Virus record (IMG/VR): IMGVR_UViG_3300045988_099805
Location: 1 to 61,173 of that record
From: a virus
DNA: 61,173 nucleotides
Reading direction: 5' to 3' (one strand)
The notes beneath the pieces are model-generated. The model was not told where the DNA came from. It ran no database searches and saw only the letters and a list, made by a program, of their open reading frames with translations. Each line of letters starts with the position of its first letter. Within the stretch, counting starts at the first letter, position 1. Both the position numbers and the translations under genes were made by a program. Below are positions 1 through 61,173 of this stretch, one piece after another.

Positions 1-55
1 TGCCTACGGCATTAAGTTAGTGCTAACGCCGTATTTATCACTATTTCAAAATACT
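1..55. repeat. terminal direct repeat, left copy (circular-assembly overlap)
   Basis: tgcctacggcattaagttagtgctaacgccgtatttatcactatttcaaaatact is identical to 61119-61173. Confidence 0.9.
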
Positions 56-146
56 TAATATTATAGTATGTCGCTAAAAAGTCATTTTTTTGTCGTTTTT
101 GGCGTCTTTTTTTATGCAAAAATTTAATCAAAGGAGGGAACGGCAG

Positions 147-323
147 ATGATTACAGATGCAATGCGAGAACGCATTTTCGGCAATGAAACAGTAATGAAG
201 CGAGTTGACCTTGTCACGCTGTCCCTTATTTTGAAAGCAATAGACGAAGTTTTGGAGGAGGGCGAAATAAATGCAGATGAATCCGTATCAGACATATCAG
301 CAGGCTCCGGCTATGACTTATAA
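147..323 (+). CDS. hypothetical small protein (58 aa)
   Basis: ATG 147 follows AAGGAGGG (131-138). The track ORF 90..323 starts at a TTG with no RBS. It overlaps the next gene by 53 nt, so the call is uncertain. Confidence 0.35.
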   Translation: MITDAMRERIFGNETVMKRVDLVTLSLILKAIDEVLEEGEINADESVSDISAGSGYDL

Positions 324-786
324 TCCGGGTTTTAACGCTTATCAATACAATCCGATGCAAAACGTACAACAGAGGTTGCCGCAAGAGCAGATGCAACCAC
401 AGCAAGTACAGCAACCGGCACCTATGTCCGGCATGGTAGGTAAAATGGTCGGAAGAATAGAAGATATAGCTCCACAGGATGTACCAATGACCGGAGCCCC
501 GGCATTTTTTCCAAAACAGGACTTATCAGAAATCTATGTCAAGGCATGGAACAGCAACGGCACACTCGATACTGTCGTTTTTAAGCCTGTTCCTATGACA
601 GATGGTATAAATCCTATGGATGGTGATAAAAAACTCGAAATAGGGTTATCTGACGATGTTACAGGGGCATTTATGAAACGATTTGACGAATTGGAAAGCA
701 AAATATCATCTATTGAATCGTCATTGACAAAAAATACAGCGAAAAGCACAAGATCTTCAACTAAAAAGGAGAGTGATGCTGAATGA
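271..786 (+). CDS. hypothetical Gln/Pro/Asn-rich protein (171 aa)
   Basis: ATG follows GGAGGAGGG. The N-terminal third is Q/P/N/Y-rich low complexity. No family recognised. Confidence 0.55.
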   Translation: MQMNPYQTYQQAPAMTYNPGFNAYQYNPMQNVQQRLPQEQMQPQQVQQPAPMSGMVGKMVGRIEDIAPQDVPMTGAPAFFPKQDLSEIYVKAWNSNGTLDTVVFKPVPMTDGINPMDGDKKLEIGLSDDVTGAFMKRFDELESKISSIESSLTKNTAKSTRSSTKKESDAE

Positions 787-1022
787 ACCCAATTAACATT
801 ATTCAAATGATGACAAGCGGAAATCCGCAGCAGGCAATTCAAAACATAATTGAAAGCAATCCGAGTATTCAAAACAATCCGCTTGCGCAAAACGCCATGA
901 AAATGTATCAAAACGGAGATACAAGGGGTTTGCAGAATATGGCTGAAAATATGTGCAAAGAGCGTGGAATTACGGTAGATCAAGCCAAACAACAAGTTAT
1001 GGGTATGTTTAACAAACATTGA
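783..1022 (+). CDS. hypothetical protein (79 aa)
   Basis: ATGA start/stop overlap with the upstream gene suggests translational coupling. Confidence 0.55.
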   Translation: MNPINIIQMMTSGNPQQAIQNIIESNPSIQNNPLAQNAMKMYQNGDTRGLQNMAENMCKERGITVDQAKQQVMGMFNKH

Positions 1023-1092
1023 TACATTTTGGGTCGTGCGCACAAAAAAGACCGGTTACCCGATGTAAATAAATTTACGGAGGTAAACCAAA

Positions 1093-1884
1093 ATGTTTAA
1101 TGGAAATTCACCAAGTCTTGCCGATATTGCGGCAGTGACAGGAAACAACAGGAACAATGATGGTATGTGGGGCGGTGATGGCTGGTGGGCTATTATCATC
1201 TTCGCTATGATCTTCGGCTGGGGCGGCTTCGGCGGTAACGGCTGGGGTGGCAATGGCGGCGGAATGGGATCTACAGCAGCCGCATACACAGACAGTGCAA
1301 TTCAGAGAGGATTTGACACGCAGTCTATCATCGGAAAGCTTGACGGAATCAACAACGGTTTATGTGATGGTTTTTATGCGATGAATAATGGTATGCTTAC
1401 CGGTTTCAATGGCATTAACACCAATGTAATGCAGACTGGATACGGCATTCAGCAGGCTATCAATGCTGATACAGTCGCTAATATGCAGAACACCAACGCT
1501 TTACAGTCGCAGATTGCTAGTTGCTGCTGTGACGTAAGAGAGGCTATTCAGGGTGTAAACTACAATGCTGCTCAAAACACATGCGCTTTGCAGAACACAA
1601 TGAATAACAACACGAGAGACATTATTGACAGCCAGAACGCAGGAACACGCGCTATTCTTGATTATCTCTGCAATGAGAAAATCTCTAGCTTACAGGCAGA
1701 AAATAGCGATCTTCGCAGAGCAGCTTCGCAGGATCGACAGTCTGCACTTCTGACAGCTGCAATGAACACACAGACACAGCAGATTATCAATTCTGTAAAT
1801 CCTACAGCTGTGCCGGCATATGTCGTTCCTAATCCTAACGCATATGCTTATGGTTGCGGATGTAATACGGGTTGTAACTGCTAA
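1093..1884 (+). CDS. Gly/Trp-rich membrane protein with Asn/Gln-rich core and Cys-rich C-terminus (263 aa)
   Basis: GGAGG RBS. One hydrophobic segment (WWAIIIFAMIFGWGGFGG) is followed by a GNGWGGNGGG tract, an internal CCC, and the C-terminal sequence YGCGCNTGCNC. Confidence 0.6.
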   Translation: MFNGNSPSLADIAAVTGNNRNNDGMWGGDGWWAIIIFAMIFGWGGFGGNGWGGNGGGMGSTAAAYTDSAIQRGFDTQSIIGKLDGINNGLCDGFYAMNNGMLTGFNGINTNVMQTGYGIQQAINADTVANMQNTNALQSQIASCCCDVREAIQGVNYNAAQNTCALQNTMNNNTRDIIDSQNAGTRAILDYLCNEKISSLQAENSDLRRAASQDRQSALLTAAMNTQTQQIINSVNPTAVPAYVVPNPNAYAYGCGCNTGCNC

Positions 1885-1925
1885 CAACTAAATAATTGAG
1901 TATCTTAATTGAATTAACTCAATCT

Positions 1926-1955
1926 AAACCGATTTAAACCGATTAAAAACCGTTT
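1926..1955. repeat. three direct AAACCG(A/T)TT repeats at 10-11 bp spacing
   Basis: aaaccgatt at 1926 and 1936, aaaccgttt at 1947, in the intergenic region. Confidence 0.7.
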
Positions 1956-1956
1956 T

Positions 1957-2000
1957 TAGTCCAAGTTTAGTCCAAGTTTAGTCAAGAGTTAGTCGAGATT
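1957..2000. repeat. four TAGTC-core repeats phased exactly 11 bp apart (iteron-like)
   Basis: tagtccaagtt / tagtccaagtt / tagtcaagagt / tagtcgagatt, with the cores starting at 1957, 1968, 1979 and 1990. Confidence 0.75.
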
Positions 2001-2053
2001 ATGTCTGCTAAGCAGTATTACTTGATGTTACCGACACAAATGTCGGGAAGATA

Positions 2054-2086
2054 AAGGGCAGACTATAATGTTTGCCCTTATTTTTA
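2054..2086 (+). terminator. intrinsic terminator
   Basis: Stem aagggca/tgccctt followed by a T-run (ttattttta). Confidence 0.6.
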
Positions 2087-2106
2087 TGAAAGAGAGGTAA
2101 AAAACT

Positions 2107-2526
2107 ATGGAAATAACAGGAATTGCGTTACAAACAGTTGCCGCCGGAGAAGATGTTGCATTTACAGAAACACCAGTATGCGGAACTAAATGTATAGTCC
2201 ACAGACAGGGGAGCGGAATCATTAAACTTAGAGGAATAACTAATCAATGCAGGGCTAGGTTTTTGGTATCGTATTCCGGCAATATTCAGATACCTACAGG
2301 CGGTACAGTTGAAGCTATTTCCCTTGCCATTACAGTAGACGGAGAACCATTGCAGTCAACACGGATGATCGTCACTCCTGCGGCTGTAGAGAATTTCTTT
2401 AATGTCTCCGCACAGGCTTATATTGACGTCCCTTGCGGTTGCTGTAGCACTGTTGCTGTGCAGAATACGTCAGCACAAGCTATTGAGGTCCAGAACAGTA
2501 ATTTGATTGCTGTCCGTGAAGCATAG
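2107..2526 (+). CDS. small beta-rich Cys-containing protein, possibly BclA-C/C1q-like jelly roll (139 aa)
   Basis: RBS agagagg. The alternating beta-strand pattern and the C-terminal ...VQNTSAQAIEVQNSNLIAVREA resemble exosporium/C1q-type domains. This is recognition only. Confidence 0.5.
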   Translation: MEITGIALQTVAAGEDVAFTETPVCGTKCIVHRQGSGIIKLRGITNQCRARFLVSYSGNIQIPTGGTVEAISLAITVDGEPLQSTRMIVTPAAVENFFNVSAQAYIDVPCGCCSTVAVQNTSAQAIEVQNSNLIAVREA

Positions 2527-2538
2527 GGGGTGTTGGTT

Positions 2539-3153
2539 ATGGATATCAAAAGAATGCACAGTATGATCGAAAAGCTTACGGAAGTGGCTTGTTGCGAGTT
2601 TGACAAAGGCATTGAGAATATCAATGTCGAAGAAATGGGCGAAGCTACGGACATGATGAAAGACCTTGCCGAGGCTATGTATTATCGCACTCTGACAAAG
2701 GCAATGGATGAATCTGATTCAGAGGAAATACTTGCAATGATGGAAAAATACGGTGATAGACGTCATTATGACCATTACCGGTACGCTGACGGCAGATTCG
2801 CCCCAAAGGGCAGAGGTACACGCCGGGGATATGATGAACCACCGTATTACCATATGGACCCGGAGTGGGATCGTGATATGGATAGACACGATGGTAAAAT
2901 GCATTACACCGACACCGGCATGAACCGTCCGGAAATGAAAGAAAGCAATTACGACCGTGCAAAACGTCATTACACAGAAACAAAAGATATGCACAAGGCT
3001 GACACGCCGGAGGATAAGCAGAAAAAGATGGAGTCTCTTGACAGCTATATGAAAGAGATTACCGGAGACGTGACAAAGCTTATGCATGATATGACGGCAG
3101 AAGAAAAGAATTTACTTAGAAACAAGCTTTCAACACTGGTTTCTAAAATTTGA
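2539..3153 (+). CDS. hypothetical His/Tyr/Asp/Arg-rich protein (204 aa)
   Basis: ATG 2539 lies 8 nt after TAGGGGG. The centre of the protein is Y/H/D/R/M-rich low complexity. Confidence 0.55.
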   Translation: MDIKRMHSMIEKLTEVACCEFDKGIENINVEEMGEATDMMKDLAEAMYYRTLTKAMDESDSEEILAMMEKYGDRRHYDHYRYADGRFAPKGRGTRRGYDEPPYYHMDPEWDRDMDRHDGKMHYTDTGMNRPEMKESNYDRAKRHYTETKDMHKADTPEDKQKKMESLDSYMKEITGDVTKLMHDMTAEEKNLLRNKLSTLVSKI

Positions 3154-3171
3154 CAGCGAGGTGATGGCGTG

Positions 3172-3489
3172 ATGTTTACAATCAATGATACGGCATGGGA
3201 TGTTGTGATTGTTCCGCCGGATGATTACCGGCTGCTTCGGAGTGATGGGACTATGAGTATAGGTGTTACCGACAGCAATACTCATGAAATTTATATTTCT
3301 AACCTAGTAAAAGGTGGATTTTTCAGAAAAGTGCTTACTCACGAAATATGTCACGCCATTTGCCTTAGTTATGACATTTATCTGCCGCTTGAGCAGGAAG
3401 AAGTTTTATGTGATTTTGTAGCAACATACGGAGCGGAAGTCTTTGAAATCGTTGATATGTTGCTATCGTCTATGAGGAGGGTTGCGTGA
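3172..3489 (+). CDS. putative zinc metallopeptidase (HExxH)
   Basis: LTHEICHAI motif. RBS gcgaggtga. Confidence 0.5.
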   Translation: MFTINDTAWDVVIVPPDDYRLLRSDGTMSIGVTDSNTHEIYISNLVKGGFFRKVLTHEICHAICLSYDIYLPLEQEEVLCDFVATYGAEVFEIVDMLLSSMRRVA

Positions 3490-3650
3490 TGGATATCAAA
3501 CAGCTACTTGACTACGTTCGCCGGACGAATCCGGATATTACAGAGGAGAAATTGGTCAAAGAATTATCGGTAAACGGGTATGCTTCACGTTCTCTGATTA
3601 TGACCGCAGAAAATAATACTTGCAAAAATGTTAGAGATATGATATTGTAG
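3489..3650 (+). CDS. hypothetical small protein (53 aa)
   Basis: The ATG overlaps the upstream TGA (gtgATGg). The ORF is below the track cutoff and was read manually. Confidence 0.4.
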   Translation: MDIKQLLDYVRRTNPDITEEKLVKELSVNGYASRSLIMTAENNTCKNVRDMIL

Positions 3651-3688
3651 TTATACAATTTAATATATTCTACAAGTTATCCATAAAA

Positions 3689-3726
3689 GCTATCGGGCAT
3701 TCAAGCGGCGTCCGGTAGCTTTTTTG
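3689..3726 (+). terminator. intrinsic terminator
   Basis: gctatcgg ... ccggtagc stem (8 bp, one G-U pair) followed by TTTTTT. Confidence 0.7.
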
Positions 3727-3755
3727 TTGCAAATTATTTTTAACTATGGTATAAT
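3727..3755 (+). promoter_or_regulatory. strong sigma70-type promoter with extended -10
   Basis: TTGCAA, 17 nt, TGgTATAAT. Palindromes ACATTTATAAAATGT and ACATTTTATGT lie immediately downstream and look like operators. Confidence 0.65.
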
Positions 3756-3863
3756 ACATTTATAAAATGTAAATTAAAATACATTTTATGTTTTTTTACA
3801 CAATTTATAATTTGAAGTACACGACACACATTGTGCAAAATGACGAAAGCGAGGTGCGACGAT

Positions 3864-4538
3864 ATGGTCAATAACTTCGACAACACGAATGGAATCTGCG
3901 TGAACACGAAGGATGATGTTTTGCGTGAGCGTTTTATTTTCGGTGCGGAGCTGACCGGCAAGTATGGTTTTCCGAAGTTGCCACCGATAAATGCATCCGC
4001 AGACGGATTGCGACCGGTTCCGTTTAATTCATCATCGAGAGAAAAGCATCCGGCAGACTGCCTGTGCCATTTCTTCATAGACGATAATTTGTTTGAGCGT
4101 CTATGGAACAATCCGCAGAAATATTTTGATATGCTTGGCAATTTCAAATACATCGCCGGTGTTGACTTCAGTTTTTACGATGATATGCCGGTAGCATTGC
4201 AGATATACCAGGTATACCGATCACGGGCGTTGTCTTGGTGGCTGACGCTAAACGGTATGGACGTGATACCGGTTGTCGGCTGGGGATCTGCGGATACATA
4301 CGGCTTTTGTTTTGACGGTCTGCCGATGCACAGCACTTTAATTGTCAGCACGAATCGTTGTTTTACAGACGCCGGAAAGCATTGTTATATAGTCGGATTC
4401 CGTGAAATGGTCCGGCGGCTGGAGCCGATCCGGGTCCTTGTGGTTGGCAGACCGATAGAGACAGGAACAGAAGGAGCAACAGAAATAATATATCTTGACA
4501 GCTTCGGGCAGGAGCTGACACAAAAATTAAGGGGGTGA
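3864..4538 (+). CDS. DUF4417-family protein
   Basis: HFFIDDNLFERLWNNP...DFSFYDDMP...YRSRALSWW...VIPVVGW matches my memory of DUF4417. ATG 3864 follows gcgaggtg. Confidence 0.6.
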   Translation: MVNNFDNTNGICVNTKDDVLRERFIFGAELTGKYGFPKLPPINASADGLRPVPFNSSSREKHPADCLCHFFIDDNLFERLWNNPQKYFDMLGNFKYIAGVDFSFYDDMPVALQIYQVYRSRALSWWLTLNGMDVIPVVGWGSADTYGFCFDGLPMHSTLIVSTNRCFTDAGKHCYIVGFREMVRRLEPIRVLVVGRPIETGTEGATEIIYLDSFGQELTQKLRG

Positions 4539-4542
4539 AAAG

Positions 4543-4704
4543 ATGGGCAGCAGATCCGGAACGAATAAGGGCGGTTATGTTTTCGGTGCTGACGCTATCG
4601 CCGAGACTTACACCGTTGAGCGTGACGGCGTGAAGATCATCCGCCTACGGTGGCATTTCAAACATTACAAAAAGAAATTGAAAGAAATCAAAACAAAAAA
4701 ATAA
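4543..4704 (+). CDS. hypothetical basic small protein (53 aa)
   Basis: AAGGGGGTG RBS. Read manually because the ORF is below the track cutoff. Confidence 0.45.
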   Translation: MGSRSGTNKGGYVFGADAIAETYTVERDGVKIIRLRWHFKHYKKKLKEIKTKK

Positions 4705-4730
4705 GGGGCTGTAATGCCCCTTTTAAACAC

Positions 4731-4759
4731 TTGACTTTTTTTAAATAAATAATTATAAT
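4731..4759 (+). promoter_or_regulatory. sigma70 promoter driving the mini-CRISPR unit
   Basis: TTGACT (4731-4736), 17 nt, TATAAT (4754-4759). Confidence 0.7.
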
Positions 4760-4777
4760 ATATTATGCAATTGCATA

Positions 4778-4867
4778 AATGTCCCCGCAACTGCGGGGGT
4801 GAACCTGATATGTTGAGAGGTTTATTTTTCGCGCTTTTGCATTCCCCGCGGTTGCGGGGGTCTGGTT
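4778..4867 (+). CRISPR. single-spacer mini-CRISPR array with type I-E-like repeats; no cas genes
   Basis: Repeat 1 is aatgTCCCCGCaactGCGGGGGTGAACCT (4778-4806). A 32-nt spacer follows (4807-4838). Repeat 2 is gcatTCCCCGCggttGCGGGGGTctggtt (4839-4867). The period is 29+32 nt. The stem, tetraloop and tail resemble the E. coli I-E repeat GAGTTCCCCGCGCCAGCGGGGATAAACCG. Confidence 0.5.
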
Positions 4868-4895
4868 TGTGCTTTTAAAAGCACAAACCTTTTTT
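4864..4895 (+). terminator. intrinsic terminator
   Basis: Perfect 9-bp stem ggtttgtgc/gcacaaacc, loop ttttaaaa, then TTTTTT. Confidence 0.8.
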
Positions 4896-5331
4896 AATGG
4901 GTGCAAACGCAGTATCCGTTGTTCAGCAATTCATTTTCTATTTCAGAAATATCTTTTTTTGCGTTTTCTGTTTTTTTTGACCAAGCATTTTCCCAACTGA
5001 AACCGTTGGATTTTGCGATTTTACGAAAATCGTCTTCTTTTTTGTAGAAAAGAAAGATCCTTCCGTCTATTCCGACAACCTCAACGACTCCATCATGCTT
5101 GATTTCCTCTGGCTTTTCAGAAACTAAAAAAACCATTTCTTTGTACTTTTGGAAGTCCTCATAATCTTTTACATTTGCGGGAGAAATTACATTTCTCCCT
5201 TCTATCCAAAATTCCGCAGAAGTTTCTTTTTTTACGATGATATCCGGGTGAACTCCACGTTTTTCACACCACACGAAAAATTTAGTTCTTATAGAGTCAG
5301 CCCATGATATTTGCTTTTCCGTTCCTGTCAA
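4894..5331 (-). CDS. hypothetical protein (at least 145 aa); start uncertain
   Basis: The track start is a TTG with no RBS. The frame stays open and protein-like for 35 more codons upstream (to about 5437) without an ATG, GTG or TTG. Confidence 0.5.
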   Translation of the reverse strand: MTGTEKQISWADSIRTKFFVWCEKRGVHPDIIVKKETSAEFWIEGRNVISPANVKDYEDFQKYKEMVFLVSEKPEEIKHDGVVEVVGIDGRIFLFYKKEDDFRKIAKSNGFSWENAWSKKTENAKKDISEIENELLNNGYCVCTH

Positions 5332-5437
5332 CTGTGGGAATTCAAAATTCTCTAGTCTTTCCTGCGCTTTTTCTTCTAGATCGGCAACGAGCTTCTTGCC
5401 ATCCTCTATAATCTTCGCCTCTCTTTCTCTGCGGCGT

Positions 5438-5647
5438 CTAGTTTAAACAATTTTCGATTTCTTTCGCAAGGTGTGGGAAAGCTTCTTTTATATCCTGCAC
5501 ACTGTCGGCGTAATAGTCGCCAACAATTTTTCCGAAAATTCTAAGATTTCCGAAATAAAAGCCACCAAGATTATTAAAGTTAATATCTAAACCTGTCACC
5601 TGTTCCGCCTTGTCTCCATACCACATATCAATATTTGCTTTTTCCAT
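5438..5647 (-). CDS. hypothetical small protein (69 aa)
   Basis: AGGAGGAAT RBS on the minus strand. Part of the leftward operon. Confidence 0.55.
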   Translation of the reverse strand: MEKANIDMWYGDKAEQVTGLDINFNNLGGFYFGNLRIFGKIVGDYYADSVQDIKEAFPHLAKEIENCLN

Positions 5648-5738
5648 TTTTTTATTCCTCCTTTTTTTTAATTTTTTTGCTTTGCCTCATCTGTGCAGGT
5701 GGGGCAGTTCCTACAGACCGCCGTGCGGCGGTTTTGAA

Positions 5739-5948
5739 TTAAACAATTTCTAAATATCCTAAGATTTCCACATCAGCGGGAATACAGAAGAACATCACCC
5801 CGGATGGTCTGTATTTCGGAACGTATGAAGCATGATAGCTTTTCCCATTGTTGCCGATTGCTAAATATTCCCCGGCTATATGCTTCTTTGCTATTTCCTC
5901 AAAACTTATTAAATCCTCTGTAGTTATCTTTCTTTCTGTAACTGTCAT
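5739..5948 (-). CDS. hypothetical small protein (69 aa)
   Basis: RBS aaaggaaac on the minus strand. Part of the leftward operon. Confidence 0.55.
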   Translation of the reverse strand: MTVTERKITTEDLISFEEIAKKHIAGEYLAIGNNGKSYHASYVPKYRPSGVMFFCIPADVEILGYLEIV

Positions 5949-6027
5949 ATCTGTTTCCTTTCTAGTCTGCCATCATCAGCACCGGGAGACCGTCCCGCGG
6001 TGGACGCTCCTTTGTGGAGCGTTTCGG

Positions 6028-6297
6028 CTAATATCTACAAGGATTTTCATAGCGGATTATAACCACCTTTTCGCCTGTGCTTTTTAGCGTTCCGAAGCCG
6101 TTAAACATCGGACCATTTAAGCCTAATAATTTAGGCTGGTTATAAAGCTCTTGCCGCTGTCTTTCTGCATCCCATCCGTTGTTGTAGCCATATATAAGGC
6201 TTTTCATTTGCTCTGCTGTCTTAATCTGTGCCGGCAAATCATAAACGCATTTCTCGCCGCTCTCAAGTGTTCCTATAATCATATCAATTACCTCCAT
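6028..6297 (-). CDS. hypothetical small protein (89 aa)
   Basis: RBS tggaggta on the minus strand. First gene of the leftward operon. Confidence 0.55.
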   Translation of the reverse strand: MEVIDMIIGTLESGEKCVYDLPAQIKTAEQMKSLIYGYNNGWDAERQRQELYNQPKLLGLNGPMFNGFGTLKSTGEKVVIIRYENPCRY

Positions 6298-6324
6298 ATT
6301 TTAAAATTCCCAGTTATCCGGGTA

Positions 6325-6370
6325 AAGCAAGCCGGGGGATTGAACCCCGGAACCGCCTGCCGGTCTTGCT
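6325..6370 (-). other. tRNA top-half mimic (acceptor stem plus T-arm minihelix) in the leftward-operon leader
   Basis: The minus strand reads AGCAAGA-ccggcaggcggttc-CGGGG-TTCAATC-CCCCG-GCTTGCT-t. That is a canonical T-arm and a 6-bp acceptor-like stem, with no D or anticodon arm. Confidence 0.35.
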
Positions 6371-6494
6371 ACTTGATTGACAGCTCCAGACTGTCAATAT
6401 TGCCATTTTCCATTTTCTCAAGAATGGCTGCAACCTCTTCTTTGATAGATCCCTCTGCCGGATGTTCCGGCTCCTTTCTTCTGATCTTTAATAC

Positions 6495-6523
6495 ATTATA
6501 TTCTAATATTAGAATAATGTCAA
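6495..6523 (-). promoter_or_regulatory. leftward consensus promoter with palindromic operator in the spacer
   Basis: The minus strand reads TTGACA, 17 nt, TATAAT. The spacer contains the perfect palindrome TTCTAATATTAGAA (6501-6514). Confidence 0.75.
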
Positions 6524-6608
6524 GTGTTTTTATTCAAAAAATAGAATATTCTCTATTGACTTTTTTTACCTTGTATTATATCATTCATATATAAAGGAGG
6601 TGATCAGC

Positions 6609-6836
6609 ATGATCAAATATAGGGTCGATGTTTTCCGGCTGCTTAAAGAGCATGGTTACAATCAAACAAGGATACAAAAAGAAAGGTTGTTGCCCGGTCA
6701 GACAGCTCAAAATATAAAAGCCGGAAAAAGCATAACGCTTGATACGCTCAATAAAATCTGCATAATGTGCAAATGTCAACCGGGTGATATAATTGAAATT
6801 GTTCCGACTGATGAAGAAAAGATTAAATACTATTGA
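6609..6836 (+). CDS. XRE/Cro-type helix-turn-helix regulator (75 aa)
   Basis: ATG 6609 lies 8 nt after AAGGAGG. The ...ITLDTLNKICIMCKCQPGDIIEIV pattern is typical of small HTH_26/XRE proteins. Confidence 0.65.
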   Translation: MIKYRVDVFRLLKEHGYNQTRIQKERLLPGQTAQNIKAGKSITLDTLNKICIMCKCQPGDIIEIVPTDEEKIKYY

Positions 6837-6861
6837 CATTATTCTAATATTGGAGTATAAT
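6833..6861 (+). promoter_or_regulatory. rightward consensus promoter, mirror copy of 6495-6523
   Basis: TTGACA (6833-6838), 17 nt, TATAAT (6856-6861). The spacer ttattctaatattggag carries the same operator with a degenerate right half. Confidence 0.75.
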
Positions 6862-6892
6862 GTAATCACAAAATTAAAAAGGAGTGATTGCA

Positions 6893-7492
6893 ATGAATGA
6901 TTTATTTGAAATACCAGAAACAGAATCAAATGGAGTATATGCGATCCTTAACGCTGAAGAAAACAGGGTTTACGTTGGTCAAACATCAAATTTAAGAAAA
7001 AGAGCAACGCAACACATGAACGCATTAAAAAACGGAAACCACCAAAACATTTTATTGAATTTTGACAGAAATAAAAAATTTTATTTTAAAATAATATTGG
7101 AAAATGTCAAGAATCCGGAGATTCTGCCGTTTTTAGAAAAAATATACATGCAGGTATATATAAATTTGGGATATCAGTTATACAATCTTTCCCCAAAAAA
7201 TTCATTAAAATCTTGCAGGCTATATGATGAAATAGGTTTATCTTCATACGAATATTTCAGATCTCCAGATTTTGCGAAAGATGTATTTTGCAATCCTAAT
7301 ATTGCATATTTCATTGTTGAAAAAGGTGAAAACGATGAGTTTGTTTTTTCTGAACCGATAGAAAAAGCGTTACCAGCAATAGAAAAAGCCGATAAAATGT
7401 ATTTATCCGGCAAAGATATTTATGCTGTCGTGTTATCGACCACAAAAAACAATGAGCCGTTTAAAATTTTAAAAATGGAAAAATCATATTAA
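6893..7492 (+). CDS. GIY-YIG nuclease-domain protein (homing-endonuclease-like)
   Basis: GVYAILN...RVYVGQTSNLRKRATQH motif. ATG 6893 follows AAGGAG. Confidence 0.65.
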   Translation: MNDLFEIPETESNGVYAILNAEENRVYVGQTSNLRKRATQHMNALKNGNHQNILLNFDRNKKFYFKIILENVKNPEILPFLEKIYMQVYINLGYQLYNLSPKNSLKSCRLYDEIGLSSYEYFRSPDFAKDVFCNPNIAYFIVEKGENDEFVFSEPIEKALPAIEKADKMYLSGKDIYAVVLSTTKNNEPFKILKMEKSY

Positions 7493-7532
7493 ACAACCCG
7501 CCGCAGGGTGAAGCGGAGGAAAGGAGATTATC

Positions 7533-7853
7533 ATGTGCTACAATACAATCAGACTGTTAAAGGGCGAAGGAAGATACGAGAGAAAGGCATTTGAGGATAA
7601 TTTCTCGAAGGGCGACACGATATTTGGGGACGATTGCGAACCTGTCGAGCTCGCAAGATGGAAAGCAGAAGACAAGGAGGAGGCAGAAGCGGCACTCGCC
7701 AAATATAAATGTGAATACAATTACGGCAAGCTTCAAAACACCTACTACGTCACAGAATACGGCTTAGAGTATTGTGACTGCGACGAAGATGGCGAATGGG
7801 AAGCAGTATCAGATTTTGACCTTGCGGAAGAGGTGGAGTCAGAAAATGAATAA
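7533..7853 (+). CDS. hypothetical strongly acidic protein (106 aa)
   Basis: GGAAAGGAG RBS. Rich in E and D, especially in the C-terminal half. Confidence 0.55.
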   Translation: MCYNTIRLLKGEGRYERKAFEDNFSKGDTIFGDDCEPVELARWKAEDKEEAEAALAKYKCEYNYGKLQNTYYVTEYGLEYCDCDEDGEWEAVSDFDLAEEVESENE

Positions 7854-8082
7854 TGGACTTATGGTGATGATGGAGCTTTCGCTTCAACTGCTGAAAATGG
7901 ATGACCGGCAGTTGTTCCGGCTCCATAACCTCATAGAGGAATACGCCCCGGATAACGATATCATAGATATATCAAAGTTCCTCCCGTGTGATAAATGCCG
8001 GGAGAAATACGGGGAATGCAGTGAAGAGGCAAGAGACTGCGAAAGCCGGTTCCTTGAATTTTGCAAAGAAGAAGCACCTTGA
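7846..8082 (+). CDS. hypothetical protein (78 aa)
   Basis: ATG 7846 overlaps the upstream stop. Cys-rich acidic C-terminus. Confidence 0.5.
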   Translation: MNNGLMVMMELSLQLLKMDDRQLFRLHNLIEEYAPDNDIIDISKFLPCDKCREKYGECSEEARDCESRFLEFCKEEAP

Positions 8083-8100
8083 AATATAGGTGCTTTTTTA
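8072..8100 (+). terminator. intrinsic terminator
   Basis: aagcacct/aggtgctt stem followed by TTTTTT. Confidence 0.75.
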
Positions 8101-8145
8101 TTTTGCACCAAAATAATACACTAAAATAAATACTTTTTGCACAAT

Positions 8146-8240
8146 AGGAGAAAAGAAGAAAGAGAAAAGGAAAGAAAAAACGAAAAAGAAAAGAACCAAA
8201 AGAAAAAGATAAAAATAAAGTAAAAGAGAAAGAATAAAAG
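8146..8240. repeat. polypurine (A/G) tract of about 95 nt on the + strand
   Basis: aggagaaaagaagaaagagaaaaggaaagaaaaaacgaaaaagaaaag... contains only a handful of pyrimidines. Confidence 0.85.
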
Positions 8241-8242
8241 AC

Positions 8243-8334
8243 ATATATATTATATTATTTATTATTAAATTTTTTATTTTTAATTATTATATTATTTATT
8301 ATTATATATATATTTATATTATATATATTATATA
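8243..8334. repeat. 92-nt stretch made only of A and T, with internal direct repeats
   Basis: No G or C between 8243 and 8334. ttatattatttattatta occurs twice, about 35 nt apart. Confidence 0.85.
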
Positions 8335-8364
8335 CAGCGATTAAATTATTATTTTTTTAGATAT

Positions 8365-8392
8365 TGACAAAATAAAAATATTGGTTTATAAT
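8365..8392 (+). promoter_or_regulatory. consensus sigma70 promoter
   Basis: TTGACA (8365-8370), 16 nt, TATAAT (8387-8392). Confidence 0.7.
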
Positions 8393-8399
8393 TTCAATT

Positions 8400-8590
8400 A
8401 CAATTTAGATCTGAAGCGCAGCCGGTGCTACCGGCAGAGGATCACCCCGGAGCCGTGAGAGGGGAGTAGATACTTAAAGCGATAGGACGGGACGAGCTAG
8501 GACGGCAATGGAACGCTCACAGGAATGACCAGAGGTGTTATATATGCACCTGCTAGGTTTTTCTTGTGGGCGTTTTTTATTTGATTTTAG
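8400..8590 (+). ncRNA. GC-rich structured leader RNA upstream of the terS-like gene (class unknown)
   Basis: Lies between a consensus promoter and the RBS. It is locally GC-rich in an AT-rich genome, with hairpins gccgg-tgcta-ccggc and aggtg-ttatatatg-cacct followed by U-runs. Confidence 0.4.
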
Positions 8591-8601
8591 GAGGTGAGAA
8601 C

Positions 8602-9267
8602 GTGGAGCGATTAGAGGATGAGCCATTGACCGGCGAGGTATTCGCGAACGAGATTGAGTATTATTTACAAGAATTTTGTGAGCAGAGAAAGCCGCCTATC
8701 GAGGATATGACAACAGCACCGCAGGGAGTATGGAATGCAGCTCTTTTATATATTCAACATCACCTTTTTAAGGGGACAAATAAATTAAAATTAAACAATC
8801 ACCTTAATGGTTATAAAAATAATAATAACTCTGATATTACTAGCAATCTTAATAAGTCAAATTGTAATGCTTATAATATTAGTCTAGTAAATGATATATG
8901 TGATTATTATATATATATGTGTTATCAATACGGTAAAGAAGTTAGTATATTAGGATTTAATAAATTAACTGGGATAGATGATAATACTATATATGCGTGG
9001 AGAGATGAAAAGAATATATTAAGTGATTCGGGTGCGGACATTTACAAAAAATTATCGCAGGAAAGAGAGGAGAGCTTGAGTGCGAAGCTGGTAGACAGCA
9101 AGCAGGCGGTAGCGCAGATAGCAATTCTCAATAAGCATTACGGATGGAATCTTCCAGGCGTAAGCAAGGAGCGAGAAGCGAAGAAAGCACTCACAGCAGC
9201 AGACATCCGAGCGAGGTTGTCTGACAGCAAACACACCGGAACACAAGATATTGTGGATGGCGGATAA
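8602..9267 (+). CDS. terminase small subunit-like DNA-binding protein
   Basis: GTG 8602 follows TAGGAGG. ...ILGFNKLTGIDDNTIYAWRDE... and ...AQIAILNKHYGWNLPG resemble TerS families. It lies 5.4 kb from terL, so the function is uncertain. Confidence 0.4.
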   Translation: MERLEDEPLTGEVFANEIEYYLQEFCEQRKPPIEDMTTAPQGVWNAALLYIQHHLFKGTNKLKLNNHLNGYKNNNNSDITSNLNKSNCNAYNISLVNDICDYYIYMCYQYGKEVSILGFNKLTGIDDNTIYAWRDEKNILSDSGADIYKKLSQEREESLSAKLVDSKQAVAQIAILNKHYGWNLPGVSKEREAKKALTAADIRARLSDSKHTGTQDIVDGG

Positions 9268-9289
9268 GTGGTACAATATATGGTGGTTG

Positions 9290-9545
9290 GTCTATGGGAG
9301 AAACTGCGGTTTATCCAAGAGAGCTAAAAGAACGACGGGAACCGGACGGAAAAGCACCGTTCCGGAACCATCTCACGGCTCCGGATGGGAAAAGGGGCGT
9401 CCCCCTCTGCACCGGACGCCCTGACGGGCGTACTAAGCCCCCAAAATATTCTCAAAAACAAAAAGACCTTGGCGTAGATAGGGTAGCTCCCGACAAGCTG
9501 CAACCTTTCACAGCTTCTACGCCGATTAAAGAAAGGGTATGTCTA
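9290..9545 (+). ncRNA. GC-rich structured RNA element (class unknown)
   Basis: The track ORF 9294..9548 has no RBS and a P/R/G-rich translation. There are many helices, including gggcgtcc/ggacgccc, the alternative pairing acgccc/gggcgt, and ggcgtaga/tctacgcc. Confidence 0.4.
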
Positions 9546-9578
9546 TAGATGCAAGGATAAATGAAAGGTGGTCTATAT

Positions 9579-10313
9579 ATGAACGATTTACAAGTATTCA
9601 GCAGTACAGAGTTTGGTAGCGTACGAACAATAACCATAGACGGGAAAATAATGTTTGTTGGAAAAGATGTTTGTGATATTCTGGAGTACCAAAACGGTAG
9701 TCGAGATATAAACAGACATGTTGACGAAGATGACAGACAGAAGATTATGTTGTTTGATGGAACGAAAGAAAACGAAACCATAGTAATAAACGAATCCGGT
9801 CTTTATAGTTTGATATTTTCTAGCAGAATGCCAAACGCAAAGAAATTTAAGCGTTGGGTTACGAGCGAAGTGATACCGAGCATTCGGAAAAACGGATACT
9901 ACGATATGAGAGAAAGTAAAACGGATTCGTACATGATTGAGGATCCGGCAGAACGTGCAAGACGTTGGGCGGAAGAGTACGAAGAGAAAAAGTTGCTAGA
10001 ATGTAAAGTCACGGAGCTTAAACCAAAGGCTGATTATTTTGATGGGCTGGTCGATAGCAAACTTTTAACGACATTTAGAGATGCGGCAAAAGAATTTCAA
10101 ATGTCACCAAAGAGCTTTAATAAGTGGCTGACAGAGCACGGATACATTTACCGTGACAGGCACGGAATTATTAAGCCATATGAGCAGTATAGAAAAAGCG
10201 GTTTATTTCAACTTAAAGATTTTAAGACTCCTCACGGTTATTCTAATGTTCAAACGTATTTAACCATTAGAGGGAAAGAAACATTCCGTTTACTTATGGG
10301 GGTTGAACAATGA
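9579..10313 (+). CDS. antirepressor (BRO-N plus KilAC/ANT C-terminal domain)
   Basis: MNDLQVFSSTEFGSVRTITIDGKIMFVGKDV is a Bro-N domain. It is a paralogue of 40975..41718. ATG 9579 follows AAGGTGG. Confidence 0.75.
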   Translation: MNDLQVFSSTEFGSVRTITIDGKIMFVGKDVCDILEYQNGSRDINRHVDEDDRQKIMLFDGTKENETIVINESGLYSLIFSSRMPNAKKFKRWVTSEVIPSIRKNGYYDMRESKTDSYMIEDPAERARRWAEEYEEKKLLECKVTELKPKADYFDGLVDSKLLTTFRDAAKEFQMSPKSFNKWLTEHGYIYRDRHGIIKPYEQYRKSGLFQLKDFKTPHGYSNVQTYLTIRGKETFRLLMGVEQ

Positions 10314-10468
10314 TAAGAACAACACCGAAAAAATTATTTCTTTTGCCGTATGAGTTTCCAGAAGTAGACATAATACACTTATTCCGTGGCTATTATCTGG
10401 TTAGTAAATACGGCAATGCTGATAGCTGGATAAAGAGACATAGTTACATTTTGGTGAAAGTTGAGTAA
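10310..10468 (+). CDS. hypothetical small protein (52 aa)
   Basis: ATGA overlap with the upstream stop. Read manually. Confidence 0.4.
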   Translation: MIRTTPKKLFLLPYEFPEVDIIHLFRGYYLVSKYGNADSWIKRHSYILVKVE

Positions 10469-10490
10469 TAAACTAAAAATGGAGGAATAT

Positions 10491-10826
10491 ATGTTTGATC
10501 CGATGAGTGGTAAAATGATTGATGCTTCCAAGATTGATCTTGATATTTTTACGGAAGCAGAACAAGAAAAAGTTTTAGAACTGTGCAACGGAATTAAGAA
10601 TGACAACGTAAATCATCCGTCGCATTATGAAACTGGAAAATACCAATGCATAGACGTGATGGAGGAAACGCAAGGCACAGAAGCGGTAAAAGATTTCTGC
10701 ATCTGCAATGCATTTAAGTATATCTACCGGTACCGTCATAAGAACGGCTTAGAGGATGTTAAAAAGGCTGTCTGGTATTTGAATAAATACATTGAATTGA
10801 GTGAGAAAGATGAAAATAGGTCGTAA
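10491..10826 (+). CDS. DUF3310-family protein
   Basis: NHPSHY...IDVMEE...NAFKYIYRYRHKNGLEDVKKAVWYL matches my memory of DUF3310. ATG follows GGAGGA. Confidence 0.6.
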   Translation: MFDPMSGKMIDASKIDLDIFTEAEQEKVLELCNGIKNDNVNHPSHYETGKYQCIDVMEETQGTEAVKDFCICNAFKYIYRYRHKNGLEDVKKAVWYLNKYIELSEKDENRS

Positions 10827-10992
10827 AGAGATTGACGATGAATGTACGAAATGCGGTCGGATGTTTGAATGTGATTTATTTAAAACCGGTCACGGAATTG
10901 ATTGCCAGCGTAGTAATGTCACTGACATGGTTAAATGCCAGTTTGAACATTTAGATAAGCGAAAAGGAGGTAGAATCTATGAGACAGAATAG
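10810..10992 (+). CDS. hypothetical small Cys-containing protein (60 aa)
   Basis: ATG 10810 lies within track ORF 10801..10992. Confidence 0.45.
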   Translation: MKIGRKEIDDECTKCGRMFECDLFKTGHGIDCQRSNVTDMVKCQFEHLDKRKGGRIYETE

Positions 10993-11117
10993 AAACATTC
11001 GTTGCCCTACTTGTTGATGGGAAAGTAAAAATCAATAGTCTGAAATAAACGTGTCATAATAACCTTTTAATCGTAGTAGTTTACGGGCGTTTGATTGGTC
11101 TCTTCGCCCGTAGGTGA

Positions 11118-11189
11118 TGGGGTATCGCCAAATGGTAAGGCATGGGATTTTGGTTCCCAGACTTCCCGGTTCGAATCCGGGTACCCTAG
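11118..11189 (+). tRNA. tRNA-Gln (anticodon UUG)
   Basis: TGGGGTA-TC-GCC-AAATGGTAA-GGC-A-TGGGA-TTTTGGT-TCCCA-GACTT-CCCGG-TTCGAAT-CCGGG-TACCCTA-G. This is close to E. coli tRNA-Gln. It is 72 nt long and has no encoded CCA. Confidence 0.85.
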
Positions 11190-11459
11190 TTTCCGGCAGG
11201 TTCTTTTGTTCGCTATGCTTTTCATCTCCTGCTGGAACCATGATGCTACATGCTATTTGCATTGTACATCTCCTTTCTAATACCCCTCTAGCGGAAAGCT
11301 GATTAAAGATCCGTCACAAGGATCGGAGGGGGTTACTTGAGCATCTATCCCACGATGCTCAAGCGTGCAAATCAACTTACGCTTTTTGGCATGAGCGTAG
11401 CCGTAACAGGCGGTGTCATTTCATACAAAATCCTCCATTGATAATTGTATGTTTTTGAG

Positions 11460-11525
11460 TGGCAAGCGCGCAGGGCATCCGTTATTCGTGCAGACGGAAA
11501 GATGGTTCAAATCCATCCTTGCCAT
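11460..11525 (+). other. aberrant tRNA-like element (66 nt)
   Basis: Perfect 7-bp acceptor stem TGGCAAG/CTTGCCA and T-arm GATGG-TTCAAAT-CCATC. The 32-nt core lacks a D-arm and holds one hairpin, tccgt...acgga. Confidence 0.35.
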
Positions 11526-11578
11526 TATCCGGCACGGGATTTATTCCTGTGACCGGCTGGTCTTACTGAAAGACTGGT

Positions 11579-11664
11579 GGACGGAGGCTGGAACGCCGGT
11601 TGGAGGTTTTCACTCCTTTACTCCAACATAAAGGAGAATTGCGGTTCGAATCCGCAACCGTCCG
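11579..11664 (+). other. aberrant tRNA-like element (86 nt)
   Basis: T-arm TGCGG-TTCGAAT-CCGCA and acceptor GGACGG(A)/(A)CCGTCC. The core has a D-like stem with a 4-nt loop and mutually exclusive 7-bp pairings: gttggag/ctccaac versus ctccttt/aaaggag. Confidence 0.3.
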
Positions 11665-11873
11665 TTTTGCTTTTGAGAATCAGTTGTGCAGAAACCAATG
11701 ATATCAATGGAAGAACAGAAACTACATGATTTCTTGAAAGTAAGTATTTTACAACAAACTAGGTGATGCAGACCGAAAAGCAGACCTACGACTGCCTGTT
11801 TGTTGTTTTTATTGATCGTAGAGTTTAGCACATAAAGCGTGGTGCTGTTTATGTTTCGTAGGAGGTAAACAAT

Positions 11874-12815
11874 ATGAATTATAATGAGCTGTTTATAAAC
11901 AAAGACGATGTTTTGCTTATCCGAAAAACGCTTGTAAAGGTTTTGGGTAATCTGAATGAAGCTGTTGTTCTTAACCAGATACATTATTGGCTTGAAATCA
12001 ATAAAAAGGCAGATAAAAATTTTCGTGATGGAAGATACTGGATTTTTAATACATATCAGTCGTGGAAAGAAACCGATTTTGATTTTTGGTCAGTAGACAC
12101 GATCAGAAGAACAATAACCAGTCTGGAGAAAAAAGGCATTGTTATTACAGCTAATTATAACAAAATGAAAATTGACAAGACAAAGTGGTATTCCATTGAC
12201 TATGAAAAGCTGCAAAGTCTTGTTGACAATTACGATATGGCAGATTGCGTTCACGACATGGCAAATTGCACAGATGGACATGGCAATCTCAGCAAAGCAA
12301 TACCAGAGACTACTACAGAGAATACATACAAAGACTACATAGAGGATAATACATCATCTAACGATGATGGAAAGGTAAATACATCATTTTCAGAAAATGA
12401 TGAAAAACCAAAACTCACAAAATCGGAATTGCAGAAAAAGCAACAGGACATGTCTAAACGTTTTTATGATATCTGCGATGTATCTATCGGTCATGGTGAT
12501 TTGAAAGAAGCAGTAAATAATGCTTTTAATCTTTACATGGATTTGTTTACAGAGAAAACAGGGAAGACACATCCGATATTGAGAAATGAAACGCTGATTG
12601 ACGTATGTTCAGCTTTATCCCATATAAACGATAAAGAGTTTAATCATTTTGAGGAGTTTGATTTTTCAAAACCAAAAGAAGATGGAACAATGCCGTTGGA
12701 AGAAATGGTAAGATTGCACTTTGCTAGAAGCCACAATGGTAAGACAGATTATAGCATAGCTCATTTTTGTAACAAAAAGTATCTTTTGAAACTGGCACAA
12801 TTTGTAATGAGTTAG
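11874..12815 (+). CDS. putative replication initiator / winged-helix (RepA_N or DnaD-like) protein
   Basis: GGAGG RBS. N-terminal ...EAVVLNQIHYWLE...GRYWIFNTYQSWKE...TIRRTITSLEKKGIV looks like a wHTH domain. The middle region is acidic. Confidence 0.45.
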   Translation: MNYNELFINKDDVLLIRKTLVKVLGNLNEAVVLNQIHYWLEINKKADKNFRDGRYWIFNTYQSWKETDFDFWSVDTIRRTITSLEKKGIVITANYNKMKIDKTKWYSIDYEKLQSLVDNYDMADCVHDMANCTDGHGNLSKAIPETTTENTYKDYIEDNTSSNDDGKVNTSFSENDEKPKLTKSELQKKQQDMSKRFYDICDVSIGHGDLKEAVNNAFNLYMDLFTEKTGKTHPILRNETLIDVCSALSHINDKEFNHFEEFDFSKPKEDGTMPLEEMVRLHFARSHNGKTDYSIAHFCNKKYLLKLAQFVMS

Positions 12816-12822
12816 GAGAAAT

Positions 12823-12975
12823 ATGAATTTTTCTGATATTGCACCAAAAGATTATAGCTGCCACTTCCAAGATTGTCGGTATAACGCTTTTGGATGTTGC
12901 ACCGATGAAGAAAATCGTGAAAAGTGTTTAGAAATTGTGAAATTAGTTTTGTGTATGGAGGAAAACGATGATTGA
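12823..12975 (+). CDS. hypothetical small Cys-rich protein (50 aa)
   Basis: AGGAG RBS. Read manually. Confidence 0.4.
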   Translation: MNFSDIAPKDYSCHFQDCRYNAFGCCTDEENREKCLEIVKLVLCMEENDD

Positions 12976-13204
12976 ATGGATTTTTAACCATTGGCTTTGC
13001 AGAAAAACGAAAAATCTGACGCAAATACCGATTTTTTATATGACATTTGATTACAGGAAGTATAAAAGGTACGGGAAAGAGAATAGCTGCACATTTCATT
13101 GTTTGCCGGAAATTGCTAATGATGAATTTGTAAAAAACAGATTGAGCGAGGTTGTTGATTATGTCAGAGATAATTACGATCTTGACGAAATTGTGAGGAT
13201 TTAG
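12968..13204 (+). CDS. hypothetical protein (78 aa)
   Basis: Track ORF; its start overlaps the upstream stop. Confidence 0.45.
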   Translation: MIEWIFNHWLCRKTKNLTQIPIFYMTFDYRKYKRYGKENSCTFHCLPEIANDEFVKNRLSEVVDYVRDNYDLDEIVRI

Positions 13205-13206
13205 CG

Positions 13207-13404
13207 ATGTTTGGAACAGGAAATGCAATCAAAAAGACGGAAAAGACTTTGGAAAAGATAAAATCTGACCTTTATCCGGAATATAGATATGCGGTGACAG
13301 ATTTTTATACCGGTGAATTTCTTTATGCAACAAAGACTTTCAATAAGGCTATGGAAGATAATTTTGAGAGAATGGTTATCATTACGGATTTGGACGGTGT
13401 TTAA
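13207..13404 (+). CDS. hypothetical protein (65 aa)
   Basis: Track ORF, tightly packed after the previous gene. Confidence 0.45.
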   Translation: MFGTGNAIKKTEKTLEKIKSDLYPEYRYAVTDFYTGEFLYATKTFNKAMEDNFERMVIITDLDGV

Positions 13405-13502
13405 TTTAACCGTAAATCAATTTTAGGACAAAAGCAGGGAATTGCGCATAAAGAATAAAATCGCTTGAATATGAGCGATATACAAGGTGTAGGAGGGATT
13501 AT

Positions 13503-13727
13503 ATGACGGTCAATATAGGAAAAAGCATTTATGAGGGACTTTCTATTGTTCAGTTTAATGAACTTCTGAAAATCGCCAGTGATACCGTTCCGTTTGGAAT
13601 TTATGCTATTGAGAAAAAAGGCGTGGCTATTATGCTAAGAAAGAAATATAAGTCAAAGCCTGCGTTGCGAAAAGCAGTGAAAGAGTATATGGACGGTGGA
13701 TTCACGGTACATTGTAACGGATTGTAA
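13503..13727 (+). CDS. hypothetical protein (74 aa)
   Basis: GGAGGGA RBS. Confidence 0.5.
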   Translation: MTVNIGKSIYEGLSIVQFNELLKIASDTVPFGIYAIEKKGVAIMLRKKYKSKPALRKAVKEYMDGGFTVHCNGL

Positions 13728-13848
13728 AATGGACATGCCGGAGGTGGGGAACTGCGTTGCACCCACGCGCCTTGCGTAAATGACGTAACGGTTAAAAGAG
13801 ATGGAGCAGATTGCAACGGCTCCGCGGCATATTTTAAGGAGATAAAAA
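13728..13848 (+). promoter_or_regulatory. GC-rich structured leader (possible cis-regulatory RNA)
   Basis: Closing helix atgccggag / ctccg(c)ggcat encloses gtggg...cccac and a long-range gcgttgca / tgcaacg pairing. It ends at the AAGGAG RBS of the next gene. Confidence 0.3.
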
Positions 13849-14121
13849 ATGAAAAAAGAAGTTTATCAATGCGATAGATGTGGCACGGAATTTGATAGTT
13901 TTCCAAAAAGCATAAAAACGGTTATTTCCAAGGTTGGAACGAAAGCAGAAATTGATATGCTTATTGAAGAAACGGATAGAGACTATGTTTCTGAAAAAAA
14001 ACAATATGCAAACGGTGCTTGGGGGACTAATATAGTTTACGATACATTCAGAAAACATGTGAGATATGATTTATGCCCTAAGTGTAGGGAAGATTTTGAG
14101 AGGTTTATGAGTAATGAATAA
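13849..14121 (+). CDS. zinc-ribbon protein (90 aa)
   Basis: CDRCG ... CPKC pairs. AAGGAG RBS. Confidence 0.55.
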   Translation: MKKEVYQCDRCGTEFDSFPKSIKTVISKVGTKAEIDMLIEETDRDYVSEKKQYANGAWGTNIVYDTFRKHVRYDLCPKCREDFERFMSNE

Positions 14122-14266
14122 TATACAGGAAGCGATACAGTTTTTAAAAGATATATCATGGAAAATAGGAACTACTGGCGTTGAATATCTTTCGGAAAAA
14201 GACGGGGAAAAAATGAGAAATTGTATAAATATTCTTGAAAAAAGAATAGATGAAGTAGAAAAATAA
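14114..14266 (+). CDS. hypothetical small protein (50 aa)
   Basis: The ATG overlaps the upstream stop. Read manually. Confidence 0.4.
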   Translation: MNNIQEAIQFLKDISWKIGTTGVEYLSEKDGEKMRNCINILEKRIDEVEK

Positions 14267-14299
14267 TTTAATTGCTGATATCAGCGGAAAGGAATTATT

Positions 14300-14578
14300 A
14301 TGAAGAAGAAAATTTTATCTGTAGTATTAGGATTAACATTGTGTTTTGGAATGACTGGATGTGCGTCATGGGACAGAAAGGTAACGGACATAAAGAGTGA
14401 TGTAAATGGTGGTATGAAGAGAACAATTACTGTATATACGGCAGATGGTAAAGAGCTTGCAACATATAAAGGAAAGATTGATATTGATACAAATGATGGT
14501 GGGTATGTTAAGTTTGACTTCGATGGCAAGAGATATATTTATTTACAATTGTTTTGTAGAAAGCATTGCAGACATTGA
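14300..14578 (+). CDS. lipoprotein (92 aa)
   Basis: MKKKILSVVLGLTLCFGMTGC is a signal peptide with a lipobox Cys. AAAGGAA RBS. Confidence 0.6.
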   Translation: MKKKILSVVLGLTLCFGMTGCASWDRKVTDIKSDVNGGMKRTITVYTADGKELATYKGKIDIDTNDGGYVKFDFDGKRYIYLQLFCRKHCRH

Positions 14579-14648
14579 TTAAGTGATATTACCGGCTGCA
14601 TATTGATTGTAGTCGCTACCCTAGAAAAATTATAGGCAGAGGTATATA

Positions 14649-14683
14649 AGCACCTTTGCTGTGAAAGCGAGGTGCTTTTCTTT
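14649..14683 (+). promoter_or_regulatory. terminator-like hairpin that sequesters the terL Shine-Dalgarno
   Basis: Stem agcacct (14649-55) / aggtgct (14670-76) followed by tttctttat. The 3' arm overlaps GAGGTG, the only SD for ATG 14684. Confidence 0.45.
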
Positions 14684-16426
14684 ATGTCTGAATTAGAAAA
14701 TCTGATTTCTGATTGCGAAAAGTATATTACCAGAAATGGAATTGACGAAAACATAATCCAATGTTATATCGAGACGTGCTATGCGGCTCAAGAAGAAAAG
14801 AAAATAGGAATAATGTCAGAATGCACAAAACGGACAAAAAATATTATAAACCAGTTTTGTAAAAATCAGTTTAATTTCGATGTTTGGGAATTGGAAAAAA
14901 TTTCTCAAGAAAAGGAAATGGGATCAATAGAGCTGGTAGATCAAATCTATGAAATGCTTCTTATGGAATCTCACTATAAATTTGAGAGCTTTATGCTTTA
15001 TATGGAAAAAAACAGACCGGTGGAGGAAAGATTTTATCAAAACAGAATAAATCCATTAAGAGAAGTGACACTTTTAATACAGGATTTATACGATGATAAG
15101 TTAGATGAAGGAATGGTTTTTTGCCCTGGTCGTATAGGAAAGACACAAATTGTAAAAATGGGAAATTTATGGTTTGGTTCCAATAGACCAGAAAGAGCGA
15201 ATCTTTATTCTGCATACTCGGACAAGATAACCGGCGGTTTTTATGACGGAACAAAGGAAATGATTACAGATCCGACATACACATACAATGAAATATATCC
15301 GGATAATAAAATAGATGGATTGACTGACGGAAAAGATTTGACTATAGACATAAACAGAAAAAAGACGTATCCGACATTTACGATGCGATCAATATACGGA
15401 ACTTTGAATGGAGCGTGTGATTGTGACGGTTTAGGAATTTACGACGACCTTTTCAGCGGTATTGACGAAGCGTTGAGCGAAAATAGACAAACAACGGTAT
15501 GGGGAAAGTTTGACAATAACTTTATGCCAAGGATTAAACCGGGAAAAGCAAAGCTTATAGGCATAGGAACCAGATGGGCCCCAAAAGATGTGCAAGGAAG
15601 AAGGCTGGATTTGCTGCTTAATGATCCGGAGTATGCAGGAATAAGACACAGGGAAATAATTATTCCGGCATTAAACGAAAACGGAGAAAGTAATTTTGAC
15701 TATCCATACAATTTAGGATTTACAACATTGGATTATAAGAGAAGAATGTCTTCTTTTGAAAATAACGACGATATGGCTTCTTGGCTTGCTCAATATCAGC
15801 AGGAGCCTATAGAAAGAAAAGGACAGATTTTTAATATTGATAATATGGATTTCTATAATCCGAATGAAATCGAAGGGATTAGACCGGATAGGATATTCGC
15901 TGCAAACGATCCAGCATATGGTGGCGGAGATTTTGTTTCAATGCCAATCTGCTATGAGATTAACGGAGATCATTACATAACAGACGTTGTTTACAATGAT
16001 GGAGATAAAGAAGTTACTATACCGGAAGTCACAAGCAGAATGGAAGACCATTTGGATAAATTTAAAAACAAAACAGCAGAAGTGCATTTTGAGGAAACGA
16101 AATCAACATATGGATATCGCATGGAATGTGAAAAAATATGGAATGCTGACGGTTACCCGATCAATGTAACGCATGATCCGGCAGATAATCAGACGGCAAA
16201 AATGGATAGAATAAAAAATCACGCACCAGAAATTAGAAAATTGAAATTTATAAATCCGAAATTTCAGAAAAAAGAATATAAAAAATATTTTCAGAATGTA
16301 ATTTCATGCACTTATGAAGGGAAAATGAAGCACGATGACGGTATTGATTCTACTGCACAGCTTTGTGACATGATTTACAGTCCTAAAAAAGCAAGAAAAA
16401 CTGTAATTATACCAAGTCCAATATAG
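14684..16426 (+). CDS. terL: terminase large subunit
   Basis: 580 aa. ATPase region ...FCPGRIGKTQIV... and C-terminal nuclease region ...DPAYGGGDFVSMPICYE...; lies directly upstream of the portal gene. Confidence 0.85.
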   Translation: MSELENLISDCEKYITRNGIDENIIQCYIETCYAAQEEKKIGIMSECTKRTKNIINQFCKNQFNFDVWELEKISQEKEMGSIELVDQIYEMLLMESHYKFESFMLYMEKNRPVEERFYQNRINPLREVTLLIQDLYDDKLDEGMVFCPGRIGKTQIVKMGNLWFGSNRPERANLYSAYSDKITGGFYDGTKEMITDPTYTYNEIYPDNKIDGLTDGKDLTIDINRKKTYPTFTMRSIYGTLNGACDCDGLGIYDDLFSGIDEALSENRQTTVWGKFDNNFMPRIKPGKAKLIGIGTRWAPKDVQGRRLDLLLNDPEYAGIRHREIIIPALNENGESNFDYPYNLGFTTLDYKRRMSSFENNDDMASWLAQYQQEPIERKGQIFNIDNMDFYNPNEIEGIRPDRIFAANDPAYGGGDFVSMPICYEINGDHYITDVVYNDGDKEVTIPEVTSRMEDHLDKFKNKTAEVHFEETKSTYGYRMECEKIWNADGYPINVTHDPADNQTAKMDRIKNHAPEIRKLKFINPKFQKKEYKKYFQNVISCTYEGKMKHDDGIDSTAQLCDMIYSPKKARKTVIIPSPI

Positions 16427-16437
16427 GAGGTGTTGAG

Positions 16438-16857
16438 ATGAATAGTAAAGAATATTTACAAGAAATAAGAAAAATGAACGATGATATTAACGAAAAAAAA
16501 ATGGATTTACACGAATTAAAAATAATGTCAAAAAGCATACCTGCTATAAACAACGGAGAGAAAGTGCAGTCAAGTCCTAATTTTGATAAAATAGGGACAT
16601 TGATTGCTAAAATAGATGAATTAGAACGAGAAATTGAAAGAATGAAAGATGTGTTTGGTGATAGAAAAAATGAAGCAGTAGATTTTATAATGCTTTTAGA
16701 TAAGCCACGGGATAGGGATTTAATTTTTAGAAAATATATTTTGTTTGAAAAAAACAAAAAAATTTCTCAAGATTATGGAATAAAAGAAAGAGCTGTAAAA
16801 AAAGCACATAAAATAGCGTTGGAGAGATTAGATGAAAAAGCACAAAATATTGTATAA
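16438..16857 (+). CDS. DUF1492 / sigma-70 region-4-like transcriptional regulator
   Basis: C-terminal ...RDLIFRKYILFEKNKKISQDYGIKERAVKKAHKIALERL is an HTH typical of Firmicute-phage late regulators. Confidence 0.55.
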   Translation: MNSKEYLQEIRKMNDDINEKKMDLHELKIMSKSIPAINNGEKVQSSPNFDKIGTLIAKIDELEREIERMKDVFGDRKNEAVDFIMLLDKPRDRDLIFRKYILFEKNKKISQDYGIKERAVKKAHKIALERLDEKAQNIV

Positions 16858-16941
16858 CACTTGACAGTACACCACAATATATGGTAAACTGTATTCTGAG
16901 GAAATTGCAATAGATTGACTCATTTTTGACTCCTGTAATGC

Positions 16942-16971
16942 AAAAAGGACACCGTTTAGGTGTCCTTTTTT
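16942..16971. terminator. intrinsic terminator, probably bidirectional
   Basis: aggacacc/ggtgtcct 8-bp stem flanked by AAAAA and TTTTTT. Confidence 0.8.
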
Positions 16972-16992
16972 CGTTTGAAAAAGAGGTATTTT

Positions 16993-17190
16993 ATGGAGTA
17001 TGTAAAAAGAACGATATATTGTCCTAATTGCGGTCGTAAAGTTGGAACTTATGACGGGAGAGGGACGATGAATATTGTTTGCCGGTGCAATAAATGCGTA
17101 AAGCGTGTTATTTATTATCCGGAAACAGGAAAAAGAGAGATTAAAAAGTTGCCTGTGAGGGAAACTTCGAGCGGTATGACATTTTTTTGA
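16993..17190 (+). CDS. Com-like zinc-ribbon protein (65 aa)
   Basis: CPNCG...CRCNKC, four Cys. AAGAGG RBS. Confidence 0.4.
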   Translation: MEYVKRTIYCPNCGRKVGTYDGRGTMNIVCRCNKCVKRVIYYPETGKREIKKLPVRETSSGMTFF

Positions 17191-17211
17191 TTTAGAAGAG
17201 GTGTTTTGAGT

Positions 17212-18795
17212 ATGCAAATGGGAAGAGAAATTCTTTATACGGATTATCCGGAAATAACAAGTGAAAATGTACTTGATGTTTTGCGGGATGTTTTTGCTAA
17301 GCATACTCAAAACGCAACGAGAATGCAGTTTTTGATTGACTACGACAAGGGGAAACAACCTCTTCAAAGAAAGAAAATGACAAGAACAGACATTGATTGT
17401 CAGTGCGTAGACAATGTGGCGAACGAAGCAACGGAATTTTGGTGTGGATATTCTTTCGGGTCTCCGATGACGCTTGTTCAAAACGGTGACGGGAAAGAAG
17501 AATGGAAGTCGGGTGCTATTTCTGAATTAAATAAAAATTATGAAATGGCTAAAATAAGAACCAAAACGCAGGAATGCGGAAGATTTGTCGTTATATGTGG
17601 TATTTGCAATGTCCTTATTGATGTAAATACAGATTGGAGAGAAGGAAAAAGCTTCTTCACATATGACGTTTTAGACCCAAGAACATCATTTGTTGTTCGG
17701 TCCAGCTATTACACAGATCATAGGGTAATGCTCGGAGTTACATACCGACACGATAGGTTGACGGGAAATAACTATTTTACCTGTTGGACGAAAGACAGAA
17801 GATATGAAATTGTCAATCTGCAAGAAATATCCAATGGAGATATTACAAATCGTGAAGCGTGGCAGCATTCGGAACGAAGCGGAGAAATGAATACTCTCGG
17901 TGTTGTTCCAATGGTTGAATATTTCAGATCGTATGACCGAATGGGGGTTTTTGAAAGACAAATTTCGGAAATGGATAATCTGAATCTTATGATTTCGGAT
18001 TTTTCAAATGACGTTGATCAAAACACACAGGCTATATGGCATGGAAATGATATTGAGTTTCCGGAAATCATAATCAAAAATGAGGATGGAACAGAAACAA
18101 GAAAAATAAGCAAGCCAAAAACAAATGAATGGGTAATGACTTACACATCGGCAGATGGAAAACAGCCATTCATAAATCCGCTTAGCATTGATTATGATTA
18201 TGACGGAATGCTAAATAATATAACAACTCGGCGACAACTGATTTTGCAAAAATGCAATGTTCCGCAAAGAAATGAATCAAGCGGAGGAAGCACCGGTGTG
18301 GCAATGTCTGATGCAACAGGATGGTCACAAGCGGAAACGGCTGCTGCAAAACAGCAGATGTTGCTGGATTCTTCTAAATTAGAAGAAGTAGAAATTGTAT
18401 TAGCAGCGATTAGAGAATCTTCTTTTGTTCCTCAAGATAGTGATTTAAGAAAGCTTACTATTGCGGATGTAGAGCCAAATATTAAGCGGCAAAAAACATA
18501 TGAGATGACAACAAAAGTGAATGCTATGGCAACACTTCTCAGTCATGGAATACGCGGCGATTATGTGCTGAATGGCATTTCGTTCTTTGATGATCCTAAC
18601 GAAGTTTGGGAGGGGAGCAAAGATTTGATTGAAAAATATCAATCAAGCATTTTTGACAAAACAGAAACATCCAAAGCGGATGCTGGAGAAGGAGGAGATG
18701 GAGAAAAACAACCAGACAGCGAAAGAATAATGGGAGATTTGAGCGATCAAATTGGAAATAGCCCTATGATTGATAAAAGCAGGGTAGATAAGTAA
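17212..18795 (+). CDS. portal protein (SPP1 gp6-like)
   Basis: About 527 aa, positioned after terL. The N-terminal REILYTD...ITSENVLDVL...FLIDYDKGKQPL pattern resembles SPP1-type portals. Confidence 0.8.
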   Translation: MQMGREILYTDYPEITSENVLDVLRDVFAKHTQNATRMQFLIDYDKGKQPLQRKKMTRTDIDCQCVDNVANEATEFWCGYSFGSPMTLVQNGDGKEEWKSGAISELNKNYEMAKIRTKTQECGRFVVICGICNVLIDVNTDWREGKSFFTYDVLDPRTSFVVRSSYYTDHRVMLGVTYRHDRLTGNNYFTCWTKDRRYEIVNLQEISNGDITNREAWQHSERSGEMNTLGVVPMVEYFRSYDRMGVFERQISEMDNLNLMISDFSNDVDQNTQAIWHGNDIEFPEIIIKNEDGTETRKISKPKTNEWVMTYTSADGKQPFINPLSIDYDYDGMLNNITTRRQLILQKCNVPQRNESSGGSTGVAMSDATGWSQAETAAAKQQMLLDSSKLEEVEIVLAAIRESSFVPQDSDLRKLTIADVEPNIKRQKTYEMTTKVNAMATLLSHGIRGDYVLNGISFFDDPNEVWEGSKDLIEKYQSSIFDKTETSKADAGEGGDGEKQPDSERIMGDLSDQIGNSPMIDKSRVDK

Positions 18796-19538
18796 TGGAT
18801 ATTGCAAATGCAAAATTAAATATTTTTGATAATTTACCGCCGGTCATAAGAGACAAGGCGGTTTTTATATGTGCAGAGAAGCACGTTAAAAAACACAAGA
18901 TAGCAGAGAAGCTAATAAACACAGAAAGAAACGAGGTAATCAAAATGGAAGAGATCACAGCAACAAAAACTGAACCTAATGTACAAAGCACAAATACCGA
19001 AACCCAACAACAAAGTAAGCCGGAGCAGCAGTCGGAAGACAAAACTCCTACTGTTGAAGAGCTTATGGCTCAACTTGCTACCGAAAAAGCGAATGCAGTC
19101 AAAAATAAGCAGGCATTAGATAAAGCTTTGAGGGAAAAGGGAGAAGTCACAAAGGCTTTGAGGGCAAAGCAGACGGCAGAGGAGCAGGAAGCAGAAGCAA
19201 AAGCGGAAGCAGAAAGACAGCAGAAGGAGCAGTATGAGGAAACATTAAAAGAACTTAATCATATTAAGGCGGTTTCTGCATACAAAAACATTTCTGAAAA
19301 TGCTGTTGAAAGCTTAATTGAAGCCGTCGCTGATTGCGATCACGTTTCCATTGCACAGTTGATTGATAACGAAGTGAAGGCAGCGGTTGCTACCGCTAAA
19401 GCGGAGTGGCAGAAGTCACGACCAAGGGTAAACGCAGGAAGCTACAGCGGTCTTACAAAAGAGCAGATTATGGCAATCACAGACAGAAGTCAAAGAAGAC
19501 AAGCGATTGCCGAGAATCCAGAACTTTTTAATATTTAA
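18795..19538 (+). CDS. capsid scaffolding protein
   Basis: Sits between portal and capsid. Long E/K/A/Q coiled-coil. Its ATG overlaps the portal stop. Confidence 0.55.
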   Translation: MDIANAKLNIFDNLPPVIRDKAVFICAEKHVKKHKIAEKLINTERNEVIKMEEITATKTEPNVQSTNTETQQQSKPEQQSEDKTPTVEELMAQLATEKANAVKNKQALDKALREKGEVTKALRAKQTAEEQEAEAKAEAERQQKEQYEETLKELNHIKAVSAYKNISENAVESLIEAVADCDHVSIAQLIDNEVKAAVATAKAEWQKSRPRVNAGSYSGLTKEQIMAITDRSQRRQAIAENPELFNI

Positions 19539-19549
19539 GGAGGACTAAA

Positions 19550-20458
19550 ATGGCAGCAGAAGAGAATTTAATCAAAAAGGCAGATCTCGCAAGAGCGAGA
19601 GAAATTGAGTTTGTTGAGATGTTTGGATACTCAATTAAGAAACTCATGGAAGCGCTTGGAGTTACAAGAAAGATTCCAAAGACGGCAGGAACCGTGTTAA
19701 AGACATACAAGGCTACCGGAACACTTGAGAGCGGTACCGTTGCAGAAGGAGATCTGATTCCTCTTTCTAAGTATAAGGTAGATCCAGTGTCTTACAAGGA
19801 GATTGTCCTGAAAAAGTGGAGAAAAGCCACATCGGCAGAAGCAATTGTTGAAAGAGGATATGACCAGGCGGTTGAAATGACTACAGATGCAATGCTTCGT
19901 GATGCACAGAAAGATGTTCGTAAGGACTTCTTTGAATTTCTTAAAACGGGAACAGGCGTTGCAACCGGAGTAGGATTGCAGGCTACTCTCGCACAGGCGT
20001 GGGGACAGTTACAGGTGAAGTTTGAGGATGATGAAATTGATTCTGTTTATTTTGTTAATCCTCTTGACGCTGCAGATTATCTTTCTACAGCAGCGATTAC
20101 CACGCAGACTGCATTTGGTATGCGTTATGTAGAAGATTTCCTCGGACTTGGAACTGTTATTTTCAACAGCTCTGTTCCTAAAGGAAAGATCTATGCGACT
20201 GCAAAGCAGAACATTGTGCTGTATTACATCCCTGTTAATGGTGCTGATCTTGACAATGCGTTTGATTTTATGTCTGACGCAACCGGTCTTATCGGCATTC
20301 ATGAAGAGGCGGATTATAAGCATATGACGGCGGAGGATATCGTTATTTCTGGTCTTACTCTTTTTGCGGAGTATATTGATGGAGTTGTTGTCGGTACAAT
20401 TTCAGCAACAGCAGAAGCAAGCACAGCGGGAACAGAGACTAAAAACACTGGAGCATAA
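19550..20458 (+). CDS. major capsid protein
   Basis: 302 aa, strong GGAGGA RBS, positioned after the scaffold gene. Confidence 0.75.
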   Translation: MAAEENLIKKADLARAREIEFVEMFGYSIKKLMEALGVTRKIPKTAGTVLKTYKATGTLESGTVAEGDLIPLSKYKVDPVSYKEIVLKKWRKATSAEAIVERGYDQAVEMTTDAMLRDAQKDVRKDFFEFLKTGTGVATGVGLQATLAQAWGQLQVKFEDDEIDSVYFVNPLDAADYLSTAAITTQTAFGMRYVEDFLGLGTVIFNSSVPKGKIYATAKQNIVLYYIPVNGADLDNAFDFMSDATGLIGIHEEADYKHMTAEDIVISGLTLFAEYIDGVVVGTISATAEASTAGTETKNTGA

Positions 20459-20469
20459 GGAGTGATCTG

Positions 20470-20826
20470 ATGTATCGAGTAATACATTTCTTCACTGACT
20501 TAAAAGATAATTCACATCCCTATAACGTGGGTGATGTTTACCCACGGGAAGGGGCTGAATTTCCGACAAAAAGATACGAAGAGCTTGGAAGTAAATATAA
20601 TTTGCAAGGAAAGCCTTTGATTCAGTATGTGGATGATGAAGATTTTTCACAGTATATGAATCCACCGGAAAATGTCACTGGAGAAAAAAGCTATACAAAA
20701 ACAGAAATCAAACGTATGAGTACGGCTGATTTGAAGAAACTGGCAAAAGAACTTGATATTGAAGAGGCTGACACCTACACGGGGGCAGACCTTAAAAAGC
20801 TTTTGATCGATAAGCTTGGTTTGTAG
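20470..20826 (+). CDS. hypothetical head-associated protein with C-terminal Rho_N/SAP-like motif
   Basis: ...MSTADLKKLAKELDIEEADTYTGADLKKLLIDKLGL. Confidence 0.45.
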   Translation: MYRVIHFFTDLKDNSHPYNVGDVYPREGAEFPTKRYEELGSKYNLQGKPLIQYVDDEDFSQYMNPPENVTGEKSYTKTEIKRMSTADLKKLAKELDIEEADTYTGADLKKLLIDKLGL

Positions 20827-20837
20827 GAGGCATCCAT

Positions 20838-21218
20838 ATGACGAAATACAGCACGTTAGAGCAGGTGAAAATCCGATTAGAACAATTTCATATTGATACA
20901 GTTGATAACGGCGATGATACCACTTCTGACGTTGTTGTTTTTGACAAAAATGAGGAAAACCCTCTTATCGAACAGCTTATAGAGCAGGCAACGGAAGAAA
21001 TAAGGACATTAAGAAATTATCCGGATAGTTATACCGATGAGCGAATAGACGAAGACATGAAGAAATATCAATCAATCATTGTCAACCTTGCTGTGTATGA
21101 TTATTCGCAAGCCGGCGAATCATATATGTCTTCTTATTCCGAAAACGGCATTAGTCGTAATTGGAAGGACAGAAAAGAATTACTGGCAGGAGTTTTCCCG
21201 TTTGCTAAAGTCTTATAG
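20838..21218 (+). CDS. head-tail connector (gp6-like)
   Basis: Assigned by position, size and acidic N-terminus. GGAGG RBS. Confidence 0.45.
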   Translation: MTKYSTLEQVKIRLEQFHIDTVDNGDDTTSDVVVFDKNEENPLIEQLIEQATEEIRTLRNYPDSYTDERIDEDMKKYQSIIVNLAVYDYSQAGESYMSSYSENGISRNWKDRKELLAGVFPFAKVL

Positions 21219-21266
21219 AAGATTGTGCGTTGCGATTTTGTTTAGTCCAACAAAATGGTAGCAGGC

Positions 21267-21306
21267 GGCACGCTTTAAGGGTGGTGGGCGGCGTGCCATT
21301 TTTTAT
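21267..21306 (+). terminator. intrinsic terminator inside the morphogenesis operon
   Basis: ggcacgc ... gcgtgcc stem followed by ATTTTTTAT. Confidence 0.55.
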
Positions 21307-21320
21307 GAAAGGCGGTATAT

Positions 21321-21647
21321 ATGAATATCATACCAATTATTATAAGCGGCGTTTCGGTCGTTTTTTCCGTCTTTTTCGGCTTTTTTAGCTTGAGTTACAA
21401 TGCAAAAAACAGTAAACATACAGACACTAAGGAAATCGAAGATAGAGTAAAAGAGAATACGAGAATCAATATGAAACTTGATACAATCTTAGACACTATC
21501 AAAGAAATGAAAAATGAGCGTTCTGAGATGAAAAATGAGCTTGATGATCACGATAAAAGAATTACGGTTGTCGAAGAAAGCACCAAGCAAGCTCATCATC
21601 GTATTAACGAAATTGCGGAACGTATCAATGGTAAGGGGGCATCGTAA
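21321..21647 (+). CDS. membrane-anchored coiled-coil protein (XhlA-like lysis accessory?)
   Basis: N-terminal TM segment IIPIIISGVSVVFSVFFGFFSL followed by a coiled coil. Lies directly upstream of the holin. Confidence 0.4.
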   Translation: MNIIPIIISGVSVVFSVFFGFFSLSYNAKNSKHTDTKEIEDRVKENTRINMKLDTILDTIKEMKNERSEMKNELDDHDKRITVVEESTKQAHHRINEIAERINGKGAS

Positions 21648-21860
21648 ATGAGAGATTGGAAAGACTGGGCGAAGAAAGCAGGAATCAGAGCGGTAAAGAC
21701 AGTTGCACAAACGGCAATCGGTGTAATCGGTTCAAGTATGGTTCTTAGTGCGGTAGATTGGAAAGTAGTAGTATCGGCTTCTGTTCTTGCCGGACTGGTA
21801 TCTTTGCTGACAAGCGTTGCCGGACTCCCGGAGGAAGATGCAAATGAGCTTAAAGGCTAA
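21648..21860 (+). CDS. holin (LL-H family-like)
   Basis: 70 aa. ...RAVKTVAQTAIGVIG... plus a second TM segment and C-terminal ...SVAGLPEE. Confidence 0.6.
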   Translation: MRDWKDWAKKAGIRAVKTVAQTAIGVIGSSMVLSAVDWKVVVSASVLAGLVSLLTSVAGLPEEDANELKG

Positions 21861-22269
21861 CAAACAGAAAATGAAATATTCCCGTTCCGGTCAGAAAATA
21901 ACCATTTATGAGACGGATGATGACGGAAATCGTAAATTTTACGAAACGTCAGACGGCGAAAAAATCTACTACACAAAAAAAGTGGATGGATTTTCAGATC
22001 CGGTATCGTTTATGGCGAATATTAGCAATAAGCTGTCAGAGGTTCTTGTCAAAGAGTTTGGAATTGATGATAGCACATCTTACTGCCAGATCACGACAGA
22101 CAAGGGTTATTTGCCGATAAAGTCCGGCGATTATATTTGGAAAAAATCTGATGTGGAGCATACGAAAGAAGGTCTTGTTGATATCTTAACTGCTGACTAC
22201 ATCGTCAAAGGTGTGGCTGACGAAGGATTGACAGTAGACCTTTTTCTTTTGCAGAAAACAACAAAGTAG
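21844..22269 (+). CDS. putative head-tail adaptor / head closure protein
   Basis: Assigned by position. ATG 21844 lies 9 nt after GGAGGA and overlaps the end of the holin gene. Confidence 0.35.
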   Translation: MSLKANKQKMKYSRSGQKITIYETDDDGNRKFYETSDGEKIYYTKKVDGFSDPVSFMANISNKLSEVLVKEFGIDDSTSYCQITTDKGYLPIKSGDYIWKKSDVEHTKEGLVDILTADYIVKGVADEGLTVDLFLLQKTTK

Positions 22270-22278
22270 GCGGTTTTT

Positions 22279-22803
22279 ATGAAGGTAAAAATGGGGTTGT
22301 CGCAGAAATCTATTCAAAAAGCGATAAAGCAGATTGAAAAATATAAATCTGATATCAATAGAAAATGCGAAGAGTATGTTGACCGGTTAGCAAAAATTGG
22401 AGAGCAAGTAGCGATACAAGCAATCAATGAAAGCCCCATCGGGAATCAAATAACTCTTAGCATAGACAGAGAACCGTCTAAAATGGGCTGTAAAGCCGTT
22501 TTGATTGCTACGGGTAAAGTACATGGGGTAAAAGACAGAGATCCGTTCTACACGGTTTTAGCGGTGGAATTTGGTGCCGGTATCCATTACAACCCGGAGC
22601 CTAACCCGAAAGCAAACGATATGGGATATGGTGTCGGAACATATCCGGGGCAAATACACGCCTTTGAAGATGGATGGTATTACCTCGGCGAGGATAATAA
22701 GTGGCACTACTCAAAAGGTATTAAATCAACAATGCCTATTTATAAGGCTAGTATGGAGATTATTTCGCAATATGAAAAGATTTTCAAGGAGGTGTTTAGC
22801 TGA
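22279..22803 (+). CDS. HK97 gp10-like head-tail joining protein
   Basis: Position, plus ...LAVEFGAG... motif region. Confidence 0.4.
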   Translation: MKVKMGLSQKSIQKAIKQIEKYKSDINRKCEEYVDRLAKIGEQVAIQAINESPIGNQITLSIDREPSKMGCKAVLIATGKVHGVKDRDPFYTVLAVEFGAGIHYNPEPNPKANDMGYGVGTYPGQIHAFEDGWYYLGEDNKWHYSKGIKSTMPIYKASMEIISQYEKIFKEVFS

Positions 22804-23216
22804 TGGTGGATAACAGTTGGGCGTTTGAACTTGGAAACACGATTTTTTATGTTGTGAAATCCAGAGCAGAGCCTATTTTGCAAAAGAAATTCCCGGATGT
22901 GTATATCACGGATGAAGGAGAAACGAATCAGAAACCTATTTTTCCAACGGTTTACATTCACGAACTGTCGGGATTGGAACAGGGACAAACGCTTGACGGT
23001 CAAACCGTTAATGCAGTTTTGGAAACTATACAAGTCGATATTTCTTCAAATACAAGCGGTTCAGATGTTCGATTGGTAACGGCAACCGTAGCGAATGTTT
23101 TTAAGGAATTGAGATTTGACGTTGTTGGTATGCCGATTTATGGAAAGTCTGACGGCATATATACATGCACGATGCGTTTCAGGCGTTTATATGGTGCAAA
23201 CGACAAGATTTTGTAA
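22803..23216 (+). CDS. tail completion / tail terminator-like protein
   Basis: Position only; its ATG overlaps the upstream stop. Confidence 0.35.
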   Translation: MVDNSWAFELGNTIFYVVKSRAEPILQKKFPDVYITDEGETNQKPIFPTVYIHELSGLEQGQTLDGQTVNAVLETIQVDISSNTSGSDVRLVTATVANVFKELRFDVVGMPIYGKSDGIYTCTMRFRRLYGANDKIL

Positions 23217-23284
23217 CTATGTACCGGGCATTTATTGAAATGTTCGCTGACCGCAATAATTAGCGGTAGAAAGAGAGGTAAATA

Positions 23285-23785
23285 ATGGCAGATAATACAT
23301 CTTATGTGGCTGGTGTTAGTACCAACGGCACCACTCTGTCTTATGGAATTGAAACGGTGGCTGGTCAAAAACCCACTAAATTTACGTTGCTTCACAGAAT
23401 TAACTCCATTGACGAAGTGACGGTTGAGCCGGAAGCTATTGACTCTTCTGCACTGGAAGATAAGCAGACGAGAAATATTGCCGGTAGAGATACCGTAACG
23501 GAAAATTACGTTGTTACGGTAAACAAAACAGACCAAACGGTCAAAGAATGGACTGATCTGATCAGTGAAGCACAGACGGCTAAAGCAGCAGGTAAAAGAG
23601 TTTGGTTTCAAGAAATTACAGAGGGTCTTACAAATGCGGAGTTTATCGTTGCGTCTCCTCCTGCTAGAATCCCAAAGACTGCAAAAGAGCAGAACGGACT
23701 TCTTACAATGCAGATGAATTGTATCACAGACGAGCTTAAGGGAGAGGATGCGGCTGTAACTCCTACCGAGCACTCGGGGGAATAA
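23285..23785 (+). CDS. major tail protein
   Basis: 166 aa, GAGAGG RBS, immediately upstream of the chaperone pair and the tape measure. Confidence 0.6.
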   Translation: MADNTSYVAGVSTNGTTLSYGIETVAGQKPTKFTLLHRINSIDEVTVEPEAIDSSALEDKQTRNIAGRDTVTENYVVTVNKTDQTVKEWTDLISEAQTAKAAGKRVWFQEITEGLTNAEFIVASPPARIPKTAKEQNGLLTMQMNCITDELKGEDAAVTPTEHSGE

Positions 23786-23933
23786 ATAGCCAGTCTGAAA
23801 CAAGTAGTGAAAAGGCTGTGGCTGGCTATGACGAATCAGCCGTAGATGATACAGAGCTTAATAATTAGTTTATAAGGGGCGGTTTTCGGACTGCCCCTTT
23901 CCCTTATAAAAAGGGAGGGAAAGGATAGGTAAA

Positions 23934-24401
23934 ATGTATAAGGTTTTAAATATTTCTGGAAAAGATTATAAGATTGAATTTTCTGTAGAAGCTTCGCTGT
24001 ATGGTGAGTGTACAGAGAAAGTAATCAATCTTATGACGGCAGTTAATGAAGATGGCGATAATGCTGATAGCATTAAGGCAAAATTCAAAGGAATTTCTGA
24101 CATTCCTCAAGTTGCTCTTTCTATGTTCTATGCAGGTCTTATGGAGCATCACGGAACGGAAGAGGGAGACGGCGAGGTGCCGGATAAGAAAACGGCTAAA
24201 ATCCTTTTGAAAAGTTATATCAAGGAAAACAACGGAAATTTCTGGTCTGTTATGGAAATGTTGTTAGATCAGATGGGTGAAGATGGTTTTTTCAAACTGA
24301 TCGGTCTGGAAGAGATGATGTCTCCGATGACCGAGGAGAAAGAGCCAAAGAAACCACAGGATCACAAGAAGAAGCAGCCAAAAGTTTCCGAGAGCGAGTA
24401 A
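23934..24401 (+). CDS. tail assembly chaperone (gpG-like)
   Basis: Position upstream of the TMP, with an acidic C-terminus. Confidence 0.6.
   Translation: MYKVLNISGKDYKIEFSVEASLYGECTEKVINLMTAVNEDGDNADSIKAKFKGISDIPQVALSMFYAGLMEHHGTEEGDGEVPDKKTAKILLKSYIKENNGNFWSVMEMLLDQMGEDGFFKLIGLEEMMSPMTEEKEPKKPQDHKKKQPKVSESE
24287..24293 (+). promoter_or_regulatory. candidate -1 programmed frameshift site T TTT TTC
   Basis: The heptamer is in the correct X XXY YYZ phase of 23934..24401. The -1 frame is open from 24281 through 24778. Confidence 0.5.
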
Positions 24402-24409
24402 TTGAAGAT

Positions 24410-24778
24410 TTGTTGCCGGCAGCATTGAAAATCGGATTGACAGAGTATGATTTTTTTCATATGACTCCGGCGGCGATAAATCGAAGAATTACAGCATATA
24501 ACGACAAATTAAAAAGTGAAAACGATGATAAAGAGTTTTTAGCTTGGCTTATTGGTTTTTACACGCAATTTTCAATCGGAAGTGCATTTAATGGTGACAA
24601 GATAAAATATCCGGAGAAGCCTTTTTATTCAAACGTTGAAGCAGATAAAGATTCTGACAAAACCAAAAATAATGAAGAAGAAGCGGAAATGAGAAGGCTG
24701 GATGCACTTACAAGACGTGCAAATCATAAGCTTGAAATTCAGAGTAAAAAACTAATGGAAAGTAACGGCGAGGTGTAA
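24410..24778 (+). CDS. tail assembly chaperone frameshift extension (gpT-like part)
   Basis: Lies in the -1 frame relative to 23934..24401. The track start is a TTG without an RBS, so it is probably expressed only as a G-T fusion. Confidence 0.5.
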   Translation: MLPAALKIGLTEYDFFHMTPAAINRRITAYNDKLKSENDDKEFLAWLIGFYTQFSIGSAFNGDKIKYPEKPFYSNVEADKDSDKTKNNEEEAEMRRLDALTRRANHKLEIQSKKLMESNGEV

Positions 24779-24798
24779 AAGCCCCGCCGTCTTTTTTT
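24765..24798 (+). terminator. intrinsic terminator between the chaperone genes and the amidase gene
   Basis: acggcg...cgccgt stem followed by CTTTTTTT. Confidence 0.55.
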
Positions 24799-24817
24799 GA
24801 ATGGAGGAATAATAAAG

Positions 24818-25387
24818 ATGGCAAAGATTACAGCGGTAACAGTACACGGTGGTCATAATCCGCAAGGAAAGATTGCCTGCGGTGCCAGTGATTACATTGA
24901 CGAAAGTAAGGAAGACAGAGTCATTACAAAAAAGGTAGTAAAGCTTCTGAAAAAGAACGGAATTAAGGCTTACAACTGTACAGTGAATAACGGAACAAGT
25001 CAAAATGACGTTCTTCGTAAGATCTGTGCAAAGTGCAATTCAAAGAAAAGAGACGTTGATATTTCTATTCACTTCAACGCAGCTAATCATCAAAAAATGA
25101 GAGATAAGAAAAATGTTGGTACAGAGGTTTGGGTAAGAAATACAGACGGCGTTCGTGGCGATTTGGCTAAAAGAATTTGTAATAAGATTTCCAAAATTGG
25201 ATTTACAAATCGTGGAGTTAAGGCTACGCAGAATCTTTGGTTCCTTAACCAGACAAACAGACCGGCATTGTTGATTGAAGTTTGTTTTGTGACTGATCCG
25301 GACGATTTCGACCTTTACAAAAAGTCAAAGGATAAGATTGCACAGGCAATCGTAGATTCTGTTTTGGCATACAACAAGGCACAGTAA
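24818..25387 (+). CDS. N-acetylmuramoyl-L-alanine amidase (Amidase_3) endolysin
   Basis: VTVHGGHN...GA...E...ISIHFNA...GTEVWV...LLIEVCFVTDPDD. ATG 24818 follows GGAGGA. Confidence 0.8.
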   Translation: MAKITAVTVHGGHNPQGKIACGASDYIDESKEDRVITKKVVKLLKKNGIKAYNCTVNNGTSQNDVLRKICAKCNSKKRDVDISIHFNAANHQKMRDKKNVGTEVWVRNTDGVRGDLAKRICNKISKIGFTNRGVKATQNLWFLNQTNRPALLIEVCFVTDPDDFDLYKKSKDKIAQAIVDSVLAYNKAQ

Positions 25388-25405
25388 TGAAAGTGGGGTG
25401 CGGTA

Positions 25406-28400
25406 ATGGCTACAGAGGAAAGCTTAGAGTTAGAAATTGAAGCGAGTGCGAAAAAGGCAAATGCCGCACTTGATAGCCTTATAAAAAAGCTTGGTGCGGT
25501 TTCTTCCGCGATCGGAGGAGTTAATACATCTGCACTTGGCAATTTTGCTAAAAATATCAATGGTATTGCTAAAAACGGCGGTCTGAAAGACACCAAAGCC
25601 GCTATCGATGGGATTGATAAGTCTGTAAAAAATCTCGGAAAGAGAAAGACAAAAGTCAGTGTAGACACAAAAACCGGCATGGCTGCCATTAGCGCATTAC
25701 AAGAAAAGTTTTCCGAAATCGGAAAGGACACTAAATTTGAGGGTTCTACCGTACAATTACAGAAAGAGTATGACAAGCTTTCTGCGAAGCTGGATAATTT
25801 ATCAGAAAAAGAGAAAAAGGCACTGGCTACCGGTAGTGCATCTACTGGTAAAAGCTCCTTTGTGAATATGCAGTACGATATTGCTGAAACCATTAACAAA
25901 ATGGATGCTCTTTCAAAGAAAATGAAAGAAATGGCGACCTCGCAAAAGCAGATTCAGATTAACCGCAGTGATAATGGCAGTCTGAAAGATACCAAAGCCG
26001 CACAGCCAAAGACTTCCTATATTCCGAAATCAGCGGTTGGATATTCTGATTCTTTGATGCAGACCATTGAAGAAACTAAAAAAGCGGAAAAGAGTACAAA
26101 TGAGTACGGCGACGCTCTTAATAATGCAAAGCAACGTCTCAAGGAATTATCAAGTCAAGGATATTCTGCCGGAGATAAAGAGTGGAACGATGCCTATTTA
26201 GCTGTTGAAAAGCTTGATAAAAAGGTAAGAGACTATAAGGAAGAGTTAAAATCCGGTCTTAATCCTAATTTGGATGGCATTTCGAGATATACCGCTATGG
26301 TGCAGGATGCTAAATCGTATTTGGCTAGTGTTGAGCAAAGCGGTCTCGGAATGGGTACATCTGAATGGGATACTGCATATATGGCTTTGGCAAAAGTTAC
26401 GGACGAAGCAAAGAGGTATAAGGCGGCGCTTAATCAGAAAGCAAAAGGAATCACTACCGACATTACAGAAACAGACAGTTTAGATGCAAAAGTAAGCAAA
26501 TTAAGGGCGAACCTTAAAAAGATGCAATCTGCAGGTATCGGCTTCGGAAACGAGGGCTTTGATAAATCATATCAAGAGCTTGTAAAAGCGGAATCAGAGC
26601 TTAAGACTTATAAAAAAACACTGAATGATACTGGAAAAGATGCCGGTTCTTTCCAAAAACGTATGATTGCGGCTTTTTCTAATATCGGGAAAAACATAAA
26701 AGCTTCCAGTGCTTCTATCGGCTCTTTCTTTTCCAGAATAAAAAACGGATTTTCTTCTCAAAGAAAATTAAGCAGTGGATTCGGCGGCATTGCATCCAAG
26801 CTTACAAAACTTGTTATCGGGGTAAATGCGGCAAAGGGAGCTTTCAACGGTCTAAAGTCTGCAATGGACTATTCCTCTAATTTGACAGAGGTTCAGAATG
26901 TCGTTGATGTTGGATTCGGAAAGTATAAAAGCAAGATTGAAGATTTGGCAAAAACGTCTATTCAAGACTACGGTATGTCTGAATTGACAGCAAAGCAGAT
27001 CGCCGGACGTTTCCAAGCGATGGGAACAGCAGTCGGATTTTCACAAAAGAAAATGTCCGGAATGTCTGTAGAGTTGACAAAGCTGTCTGCGGATATGGCA
27101 TCTTTTTACAATGAAGACCAAGAAAAGGTAGCCAAGTCTATGCAGTCCGTGTTTACCGGGACAACACAGCCGCTAAGAAAATACGGAATCGACCTTACGC
27201 AAGCAACTCTTCAAGAGTGGGCGCATAAGCAGGGCATAGATGCCAATATTAAATCTATGTCACAAGCGGAAAAGACAATGCTCCGCTATCAGTATGTGAT
27301 TTCACAAACCGGTGCCGCACAGGGGGATTTTGCTAGGACATCTAATACCTGGGCGAACCAAACCCGTATGTTGCAGCAGAATTTTCAACAGTTAGGCTCT
27401 ACGATTGGTCAAATTGCGATTAACGCTTTTAAGCCATTTGTAAAGGCTATGAACAGCACTTTGATTCAGCTGGATAAGTTTGCAAAGTCAGCCAGAGACG
27501 CACTTGGAAAGATTTTCGGATGGGAATACGAAGAGGGCGGCGGCGTTACCCAAAATTACAAGGATGATATGGAAGATGCCGCTGACGGAGCAAACGATAC
27601 AGCTGATGCCACCAAAAAGGCTACAAAAGCACAGAAAGAGTTTAATAAGCAGTTGCAGGGTTTTGACCGTCTGAATAACCTTACATCCTCAAAAGACAAG
27701 GATAATGACGGTGCCGGAAAGGGTAGTGGCACTAGCGTTGGTGAACTATCCAACATTGGCTCTGGAAGTGGAGGAAAATGGAAGCAGAAAGACAGTATTT
27801 TCAAGAAATTTGAAAGTGATATTGATACACTTGAAAAGCTTGGTAAGAAGATTTCTACAACATTGTCAAAGGCTATGGAGGATATTGACTGGAAATCCAT
27901 TTATCAAAAAGCGGCAGGATTTGGAACGGGGCTGGCATCGTTTCTTAACGGACTTTTTGCAGGAGGCGAGGGAGCAAGACTTTTTTCTGATTTAGGAAGC
28001 ACTATTGCAAATTCTCTGAATACAGTCCTTACTGGCTTAAACAGCTTTGCGACAACTTTTAGTTGGGATGAATTTGGAAGAAACTTGGGAATTGGCATCA
28101 ACGGATTTTTTACGACTTGGGATGCCGGTCTTACTGCTGATGCATTTAATAATATGGCAAATGGCGTTCTTACAGCAATGACATCAGCATTAAATCGCAT
28201 TCACTGGGATTTGATTGCTAAACGCATAGGAGAGCTGATAAAGGGGATTGATACTAAAGGAATCGGGGAAAATTTCGGAAAACTTGTCAATTCTATGGTG
28301 AATGCTCTTTATACTTTGGTATCTAATAAGGAGACTTGGAAAGATTTAGGCACAAAGATAGGCGATGGAATAAACGGATTTTTTAAAGGGTTCGGAAAAA

Positions 28401-29746
28401 GCGGATGGAAAAAGCTCGGAAAAACGATAAGCAATACTTTCAGTGGATTTGTGACCACGATAACAACGGCTCTTAATACTGTTGATTGGGATTATGTCGG
28501 TCAATGCATCGGTGATTTTCTTTCCGGAATAGATTTCGGAAAGGTTGCTATCGACTTGGCGAAACTTGCACTTGCTATAGGAAAAGCTATTGCAAAAGCG
28601 ATTAAAGGGTCTATGGAAACGGCTCCTATTGAAACATCAATTATTGGCGTTCTTGCAATACTTAAATTCACTGGACTTGGAAAAGAAATTTTTAAAACGC
28701 TTGCAACAAAAGTGATGACCAAAATAGCGGAAGCTATAGGCGTAGAAAGCGTAGGCGTTGGAACGATTGCAAAAGCGGCGGCAAAAGGAATAGGAAAAGC
28801 AATATTAAAAGTGCCATCAGTAATTGGTAGCTTTATTTCAAGCGGCGCAGCGGCTACAGCAGCAAGCATTTTTGCAAGTGTAGCAGCAGCTGTTGGTGCA
28901 GCGTTTTTAGGATGGAATCTAGGAAAATTAATCGGAGACGCTATTATGTCCGATGAGCAGAAAAAATATGCCTACAAGTTTAAATTCAAAGATTTATTTA
29001 CATACGATCCGGAAGAGTGGAAACAAGGTCTTGCAGACTGGTGGGTTGACGTTGAAGATTACTGGGGCAATAAAACACTGAAAGTAAAAACAAAGTTTGA
29101 AGCAACAAAAGAAAAAGTTGCAGGATGGTGGAGTAACGTAAAAGACTGGTGGGGAGATAAGGCTGTATCGGTCAAGTCGAAACTTTCGACAAAAGCCAGC
29201 GAAATATCTAAATGGTGGAAAAATGTTAAGGATTGGTGGGGAGATAAGGCTTTAAAAATTAAAAGCATATTCTCTATGGACACTTTAAAAAGTGGAATTA
29301 ACGCGCTGATACGATGGATCAACAGCAAAATCATTGATAACCTCAATAAGATTTCATTGAAATTGCCAAAGGCTTTAGGCGGTGGAACTCTTGGGTTTAA
29401 CATCAATCACATTGCTACGTTTGAAACCGGTGGTACTCCAAAAATGGGTGAGCTTTTTTATGCGAGAGAAAACGGCAAACCGGAGCTTGTCGGTAGGCAA
29501 GGCAATAGAACAAAAGTAATCAACAATGACCAGATTATTGCATCGACATCTAAGGGCGTTGCGGATGCTGTTTACAATGTAATGACTCCGGTGCTTACAA
29601 GTCTGGTTGTTGCCATCAACAAAATGAACAGCGGAAACGGACAGGCTCTTTATGTCGAGGGCGTATCTGACGGTGACATTGTCAGAATTACGACCGATGC
29701 AAACGAAAGATTTAAGAAATCAAACGGCAGACCGCTTTATGCATAG
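25406..29746 (+). CDS. tail tape measure protein
   Basis: 1446 aa, coiled-coil N-terminal half, TMP core region (...RYQYVISQTGAAQGDFARTSNTWANQ...) and Gly/Ala-rich TM-like segments. Confidence 0.85.
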   Translation: MATEESLELEIEASAKKANAALDSLIKKLGAVSSAIGGVNTSALGNFAKNINGIAKNGGLKDTKAAIDGIDKSVKNLGKRKTKVSVDTKTGMAAISALQEKFSEIGKDTKFEGSTVQLQKEYDKLSAKLDNLSEKEKKALATGSASTGKSSFVNMQYDIAETINKMDALSKKMKEMATSQKQIQINRSDNGSLKDTKAAQPKTSYIPKSAVGYSDSLMQTIEETKKAEKSTNEYGDALNNAKQRLKELSSQGYSAGDKEWNDAYLAVEKLDKKVRDYKEELKSGLNPNLDGISRYTAMVQDAKSYLASVEQSGLGMGTSEWDTAYMALAKVTDEAKRYKAALNQKAKGITTDITETDSLDAKVSKLRANLKKMQSAGIGFGNEGFDKSYQELVKAESELKTYKKTLNDTGKDAGSFQKRMIAAFSNIGKNIKASSASIGSFFSRIKNGFSSQRKLSSGFGGIASKLTKLVIGVNAAKGAFNGLKSAMDYSSNLTEVQNVVDVGFGKYKSKIEDLAKTSIQDYGMSELTAKQIAGRFQAMGTAVGFSQKKMSGMSVELTKLSADMASFYNEDQEKVAKSMQSVFTGTTQPLRKYGIDLTQATLQEWAHKQGIDANIKSMSQAEKTMLRYQYVISQTGAAQGDFARTSNTWANQTRMLQQNFQQLGSTIGQIAINAFKPFVKAMNSTLIQLDKFAKSARDALGKIFGWEYEEGGGVTQNYKDDMEDAADGANDTADATKKATKAQKEFNKQLQGFDRLNNLTSSKDKDNDGAGKGSGTSVGELSNIGSGSGGKWKQKDSIFKKFESDIDTLEKLGKKISTTLSKAMEDIDWKSIYQKAAGFGTGLASFLNGLFAGGEGARLFSDLGSTIANSLNTVLTGLNSFATTFSWDEFGRNLGIGINGFFTTWDAGLTADAFNNMANGVLTAMTSALNRIHWDLIAKRIGELIKGIDTKGIGENFGKLVNSMVNALYTLVSNKETWKDLGTKIGDGINGFFKGFGKSGWKKLGKTISNTFSGFVTTITTALNTVDWDYVGQCIGDFLSGIDFGKVAIDLAKLALAIGKAIAKAIKGSMETAPIETSIIGVLAILKFTGLGKEIFKTLATKVMTKIAEAIGVESVGVGTIAKAAAKGIGKAILKVPSVIGSFISSGAAATAASIFASVAAAVGAAFLGWNLGKLIGDAIMSDEQKKYAYKFKFKDLFTYDPEEWKQGLADWWVDVEDYWGNKTLKVKTKFEATKEKVAGWWSNVKDWWGDKAVSVKSKLSTKASEISKWWKNVKDWWGDKALKIKSIFSMDTLKSGINALIRWINSKIIDNLNKISLKLPKALGGGTLGFNINHIATFETGGTPKMGELFYARENGKPELVGRQGNRTKVINNDQIIASTSKGVADAVYNVMTPVLTSLVVAINKMNSGNGQALYVEGVSDGDIVRITTDANERFKKSNGRPLYA

Positions 29747-29806
29747 ACAATCTGTTGTTTGTAGTGTATAATAGGGTAAATTTTAAAAACAGGAAGGAGA
29801 AATACT

Positions 29807-30859
29807 ATGATTATTAAATGTAAGGAGTGCGGCGGGGATGTATCAGATAAAGCGGCAACGTGTCCTCATTGTGGATATTCTATGAAAAGTAATCAGAAAA
29901 CAGATGATGGGCTGAAAATTAATCCGAAAAGTGATTGGAAGCCATCGCCAACAAAACAAAATGTTGCACCGAAAATCAAAAAAGAGAAAAAGAAGCATGG
30001 TTGTCTTTGGAGCATCGTTTTAGTTATTTGTGTACTTGGATTTTTTTGTTGGATAACAGACGATAACGATAATGACGATGCAGGGAAAAACTATAATCAA
30101 GAGACAGTTTCCGATAATCAGCAAACAAAGAACGAAGAAAAGAAGAAAACAGAATATGATTTGAAAAAAATATACAGCGGTCACAAGTGCAATATAGCAA
30201 TAACAAGTGGCGATGATGAAGGATTTTCTTTTGAAATAGAAAACAACAGCAAAAAAGACTTTTCTTTTGACATTCATTCTATGGCTATCAATGGAGTAAT
30301 GACTAACTGTAATATATACAGTTTTTCTACAAGTGTTCCAAGCGGTAAAAAAGGGACAATGGATGTTGACTTTGAAGATGGATGGCTGTCTAAAGGTGAT
30401 AAAGTACAGTATGTAGATTTGGTAATATGGGCGTACGATGATGCGAAAAATTACAGAGATTTTTACACTAAAAAGATAAGAATCAAAACGAATAATTTCA
30501 AAGGAGAAAATAAATTCTCTGGCGGTAAAGGATCCAAAAAGAAATCCGGATTTGTAATTTTGAAAGAAAAATTAGATTCTGATAAATTTGTTTTCTCGGT
30601 TATAAATAATAATAACTATTATGCGAATTTGGATTTTACAAACGCTTCCGTTGATGGATGGGCTTTGGAAACAGACTATTTATTCGACACACAAGATGTA
30701 TGCGTATATCCTAAATCAGTAACAACTATAACAGCAGATATTTCGGATCTGACATCCAAGAAAGGCATTGAAAATCCGAAAAGCGTAGAGTTTTCTTTGA
30801 AATACAGAAAAAATGGAGATTATTTCAAGGAAAAAACAATAAAAAAATTAAAGTTTTAG
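29807..30859 (+). CDS. zinc-ribbon / single-pass membrane protein (moron)
   Basis: CKECG...CPHCG, then a TM segment LWSIVLVICVLGFFCWI and a 260-aa beta-rich ectodomain. It has its own RBS and terminator. Confidence 0.6.
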   Translation: MIIKCKECGGDVSDKAATCPHCGYSMKSNQKTDDGLKINPKSDWKPSPTKQNVAPKIKKEKKKHGCLWSIVLVICVLGFFCWITDDNDNDDAGKNYNQETVSDNQQTKNEEKKKTEYDLKKIYSGHKCNIAITSGDDEGFSFEIENNSKKDFSFDIHSMAINGVMTNCNIYSFSTSVPSGKKGTMDVDFEDGWLSKGDKVQYVDLVIWAYDDAKNYRDFYTKKIRIKTNNFKGENKFSGGKGSKKKSGFVILKEKLDSDKFVFSVINNNNYYANLDFTNASVDGWALETDYLFDTQDVCVYPKSVTTITADISDLTSKKGIENPKSVEFSLKYRKNGDYFKEKTIKKLKF

Positions 30860-30884
30860 AATTTGATTTCAAAAAAGCATTAAA

Positions 30885-30915
30885 AGAGTGGATAACAATA
30901 TCCGCTCTTTTTTAT
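30885..30915 (+). terminator. intrinsic terminator
   Basis: 10-bp stem agagtggata/tatccgctct (one G-U pair) followed by TTTTTT. Confidence 0.75.
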
Positions 30916-30967
30916 TTCCGGCTATGTCTATTCAGAGCCGCTAACCTTTAATAATTGGAGGTAGAAA

Positions 30968-31420
30968 ATGGCAGGATTTGAGAAAGCAAAAGGTCTTGTT
31001 TCGATAGCAACCGGTTATTCCGGCAGTGATTATCAGTACACAAAAATTGATAAGTACATTGCCGCCGACAATCTTAATATCACTCCCGGCAGAGCGCAGG
31101 ACTTAGACAGCTATGTTAATGCAAACGGTCGCCTTAAAAGAAATGTGCTACAACACATGCGTGACGGAATTGCATTTTCGACCATTTACATGAAAAACAC
31201 CACTATGCGTTCTTTTATGAATATACTTACCACCGGTATGAAACAAAAAGATTGTGCCGGATTGCCAGAAAAGAAAATAAGGATACGGTATTTCAACGAA
31301 TGGACTAACGATTATGACCACGGATTTTTTTATGTTCCGGACGTTCAATTTCAGTACGGAGGTACTTATGAGGGCGTTCCAACATATATGCCTATTTCGT
31401 GGGAGTTTATTGAGTATTAA
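30968..31420 (+). CDS. distal tail protein-like (150 aa)
   Basis: Position after the TMP. GGAGG RBS. Confidence 0.4.
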   Translation: MAGFEKAKGLVSIATGYSGSDYQYTKIDKYIAADNLNITPGRAQDLDSYVNANGRLKRNVLQHMRDGIAFSTIYMKNTTMRSFMNILTTGMKQKDCAGLPEKKIRIRYFNEWTNDYDHGFFYVPDVQFQYGGTYEGVPTYMPISWEFIEY

Positions 31421-31431
31421 GGAGGTGCCGT

Positions 31432-33771
31432 ATGCTTAATCTGACAGACGAACAAAAAGCTATGTTTTATTCTTCTGGATATTACAAGGGATACAGGATG
31501 GTTTTTGATGATATCAACTTGACGATTGATAACGAAATCATCCATCAAGAAAGTGTCACAATCACTCAATCTATCTGTAGCGATGAAGAGTTGTCTTTGG
31601 GCGGTTGCATCGCTTCTAGTATTGAATTTGAAGTATCAGAAGTAATGGACAAGGACGTAACCGGCTTGGAATTTAAGTGCTATATGGATGTGGAAGATTC
31701 AGAAGGGGAAACTGTTTTAACAATCCCTATGGGTGTATATCGTGTCGATAGCGCAAAGTGTGTAGATGATAAGGACTATAAGAAAATAATCGCATATGAC
31801 GCGCTCTACGATGCGTCAGAAGATGTGTCGGAGTTTTATAACAACATTTTTGCGGAAAATGAAACGATTTCATATGCCGAGTTTCGATTGAAGATTTTAA
31901 ATCATTTGGGGATTGATTTCGTGGGACGGAATTATATAAATGACGATGAAACAGCAAAAAAGACATTGTCTCCACAAGGGAATTTGACTGGAGTAATGAT
32001 TTTGAAGAGCATTTGCGAAGCAAACGGAGCATTTGGTTACATTGATAGAAACGGTAAGTTTGCGGAAGCAATCGCAAGGGAAGCGGCAGGGTTATTCCCG
32101 GAAGAAGATTTATACCCGGCAGAGGATTTATACCCGGAAAGCGGAGCGAACGTTCAATATGTCGGCGCAGAAACAGACAAAGCGCAGTATATCAATACAA
32201 AATTTGAAGAATATGAAACGATGCCTATCACATGCGTGACGATTAAGTCGTCCGCCGATGACATCGGTGTTGCTTCTAGTGATGACGAAAGTAACCCGTA
32301 TATCATTTCTTCAAATTTTTTATTTTACGGAAAAACTAAAGAAGAGCTTAAAAGTATCGGAAAAGGAATACAAAGCGTGTTAAGTGGCTTTGTTTATCGA
32401 CCGAACGAAACTACGCTTGAGGGGTTGCCTTATATGGATGTTGGCGATTGGTATTCTCTTGTAAAAAATAGAGATGGAGTTGTCTCGCCTATTCTTTCAA
32501 GAACGCTTACGGGCGTTCAGGGATTAAGAGATACGTTTTATTCAAAGGGAAATAAGGTTAGAGCTAATGAGCAGACTACGAGGGATGAGCTTATTCAAAA
32601 CATGGGTAAAAGCCTTGAAATCCAAAAATCAATAGACAGCCTGTCTGTCGATGTGATTGATCTAGGAAAAAAAGAGCAGAGCCATTTTGAGCAAACTTCT
32701 AGCGCGATTGTCCTTAAGGTTGATAAAAATGGTCGGATGGTCGAAGTCGGGCTTGGCGTAAATGCTGATGACGGAAAAAATTATTTTACCGTCACTTCTG
32801 ACAACATAAGCTTGACAGCGGAAGAATTACTTGAGCTTGTAGGCGGTCAACTTCACCTTGAAAGCACGAAAAGTGCAGAAAGTTTAATAAAATTATCCAA
32901 TTACAACGTAAGCGCAAAAATAAACGGAGAAGATTTAGCCATAAAATTCTTTGGCGAAGGAAGACCTAAAGATATTTCTGTCCCCGGTGGAACGGTAGAA
33001 TTAGATTCTACTCCGCAAATAGGAGACTATTACTTCAATCTGTCTGCATCCGAAGTTTTTCAGTTTAAGCTTGGGAACGGGGCACATTGGGTTGACGTTA
33101 CGGATGACTTAGATTCTGTTCCTGATGTCGAGTGGACTGACACGGAAATGAACACAGAAAACGGTTTTTCTACGACAAAGTATAAGACAGTTTACCTTGA
33201 TGATAATTCAGGAACCGGAAGTAAAAGCGCATATCAAAACGGAGACGAAACAAAGGTGTCTTATGATGGCATAAGTTTGAAAAAGACTGTTTATACAACC
33301 AAAATGGGTACGCCGACACAGCAAGAAATAGAATCGAAAATTCACGTTGAAGAAAATGGGTATGATGCATCGCTAAACCCAATGTCTATAGTAAAAATTG
33401 ATTCTGCCGTTTCTGCTGATGGTGATTTATCCGTAAATGGCTCGGTTAATGTAGATGGAGACGGGGTTTTTCAAGGAGATATGGCTTGCGGTGGTACGAT
33501 GTCTGGAAATTCATTGGTAATCAACGGAAACCAACTCATATGCGGAAGCATAGTAAAAGAACTAAGCTCTAATAGCATGGTTTTAATTATTTCAGCACCC
33601 GGAGTGGATCAAACAATGCCTGCATCTATGTGCAATGGAGATTTGGAATCGGCAGATTTTGAAATAGGAACCGTTGCCATAGCACCTACGAACCAAACGA
33701 TAAGCGCAGTTGTTAGCAGTAAAACATTGGCAACAATTAGAGTTAATTACTCATATTGGAAAAAACTTTAA
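31432..33771 (+). CDS. tail-associated (Tal-like) minor structural protein
   Basis: 779 aa. Assigned by position and an N-terminal region typical of phage minor structural / tail endopeptidase proteins. Confidence 0.55.
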   Translation: MLNLTDEQKAMFYSSGYYKGYRMVFDDINLTIDNEIIHQESVTITQSICSDEELSLGGCIASSIEFEVSEVMDKDVTGLEFKCYMDVEDSEGETVLTIPMGVYRVDSAKCVDDKDYKKIIAYDALYDASEDVSEFYNNIFAENETISYAEFRLKILNHLGIDFVGRNYINDDETAKKTLSPQGNLTGVMILKSICEANGAFGYIDRNGKFAEAIAREAAGLFPEEDLYPAEDLYPESGANVQYVGAETDKAQYINTKFEEYETMPITCVTIKSSADDIGVASSDDESNPYIISSNFLFYGKTKEELKSIGKGIQSVLSGFVYRPNETTLEGLPYMDVGDWYSLVKNRDGVVSPILSRTLTGVQGLRDTFYSKGNKVRANEQTTRDELIQNMGKSLEIQKSIDSLSVDVIDLGKKEQSHFEQTSSAIVLKVDKNGRMVEVGLGVNADDGKNYFTVTSDNISLTAEELLELVGGQLHLESTKSAESLIKLSNYNVSAKINGEDLAIKFFGEGRPKDISVPGGTVELDSTPQIGDYYFNLSASEVFQFKLGNGAHWVDVTDDLDSVPDVEWTDTEMNTENGFSTTKYKTVYLDDNSGTGSKSAYQNGDETKVSYDGISLKKTVYTTKMGTPTQQEIESKIHVEENGYDASLNPMSIVKIDSAVSADGDLSVNGSVNVDGDGVFQGDMACGGTMSGNSLVINGNQLICGSIVKELSSNSMVLIISAPGVDQTMPASMCNGDLESADFEIGTVAIAPTNQTISAVVSSKTLATIRVNYSYWKKL

Positions 33772-33783
33772 AGGAGGTAAATA

Positions 33784-36384
33784 ATGGACAGTAAATATTC
33801 GATAAGCGAACCTCAAGAAGTGCTTTCTTCTGATTATTTAGGGACTTTTCTTATAAGGCAGAATGCTAATCAGTATGCTTGTAAGAAAAAAACGGATACA
33901 GAAGAATGGTGGGCGATTGGAATGATTGCTAATGACGGAACGTATTGGCATCCTCTGATTGTTTCAAACACAGAAGCTTATTGCTATTCATATAGCGATA
34001 ATTACAATAACGGAAATCCGCTTTCTAATAAAACGGCGAGCTTTGATTATAACGGGACAATGTATTATGCTTCATTTGGCGCATATGGTTCTGTTGGCGG
34101 CAGTGTGTCGACAAATGTTTCGATACCAGTTTATTCAGAAACAAAATCTTCTGACATTTCGCATATGGCACAAATCCTTTTAGGACTGCATTTGCAGGAT
34201 GGTGGTACGTTGCCTAGCGGGGACGATTCTTCTGGAAACTATCAAAAAGTCGATTATTTGAGAATCAACTGGGAAAACAAGTCTGAAAGCTTGAAAACTC
34301 CAATTGATAAGGGCAATCTCAATAAAATGGATAAAGCTATTGCTGATTTGTGTGCCAATCTCGATATTGCTCATACAGAATCGGAGGTTAAAAAGCTTGA
34401 TAAATCTTCAGCAAATAAGCTTCTTTCCGAAACGCCAACATGGGATGCAGAAACAGGAATTTTGACATTTAAGTTTTTTGACGGAACAAGCTTCAGCGTT
34501 GATTTTAATGTCGAAAAAATCCCTGTTTCTTTTTCAATGGATAGTAATGGCGTTATCACAATGACTACCGATGATGGAACGGAGTGGACTGCAGATGTTA
34601 GTAAACTCATTCAAGATTACAACTTTAATAACGGTCTTAGAATTTCTTTTACAAAAACGAAAAATGAGGATGGTTATGAGGTTAGCGCAGATCTTGTAAA
34701 GGGGAGTATAACGGAAGAGTATCTTGAGGAGAATTATCTTGCAAATATAATTAGTAATGTAAATGCTTCTAACACCAATGCTTCCAACGCCGCTACAAGT
34801 GCTACAAACGCCGCTAACGATGCTAAATTGGCTCAAAGCTATGCGATAGGCAGTAGCGGTATTCGTGATGGAGAGGATACCGATAACGCAAAATACTATT
34901 CACAGCAAGCGAGTAAGGCGAAGCAGGAGATTTTAGATTCTATGAATATTGCTGGTCGTGGGCTTACTGTAGAATACGATGCAGATTCGAAAAGAAATGT
35001 TTTTGCGTTGGCGAGAGAATGTGTTCAGATTACAGATTGGAATACACAGTTTTACACAGGATTTTATGGAAGTAGCGTTTCGGCAAATGGTGTTCCTAGC
35101 GATGCCGCAAATTATGGGACTGCATTTTTTGGGATTGTATTGCAAGCTACGGACAGCGCAAATCGTTCTTCGGTTGTTTATCAAACCGGAATTGTTTATA
35201 AGAACAGCAGAACAGATTTTTCCGGAATTAAGAAGTATGAAAGAGTTTATGCGCAGGGTCAGTGGTCGTCGTGGGAGGATACAAACTCTTTTCGCGATGA
35301 AGATAAAACCAATCTTGACAATCTTGTTTTGCAAATTGGAAATCATTATGTGAAAAAAGATGTACCAGAAAATGCAGTATTTACTGATACAGTATATGAT
35401 GATACAGAAGTAAAAGAAAGCATTTCATCACAATCCACAGAAATAACGGAAATTAAAATGCTGGGGTGGAGTGTACCTAAAGAATGCCCTGTACAGAATG
35501 AAGTGAATGGTAATAAGTTTGTACAGAAGGTTGGTAGGGTTGATTTAGGAAGTTTAGATTGGCGTTATGATGCTACAAGCGATCACGAACGATTTAGGAG
35601 TTCTGCTTTATCTCTTATTAAGTCACCAGAATTAAATAGTGTACTAGCAAATATTTATACCAACGGATATATTACTAATTCAGCAAATGGCACATATTTA
35701 CACGCCAACGATAAGAGTATAGCTGTTGATACTGATAGTACTGTATATGTGTATGATTCTGCCTATACAGATGCATCTGCTTTTAAATCAGCAATGCAAG
35801 GTCAATATCTCTACTATGAGTTTGCAACACCTATCACTACCACGATTGATGGAAATGAGATTGGAGAAACAGTTAGTGATGTAAGAAAAGAAACCACTGT
35901 AAACTTATTAAAGCCTACTTTGGAAACTACTACTAAAAATGGAGTTACTTGCACCAATAACGGGGATGGTACTTATACTTTAAAAGGTACTGCTAGTGCA
36001 GGTGCAAACTTTTTTTTACAAGGTAGTTATGGAGGTCATACGCCTATTATAAATAAAGTAGGACGCTTTAAATTAACGCCCCTTACCGGAACTTATGTTA
36101 ACCTACGCGTACAACTATACCACAATGTAACCGCTTTAACTGTAACAGATAATATAGTTACAGTTACGCAAGACACATTGATTACTCTATTTAATGTACG
36201 AACTGTAGAGGGCGTCACATATAATAATGCAATTATTAAACCAATGATTACAACAAACTTTTCAGCTACCTATGATGACTTTGTCCCATATACAGGTGAT
36301 ACAGGTAGCCTTAATGGAGATGTGGCTGAGTTGAGAGAAAATGTAGACAATTTAGTAGAACTTGGAGAAGATATTACAGATTAG
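33784..36384 (+). CDS. tail fibre / receptor-binding protein
   Basis: 866 aa, with an NASNTNASNAATSATNAAND stalk-like repeat. Assigned by position. Confidence 0.5.
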   Translation: MDSKYSISEPQEVLSSDYLGTFLIRQNANQYACKKKTDTEEWWAIGMIANDGTYWHPLIVSNTEAYCYSYSDNYNNGNPLSNKTASFDYNGTMYYASFGAYGSVGGSVSTNVSIPVYSETKSSDISHMAQILLGLHLQDGGTLPSGDDSSGNYQKVDYLRINWENKSESLKTPIDKGNLNKMDKAIADLCANLDIAHTESEVKKLDKSSANKLLSETPTWDAETGILTFKFFDGTSFSVDFNVEKIPVSFSMDSNGVITMTTDDGTEWTADVSKLIQDYNFNNGLRISFTKTKNEDGYEVSADLVKGSITEEYLEENYLANIISNVNASNTNASNAATSATNAANDAKLAQSYAIGSSGIRDGEDTDNAKYYSQQASKAKQEILDSMNIAGRGLTVEYDADSKRNVFALARECVQITDWNTQFYTGFYGSSVSANGVPSDAANYGTAFFGIVLQATDSANRSSVVYQTGIVYKNSRTDFSGIKKYERVYAQGQWSSWEDTNSFRDEDKTNLDNLVLQIGNHYVKKDVPENAVFTDTVYDDTEVKESISSQSTEITEIKMLGWSVPKECPVQNEVNGNKFVQKVGRVDLGSLDWRYDATSDHERFRSSALSLIKSPELNSVLANIYTNGYITNSANGTYLHANDKSIAVDTDSTVYVYDSAYTDASAFKSAMQGQYLYYEFATPITTTIDGNEIGETVSDVRKETTVNLLKPTLETTTKNGVTCTNNGDGTYTLKGTASAGANFFLQGSYGGHTPIINKVGRFKLTPLTGTYVNLRVQLYHNVTALTVTDNIVTVTQDTLITLFNVRTVEGVTYNNAIIKPMITTNFSATYDDFVPYTGDTGSLNGDVAELRENVDNLVELGEDITD

Positions 36385-36397
36385 GAGGTAAACAACT

Positions 36398-38020
36398 ATG
36401 GCTTATAAAACAGGATGGATGAAGAAAATCATTAACGGAGTTTCAACAAAGGTATTTGCCTTTGCTCATGCAAAGACGGTTTATTCGGATTTTACGAACA
36501 AATTGACATTAGAAGATAAGGTAAAAACAAAAAAGATTCAAATTTTCGCAGACGCTACCATCGATTACTACAGAGAAATAGAACCAATAGCAGGAGACGT
36601 TTCGATTCTTACCCCTCCGATTGTCGTGAACGGTTCTGAAAGCTCATATGATCCTAACGGTGGAGAATCAATTAGCGGCGAAAATTACACATATAGCCAA
36701 AAAAATGAAACAAACTTAAATATTCTTGATTCGCTTATTTCATCCGCTCAAACAACATCGGGGATTAAAGTGACGCCCAGAAATTCAACTGGCTTTGGTG
36801 GTAATTACTATCGAGTTAGCGGGACGGCTACGGAAGACGTTACCATTCCGCTTTACTCCGTATCAAACCCGTTGAGTGACGCACTTTGGTTTGCTGGGAA
36901 TATCAGTTCATCAATGTCAGCAAATACATTTTATTACTTGATTTCTGACACGGCAGGTAATAGCGTAGAAATCGGAACGGATGAAGCTAAAACGCAAAGC
37001 GTAAAGCTGGGAACTCACAGCGGAACAGTGACCGTATCGCTGGTTGTTAAGAGCGGAACCAAAGTAACTCTTAACGCAGTCGTTAGGGGAGGATACAAAA
37101 AGCAATATACCTTTTACGATGTTGGAAGTAAAAAATATTCGGACAAGATCGACAATGTTGTAGATGCAGTGCTTGACGTGAAAAATACAGCTAATTTTTC
37201 ACATAACATTCCGAGAATTGTTCAAAAAGACATTACATCGTATATTACAGACGGTACTTTTTATAAGCGTTTGAACGGAACGGATGGTTTTGATCTTTTT
37301 GAAGATATTTACGTTGGAGATTATATTAAAATGTCCCGTGCAATTACTTGTCCAGATTCGACTAATGGAACTGTTGGTAGCCAGTATGTCACAATCGCTG
37401 GTTTGGATACTATGATGTATAATGGTGAAGATGGTAAATATGTAAATTATCACCATGCAGTTATGGTTCCTGGTCAAGGCTTTGAAGGAATACAGCATTT
37501 CGGTAGACACGCTATGAACGCAACAAACACAACGGAGGGTGGATATGTTGCGTCAGTGATGGATCAATCGGTTTTAGGGGCAGTTGCAACAGAAGGTTCT
37601 ACTGCTAGTGGAGCAACAATCAATCAGCAATTATATGCCGAGTTTGGAAGTCATCTGAAAACAACAGATGAATTACTATCGAGTAGCATCAACGCAACCG
37701 GCATAAATCGTTTTGGAATGGCTAGTGGGTGCAGTGATAATTGGGGTTGGGCTATGAGACAGGCTGTGCTTATGAGTGAAGTTGAGGTTTACGGTTCCCC
37801 TATTTGGTCATCCAGCGGATATGATACGGGTATTGCGAAAGTGCAGTTGCCGCTTTTTGTTAATAGTAGAAGAGCAATGAATAGTCGGACATCATGGTAC
37901 TGTCTTAAAGATGTAGCGTCTTCTTCTCGTTTCTGCGTTTGCAACGACACTGGCAGTGCGTACTACAGTGGTGCAGGCAATACATGGAATGGTGTGCGTC
38001 CTCGGTTTATACTCTCATAG
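36398..38020 (+). CDS. tail fibre / receptor-binding protein with C-terminal ...GVRPRFILS motif
   Basis: 540 aa. The C-terminus resembles the GVRPFCI ending of the DGR targets at the protein level only. Confidence 0.5.
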   Translation: MAYKTGWMKKIINGVSTKVFAFAHAKTVYSDFTNKLTLEDKVKTKKIQIFADATIDYYREIEPIAGDVSILTPPIVVNGSESSYDPNGGESISGENYTYSQKNETNLNILDSLISSAQTTSGIKVTPRNSTGFGGNYYRVSGTATEDVTIPLYSVSNPLSDALWFAGNISSSMSANTFYYLISDTAGNSVEIGTDEAKTQSVKLGTHSGTVTVSLVVKSGTKVTLNAVVRGGYKKQYTFYDVGSKKYSDKIDNVVDAVLDVKNTANFSHNIPRIVQKDITSYITDGTFYKRLNGTDGFDLFEDIYVGDYIKMSRAITCPDSTNGTVGSQYVTIAGLDTMMYNGEDGKYVNYHHAVMVPGQGFEGIQHFGRHAMNATNTTEGGYVASVMDQSVLGAVATEGSTASGATINQQLYAEFGSHLKTTDELLSSSINATGINRFGMASGCSDNWGWAMRQAVLMSEVEVYGSPIWSSSGYDTGIAKVQLPLFVNSRRAMNSRTSWYCLKDVASSSRFCVCNDTGSAYYSGAGNTWNGVRPRFILS

Positions 38021-38075
38021 TAGCCGCTCACCACTTTGTATAAGGAATTTAATGAAATGTTTGGAGGTAACTATT

Positions 38076-38375
38076 ATGGAAAAAGAATTTGAAGAAATGA
38101 TGAAGAAACAGGCAAAAAGACAGGAGTTAGAAGCGGAGCTTCGATGCTTGCAGTCTGATTTACAGCATAACACATCCAATTGCGGTGATTGGCGAATGGC
38201 AAAGGCTATGGAAAAACTTATTGTTGGCTTGCAGGATTGCGAAGCGGATAATGTTGGTAAATTTGTAAAGGACTGGGCTTCGGACACATACACTTCCATC
38301 TGTGATGAGATTCAGAACCGTGTAGAAAAGAGGAAACGTGTAAATGAAATCGAAGAAGCACTGAATGAAATTTAA
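38076..38375 (+). CDS. hypothetical coiled-coil protein (99 aa)
   Basis: ATG 38076 follows GGAGGT. The track ORF 37956.. is an upstream run-on. Confidence 0.5.
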   Translation: MEKEFEEMMKKQAKRQELEAELRCLQSDLQHNTSNCGDWRMAKAMEKLIVGLQDCEADNVGKFVKDWASDTYTSICDEIQNRVEKRKRVNEIEEALNEI

Positions 38376-38378
38376 TTA

Positions 38379-38406
38379 AGAGGGGGCATCTGCCCCCTCT
38401 TTTTTA
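38379..38406. terminator. strong intrinsic terminator between convergent genes
   Basis: agagggggca/tgccccctct stem followed by TTTTTT. Confidence 0.85.
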
Positions 38407-38420
38407 TTGCCAAAATTCAA

Positions 38421-39215
38421 TTACCGAACGCCCCATTTTCCGTTGCTGTCGATAAATCCGACCACATAGCCTATCTTATCGTCAATTTTGCTGTCTGGGA
38501 TAATGTCAGAATCGCCAAAAAGCGATATGTAATGTTTTTCTTTCCTGCCGTTCCGGACGCTGATTTCTTTCTTGACAATGTAGATACCGCCACCACTGGT
38601 AATAATGCAATGCTCACCTTTGACAGCTTCACGGTCGCAGGCAACCAGTACAATCTCATTTTCCATATAGTATGGCATATAACTGTCATTAGGAATTTTA
38701 ATTCCCGTATAAGCCTTGGATTTCACATTTGACGGAAAATTCTCTAAATTGACCATTTCAGATACGTTTGTAGTTGCTAGGATTCCATTTTCATACTTCG
38801 GAACGAATACAGAGATATAATTAGATTTATTACTTACTTTTGAGTATAGCATTTTCTGATGGCGTATAAAGTATCGAACTAACAGCAGTGCATTTTCGGG
38901 TAGTCCACGGCAGATTTCCACGCTTTCCCGCATTTCCTTTGTCATAGTCTGACAGCCGACCAATTCATCAATGCTGACTTGTAATGCCCTTGCCAGTGCT
39001 ATGACGGTAGACAGCCGTATTCCCTGCTTGTCTTTGTATAGCAGATTGTTTATCGTTGGTATCGGTACTCCCGACTGTTCCGAAATATCCCGTATCGTAA
39101 TATCAGGGTCCTGAACGTACATTTCCACGTTACGGCGTAGCGTGGCGATATCGTCCACTTTGTCAGAGCGAATCAACTTTGTCGAAATTTGTTTCAATTT
39201 TTCATCCCTTATCAT
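38421..39215 (-). CDS. CI/LexA-like repressor (HTH_XRE plus S24 peptidase-like C-terminal domain)
   Basis: ...IRLSTVIALARALQVSIDELVG is an HTH. The C-terminal ...EIVLVACDREAVKGEHCIITSGGGIYIVKK is S24-like. Confidence 0.7.
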   Translation of the reverse strand: MIRDEKLKQISTKLIRSDKVDDIATLRRNVEMYVQDPDITIRDISEQSGVPIPTINNLLYKDKQGIRLSTVIALARALQVSIDELVGCQTMTKEMRESVEICRGLPENALLLVRYFIRHQKMLYSKVSNKSNYISVFVPKYENGILATTNVSEMVNLENFPSNVKSKAYTGIKIPNDSYMPYYMENEIVLVACDREAVKGEHCIITSGGGIYIVKKEISVRNGRKEKHYISLFGDSDIIPDSKIDDKIGYVVGFIDSNGKWGVR

Positions 39216-39373
39216 ACTTTCTCCTCCTATTAAGCGTGCTATGATATATGTACCCCCCTACAAAGAGGGGGACTTCAAGTTTTGGCATAGGGGCGGTAGT
39301 TATTGGCGTTTCTGCCGTCCCGAAATTTTAAGCACATAAAAATTTTACGATGATTTACGAATGAAGTCAAGTA

Positions 39374-39402
39374 TTGACATACAAGAACATACGTTCTATA
39401 AT
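39374..39402 (+). promoter_or_regulatory. consensus promoter with GAAC-N4-GTTC operator in the spacer
   Basis: TTGACA (39374-79), 17 nt (tacaaGAACATACGTTC), TATAAT (39397-402). Confidence 0.7.
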
Positions 39403-39443
39403 GGGGTAAATCGTCACTGGGAGATTGGCTATGGAGGTATTTT

Positions 39444-39590
39444 ATGGAAAAGGATGAATTGAAACAGGAAATTGAAACGGAAGAAAAGAAAAAGGAACAT
39501 ATCGACAAGATAAATAATATCCTCGATATGCTCCCTTGTAATGAATGTGAAAGAATGTTACACTATATGTTAGTGTTATTCTTTTCTTGA
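39444..39590 (+). CDS. hypothetical small protein (48 aa)
   Basis: GGAGG RBS. Read manually. Its 3' end overlaps the convergent XRE gene by 28 nt. Confidence 0.4.
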   Translation: MEKDELKQEIETEEKKKEHIDKINNILDMLPCNECERMLHYMLVLFFS

Positions 39591-39937
39591 GCAGATAACA
39601 AATCGTCAATCAGATGTAGTACAGCTTTCTTATGAGCATTTGAAAGGTTTCTGTACTTAGATACCAAATGAGCATCGCCACCGCCTACGGACGTGTGGCG
39701 ATTTGCTTCTTCATATTCGCTTTCCCACCCAACTAATACTTCGCTTTTAACTGAAAGTGCATTTGCTATTATTTCAATAGTCTTTACATCTAATTTCTTA
39801 ATGTTGCCAGCTTCGTATTTTTGAATGGTAGCTTCTGTTAAGCCAACTTTATCGGCTAACTCTTTTAATGTCAAAGCCCGTTCTTTTCGGTATTTCTTAA
39901 TTCTGTTACCTACTTCTACACAAAAGTCGGATGCCAT
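39563..39937 (-). CDS. XRE-family HTH repressor (124 aa)
   Basis: ...RALTLKELADKVGLTEATIQKYEAGN... Confidence 0.7.
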   Translation of the reverse strand: MASDFCVEVGNRIKKYRKERALTLKELADKVGLTEATIQKYEAGNIKKLDVKTIEIIANALSVKSEVLVGWESEYEEANRHTSVGGGDAHLVSKYRNLSNAHKKAVLHLIDDLLSAQEKNNTNI

Positions 39938-40089
39938 AAAATCACCTCCTTCCTGTTGTGATGTTATAATTCTATCGTATTATGATAAAAATGTAAATAA
40001 AGAATATAAAAAACTTTCATAACACGATTGACAAATATATCATCGTATGATAGTATAATATCACGATATGAAAGAAAAGAGGTGATTGT
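39938..40089. promoter_or_regulatory. divergent immunity-switch promoters and operators
   Basis: The leftward promoter (minus strand) reads TTTACA, 17 nt, TAGAAT (39969-39997). The rightward promoter has TTGACA at 40028 with TAGTAT/TATAAT about 40051-59. The repeated TCGTAT..ATGATA / TATCACGATA motifs overlap both. Confidence 0.5.
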
Positions 40090-40290
40090 ATGAATTTACC
40101 AAAACTCAAAGGTGTTATTCGTGAGAAAGGTCAGAATTATATTGCTTGCTCTAACGCTATTGGTAAAAGCGTTGCTTCATTTAATTCCAAAATGAACGGA
40201 AAGGTTTCTTTTACTATTGAGGAGCTAGAAGACCTTGGCAACTTTCTTGGAATGACAGACGGAGAGAAAGTAGAAATTTTTTTGCACTAA
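40090..40290 (+). CDS. Cro-like / DUF739-type small HTH protein
   Basis: 66 aa, first gene of the rightward operon. GAGGTG RBS. Confidence 0.55.
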   Translation: MNLPKLKGVIREKGQNYIACSNAIGKSVASFNSKMNGKVSFTIEELEDLGNFLGMTDGEKVEIFLH

Positions 40291-40334
40291 AACTATCATA
40301 ATGTGATAGTTTCTGAAAGGGGGTGCGAAAGTGA

Positions 40335-40607
40335 ATGGGAATTTATAGTCTTAAGAATTTTTCAAAGGATGAAATCCTTGATATCTACTGGAATCTGAAA
40401 TACGGGATTTGGGATAGGCGTATCGGAAAGATGCCAGCAGGATATAACAAGGTGTATCGTCACAGAGACTTCTCTAAAAAGTACATTGAGTACATAGAGA
40501 AGAAAACAACTCCTAAAGAACGAAAGAGGTATCAAATGGTAGTTATTCATAAGGATTGTACCGAATCGGAGTTTGAGAAATACTGGGAGAATCTAAAAGC
40601 TAATTAA
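40335..40607 (+). CDS. hypothetical protein (90 aa)
   Basis: Track ORF. GGGGGTG RBS. Confidence 0.5.
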   Translation: MGIYSLKNFSKDEILDIYWNLKYGIWDRRIGKMPAGYNKVYRHRDFSKKYIEYIEKKTTPKERKRYQMVVIHKDCTESEFEKYWENLKAN

Positions 40608-40923
40608 GACTGACAACCAGTGCGATTACGGAAATTATAAGGGCTATGAAGTCGATCAATTTGTCGAAAATGTATTTTCGGATGCAATGCCATTGATATT
40701 CTCTGTAATACAACCCTTTTCCTTCTAATAGGAATGCTGTTTTTTCTTTGTTCCCAAAGGAAATTGCACCATTTTCTTCGAGATTTCTCAAAGAAATCAT
40801 ATATTTTTCTGGTGGCATTTTGCATTCTTGGAATATGTCTCTGTAATCATAAAAGTTGTTTGGGAGTTGCGGCTTTTGATTCTTTATTATATTGAGTATT
40901 TTTATATCATTTCTAAAAAGCAT
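40600..40923 (-). CDS. hypothetical wHTH-like protein with C-terminal TM anchor
   Basis: C-terminal LIDFIALIISVIALVVSL. AGGAGGA RBS on the minus strand. Confidence 0.5.
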   Translation of the reverse strand: MLFRNDIKILNIIKNQKPQLPNNFYDYRDIFQECKMPPEKYMISLRNLEENGAISFGNKEKTAFLLEGKGLYYREYQWHCIRKYIFDKLIDFIALIISVIALVVSLN

Positions 40924-40974
40924 ATGAAATCCTCCTAAATTTTTTAGGACATTATATCACAGAAAGGAGATTAG

Positions 40975-41718
40975 ATGGAAGATTTACAGATTTTTCAAAA
41001 CAGTGAGTTTGGAAATGTACGCACACTTCAAATCGAAGGAAAGCCGTATTTTGTAGCAACGGATGTGGCTACAGCACTTGGATATTCCAATCCTAGAAAG
41101 GCTATAAAAGACCATTGCAAGGGAGTAACGAAACGTGACACCCCTACATCTAGTGGTACACAATCAATGTCATACATAAATGAGGGAGATTTGTACCGAT
41201 TGATTATGAAGTCGAAATTGCCGTCAGCAGAGCGATTTGAAAGTTGGGTTATGGACGAGGTATTGCCGTCAATCAGAAAGAACGGCGGTTACATTGACGG
41301 GCAGGAGCATCTATCTGATGAAGAACTGATGGCAAAGGCGTTGGTCGTTGCCAATAACAAAATCGCAGAGAGGGACAGGATTATTCAGCGTATGAAACCA
41401 AAAGAGGTTTTTGCTGATGCGGTTGCAACCAGTAAGACGTCAATCCTTGTTGGCGATTTGGCAAAACTGATTTGTCAGAATGGCTACCAGATAGGGCAGA
41501 AACGATTGTTTGAGTGGTTACGGAGCAACGGCTACTTAATCAAAAGTGGTTCGTCAAGGAATATGCCGCAACAGCGGTATGTCGAGCAGGGGCTTTTCGA
41601 GGTGAAAGAAAGCAATTTTCAGAATCCCGATGGCAGTGTGAGAATTACCCGAACCACAAAGGTTAGCGGTAAAGGTCAGATTTACTTTATCAATAAGTTT
41701 AAGCAGATGGAAATTTAA
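40975..41718 (+). CDS. antirepressor (BRO-N plus KilAC/ANT C-terminal domain)
   Basis: MEDLQIFQNSEFGNVRTLQIEGKPYFVATDVATALGY... A paralogue of 9579..10313. Confidence 0.8.
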   Translation: MEDLQIFQNSEFGNVRTLQIEGKPYFVATDVATALGYSNPRKAIKDHCKGVTKRDTPTSSGTQSMSYINEGDLYRLIMKSKLPSAERFESWVMDEVLPSIRKNGGYIDGQEHLSDEELMAKALVVANNKIAERDRIIQRMKPKEVFADAVATSKTSILVGDLAKLICQNGYQIGQKRLFEWLRSNGYLIKSGSSRNMPQQRYVEQGLFEVKESNFQNPDGSVRITRTTKVSGKGQIYFINKFKQMEI

Positions 41719-41732
41719 GAAAGGAGACGTTT

Positions 41733-42554
41733 ATGTCAGTTAAAGGTTACAAAGCTTACGAAAAAGGAATGATTTGCAAAGGAAAGCAGTATGAGGAAAA
41801 TACTACTTACGAGGAAAGCGGAAACGAAATTTGTGAATCTGGTGTTATGCATTTTTGCAAGGAGCCGTTCGACGTGCTTAATTATTATCCATTAGTAGAT
41901 GAAAATGGCAATATTTCTGAATTTTCAGAGGTGGAAGCTGTCGGAGATGTATACGAAAAAGAGGATAAATGTGCCACGAACAAATTACACGTCGGTTTAA
42001 AGCTTGGTCTTAAAGGATTTATTAAAGCGTGTGTTGACTTTACAATCGAAAAGACAGGATTTACCTGTGATGATTCAGGCGAAAACGACAGCAAAGGAGG
42101 AAACGCAAAGATTGGTAGCTCTGGAGATTACGCACAGATTGGTAGCTCTGGACATTACGCACAGATTGGTAGCTCTGGAGATTACGCAAAGATTGGTAGC
42201 TCTGGATATTACGCACAGATTGGTAGCTCTGGAGATTCCGCAAAGATTGGTAGCTCTGGAGATTCAGCACAGATTGGTAGCTCTGGAGATTCCGCAAAGA
42301 TTGGTAGCTCTGGAGATTCCGCAAAGATTGAATCGGAAGGAAAACACTCCGTAATAATGGCGGCTGGAATGGACTCTGTTGCAAAAGCAAAAATTGGCAG
42401 TTGGATTACATTGGCTGAATGGGAAAGAAAAAATGAAAACGATAATTCTTATTGGATTCCGGTATGCGTCAAAACAGAATGTGTTGACGGAGAAAAAATT
42501 AAAGAAGATACGTTTTACCGATTAAAAAACGGAGAATTTGTGGAGCTTGAATAG
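41733..42554 (+). CDS. hypothetical protein with eight tandem IGSSGDxAx nonapeptides
   Basis: N-terminal ...GYKAYEKGMICKGKQYEENTTYE...GVMHFCKEPFDVLNYY, then the 27-bp repeats. Confidence 0.6.
   Translation: MSVKGYKAYEKGMICKGKQYEENTTYEESGNEICESGVMHFCKEPFDVLNYYPLVDENGNISEFSEVEAVGDVYEKEDKCATNKLHVGLKLGLKGFIKACVDFTIEKTGFTCDDSGENDSKGGNAKIGSSGDYAQIGSSGHYAQIGSSGDYAKIGSSGYYAQIGSSGDSAKIGSSGDSAQIGSSGDSAKIGSSGDSAKIESEGKHSVIMAAGMDSVAKAKIGSWITLAEWERKNENDNSYWIPVCVKTECVDGEKIKEDTFYRLKNGEFVELE
42111..42326 (+). repeat. 8 x 27-bp in-frame tandem repeat
   Basis: attggtagctctggagattacgcacag units with substitutions mostly in codons 6-9. Confidence 0.9.
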
Positions 42555-42671
42555 AAATTATTTTGGAGAAAGAATATGGACGAGAACAAAATAATTGATC
42601 GTTTGATAGAGATTTTATTTCTATTTGCGATAACGTCGGCACTGGCTAGGCTTTTATGAAAGGAGAAAAAG

Positions 42672-42854
42672 ATGGAAGTTAAAGAGCTGTTGGAGCTTTA
42701 TATGTACGATGATGACGAAGTTTTTGTTTTTGAAACAGGGGAGGAGAAGCAGATATTCAAAGGCACGATAACAGACGTTCCGGAGGATATCGAAAGTAGA
42801 TTTGTTTCGGGCTTTGGTTTCAACGAATTTAATGAGTTTGTTATCAATGTTTAG
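42672..42854 (+). CDS. hypothetical small acidic protein (60 aa)
   Basis: AGGAGAAAAAG RBS. Confidence 0.5.
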   Translation: MEVKELLELYMYDDDEVFVFETGEEKQIFKGTITDVPEDIESRFVSGFGFNEFNEFVINV

Positions 42855-42866
42855 AAAGGAAGAAAA

Positions 42867-43307
42867 ATGAAAAGAAAGAAAATAGCACTGTTTGTGTTTG
42901 CGGTAGTCGTACCGCTGTTGATGGTAGCGGATATCGGATGCCAGTTTGACGGGCTTCTTAATAATAGGGAGGTAATCGTGCAGGCAAAACCGAAAAAGAA
43001 AGCTTCTATCGTTTGGAAGAAGTATAAAGTTACAGCATATTGCCCTTGTCGGAAATGCTCCGGCAGATGGGGAAGATTGACTGCGACAGGAGCGAAAGCA
43101 AAGCAGGGACGTACCATTGCAGTTGACCCGAAGGTGATTTCTTATGGAACGAAGTTACACCTAAATGGAATCGGAAAATTTACCGCCGAGGATTGCGGGG
43201 CAAAAATCAAAGGGAACAAGTTGGACATTTACTTTGACAGTCATAAGGATGCAGAAGAGTTTGGCGTTCAGACGGTCAAAGTTAGGATTTTGAAGAAAGG
43301 AGAATAG
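42867..43307 (+). CDS. 3D-domain (MltA/RlpA-like) cell-wall protein with N-terminal signal/anchor
   Basis: ...YKVTAYCPCRKCSGRWGRLTATGAKAKQGRTIAVDPKVI...KLDIYFDS... Confidence 0.7.
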   Translation: MKRKKIALFVFAVVVPLLMVADIGCQFDGLLNNREVIVQAKPKKKASIVWKKYKVTAYCPCRKCSGRWGRLTATGAKAKQGRTIAVDPKVISYGTKLHLNGIGKFTAEDCGAKIKGNKLDIYFDSHKDAEEFGVQTVKVRILKKGE

Positions 43308-43310
43308 GAT

Positions 43311-43421
43311 ATGTGGATAAATCCGTTTTGGGCTGGAGTTTTAACCGTTGTCGGAATTGAACTGCTGGCATTTGTGGCAATCATTCTGTACATAGGATTC
43401 AAGCACGATGACAAGGAGTGA
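43311..43421 (+). CDS. tiny single-TM peptide (36 aa)
   Basis: AAAGGAGAA RBS. Read manually. Confidence 0.35.
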   Translation: MWINPFWAGVLTVVGIELLAFVAIILYIGFKHDDKE

Positions 43422-43429
43422 TTTGTGGG

Positions 43430-43615
43430 ATGGCACAGTTAAAGAGACCAAAGAAATTGAGCCGACGTCAGCGTGAGTTGTGCAGTTTTAACTTTATGAA
43501 CGCCGATGACTGGCTGTTGTTGGAGGAAATGGAGTTTTATATTCGATTTATCAACAAGACCACAGGAAAGGTTAGATATGTCGATAAGCTCCGGTTTGAA
43601 ATAGAAAGGATGTAG
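43430..43615 (+). CDS. hypothetical protein (61 aa)
   Basis: ATG within track ORF 43418..43615. Confidence 0.45.
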   Translation: MAQLKRPKKLSRRQRELCSFNFMNADDWLLLEEMEFYIRFINKTTGKVRYVDKLRFEIERM

Positions 43616-43619
43616 GAAA

Positions 43620-43748
43620 ATGGTAAATGTAGATTTTAATGATTTATCCATCGTTGACTTGGAAGTTATCAGTGCTTTTACCGGCATTGGTTTTGTGATC
43701 AACAACGGAAAGGTTACAAAGATTGTCTTTCCGGGAAAGGAGAAGTAA
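43620..43748 (+). CDS. hypothetical small protein (42 aa)
   Basis: Abuts the next start codon. Read manually. Confidence 0.35.
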   Translation: MVNVDFNDLSIVDLEVISAFTGIGFVINNGKVTKIVFPGKEK

Positions 43749-44027
43749 ATGTTAGAAGTTACAGGAGTTGAAGAAAAGGTTTGTGAGTGCAAGAAGAATG
43801 TAATTGAGATTGGCAGAAAGCGATACGAGGAGCTTTTAGGTCTTGAGAGCCGTATTGGTGTACTGGTTGAGCTTATCAGACTTGACGGTTACGTGAATGT
43901 CACTCAAATGCTGACAATTATCGGAACGATTGACGCACAGGAAGTAATCGAAGTTTTACAGGAGAAAGAAAGAAAAAGAGAAGAAGAAAGGAGAGCGGCG
44001 GCAAATGAAAGAAATCAAAATCCTTAA
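43749..44027 (+). CDS. hypothetical protein (92 aa)
   Basis: AAGGAGAAG RBS. Confidence 0.5.
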   Translation: MLEVTGVEEKVCECKKNVIEIGRKRYEELLGLESRIGVLVELIRLDGYVNVTQMLTIIGTIDAQEVIEVLQEKERKREEERRAAANERNQNP

Positions 44028-45921
44028 CATTGAAATGACAAATTTTATGGCATATGGCTACGAAAAGGTCAGTTTCAACGATTTGACCAGAATCATCGGT
44101 CGCAACGGAGTTGGAAAAAGCACTATTGCGAATGCTTATATGTGGCTCCTGTTTGATTGTGACTACGATTTGACACCGAAGCCGGTTGTGAGACGGGAAG
44201 AAAGTGGAGTGCCGGTTGATGGAGATGTTATTGTATCGGCTACGTTTGATGTTAACGGTAAAACCTTCACAATGAAAAAGGTTCAGAAGCGGACATTTAG
44301 CAAAGACGGCAGCAGTTACAAGGACGATAACAAGTATTTTATTAACGACGTTCCAAAAACTGCCAAGGACTTTAAGGGTTACATTGGCATTGATATGGAC
44401 ATTGTCAAGATGTGCTGTAACATCAACGCTTTTACCGCACAGAAGCCGGTCGAAATGAGAAAATACCTTTTTGCTCATACGGACAGTATTAGCGATTATG
44501 ATATCGCCGCAGGAAACGAAGATTTGAAAGACCTTTTGCCGTTGTTGTCTGATTACACAGCAGAAGAGATAACGGCAATGAACAAATCCATTGTAAGCGA
44601 TATGAAAAAGGAATTATCAACATATTCCGGTCGTATCGCAGAGAAAGAGCTGGAGATCAAGCAGAAGCAGGAAACGGACGTATCGGCATTGGAATTGCAG
44701 AAAAATCTATTGCTGGAACGTCTGAAAGAAAACAAAGACAAGCAGGCTTCTAATAAAAAGTTGATGGATTCTTATGATAAGGAGACCAACGATATCCTTG
44801 ATATGAAATTCCGGCTTAATGATATGGTTCGTGAGGCAAACGAAGAAACAGAAAAAGAATTGAGTGACATTAAAAAACAGATTGGAAGAAAAGAAGAGAT
44901 TTTTACCAAGCTTAATGTAAAAATACATAAGAATACTTTTGATCTTTCTGGTTACAAAAAAGAAAACATTAAGCTAAACGAGGAAAGAGAAAGACTTTCT
45001 AATGTTTGGCAGTCTGTGAAATCAGAGCAATTCGACGAGAAATCGACTGTATGTCCGACGTGTCACCGGGAGTTCCCGGATGAAGAAATCGAAACTCTGA
45101 AATCTGATTTTGAGAAGTCAAAGAATGATCGGATCGAAAAAATCGAGAGTGACGGTTTGAAAATTAAGAAAGAAATCGAGGAAAACAACAAAGAAATATC
45201 TAAATTAGAGGAACTAAACAAAAATAACGAAGCTGATAAGAAAATTTTGGCAGAAGAGATTGAGCAGCTTGAAAACAATCTGTCCAAAGAAAGAAGCGAC
45301 ATTACCGGCACCGATGATTACAAGAAGTTGGAAAGTGAGATTTCCGAAAAGGAGAAATTCCTTGAGAAATACAATGACATTTCCGCTTTGAAAACTATTC
45401 TAGCCGGAGAAGAGACAGAAATACGTTCGGAATTGGCAGAATGTGAAAAGCTTCTGATGCAGGCAGATACTTCCGATTGCGAGGATAGATTAGAGACTCT
45501 GCGAAAAGAGCAACGTGAAAAATCACAGAAGCAGGCAGACGCAGAGAAGGTTCTTCATTTGATTGAGGAGTTAGAGAAAGCAAAAAACTCAAAATTGGCT
45601 GATGCCGTAAACGCTAATTTTGGAATCGTCAAATGGAAACTGTTTGAGATTGGAAAATCCGGCGGTTGTAAATCGGATTGCATTCCTATGGTGGATGGAA
45701 AGTCAATTCTAACCACTATGAGCAACAAGGGTAACCGCATCATTGGCAGGATTGACATTTGTAATTCGATCCAGAAAATGAGCGGGATCCGTTGCCCTAT
45801 TTGGATCGATGATGTTGAGAGCTTGGATGAAGCGAACCGGGCGAAAGTAATTGATATGATCGAAAGTCAGAAGATTCTTCTGATTGTTGATAACAAAGAT
45901 ATGGAAATTATGGAGGGATAA
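44005..45921 (+). CDS. SMC/SbcC-like AAA ATPase (recombination-associated)
   Basis: Walker A GRNGVGKST at the N-terminus, a 350-aa coiled coil with a CPTC hook-like motif, and a C-terminal ...PIWIDDVESLD Walker B region. Confidence 0.65.
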   Translation: MKEIKILNIEMTNFMAYGYEKVSFNDLTRIIGRNGVGKSTIANAYMWLLFDCDYDLTPKPVVRREESGVPVDGDVIVSATFDVNGKTFTMKKVQKRTFSKDGSSYKDDNKYFINDVPKTAKDFKGYIGIDMDIVKMCCNINAFTAQKPVEMRKYLFAHTDSISDYDIAAGNEDLKDLLPLLSDYTAEEITAMNKSIVSDMKKELSTYSGRIAEKELEIKQKQETDVSALELQKNLLLERLKENKDKQASNKKLMDSYDKETNDILDMKFRLNDMVREANEETEKELSDIKKQIGRKEEIFTKLNVKIHKNTFDLSGYKKENIKLNEERERLSNVWQSVKSEQFDEKSTVCPTCHREFPDEEIETLKSDFEKSKNDRIEKIESDGLKIKKEIEENNKEISKLEELNKNNEADKKILAEEIEQLENNLSKERSDITGTDDYKKLESEISEKEKFLEKYNDISALKTILAGEETEIRSELAECEKLLMQADTSDCEDRLETLRKEQREKSQKQADAEKVLHLIEELEKAKNSKLADAVNANFGIVKWKLFEIGKSGGCKSDCIPMVDGKSILTTMSNKGNRIIGRIDICNSIQKMSGIRCPIWIDDVESLDEANRAKVIDMIESQKILLIVDNKDMEIMEG

Positions 45922-45924
45922 AGA

Positions 45925-46533
45925 ATGAGTAGTAAAACATTGGAAATGGCAAGGGAACTGGTAAAAAGACTTGAAGAAGAGGAGAAAAAAAGCAAAGTCA
46001 AACTTTGTGAATTGCATCCGGGCGATACATTCAAAATTGGAGATCATGATTTTATCGTCCTCTTTCAAGATGATTTCACGGAAACAACAAGAGTAATCTC
46101 AAAAGGATTCATGGCAGAAAATATCGTATTTGATGATGATACGAGAGACTACAGCAAATCTAATCTTAGAAAGGTCATCGAGGGAGATATTCAGCCTATT
46201 ATCGAAGCGGAGGTTGGTGAAGAAAATATTGCTGAATATTCTGTTGACTTGACAACGGTTGATATGCAGGAAGAATTTTCTCATTTTAAATGCAAGGTCA
46301 GACCTATTACATTTGATGAAGCAAGAAAGTACAATGATCTTCTTGTGAATAACGAGTTAAATGATTGGTGGTGGACTTGCACACCGTGGTCTACAGCTGA
46401 AAGAGGATGGGAGTATTCAATCGCCGTTGTTGCTTCGTCCGGCAATTTCAACTACTGGGGCTGCAATGGCAACTGCGGTGTTCGCCCATTTTGTATCTTG
46501 AAATCTAATATCTTTGTATCGAAGGGAGAATAA
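45925..46533 (+). CDS. DGR variable protein 1 (202 aa)
   Basis: Its C-terminus carries VR1. A paralogue of 46536..47144. ...WWWTCTPWS...VVASSGNFNYWGCNGNCGVRPFCI. Confidence 0.8.
   Translation: MSSKTLEMARELVKRLEEEEKKSKVKLCELHPGDTFKIGDHDFIVLFQDDFTETTRVISKGFMAENIVFDDDTRDYSKSNLRKVIEGDIQPIIEAEVGEENIAEYSVDLTTVDMQEEFSHFKCKVRPITFDEARKYNDLLVNNELNDWWWTCTPWSTAERGWEYSIAVVASSGNFNYWGCNGNCGVRPFCILKSNIFVSKGE
46422..46496 (+). repeat. DGR variable repeat VR1
   Basis: Compared with the TR: 11 substitutions, all at TR adenines, plus C69->T. Confidence 0.85.
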
Positions 46534-46535
46534 TT

Positions 46536-47144
46536 ATGGCTAATTTAACAATGAAAATTTTACAGGAGCAGATCAACGACCTTAGAAATGAGGTTGCCAT
46601 TTTGAAAGCAGAAAAAAGTTTTTCTAAAATCCATACCGGTCTTAAAATCGGAGACACTTTTAAAATCGCAGGTCTTGACTGGAAGATTATTGACATTACA
46701 GACAAGGGTTATTCTTGCCTTTGTGAAATTTTGGAAGAAGAGATGAAGTTTGACGATTCTTCTAACGACTGGAGATCGAGCGTTTTAAGAGAATATTTGA
46801 ATGGGGATTTTCTCAAAAAGATATCCGATGAAGTTGGAAAAGAAAATATCGTTAAGTTCGAAAGAGATCTGTTATCTCTGGACGGTCAGACGGAATATGA
46901 AAAGTACGAGGATTTTATTTCTCTTCTTACTGTAGATGAATACAGGAAATATCGAAGTCTTATTCCAAATGAGGGAAATTGGTGGTGGCTTATTACTCCT
47001 TGGAGTACACCTTGCAACGATTATGAATATTCGGTTACCGTTGTTGCTTCGTCCGGCAGTATCGACAGCGGGAACTACAATGGCGACTTCGGTGTTCGCC
47101 CATTTTGTATCTTTTCTTCTTCAATCTTTGAATCAGAGGAGTAA
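46536..47144 (+). CDS. DGR variable protein 2 (202 aa)
   Basis: Its C-terminus carries VR2. ...WWWLITPWS...VVASSGSIDSGNYNGDFGVRPFCI. Confidence 0.8.
   Translation: MANLTMKILQEQINDLRNEVAILKAEKSFSKIHTGLKIGDTFKIAGLDWKIIDITDKGYSCLCEILEEEMKFDDSSNDWRSSVLREYLNGDFLKKISDEVGKENIVKFERDLLSLDGQTEYEKYEDFISLLTVDEYRKYRSLIPNEGNWWWLITPWSTPCNDYEYSVTVVASSGSIDSGNYNGDFGVRPFCIFSSSIFESEE
47037..47111 (+). repeat. DGR variable repeat VR2
   Basis: Compared with the TR: 9 substitutions, all at TR adenines, plus C69->T. Confidence 0.85.
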
Positions 47145-47148
47145 TTAA

Positions 47149-47520
47149 ATGGCTGGAACGGAATTAAAGGTAATCTTGAAAGCAAAAGACCTTGCTGAAC
47201 ATACACTGCGGATAACTTCAAACTGCAATAGATATCCGAAGAAATACAGATTTTCTCTTGTGGATAAAATGCAAAATAAAGCACTTGAAATCTATGAGTA
47301 TCTGTATGAATCTAATCGAACGGATTTGAAGTTGTATCGCAGGGAGCGGTCGGAGCTTCAAACCAAAGCAATAACGCATTGTGACGAACTTTTGTTTTAC
47401 ATTGAATTATCAACGAAACTAAACATCATAAATGCAAAAAGCACGGAATATTGGTCGAAGATGGTTTCTGACATTAAGCATATGGCGATTGCTTGGAGAA
47501 CTAAGGACAAAGAAAGATAA
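47149..47520 (+). CDS. avd: DGR accessory variability determinant (Avd-like four-helix-bundle protein)
   Basis: 123 aa, basic. ...RYPKKYRFSLVDKMQNKALEIYEYLYESN... pattern. Positioned between target and TR. Confidence 0.75.
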   Translation: MAGTELKVILKAKDLAEHTLRITSNCNRYPKKYRFSLVDKMQNKALEIYEYLYESNRTDLKLYRRERSELQTKAITHCDELLFYIELSTKLNIINAKSTEYWSKMVSDIKHMAIAWRTKDKER

Positions 47521-47545
47521 ATTTATTAGGTTGCGCACTGCATAA

Positions 47546-47620
47546 ACCGTTGTTGCTTCGTCCGGCAATATCAACAACAGGAACTACAATAACAACAACG
47601 GTGTTCGCCCATTCTGTATC
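47546..47620 (+). repeat. DGR template repeat (TR)
   Basis: accgttgttgcttcgtccggcaatatcaacaacaggaactacaataacaacaacggtgttcgcccattctgtatc. It is non-coding, rich in AAC/AAT codons in the VR frame, and has 22 adenines. Confidence 0.85.
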
Positions 47621-47718
47621 ACACAGACAGTTATAGTAGGTAGTAAGCCGAAATCGGAAAAAGATACAAAAAAGTGCACGACCTTTCCTAAAAGGATAAA
47701 TACAAAGGAATTTTTACT

Positions 47719-48747
47719 ATGGATAAAGATATTATTTGTGATTATGAAAATCTGTATAAGGCTTATAAGAAAGCTAAATACGGTAAAAAATTCAATGGCA
47801 GCAGTGCAAAATTTCAGACAATGAGCCTTGAAGGACTGCATCTTTTAAAAGAACAGCTTGAAAATCAGACATACCGGATGAATCCGTACAATGAATTTAA
47901 GGTCTATGAACCTAAGGAGAGAGTGATTAAATCGTGTTCTTTTAAGGATAAAGTTGTTCAACATTGTCTGTGCGATAACATATTGTATCCGAGATTGGAA
48001 AGCGAGTTCATCAAAACCAATTATGCAGGGCAGAAAGGAAAAGGAACTCATTTCGGAATGGATTGTCTAAGAGATCAAATGCTTGAGTTTTACGTAAAGC
48101 ACGGTCTTGATGGCTGGATTCTTAAATGTGATATTAAGAAGTTTTTCTACCAGATAGATCACGAAATCTTAAAAGATATTGTTGACTATCATTTTCCAGA
48201 CGAATATGTGAAGTGGTTAAATCATTTGTTTATAGACAGCACAGATGGTTTGGGACTTCCGCTTGGAAACCAAGTTGCACAGGTTTATGCTTTGTTGATG
48301 CTTAACGGGTTAGATCGTTTTATTACCGGAGAATTAGGTATAAAACTATACGGACGATATATGGACGATTTCTACTTAATCCACCAAGATAAAGGTTATT
48401 TGATGTGGTACCTTGACTGCATAAGGGAATTTGTTGCCAGTCTCAGATTGTCGCTGAATGGGAAAACGCAAATATTGCCGTTTAAAAACGGGATACTGTT
48501 TACCGGTTTTCATCATTACATTGCGAAAGACGGAAAATACATAAGAAAACTTACAGGATCGAATAAACGTAAAATCCGCAAGAAGATTAGAACATGGGTA
48601 AAGCTTGTGAAATCTGGAAGAATGACAGAAAAGAAGTTTTATGAAAAGTACAATGCCTGGAAAAATCATGCATTACACGGAAATTGCGTAAAACTTTGTT
48701 ATTCAATGGATTTATATGTAAAAGAATTATTTGAAAGCGAGGAATGA
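47719..48747 (+). CDS. DGR reverse transcriptase
   Basis: 342 aa. YGRYMDDF catalytic motif. LPLGNQVAQ resembles the DGR-RT (I/L)GxxxSQ signature. Confidence 0.9.
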   Translation: MDKDIICDYENLYKAYKKAKYGKKFNGSSAKFQTMSLEGLHLLKEQLENQTYRMNPYNEFKVYEPKERVIKSCSFKDKVVQHCLCDNILYPRLESEFIKTNYAGQKGKGTHFGMDCLRDQMLEFYVKHGLDGWILKCDIKKFFYQIDHEILKDIVDYHFPDEYVKWLNHLFIDSTDGLGLPLGNQVAQVYALLMLNGLDRFITGELGIKLYGRYMDDFYLIHQDKGYLMWYLDCIREFVASLRLSLNGKTQILPFKNGILFTGFHHYIAKDGKYIRKLTGSNKRKIRKKIRTWVKLVKSGRMTEKKFYEKYNAWKNHALHGNCVKLCYSMDLYVKELFESEE

Positions 48748-49634
48748 ATATGGAGACAGAAATTAAAGAAGCAGAAAGCAAAGAACTGGTTGCAAAAGAT
48801 TTTACAGAGGGAATGGTCGTAAAGATCAAGCAGAAAGAGCAATTCGGCTTGACGTTTCCTAAAGATTACAACTATACCAATGAGTTTATGTCGGCAATGC
48901 TTATTTTACAGGAGACTACTGACAGAAATAAAAAGCCTGTTTTGCAAAGTTGCAGCAGAGCAAGTATCGAAAATGCCCTTATTGAAATGGTCACTGACGG
49001 TTTGTCCATGAGAAAGAAGCAGTGTTATCCGGTCGCATACGGTGGTAAATTACAATGTCAGCGTTCCGTTTATGGAAACACCTGCATTGCGAGACGTTTT
49101 GGTCTGAAAGATATCAATGCTTCTGTTATTTATAAAGGCGATATCTTCAAATTTCATAAGGAAAACGCAAAGACTGTGATTGATTCTCACGAGCAGTCTT
49201 TTGAGAATATCAACAACGATAACATTATTGGTGCATATGCCGTTGCTGTTATGGATGACGGGGAAATTATTTCGGAAGTAATGACGATGGATCAGATTAA
49301 GCAGGCTTGGCAGCAGGGGTACGGATACAAAGAGAATGGTAATGGCACTCACCAGAAGTTTCCGGATCAGATGGCAATGAAAACAGTGAAAAACCGGCTT
49401 CTGAAATATATCAATAATTCACATACCGGCACGGAAAACGACATTGACGATTTGAATGTTGTCAGTGAGCAGGAAATGATTGAGAAAGATGTAGAGTACG
49501 ATATCGAGCAGAACGCCAACAGCGTTGATTTTGACGAATCAGACATTATCGACAGCGTTGCGACCGATGTTGACGATGGAGAGGCAGAGAAAAACGATGA
49601 TTTGCCGGAATTTATGAAAGTGGAGGAAGCGTAG
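48744..49634 (+). CDS. recT: RecT-family single-strand annealing recombinase
   Basis: ...NALIEMVTDGLSMRKKQCYPVAYGGKLQCQRSVYGNTCIARRFG..., with an acidic C-terminal tail. Confidence 0.7.
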   Translation: MNMETEIKEAESKELVAKDFTEGMVVKIKQKEQFGLTFPKDYNYTNEFMSAMLILQETTDRNKKPVLQSCSRASIENALIEMVTDGLSMRKKQCYPVAYGGKLQCQRSVYGNTCIARRFGLKDINASVIYKGDIFKFHKENAKTVIDSHEQSFENINNDNIIGAYAVAVMDDGEIISEVMTMDQIKQAWQQGYGYKENGNGTHQKFPDQMAMKTVKNRLLKYINNSHTGTENDIDDLNVVSEQEMIEKDVEYDIEQNANSVDFDESDIIDSVATDVDDGEAEKNDDLPEFMKVEEA

Positions 49635-49635
49635 T

Positions 49636-49962
49636 ATGAGAATTATATCACAGGATGGGAAATGCGATTATCCATACGAAAATAGAACTTTGTTTATTGA
49701 TTATATGGATGGACGTGCAATAAGGATTTTACCGTCTGCAACATGTGAACTGAGTGCAGAGATAGCCGTTTATTCAACGGAGGAAAAAGCAAAAATGGCT
49801 ATGGAGATGTTTAGAGAAGCATACGAAAACAACGAGTATTATCATCATATAGCAAATTCAGAATCATTTGCGGAAACAAAATTGCTTATGAGTAAAGAAC
49901 AATTTCATAAGGCTACGACAGAATATTTTCAATTTCCGCAGGATGAGGAGGTTGGATTGTGA
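49636..49962 (+). CDS. hypothetical protein (108 aa)
   Basis: Track ORF, tightly coupled to its neighbours. Confidence 0.5.
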   Translation: MRIISQDGKCDYPYENRTLFIDYMDGRAIRILPSATCELSAEIAVYSTEEKAKMAMEMFREAYENNEYYHHIANSESFAETKLLMSKEQFHKATTEYFQFPQDEEVGL

Positions 49963-50279
49963 AGAATGTCGAATTTATAAGCTATACGGGAAAATTTCCA
50001 GATTTGTGTTGCGGAGTTTTGACATTGAAGATTAACGGAGAAGTCGTTAAATTTGGACATGAAATTGAAGATTTCGACTTGAAAACAGGAAAGTACAACG
50101 ATTCTAATTTTGACGAATGTTGGCTTGGGAATAAATCCGATTCTGTTTGTTGCTCGTATGCTGGGTATTGGAAAGTTACTCCGGAATCGTTGCCAGAAAA
50201 ATATCGAATTTATTCTAAGGAAATCGAAGATTTATTTAACAAATTCGTTCCGGAGAGTAATTGCGGAGGTTGCGAATAA
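49959..50279 (+). CDS. hypothetical Cys-rich protein (106 aa)
   Basis: Track ORF; its start overlaps the upstream stop. Confidence 0.5.
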   Translation: MKNVEFISYTGKFPDLCCGVLTLKINGEVVKFGHEIEDFDLKTGKYNDSNFDECWLGNKSDSVCCSYAGYWKVTPESLPEKYRIYSKEIEDLFNKFVPESNCGGCE

Positions 50280-51004
50280 TGATTTTACGAACGATAGCAA
50301 CAGGATCAACCGGAAACTGCCATGCACTAATCAGCAATTCAGGAGAAATTCTTCTGTTAGATTTGGGAGTTTCCATAAACGAAATTAAGAAAGGCATTGA
50401 TTTCAAGATTTCTGATGTATGCGGAGCAGTTGTTACACATTGCCATAAAGATCATAGCAAATCCGTAACTAATTTTGAACGCATGGGAATACCGGTATTT
50501 ACCCCATACATAAGCCGTGAACCTATGGAAATAGGCAAGGAATTTGCGATCAAGGCATTTGACCTTACGACAGCAGACGGAAGATTTACACACACAAATT
50601 CAGACGGTAGTGAATGTCCTTGTTATGGATTCCTGATAGCTCACCCAGAGATGGGAAGATTGCTTTACATAACCGATTGCGAAGTTATCAAATGGAGATT
50701 TAAGGATATTGACCATATTCTTCTTGGTGTCAATTACGACAAGGATATGGTTGACTGGAGCAACCCTGCTAAAAACAATCATGTTTTCCGTGGTCACTTG
50801 GAAATCGGTACAGCTTGTGATTTTGTAAAGGCGAATTATTCAGACCGCCTGCAGAACGTCATAATGTGCCATTTGTCGGAAGGAGGTGCGGATTCTGATA
50901 GTTTTATCGGTCGGATGAAAAAATCGGCTCCTGCGGCAAATGTGAACGTTGCAAAACCTAACAAGGAATGGATTTTAATGAGAGGAGATGAACCACCATT
51001 TTGA
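50279..51004 (+). CDS. metallo-beta-lactamase-fold hydrolase (putative nuclease)
   Basis: ...VVTHCHKDHSKS is an HxHxDH-type motif. ATG 50279 overlaps the upstream stop. Confidence 0.65.
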   Translation: MILRTIATGSTGNCHALISNSGEILLLDLGVSINEIKKGIDFKISDVCGAVVTHCHKDHSKSVTNFERMGIPVFTPYISREPMEIGKEFAIKAFDLTTADGRFTHTNSDGSECPCYGFLIAHPEMGRLLYITDCEVIKWRFKDIDHILLGVNYDKDMVDWSNPAKNNHVFRGHLEIGTACDFVKANYSDRLQNVIMCHLSEGGADSDSFIGRMKKSAPAANVNVAKPNKEWILMRGDEPPF

Positions 51005-51012
51005 AAGATGAA

Positions 51013-51177
51013 ATGAAGTATTACGGAGAAAAAGATGCTATATCGTATTTTGAATCAGCAAAAGTAGTTTACAAAAATGAAGCAAGCAATTATTTACGTC
51101 ATTTTTGTAACAAGATTTTGGAACTTAGGGCAACGATTGGGACGGAGGAGAAAAATGACAGAATTTCAAAGAATTAA
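51013..51177 (+). CDS. hypothetical small protein (54 aa)
   Basis: Read manually; overlaps the next start. Confidence 0.35.
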   Translation: MKYYGEKDAISYFESAKVVYKNEASNYLRHFCNKILELRATIGTEEKNDRISKN

Positions 51178-51332
51178 GGGAATGTCGGTAGAAGAGCTGG
51201 CAGAATTTCTTTACGGTGTATCAGAGGGAACAGCTAAATTTGTTTCCTGTGATGATGAGTGCGACAGTTGCAGCGGTACAGAGGAAATTTGCGTACCGAG
51301 AATTATTGAGTTTTTGAAAAGCGAGGTAGACG

Positions 51333-51340
<8 letters not shown>
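51155..51340 (+). CDS. hypothetical small protein (61 aa)
   Basis: ATG follows GGAGGAG. The MSVEELAEFLYG motif is shared with 58830..58997. Confidence 0.5.
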
Positions 51341-52527
<1,187 letters not shown>

Positions 52528-52540
52528 GAGGTAAAAAATT

Positions 52541-52789
52541 ATGATTAAATCAAATATGGGAGAAGTTGAAATCAGCGGGACAACTACAATTATTTTGGCA
52601 GAATTTTCAGCACTTACAAAAGGTATGGTTGAAAGTCTGACTGAAAATTACGGAAAAGACGAGGCGAAAGAAATGGTGGAAGAATCTTACAAAAGAGGTC
52701 TTATGAGCGAAAAGGAAATCAGAAAAGAATCGCTTGACATTCTTTCCGACATTCTTGAAAACCTCAAAAATCACATTAAGGAGGATTGA
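52541..52789 (+). CDS. hypothetical protein (82 aa)
   Basis: GGAGGT RBS. Confidence 0.5.
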   Translation: MIKSNMGEVEISGTTTIILAEFSALTKGMVESLTENYGKDEAKEMVEESYKRGLMSEKEIRKESLDILSDILENLKNHIKED

Positions 52790-52793
52790 TTTT

Positions 52794-52997
52794 ATGCGAG
52801 AATGTAAAAGCTGCGTCCATTATGTAAATAGCAAATGCAGTAGTTGGGATTGCTTGCACGAAACTTTGCAGGACTTTGAAAACCGCTGTTATGACAAATT
52901 TTCGGAGGAGCTTATGGAAGTTCTCGAAAAAGGTGATTGTATCGAAGAAAATACAATCAAAGAAATTTCGGATAAGCTGAAAGGAGCCGTGGAATGA
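52794..52997 (+). CDS. hypothetical Cys-containing protein (67 aa)
   Basis: ATG 52794 follows AAGGAGGA. Confidence 0.5.
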   Translation: MRECKSCVHYVNSKCSSWDCLHETLQDFENRCYDKFSEELMEVLEKGDCIEENTIKEISDKLKGAVE

Positions 52998-53584
52998 GCC
53001 AGCATAAAAACATAGCACAGATTAAGGCTATCGAGAAGAAAAACCGAGAGCGGCTTCTGAAAGTGAATCCTAATCTGAATGACCGTAGCGGCATTTACTT
53101 TCTTACCCGTACAGACGAAAACGATATTTCGTATTTTTATATCGGGCAGGCAGTGAACATTATTCAGAGAATGTGCGGACACTTAACAGGGTATCAGCAT
53201 ATTGATCTTTCCGTCAAAAAAAGGGGATTTTTCAGTGAGGAAAACCCTTATGGATGGAAACTGAATTTTATCAATTATCCGAAATCAGAGCTTGACAAAA
53301 TGGAACAGTATTGGATTTTGGAGTACACAAAAAGAGGTTATCAATGCCGGTATAACAAAACAGCAGGCGGTCAAGGAGAAGGCAAGGAAAAGATAAATGA
53401 GTTTAAGCCCTCCAGAGGATACAGAGACGGTCTAAAACAGGGCGAAAAGAACCTAGCAAGGGAATTATCCTCTATTGCAGAAAAACACCTTAAAATCGAA
53501 ATTAGAGAGGACAAGAAGAACAACAAAATTTCTCAAAGGCAGTATGAGAAGTTTATGGATTTATTGAAAGTAGGTGAGGAATAA
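52994..53584 (+). CDS. GIY-YIG nuclease-domain protein
   Basis: SGIYFLT...YFYIGQAVNIIQRMCGH...EQYWILEY. Confidence 0.65.
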   Translation: MSQHKNIAQIKAIEKKNRERLLKVNPNLNDRSGIYFLTRTDENDISYFYIGQAVNIIQRMCGHLTGYQHIDLSVKKRGFFSEENPYGWKLNFINYPKSELDKMEQYWILEYTKRGYQCRYNKTAGGQGEGKEKINEFKPSRGYRDGLKQGEKNLARELSSIAEKHLKIEIREDKKNNKISQRQYEKFMDLLKVGEE

Positions 53585-53889
53585 TGAGCGGTGGAAGTTG
53601 GAGCTATCTGTATTCCAGAGAAGCTGATGAACTTATACAGTCTGGAAATATTGAATTGTTGGAAGAAATGGCTGATTATCTCAACCAAAACGGATATGAA
53701 GATGTGGCGAAAGATACAAGGCGGTTAGTTGAATATATCAAATCAGCTAAAATAAGAGTGGAAACACTCTTTGAAATGTTAAGTCCTGTTTTTAAAGCTG
53801 TTGAATGGTACTATAGTGCAGATTGGGGCAAAGACAAAGTTGACGAGGCAATAGAAGAATATAGGAACGGAAAGGGTGATTCAAAATGA
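53584..53889 (+). CDS. hypothetical protein (101 aa)
   Basis: Track ORF with an ATGA-type overlap. Confidence 0.5.
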   Translation: MSGGSWSYLYSREADELIQSGNIELLEEMADYLNQNGYEDVAKDTRRLVEYIKSAKIRVETLFEMLSPVFKAVEWYYSADWGKDKVDEAIEEYRNGKGDSK

Positions 53890-54161
53890 AGATTTTAAGT
53901 AAGAATAAATATAATAAACTCATTGAAGATTTAGAGGAATTACAGGAAAATCTAGAGAAACTCAAAAGGACAAACGAGAGTATCGGGAAAAAGCTGGAAG
54001 ATAAAAAGACAAGTTGCAAGCTGAATAGTGGCAGTGATTTCTGCTTTAACTGCAAAAACTCTTACAGATATAAGACATATTATGCAATGGGAGAAAGCGA
54101 ACAATGCGGTTGCTTGCTTAATGTATCTTGCGAGGATTTTGAAAGAAAAGAAGATAACTAA
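53886..54161 (+). CDS. hypothetical coiled-coil/Cys protein (91 aa)
   Basis: Track ORF with an overlapping start. Confidence 0.5.
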   Translation: MKILSKNKYNKLIEDLEELQENLEKLKRTNESIGKKLEDKKTSCKLNSGSDFCFNCKNSYRYKTYYAMGESEQCGCLLNVSCEDFERKEDN

Positions 54162-54515
54162 CTAAAAATCAAAGAAAGGAATAGGTTGTCCGGACATAAA
54201 ACCGAGGTTTCCTTTTTGTAAGAGAAAATGAATTTTGAAAATTATTCTTGTGATAATCAGATGTCTATATTTGACTTCACAAGAGAACCAATTAGCATAA
54301 CAAAGCCTATCCGATTGATAGAATTATTTGCCGGATATGGTTCGCAGGCTATGGCGTTAAAGAGAATAGGTGCTAAGTTTGAACATTACAGAGTTGTGGA
54401 GTTTGATAAGTATGCTATTGCAAGTTATAACGCAGTACACGGAACGAATTTTCCTACAATGGATATAACAAAGGTCCACGCAGAAGATTTAAACATTTGT
54501 GACACAGCAGCATTC

Positions 54516-54538
54516 ACTTACTTACTTACTTACTTACT
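54516..54538 (+). repeat. (ACTT)5.75 tetranucleotide microsatellite
   Basis: acttacttacttacttacttact, immediately 5' of the motif IV codons. Confidence 0.95.
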
Positions 54539-55011
54539 CATTTCCTTGTACGGATTTATCAGTTGCTGGAAAATAAGCCGGAATGTCTAAGGGCAGTGGC
54601 ACAAGAAGCGGTCTGTTGTGGGAAGTCGAGAGAATACTAACAGAAATCAGAGATAGTGACGGAGAATTACCACAGATTTTATTTATGGAAAATGTACCAC
54701 AGGTACACGGAAAGAAAAATATTGATGATTTTAAAAAGTGGTTGGAGTTCTTGGAGAGTTTAGGGTACAAAAATTATTGGCAAGATTTGAATGCTAAAAA
54801 TTATGGAGTGGCGCAGAACAGAAACAGATGTTTTATGTTTTCGTTCCTTGGTAATTACTCATATGATTTTCCGAACCATATACCACTCAAAAAGAAGTTG
54901 AAAGACTATCTTGAGGATAATGTGGATGAAAGGTATTACATCCACAACGAAAAGGCTGACAAGCTGATAAAACAGCTTATTGACAACGGCACATTACCAC
55001 AACACAATATT

Positions 55012-55062
<51 letters not shown>

Positions 55063-55271
55063 TTGGGTTGTCGAGAATGAATGCAATTCTTAATTATAAT
55101 CATGTAAATAAAATTGATAATGGTGTAGCCAAAACATTGTGTGCTAGAGATTATAAAGGCTTTGGAACAGGCTTTGATACAATGAATGGAGTAATTGAAT
55201 GGAAAAATTAACAGACGCTATCGGAATAGTGCTTTTTGAAAGTGAAAAATTCGGTGGCGAAAAGGTACTTA

Positions 55272-55278
55272 GGGGGGG
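55272..55278 (+). repeat. G7 homopolymer at a frame junction inside the methyltransferase
   Basis: Two frames overlap open only across 55273-55291. G8 would read VLRGGICPTLRS. Confidence 0.8.
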
Positions 55279-55965
55279 ATTTGCCCTACCCTAAGATCCA
55301 ATAAAACAAGTAGTGGAGTGATTGAAGTAATGGCAGATGTAAAGGTAATAGGACAAATGGATAACACGATAGACAACACTTTTGAAAGTGCTAATCGTGT
55401 TTATGGCATAGAGGGTGTGGCACCAACCATGAATACTTGTGGAGGTGGTGGATTGCATCCTAAAATTTTGGAAAACAAGATAGTTGCTATGCGTGGCAGA
55501 AATCCTGATAATCCGTCAGACAGAACCGCGGGAAACCCAACGGAGCAGAGATTAGAGGTAAATATGCAAGGTACAAGTAATTGCTTAACAAGTGTGCAGA
55601 AAGATAATTTTGTGCTTGAAAAACCTTTATTGCTAGGAGGTGTCGGAAAAGAAAACGAGTTTGGCACACAATACAGGCAAGGAAACAGAGTGTATAGTTC
55701 CAATGCTTGCGCTATGGCATTAAATTCTCAGCCGGTTGGAAATGCTGGAGGAAATTCATACTTATACAATGTTGACTATCGTATCAGAAAGCTAACGCCG
55801 AGAGAATACGGACGGCTGATGGGTGTATCCGATGAAGACATATCTAAAATGGCAGCAGTAAACAGCAATACGCAGTTGTATAAGCAATTCGGAAACAGCA
55901 TTGTTGTGGATGTTATGTGTGCTATGTTTGAAAATTTGAATATCGAACAGAAATGAGGTGGAAAA

Positions 55966-56204
55966 ATGGAGTATAAGAAAATGTCATTATCAGAAGTTTT
56001 GCAAGACTTAAAAAAGAGCTTGCAGAAACCGGAATTACAGATGAATCGTATCGTGCTTATGATGATTTTGTTTCCGGGGAATTTTTCGGAATCGACTATG
56101 CAATACGGCTCATAGAGGAAAATCTTATGCCGGAAAACAAAAATAGGTGTATTGACGTTAAATGTCCTAATTGCGGTACTGTATCTAAGGTGGTGTTGTT
56201 ATGA
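55966..56204 (+). CDS. small zinc-ribbon protein needing a -1 shift at A AAA AAG (56010-56016), or a 1-nt indel
   Basis: Frame 1 gives MEYKKMSLSEVLQDLKK, then junk and a stop at 56115. The -1 frame continues as ELAETGITDESYRAYDDFVSGEFFGIDYAIRLIEEN...CPNCG and ends in an ATGA overlap with the next gene, but it has no start of its own. Confidence 0.4.
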
Positions 56205-56413
56205 ATATTCACGGAGTGAACGAAAGACAGATGCGGATTGTTGAAATATTGAAACGTGAAAAATTTTGCACGGCAACGGACTTGCAAGAAGTTTTCGGTG
56301 TTACTACACGCACGATCCGTTACGATATGGCGTATTTAAAGAAGGTTTACAAAGATAATATTGTTTGTCACCGTGGTGGTCACGGTGGTGGTATTGAATG
56401 GGTAGACAGATAA
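56201..56413 (+). CDS. DeoR/HTH_11-like winged-helix regulator (70 aa)
   Basis: ...RQMRIVEILKREKFCTATDLQEVFGVTTRTIRYDMAYL. Confidence 0.5.
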   Translation: MNIHGVNERQMRIVEILKREKFCTATDLQEVFGVTTRTIRYDMAYLKKVYKDNIVCHRGGHGGGIEWVDR

Positions 56414-56427
56414 AGGTGGTGTGAATT

Positions 56428-57225
56428 GTGGACGGATGGATAAAGCTTTACAGGAAAATGGTTGACTGCTGTATTTGGCAATCTAACGAACCGTTTGACA
56501 AAAGAAGTGCTTGGGTGGATTTGCTTCTTCTTATGCAACACAAAGAAAAGAAGATGATGGTTGATGGAGTTGTTAAGTCTGTGAAGCGTGGCTCATATAT
56601 GTTCAGCATTGACAAATTGGCGTCACGTTGGCGTTGGTCTCGTAACAAGGTTAAGCGTTACTTGAGTGAACTGGAAAGTGAACAAATGTTGTACACAGAA
56701 CGAACCAACAAAGGAACGCTCATAACCGTAGTAAATTACGGGGTTTATCAAGGGTGTGAAAAATTTGGTGAACCAACAGACGAACCAACAGACGAACCAT
56801 CAGACGAACCATCAGACGAACCATCAGACGAACCATCAGACGAACCACAAAACAAGAATATAAAGAATGTAAGAAGTAAAGAAAGAAAGAAATATATATG
56901 TGCATTTGAGGAATTTTGGAAAATTTACCCACGGAAAATCAACAAGGGTAAGGCGTATGAGTGTTACTGTGCCAGAGTAAACAGCGGTTATTCCGAGGCG
57001 GAGCTTTTAGAAGCCGTCAGAAATTATGCGGATGAATGCAAAAAGAAAGGCACGCCTACGGAGTACATAAAGCATGGAACGACATTTCTTAGTGCCGCCA
57101 CACCGTTTGTTGATTATTTAGACAAGAATTACAAGGGAGGCAATGATGGATGTAATAGACAGGACAATAGACAAAGTGATGGCGGATATTCAGATTATGA
57201 GAAATTCTTCCGAGAGGCACATTGA
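56428..57225 (+). CDS. phage replication initiator / replisome organiser (DnaD-like)
   Basis: GTG start after AAAGGTGG. N-terminal WIKLYRKM...WVDLLLL...SIDKLASRWRWSRNKVKRYLSELE wHTH. (EPTD/EPSD)n linker. C-terminal FEEFWKIYPRK domain. Confidence 0.55.
   Translation: MDGWIKLYRKMVDCCIWQSNEPFDKRSAWVDLLLLMQHKEKKMMVDGVVKSVKRGSYMFSIDKLASRWRWSRNKVKRYLSELESEQMLYTERTNKGTLITVVNYGVYQGCEKFGEPTDEPTDEPSDEPSDEPSDEPSDEPQNKNIKNVRSKERKKYICAFEEFWKIYPRKINKGKAYECYCARVNSGYSEAELLEAVRNYADECKKKGTPTEYIKHGTTFLSAATPFVDYLDKNYKGGNDGCNRQDNRQSDGGYSDYEKFFREAH
56770..56841 (+). repeat. 6 x 12-bp tandem repeat GAACCA(A/T)CAGAC inside the initiator gene
   Basis: Counted from the sequence, plus a partial seventh unit. Encodes the EPTDEPTDEPSDEPSDEPSDEPSD linker. 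Confidence 0.9.
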
Positions 57226-57991
57226 TGAAGAACCAAAGCATTCCTGCCCGGTATGTCACGATACTGGGTGGGAAGAATATGAAAAAGACGGTTACACATT
57301 CTGCAGGGAGTGTAAGTGTGGTATCCGCAGGAGGCAGATTGAAGAAAATCGGATGCGATTTGCTAATTTGCCATCGAATTTTAGTAAATTACGCATCAGC
57401 AGTTTTGATATTACCGCCTACAATAGCCCTAATTGCCAAAATGCGGCACGAAATGCCGTTAAAGGCATAAACTATTACCTAAACAATTTTAACGCCTTAA
57501 AAGGGCAAGGAAAAGGACTGTACATTTATTCGCAAACTAAAGGGAGCGGGAAAACAAGAATGGCGGTTAGTCTTGCTAATGAATTGATGGACAAGGGGGT
57601 ACAGGTTAAATTTGCTACTTCCCTGCAAATTCTGGCAGAAATCAAGAAAAGCTGGGATAAAAATTCAGAGTATCAGAGTGAAAGCGAGCTAATTAACCAG
57701 TTATCCACAACGGAAGTGCTGATTATTGACGATTTTGACGTGGAACAGGGTAGCAAGGCTTGGATAAGCGAAAGATTTTATCAAGTGATCAATTCACGCT
57801 ATATGGATAAAAAGGTGACGATTTACACCAGCAATTCCGGAATAGAAAGTCTTGGATACGATGATCGTATTGTGAACCGTATCAAGGAGAGGTCTTTTGT
57901 ATTGCCGTTCCCGGAAGAAAGCGTGAGAGATAGGATTGCTAAAGAAAATATGTATGAGTTGATAAACGCTATTAGGAGACAGGAGGGATAA
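57143..57991 (+). CDS. DnaC/IstB-like AAA+ helicase loader
   Basis: Walker A SQTKGSGKTRMA, Walker B LIIDDF, and an N-terminal CPVC...CREC zinc motif. AAGGGAGG RBS. Confidence 0.7.
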   Translation: MMDVIDRTIDKVMADIQIMRNSSERHIDEEPKHSCPVCHDTGWEEYEKDGYTFCRECKCGIRRRQIEENRMRFANLPSNFSKLRISSFDITAYNSPNCQNAARNAVKGINYYLNNFNALKGQGKGLYIYSQTKGSGKTRMAVSLANELMDKGVQVKFATSLQILAEIKKSWDKNSEYQSESELINQLSTTEVLIIDDFDVEQGSKAWISERFYQVINSRYMDKKVTIYTSNSGIESLGYDDRIVNRIKERSFVLPFPEESVRDRIAKENMYELINAIRRQEG

Positions 57992-57992
57992 T

Positions 57993-58652
57993 ATGTCGAC
58001 GAAGCATTGTGAAGCTGTGAAATCGCTTTACAAAAGAAGAGTTGAACAGGGTCTTTGCGGAAAATGCGGAAAGCCATTGGACAGAAATGGATCGGTTTGC
58101 GTTTCATGCAATGAAAAACATAAGAAATACGAAAATGAATCACGAAAATGGTATAAAGAACACGGTATATGCCCTACTTGTGGTAAAAATCAGCTTTTCG
58201 GAGACGAAAAGAACTGCCCGGAGTGCAGAGCCAAAAAAGCGGAATGGATGCAAGAGGCAAGAGGAAGGAATGGAGAAAAAATTGCCGAGCAGCATAAAAT
58301 TTCTCAAAACAGAAGATATCACGAGCTGATAGATGCCGGTATTTGCCCTAACTGCAAAAAAAGACATGCCGAAAATGGAATGAGGTTTTGCAGTATATGT
58401 CGTGCTAAACGAATTGAACAGCGTAGGATTAAAAGCGGATTTTATGCAAAGCCGAGAAAATCGGAGCGTTACACTTTTGGACTTTGCGCTTTTTGCAGCA
58501 ATCCGATAAAGCCCGGATACAAGATTTGCGAAACGCATTATCAAAAATGCTTAGAAACTGCAAATTCCGAAAATACTAAAAAAGCAAGAGAAAAATTAAA
58601 ACAGCAAGGAGTATTTATGATATGGGGGCTAAAAGATCATGATAAAGTATGA
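57993..58652 (+). CDS. multi-zinc-ribbon protein (219 aa)
   Basis: Five or more CxxC...CxxC units, such as CGKCGK...CVSC, CPTCGK...CPEC and CPNCKK...CSIC. Confidence 0.55.
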   Translation: MSTKHCEAVKSLYKRRVEQGLCGKCGKPLDRNGSVCVSCNEKHKKYENESRKWYKEHGICPTCGKNQLFGDEKNCPECRAKKAEWMQEARGRNGEKIAEQHKISQNRRYHELIDAGICPNCKKRHAENGMRFCSICRAKRIEQRRIKSGFYAKPRKSERYTFGLCAFCSNPIKPGYKICETHYQKCLETANSENTKKAREKLKQQGVFMIWGLKDHDKV

Positions 58653-58827
58653 AGATGAATGCTTGCATTGTGATACGGTTTGTATCGGTGATGGTTGTTC
58701 TAACCGCATGGTTCCGCATTGCTACTGCGATAGGTGCGGAGACGAAGAAAAGCTGTACGAATTTGACGGCAGGCAGTTGTGTAAAGATTGTGTTATTGAT
58801 TTGTTGGACGAAGTGGAGGTGGATTGA
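58639..58827 (+). CDS. zinc-ribbon protein (62 aa)
   Basis: CLHC...CDRCG...CKDC. Confidence 0.5.
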   Translation: MIKYEDECLHCDTVCIGDGCSNRMVPHCYCDRCGDEEKLYEFDGRQLCKDCVIDLLDEVEVD

Positions 58828-58829
58828 AA

Positions 58830-58997
58830 ATGAATGATAAGCAGACCAATGCCGACAGGATAAGGAATATGTCGGATGAAGAACTAGCAGAGTTTCTTTG
58901 CAAAGTAAAATCAGATTATCAGTGGATGGAACATGAATTTCCGAGCGAAGAAGAACACGGAGAGTGGGAAGAATGGCTTCAATCAGAAGCAGAATAG
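58830..58997 (+). CDS. hypothetical small acidic protein (55 aa)
   Basis: Read manually. The MSDEELAEFL motif is a paralogue of the one in 51155..51340. Confidence 0.4.
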   Translation: MNDKQTNADRIRNMSDEELAEFLCKVKSDYQWMEHEFPSEEEHGEWEEWLQSEAE

Positions 58998-59115
58998 GAG
59001 GACGCTTATGAGCAAATTAACTTTTTTCATAATTTTTATTGGAATTGTTATCATTGGAATTAGTACGACAGATTAGGAAATATGAAAGAAGTGATGAAGA
59101 AAGGAGATAAAGGAA

Positions 59116-59345
59116 ATGGAATATAGATATTTATTCAAGGCAAAGAGGATTGACAATGGAGAATGGGTTTTGGCTATATTATAAGATATGGACATACAGG
59201 GAAAGAAAAATACTATATAATTCCAAGCTATGCATCTGATTTATATTCTTTTTTAATAGACAAAAATACAATTTGCCAATGTACAGGCTTGAAAGACAAG
59301 AATGGCAGAAGAAGAAAGAAGGTAGTGATAAATCAGAGAAATTAA
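59116..59345 (+). pseudogene. YopX-family remnant (frameshifted and C-terminally truncated)
   Basis: MEYRYLFKAKRIDNGEWV (stop at 59182-84) continues in the +1 frame as FGYIIRYGHTG...QCTGLKDKNG. The junction is at a T4 run (59168-71). The usual ...EIYEGD continuation is lost. Confidence 0.55.
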
Positions 59346-59367
59346 AAAAATAATAGGAGATTGGCTT

Positions 59368-59586
59368 ATGAAGTTATCAAAACTGACTAAGCCAGAGCTT
59401 GAAGAGATACTTGAAAACGCCAATTTAACAGAAGATGAACAGATTGTTTTCGACCTTTTGTCTAAAGGGAAAACAATAACTGAAATATCGTTGGAAATTT
59501 CCGTTTGTGAAAGAACGGTAAATAGAAGGATATCAAAAATAAAAAATAAAATAAACAGGCTGGAGGGAATCGGATGGTTAAAGTGA
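59368..59586 (+). CDS. sigma-70 region-4 / LuxR-type HTH protein (72 aa)
   Basis: ...LTEDEQIVFDLLSKGKTITEISLEISVCERTVNRRISKIKNKI. Confidence 0.5.
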   Translation: MKLSKLTKPELEEILENANLTEDEQIVFDLLSKGKTITEISLEISVCERTVNRRISKIKNKINRLEGIGWLK

Positions 59587-59740
59587 CTATAGACGGAGAA
59601 GAGGTAGATATTTCCAAAATAGAATTACCGGAAGGCACTGTTAAGCTTATTGCAGAGGTAATTGACAATCAGAACTAAGGCTAGTAGAATGTGCTGTATG
59701 TGATAAATACGGCGCATTCTAATTTTTTGGAGGGATAATT

Positions 59741-61102
59741 ATGAAATGCGTAGCGTATATAAGAGTATCAACAGAAAAGCAAGCAGAGGAGGGAAACGGA
59801 TTAGATAGTCAGATAAGAGACATTAAGAATCATTGCAGAAAAAATGGAATGATTATTGAGGACTGGTATGTAGATGACGGATATACCGGATCAAATATGG
59901 ATAGGCCGGAATTGCAAAGGTTGGTAAACGATTGCACAAGAAAAAGAGTTAAATGTGTAGTTTCTTTTAAGTTAGACCGCTTGTCAAGGAGTATGATTGA
60001 TGGATTGTATTTGATTGAGAGAGTCTTTCAGCCGAACAATGTGAGATTTGAATGCGTTCATGACTCGGTAAGTTATGACAGCCCTATGGAGCAGGCATAT
60101 ACGCAGATGATGGCAGTATTCGCTCAGCTTGATAAAAACACCATGATGCTTAGAATGCGTGGAGGTATGTTGGAGCGAGTGAAGCAAGGATATTGGATGG
60201 GAGGAGGAAATTTGCCATACTGCTATTCGTATGATAAAAATAGCGGAATTTTGGTTCCCATTCCCGAAAAAGCTGATAAGGCACAAAAAGCTCTGGATTT
60301 ATTCTTGGACGGTTACTCTGATGTTAAAATAAAAAATATGTTAGGGTTTAAGTCGGAGCCGGTAGTAAAAAGCATACTAACTAGCGTAGTAAACATTGGA
60401 AAAATACCATACAAGGGTAATATCTATCAAGGTAGACATACTCCGATTTTTGACCAAGAAAAATTTGAATTAGCGCAAGAAATGAGGAAGACACGAAGTA
60501 AGTCAAAAATTTGTTGTCAAACGGAGCCAAATCTTTTGACAGGTCTTTGTTATTGCGGTGTTTGTGGATGCAAAATGAGATATCAAAAATGGACGCACGG
60601 AAAGCATAAGATATACTGTTGTTCAAGGAGTAAAGATTTGTCGTACATACCTAATTATGATGAAAATTGCGATAATTCAATAGAGTGGTCGGACGAAATT
60701 GAGGAGCAAGTCGAGAAAGAAATAATACGCATATCGCTTGACCTTTCTTCGTATAAGCCAAAAGAAAAAGAAACCAAACTTGATATTATGAGATTTCAAT
60801 TAAAAAAAGATAAAAAAAGGTTAAAAAGACTTTACGCTCTATATGCCGATGGTAATGATACTGTAATCGAAATGATCAAAGATTTAGAGTCTCAAATAGA
60901 AAAAACGAAAAAAAATATATCTGACGAAGAAAAAAACAATGCCAATAGTCAGAAAAAAGAATTTGTTTACGAAAATATAAAAAAAATTGCCGATGTATGG
61001 AAGTACACCGACAAAAAACATAAAAATATGATATTAAAGACTATAATAGATAAAATCGTAATAGTCAATGGAAATATCGAAATTCAGTTAAAAAAATTTT
61101 AG
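59741..61102 (+). CDS. int: large serine recombinase (integrase)
   Basis: N-terminal resolvase domain (AYIRVSTEKQ with the catalytic Ser, ...LDRLSRS), a recombinase domain, a Cys-rich zinc-ribbon (CYCGVCGCKM...CC) and a C-terminal coiled coil. Confidence 0.9.
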   Translation: MKCVAYIRVSTEKQAEEGNGLDSQIRDIKNHCRKNGMIIEDWYVDDGYTGSNMDRPELQRLVNDCTRKRVKCVVSFKLDRLSRSMIDGLYLIERVFQPNNVRFECVHDSVSYDSPMEQAYTQMMAVFAQLDKNTMMLRMRGGMLERVKQGYWMGGGNLPYCYSYDKNSGILVPIPEKADKAQKALDLFLDGYSDVKIKNMLGFKSEPVVKSILTSVVNIGKIPYKGNIYQGRHTPIFDQEKFELAQEMRKTRSKSKICCQTEPNLLTGLCYCGVCGCKMRYQKWTHGKHKIYCCSRSKDLSYIPNYDENCDNSIEWSDEIEEQVEKEIIRISLDLSSYKPKEKETKLDIMRFQLKKDKKRLKRLYALYADGNDTVIEMIKDLESQIEKTKKNISDEEKNNANSQKKEFVYENIKKIADVWKYTDKKHKNMILKTIIDKIVIVNGNIEIQLKKF

Positions 61103-61118
61103 CATAAACATAATGCCA

Positions 61119-61173
61119 TGCCTACGGCATTAAGTTAGTGCTAACGCCGTATTTATCACTATTTCAAAATACT
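61119..61173. repeat. terminal direct repeat, right copy
   Basis: Identical to nt 1-55. Confidence 0.9.

What the first reader, a model, noticed from the sequence alone, without database searches (positions are those of the whole stretch)
54228..54600. (ACTT)n microsatellite placed exactly between motif I-III and the catalytic motif IV of a C5 methyltransferase, plus an in-frame TAA
ORF 54228..54590 carries motif I (ELFAGYGSQ). It then runs through ACTT x 5.75 (54516-54538) into nonsense (..LLISLYGFISCWKISRNV*). In the +1 frame, the very next codons read SFPCTDLSVAGK, the catalytic motif IV with a Pro-Cys pair.
Removing one ACTT unit, or adding two, gives ..AAFTYLLTYSFPCTDLSVAGK.., a near-textbook junction. 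The tract is therefore sitting one unit away from ON.
Thirteen codons further on, an in-frame TAA (54574-54576) interrupts AGK*AGMSKGSGTRSGLLWEVE at a position where related enzymes carry a sense codon. A single C-to-T change from CAA (Gln) would explain it. Even in the ON frame the gene would then need readthrough or reversion. Alternatively, the downstream ATG at 54583 yields an N-terminally truncated protein.
Basis: partly seen in the sequence, partly recalled or inferred. Interest (0 to 1): 0.75.

Follow-up and report, generated by a model that had tools for sequence, protein, structure and literature searches.

The report
Slippage-prone repeats in phage methyltransferase
A gut phage's DNA-methylating enzyme gene is interrupted by a four-letter repeat that gains and loses copies far faster than ordinary mutation, a switch-like behaviour seen across many related phages, but in this phage's own lineage the gene is also knocked out by a stop codon present in every copy sampled.

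Summary
(ACTT)5.75 lies at 54516-54538 between motif I and the Pro-Cys motif IV, and an in-frame TAA lies at 54574-76 where homologues have Gln (CAA/CAG).

New points:
1. The in-frame length is 4.75 units, encoding the conserved TYLLTY. The tract is a real slippage hotspot: 17 of 89 clade relatives are off-length. In the window's own near-clonal lineage, which has zero SNPs over 3.1 kb, alleles of 3.75, 4.75 and 5.75 coexist.
2. The TAA is present in all 10 lineage genomes that cover the site, whatever the ACTT length. Restoring 4.75 units therefore cannot turn the gene on.
3. The locus is a split C5 methyltransferase resembling M.AquI: geneA 54228-55211 and geneB 55199-55956. It carries two further hypervariable repeats. 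(GACA)12.75 is out of frame here and ranges from 2.75 to at least 23 units in relatives. Poly-G is G7 and out of frame here, and G6-G11 in relatives.
4. A neighbouring PAPS-reductase-like gene is frameshifted by (ACAG)10.75.

Best reading: an inactivated copy of a methylase whose family shows contingency-locus behaviour. Phase variation is supported for the family but not as a working switch in this phage. This is a new variant of a known kind; the closest precedents are phase-variable Type III mod genes and the phage T2 agt contingency locus.

The parts
54228..55211 (+). geneA: N-terminal half of a split cytosine-5 DNA methyltransferase (motifs I-VIII plus the first target-recognition segment). 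In the window it is broken into three frames by ACTT +1 unit, the TAA, and an out-of-frame GACA tract.
   Evidence: The pieces match PF00145 positions 2-59, 64-79 and 85-227. The repaired protein hits TIGR00675 dcm at 134.9 bits and aligns to M.HhaI residues 12-214 and to M.MpeI. The natural stop EWKN-TAA at 55209-55211 is conserved in about 55 relatives. dN/dS against L263 is 0.064.
54516..54538 (+). (ACTT)5.75 coding microsatellite. The in-frame length is 4.75 units, encoding TYLLTY directly before motif IV (SFPC).
   Evidence: TRF. Homologues and relatives carry 4.75 units or same-length interrupted versions. Off-length alleles of 2.75, 3.75, 5.75 and 6.75 occur on many different flank backgrounds. 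Lengths 3.75, 4.75 and 5.75 coexist in the window's near-clonal lineage.
54574..54576 (+). In-frame TAA nonsense codon at a conserved Gln (GK-Q-AGM), inside the catalytic loop after motif IV.
   Evidence: All 80 IMG/VR relatives have CAA or CAG here, as does the closest relative L263. All 10 genomes of the window's own lineage that cover the site have TAA. TAA is a normal stop codon in this genome.
55012..55062 (+). (GACA)12.75 hypervariable tract at the junction between the catalytic domain and the target-recognition region. It reads DRQT in all three frames. It is out of frame here; +1 or -2 units would restore the frame.
   Evidence: TRF and frame map. Relatives range from 2.75 to at least 23 units, with about 26 in frame, 31 out of frame and 10 contigs ending inside the tract. 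Lineage alleles are 5.75, 6.75, 9.75, 12.75 and 13.75.
55199..55956 (+). geneB: C-terminal half of the split methyltransferase (MEKLTDAIG..., further target-recognition segments, motifs IX-X). Its ATG overlaps the end of geneA, with GGAG at 55188-55191 seven nt upstream. It is frameshifted at the poly-G tract.
   Evidence: The stop/ATG overlap is conserved. Intact geneB ORFs of 252-353 aa exist in L028, L031, L032, L039, L183 and L233, and of 258-259 aa in L301 and L303. It matches PF00145 positions 241-322, phrog_26324 and M.HhaI residues 236-317.
55272..55278 (+). Poly-G tract (G7) 24 codons into geneB. It is out of frame here; G8 or G11 is in frame.
   Evidence: Unique relatives carry G6 x5, G7 x12, G8 x11 and G9 x7. 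In the intact P0087 lineage, four contigs with no SNPs carry G11 and G8 (ON) and G7 x2 (OFF). G7 is found in all 7 lineage genomes that cover the tract.
51333..52527 (+). Neighbouring PAPS-reductase-like gene (phrog_424), frameshifted by (ACAG)10.75 at 51717-51759. Removing one unit gives a 396-aa ORF.
   Evidence: ORFs and repair. Family assignment. Lineage alleles are 5.75, 8.75, 9.75 and 10.75; the 9.75 allele gives an intact 396-aa gene in L292 and L293. The same tract position is hypervariable in homologues of only 52-71% identity, 4 of 10 in frame.

Best explanation
The locus encodes a phage cytosine-5 DNA methyltransferase built as two overlapping genes.
- GeneA makes the AdoMet-binding and catalytic half (motifs I-VIII).
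- GeneB makes the DNA-recognition half with motifs IX-X.

Across the phage family, three repeats inside these genes change length by slipped-strand mispairing during replication: (ACTT)n before the catalytic Cys, (GACA)n after motif VIII, and poly-G near the start of geneB. Each length change shifts the reading frame on or off (shown by comparison).

The inferred function is bet-hedging. Methylated progeny would escape host Type II restriction. Unmethylated progeny would escape methylation-dependent Type IV restriction or avoid the cost of methylation.

In the window's own lineage this system is inactivated. A CAA-to-TAA nonsense mutation is present in every sampled genome, poly-G is out of frame in all of them, and one relative has lost the whole locus. 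The ACTT 5.75 allele is therefore a +1-unit slippage variant in a copy that no longer makes a full-length enzyme. The repeats keep slipping although the gene is dead.
For: Sequence shows directly:
- The frame map and lesions.

Family membership and split architecture:
-.
- M.AquI is a natural split at the same place (PMC3404938).

Hypermutability:
- 17 of 89 clade sequences are frameshifted at ACTT.
- 13 frameshifts fall in the 19-nt tract, against about 2 disruptions in the other roughly 750 nt of the domain.
- ACTT-off alleles are otherwise intact in 17 of 24 cases.
- In six lineage genomes aligned over 52994-56090, the only differences are ACTT and GACA copy number.
- Over a further 6.6 kb, the only other differences are a DGR variable region, the ACAG tract and a few SNPs.

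The family-level switch is real:
- In the P0087 lineage, four contigs with no SNPs carry poly-G G11 and G8 (geneB ON) and G7 (OFF).
- Fully in-frame split pairs exist in L028, L031 and L032.
- The long perfect ACAG tract is kept at the same site in homologues of 52-71% identity.

Recent function:
- dN/dS is 0.064 at dS 0.61.

Death in this lineage:
- TAA in 10 of 10 genomes and G7 in 7 of 7.
- The locus is deleted in L295.

Concept precedent:
- The T2 agt contingency locus (PMC12633550).
Against: - There are no read-level data, so switching within one population, and its reversibility, are inferred from differences between samples.
- There are no methylome or activity data, so the split enzyme's activity and its anti-restriction role are inferred.
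- The lineage is so young (zero SNPs) that relaxed selection on the dead copy cannot be shown.
- The ACTT tract encodes a conserved peptide and is synonymously interrupted in 10 of 89 relatives. Its instability may be an accident of codon choice rather than a selected switch.
- The GACA tract is in frame in about 46% of relatives, against 33% expected at random. That is only weak evidence of selection.
- The host is unknown. Only unreliable MAG hits were found, two of them Lachnospiraceae.
Confidence: 0.72

Rival explanations
1. One reading: (ACTT)n is a live ON/OFF switch in this phage. The TAA is overcome either by readthrough or reversion, or by termination-reinitiation at ATG 54583, six nt after the stop. 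Reinitiation would give a three-piece enzyme (residues 1-114, then 118 to about 327, then geneB) that assembles.
For: - ACTT varies among otherwise identical genomes, and 4.75 is the majority allele, 6 of 10.
- The stop and the ATG are 6 nt apart.
- C5 methyltransferase fragments can complement each other, and natural two-piece enzymes exist (PMC3404938).
- Everything downstream of the TAA is still open within its own frames.
Against: - The known natural split (M.AquI) and the active M.SssI fragment pairs in the passages read of PMC3404938 break within the variable region. I know of none inside the catalytic loop after motif IV.
- There is no good Shine-Dalgarno sequence before 54583.
- TAA is the commonest genuine stop codon here.
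- Even with the TAA bypassed, geneB is out of frame (G7) in all 7 lineage genomes, and GACA is out of frame in most.
- The locus is dispensable, since it is deleted in L295.
Confidence: 0.08
2. There is no adaptive switching anywhere. The methyltransferase is a dispensable accessory gene decaying across the family, and repeat-length variation is only mutational noise at accidental repeats.
For: - 62 of 64 IMG/VR relatives do not encode a single uninterrupted ORF from motif I to motif X.
- Only about 14% are expected to have both halves in frame.
- Some relatives lack the gene or lack the repeats (P0001).
- The ACTT tract is synonymously interrupted in some lineages.
Against: - Purifying selection on the catalytic half is strong: dN/dS 0.064.
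- Most of the 'broken' relatives are simply the two-gene architecture with a conserved stop/ATG overlap.
- Intact in-frame pairs exist.
- Off alleles carry no lesions other than repeat length.
- Long perfect tracts of up to at least 23 units persist at the same site in homologues of 52-71% identity. That is hard to maintain without selection.
- G8 and G11 are both in frame in one clone.
Confidence: 0.13
3. Sequencing or assembly artefact: the repeat lengths and the stop are errors.
For: Repeats are error-prone for assemblers, and many contigs end inside the GACA tract.
Against: - The identical 5.75+TAA allele is found in an independent ENA scaffold and in Logan assemblies.
- The TAA recurs in assemblies from several studies.
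- The structural genes show no frameshifts.
- The disruptions are confined to repeats.
Confidence: 0.02
4. Programmed +1 ribosomal frameshifting or bypassing at the ACTT tract restores the frame during translation.
For: CUU-A within the repeat superficially resembles the Ty1 CUU-AGG-C +1 slip site (own knowledge). The repeat has no stop codon in any sense frame.
Against: - There is no rare or hungry codon or stimulator after the site.
- The in-frame 4.75 allele is the norm in the family and in the lineage.
- The TAA follows 13 codons later.
Confidence: 0.02

Closest known systems
Phase-variable Type III mod methyltransferases (phasevarions) of Haemophilus, Neisseria and Moraxella
   Same: Tetranucleotide repeats lie inside the ORF of a DNA methyltransferase. 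Slipped-strand mispairing shifts the frame ON or OFF. A variable target-recognition region is exchanged between alleles (PMC1557822, PMC6902483; listed).
   Different: Those are chromosomal bacterial N6-adenine enzymes of Type III R-M systems that reprogram host gene expression. This is a phage-borne orphan cytosine-5 enzyme, split into two genes, with three separate repeats. In the window it is additionally killed by a nonsense codon.
Phage contingency loci: homopolymer tract in T2 agt (Gomez, Barrick, Waters, bioRxiv 2025, PMC12633550)
   Same: A phage DNA-modification gene is toggled by reversible slippage in a simple repeat. This gives mixed progeny that hedge between restriction systems recognising modified and unmodified DNA.
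   Different: That case is a 9-nt poly-A tract in a glucosyltransferase of a lytic coliphage, shown experimentally. Here there are long tetranucleotide arrays (up to at least 23 units) plus poly-G in a C5 methyltransferase of uncultured gut phages, shown only by comparison of natural genomes. The term searches of that paper returned no occurrence of 'methyltransferase' or 'tetranucleotide'.
M.AquI, a natural two-subunit C5 methyltransferase
   Same: [quoted passage not shown] The smaller subunit carries the rest of the variable region and motifs IX-X (PMC3404938). GeneA aligns to M.HhaI 12-214 and geneB to M.HhaI 236-317.
   Different: M.AquI belongs to a cyanobacterial R-M system (own knowledge) and is not known to carry repeats. 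Heterodimer activity was not tested here.
Multispecific C5 methyltransferases of Bacillus phages (SPR, phi3T, rho11s, H2)
   Same: They are phage-encoded anti-restriction C5 enzymes with several target-recognising domains in tandem between motifs VIII and IX. There is a weak full-length tblastn match to H2 and rho11s: 25% identity over 94% of the query. CPTL/APTM-type segments recur in geneA and geneB.
   Different: Those are single polypeptides without repeats. The number and specificity of active recognition domains here are unknown.

Membership tests
Cytosine-5 DNA methyltransferase (PF00145 / TIGR00675 dcm) | Motif I FxGxG AdoMet-binding loop | tested here: met
   ELFAGYGSQ in ORF 54228..54590. 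It matches PF00145 positions 2-59 at E=1.7e-8 and is invariant in 16 homologues.
Cytosine-5 DNA methyltransferase (PF00145 / TIGR00675 dcm) | Motif IV Pro-Cys catalytic dipeptide in the same reading frame as motif I | tested here: not met
   SFPCTDLS is present but in the +1 frame, because ACTT is 5.75 rather than 4.75 units. A TAA follows 9 codons after the Cys.
Cytosine-5 DNA methyltransferase (PF00145 / TIGR00675 dcm) | Motifs VI (ENV), VIII (QxRxR), IX and X (GNS) present | tested here: met
   MENVPQV, QNRNR and QFGNSIVV are all present. Pfam matches cover positions 85-227 and 241-322. The repaired geneA scores 134.9 bits against the TIGR00675 cutoff of 100.65.
SSR contingency locus (phase-variable gene) | Perfect simple repeat inside the ORF whose unit length is not a multiple of three | tested here: met
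   ACTT x5.75, GACA x12.75 and G7.
SSR contingency locus (phase-variable gene) | Repeat-number polymorphism among otherwise near-identical genomes that alters the reading frame | tested here: met
   Among lineage genomes, ACTT is 3.75, 4.75 or 5.75 and GACA ranges from 5.75 to 13.75. Six of them aligned over 3.1 kb show zero SNPs. Poly-G is G7, G8 or G11 in the P0087 lineage.
SSR contingency locus (phase-variable gene) | High-frequency reversible switching within one clonal population | not testable with these tools
   This needs raw reads or plaque-lineage fluctuation tests. Only consensus assemblies were available.
SSR contingency locus (phase-variable gene) | The in-frame repeat length yields a functional product (a phenotype switches) | tested here: not met
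   For the window's lineage, the ACTT 4.75 alleles still carry the TAA, and geneB is G7 in all genomes. The feature is met at sequence level in other lineages (L028, L031, L032, L301, L303). Activity was not tested.
Split (two-subunit) C5 methyltransferase, M.AquI type | Two adjacent ORFs: motifs I-VIII plus proximal variable region, then distal variable region plus motifs IX-X | tested here: met
   The EWKN-TAA stop overlapping the ATG of MEKLTDAIG is conserved in about 55 relatives, with GGAG seven nt upstream. Separate in-frame gene calls of 342 aa and 258-259 aa exist. PDB alignments give M.HhaI 12-214 and 236-317.
Split (two-subunit) C5 methyltransferase, M.AquI type | The two polypeptides assemble into an active enzyme | not testable with these tools
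   This requires co-expression and a methylation assay.
Multispecific phage C5 methyltransferase (SPR / phi3T / rho11s / H2) | Several independent target-recognising domains in tandem, each conferring one specificity | tested here: inconclusive
   Segments with a recurring [CA]PT[LM]...GG...I.E pattern occur in tandem, and relatives differ by insertion or loss of such modules. Similarity to H2 and rho11s is only 25%. Specificities are unknown.
Pseudogene | A premature stop or frameshift fixed in the lineage, and the gene dispensable | tested here: met
   TAA in 10 of 10 lineage genomes and G7 in 7 of 7. The locus is absent from L295. Relaxed selection could not be tested because the lineage has zero SNPs.

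The most novel reading that the evidence does not exclude
The three repeats (ACTT, GACA, poly-G), together with the ACAG tract in the neighbouring PAPS-reductase-like gene, could be an evolved multi-tier contingency system of a widespread gut-phage family. It would switch DNA modification on and off.

Through the frame chosen after (GACA)n and the poly-G state of geneB, it might also change which target-recognition modules are attached, and so change methylation specificity. Two observations point this way:
- In one relative (L066) the alternative frame after the GACA tract is used as the linker of a full-length 576-aa single-chain enzyme.
- Recognition cassettes are exchanged by recombination: L263 is 88% identical upstream and about 99.5% identical downstream of the tract.

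The window would then be a snapshot of such a system caught after a knock-out.
Probability: 0.25. Interest if true: 0.75.

Novelty: new variant of a known kind. Interest (0 to 1): 0.55.

Why it matters
If the family-level reading holds, it would be direct natural-population evidence that phages use microsatellite contingency loci in their own DNA-modification genes. That idea was reported experimentally only in 2025, for a homopolymer in T2 agt.

Here the signal is unusually clean. Genomes from independent human gut samples are identical base for base, except at four simple repeats and a diversity-generating retroelement target.

Practical consequences:
- These repeats fragment short-read assemblies. 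Many contigs end inside the GACA tract.
- They make gene callers report 'broken' methylases.
- Phage methylation state, and therefore host range against restriction systems, cannot be read from a consensus genome.

For this particular window the message is more sober. The methylase copy is dead, and the ACTT length is a neutral marker of slippage.

Tried and rejected
- I first 'repaired' five lesions to build a 576-aa single-chain protein. The supposed A5 frameshift at 55203-55207 proved to be a conserved stop/ATG gene boundary, so I withdrew that repair.
- Megablast of the locus against INPHARED phages found nothing. tblastn gave only distant hits, the best being Dulem virus 39 at 51%.
- The GTDB genome scan returned only 8 MAG contigs with conflicting taxonomy, so the host is unresolved.
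- A JGI metagenome scan for the lineage-specific ACTT/TAA context found nothing.
- An exact look-up of the 120-aa ORF failed because gene callers start at Met-12. The 109-aa version worked.
- Stop-codon recoding of TAA is rejected on stop-codon usage.
- Programmed frameshifting is rejected, because in-frame 4.75 is the norm.
- The association between interrupted tracts and stability (0 of 10 off-length, against 17 of 79 for perfect tracts) is too small a sample to be significant.
- Literature searches for phage-encoded, repeat-driven phase-variable methyltransferases found no such case. They found only the T2 agt preprint.

Full report
OBSERVATION

The window is a tailed-phage genome segment. 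It encodes terminase, portal, major head protein, RecT, and DnaD- and DnaC-like loaders. The genes lie almost all on one strand, and the structural ORFs are long, intact and tightly packed.

- ORF 54228..54590 carries motif I (ELFAGYGSQ) and matches PF00145.
- It runs through a perfect (ACTT)5.75 tract at 54516-54538.
- The +1 frame continues TYSFPCTDLSVAGK, then TAA at 54574-76, then AGMSKGSGTRSGLLWEVE.

Intact homologues read FTYLLTYSFPCTDLSVAGKQAGMSKGSG. The in-frame tract is therefore 4.75 units and encodes TYLLTY. The window has one extra unit. The TAA replaces a Gln codon that is CAA or CAG in all 80 best IMG/VR relatives. M.MpeI also has Gln at this position.

Three perfect tetranucleotide tracts of at least 19 nt in 61 kb is far beyond chance; shuffles give 0.03 tracts of at least 15 nt.

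WHAT THE LOCUS REALLY IS

After motif VIII the gene runs into a second perfect tract, (GACA)12.75 at 55012-55062. This tract reads DRQT in every frame and is out of frame here.

The reading frame then ends at a conserved stop, EWKN-TAA at 55209-11. That stop overlaps an ATG at 55199, which has GGAG seven nt upstream and opens MEKLTDAIGIVLFESEKFGGEKVLRGG. This arrangement is identical in about 55 relatives. It is therefore a gene boundary, not the lesion I first assumed.

The second gene, geneB (55199-55956), carries a poly-G tract at 55272-78. It then carries the remaining target-recognition segments and motifs IX-X. G7 is out of frame; G8 is in frame.

GeneA aligns to M.HhaI residues 12-214 and geneB to residues 236-317. 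This is the same bisection as the natural two-subunit enzyme M.AquI (PMC3404938).
- Intact stand-alone geneB ORFs of 252-353 aa exist in six relatives.
- Fully in-frame geneA plus geneB pairs exist in L028, L031 and L032.
- Some relatives have fused single-chain versions instead: L034, L066 and P0001.

IS THE ACTT TRACT A MUTATIONAL SWITCH?

Family level.
- The off-length alleles sit on many different flanking haplotypes. One haplotype appears with 3.75, 4.75 and 5.75.
- I drew an unbiased sample of the closest clade using a 26-nt motif-IV pattern that is independent of tract length. It gave 89 unique sequences: 62 perfect 4.75, 10 same-length but synonymously interrupted, and 17 (19%) off-length.
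- Thirteen frameshifts fall in the 19-nt tract, against about two disruptions in the other roughly 750 nt of the catalytic domain.
- The off alleles are otherwise intact in 17 of 24 cases.
- No in-frame expansion (7.75) was seen.

THE WINDOW'S OWN LINEAGE

Looking up the exact 196-aa neighbour protein (52994-53584) retrieved contigs of the same phage. They come from independent human-gut metagenomes held in ENA, NCBI and Logan.

Over 52994-56090, six of these genomes do not differ by a single substitution. The only differences are ACTT and GACA copy number.

Over the 6.6 kb upstream, the differences are:
- a 32-nt cluster of adenine-specific changes, which is a DGR variable region;
- the ACAG tract;
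- a handful of SNPs.

Repeat states in the lineage:
- ACTT: 5.75 in the window, L289 and L300; 4.75 in L290-L294 and L297; 3.75 in L298.
- GACA: 5.75, 6.75, 9.75, 12.75, 13.75, and at least 13 where a contig ends in the tract.
- Poly-G: G7 in all seven genomes that cover it.
- TAA: present in all ten.

L295 lacks the whole methylase locus.

So the ACTT tract is truly hypermutable. However, the in-frame 4.75 allele, the majority in the lineage, still terminates at the TAA. The exact 5.75+TAA product occurs only in one ENA scaffold and one Logan contig besides the window.

THE FAMILY-LEVEL SWITCH

An independent lineage with an intact enzyme was found through P0087. It is a temperate phage with an integrase, and one copy is integrated next to rimP/nusA. 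Four of its contigs have zero SNPs over 1.85 kb and differ only in poly-G:
- G11 gives geneB of 259 aa (ON).
- G8 gives geneB of 258 aa (ON).
- G7, seen twice, gives 31 aa plus 214 aa (OFF).

The GACA tract ranges from 2.75 to at least 23 units across relatives. About 26 are in frame, 31 are out of frame, and 10 contigs terminate inside it, often at 55 nt, which looks like an assembler k-mer limit.

The catalytic half has been under strong purifying selection. dN/dS is 0.064 at dS 0.61 between the window and L263.

L263 is 88% identical to the window upstream of the GACA tract. From the tract through motif IX it is about 99.5% identical and has the same 12.75 units. This indicates recent recombinational exchange of the recognition cassette.

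The neighbouring PAPS-reductase-like gene (51333-52527) is frameshifted by (ACAG)10.75.
- The 9.75 allele gives an intact 396-aa gene in two lineage members.
- The same site carries a variable perfect tract in homologues of only 52-71% identity.

MECHANISM

Shown:
- Repeat-length changes, of the kind produced by slipped-strand mispairing, are the dominant form of variation at this locus.
- They toggle the reading frames of both halves of a split C5 methyltransferase.

Inferred:
- The two halves assemble like M.AquI and methylate phage DNA.
- Stochastic ON/OFF progeny hedge between Type II restriction, which is defeated by methylation, and methylation-dependent Type IV restriction. This is the logic demonstrated for the poly-A tract of T2 agt (PMC12633550).

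For the window itself the system is off four times over: ACTT +1, TAA, GACA out of frame, and poly-G out of frame. One of these lesions cannot be reversed by slippage and is present in every sampled lineage member. The best description is therefore an inactivated copy in which the repeats continue to slip.

Whether ACTT is an evolved switch or an accidental coding repeat cannot be decided. It is interrupted synonymously in 10 of 89 relatives, and none of those is off-length, but the numbers are too small.

REJECTED ALTERNATIVES
- TAA recoding: TAA ends 14 of 30 long ORFs.
- Random sequencing error: the alleles are reproduced in independent assemblies and the structural genes are intact.
- Programmed frameshifting: in-frame 4.75 is the norm.
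- An N-terminally truncated product from ATG 54583: it would lack motif I and the catalytic Pro-Cys.

COMPARISON AND NOVELTY

Repeat-driven phase variation of DNA methyltransferases is classical for bacterial Type III mod genes, which also use tetranucleotide repeats and variable recognition domains. Phage contingency loci were first reported in a 2025 preprint, for homopolymers in coliphages.

I found no report of tetranucleotide-driven or poly-G-driven switching of a phage C5 methyltransferase, or of a split enzyme with a repeat in each half. I therefore rate it a new variant of a known kind.

Interest is moderate. The family-level pattern is striking and well supported by natural near-clonal comparisons. 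The specific feature flagged in this window, however, sits in a dead gene.

Noticed in passing
window 45925-48747 (VR1 46411-46525, VR2 47025-47139, TR 47534-47648, RT ORF 47719-48747): A diversity-generating retroelement. Two adjacent 202-aa target genes each end in a 115-nt variable repeat. These differ from a template repeat upstream of an RVT_1 reverse transcriptase only at template adenines. Among near-clonal genomes from other samples, 16 variable sites cluster at 47058-47089.
   Followed up: partly
window 51333-52527, tract 51717-51759: A PAPS-reductase-like gene (phrog_424) is frameshifted by a perfect (ACAG)10.75 tract. Lineage alleles are 5.75, 8.75, 9.75 (intact 396 aa) and 10.75. 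The same site is a variable tract in homologues of 52-71% identity. The gene is absent from the closest IMG/VR relatives L263, L258 and L260.
   Followed up: yes
L295 (ENA ERZ28573421 scaffold_2001), region corresponding to window ~53590-55960: A member of the window's own lineage lacks the two small ORFs and the entire methyltransferase locus. A 73-aa ORF sits in their place (gene table).
   Followed up: no
L263:2548-4310 versus window 54200-55960: Mosaic identity: about 88% upstream of the GACA tract, and about 99.5% from the tract to motif IX, with the same 12.75 units. This suggests recombinational exchange of the recognition cassette. L263 also has a +1 indel (A5 against A4 near window 55472) and a +2 indel about 35 nt downstream. 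Together these put some 12 codons into another frame.
   Followed up: partly
L007, L010, L011, L022, L033, L035, L040, L043, L049, L068, L070 (IMG/VR contig ends): Many assembled phage contigs terminate inside the GACA tract, frequently after exactly 55 nt. The repeat therefore breaks short-read assemblies and sets apparent genome ends.
   Followed up: partly
L066:5730-6660: In this relative, the alternative reading frame after the GACA tract (CVDGTINKPQQ...) joins directly to a recognition module and the C-terminal domain. This gives a full-length 576-aa single-chain enzyme. In other relatives that frame is open for about 45 codons and then stops.
   Followed up: no
L004, L014, L015 around locus positions 6020-6130: A different module follows geneA in some relatives: MEVIGSIYTGVSADF*RGVYPIARCVKAENHDLGVI. 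It has a conserved in-frame stop, and a further G-run frameshift lies before CSPTLSTMQGG. This is unexplained.
   Followed up: no
window 42103-42330 and 56770-56847: Two in-frame tandem repeats: 27 nt x8.4 (93% matches) inside ORF 41733..42554, and 12 nt x6.5 encoding EPSD/EPTD inside the DnaD-like replication protein ORF 56428..57225.
   Followed up: no
L302 (NCBI GCA_900524235.1, ULVX01068402.1, 80,483 bp): A related phage carrying the intact split methylase has an integrase and lies next to bacterial rimP and nusA. It is therefore an integrated prophage that could reveal the host.
   Followed up: no
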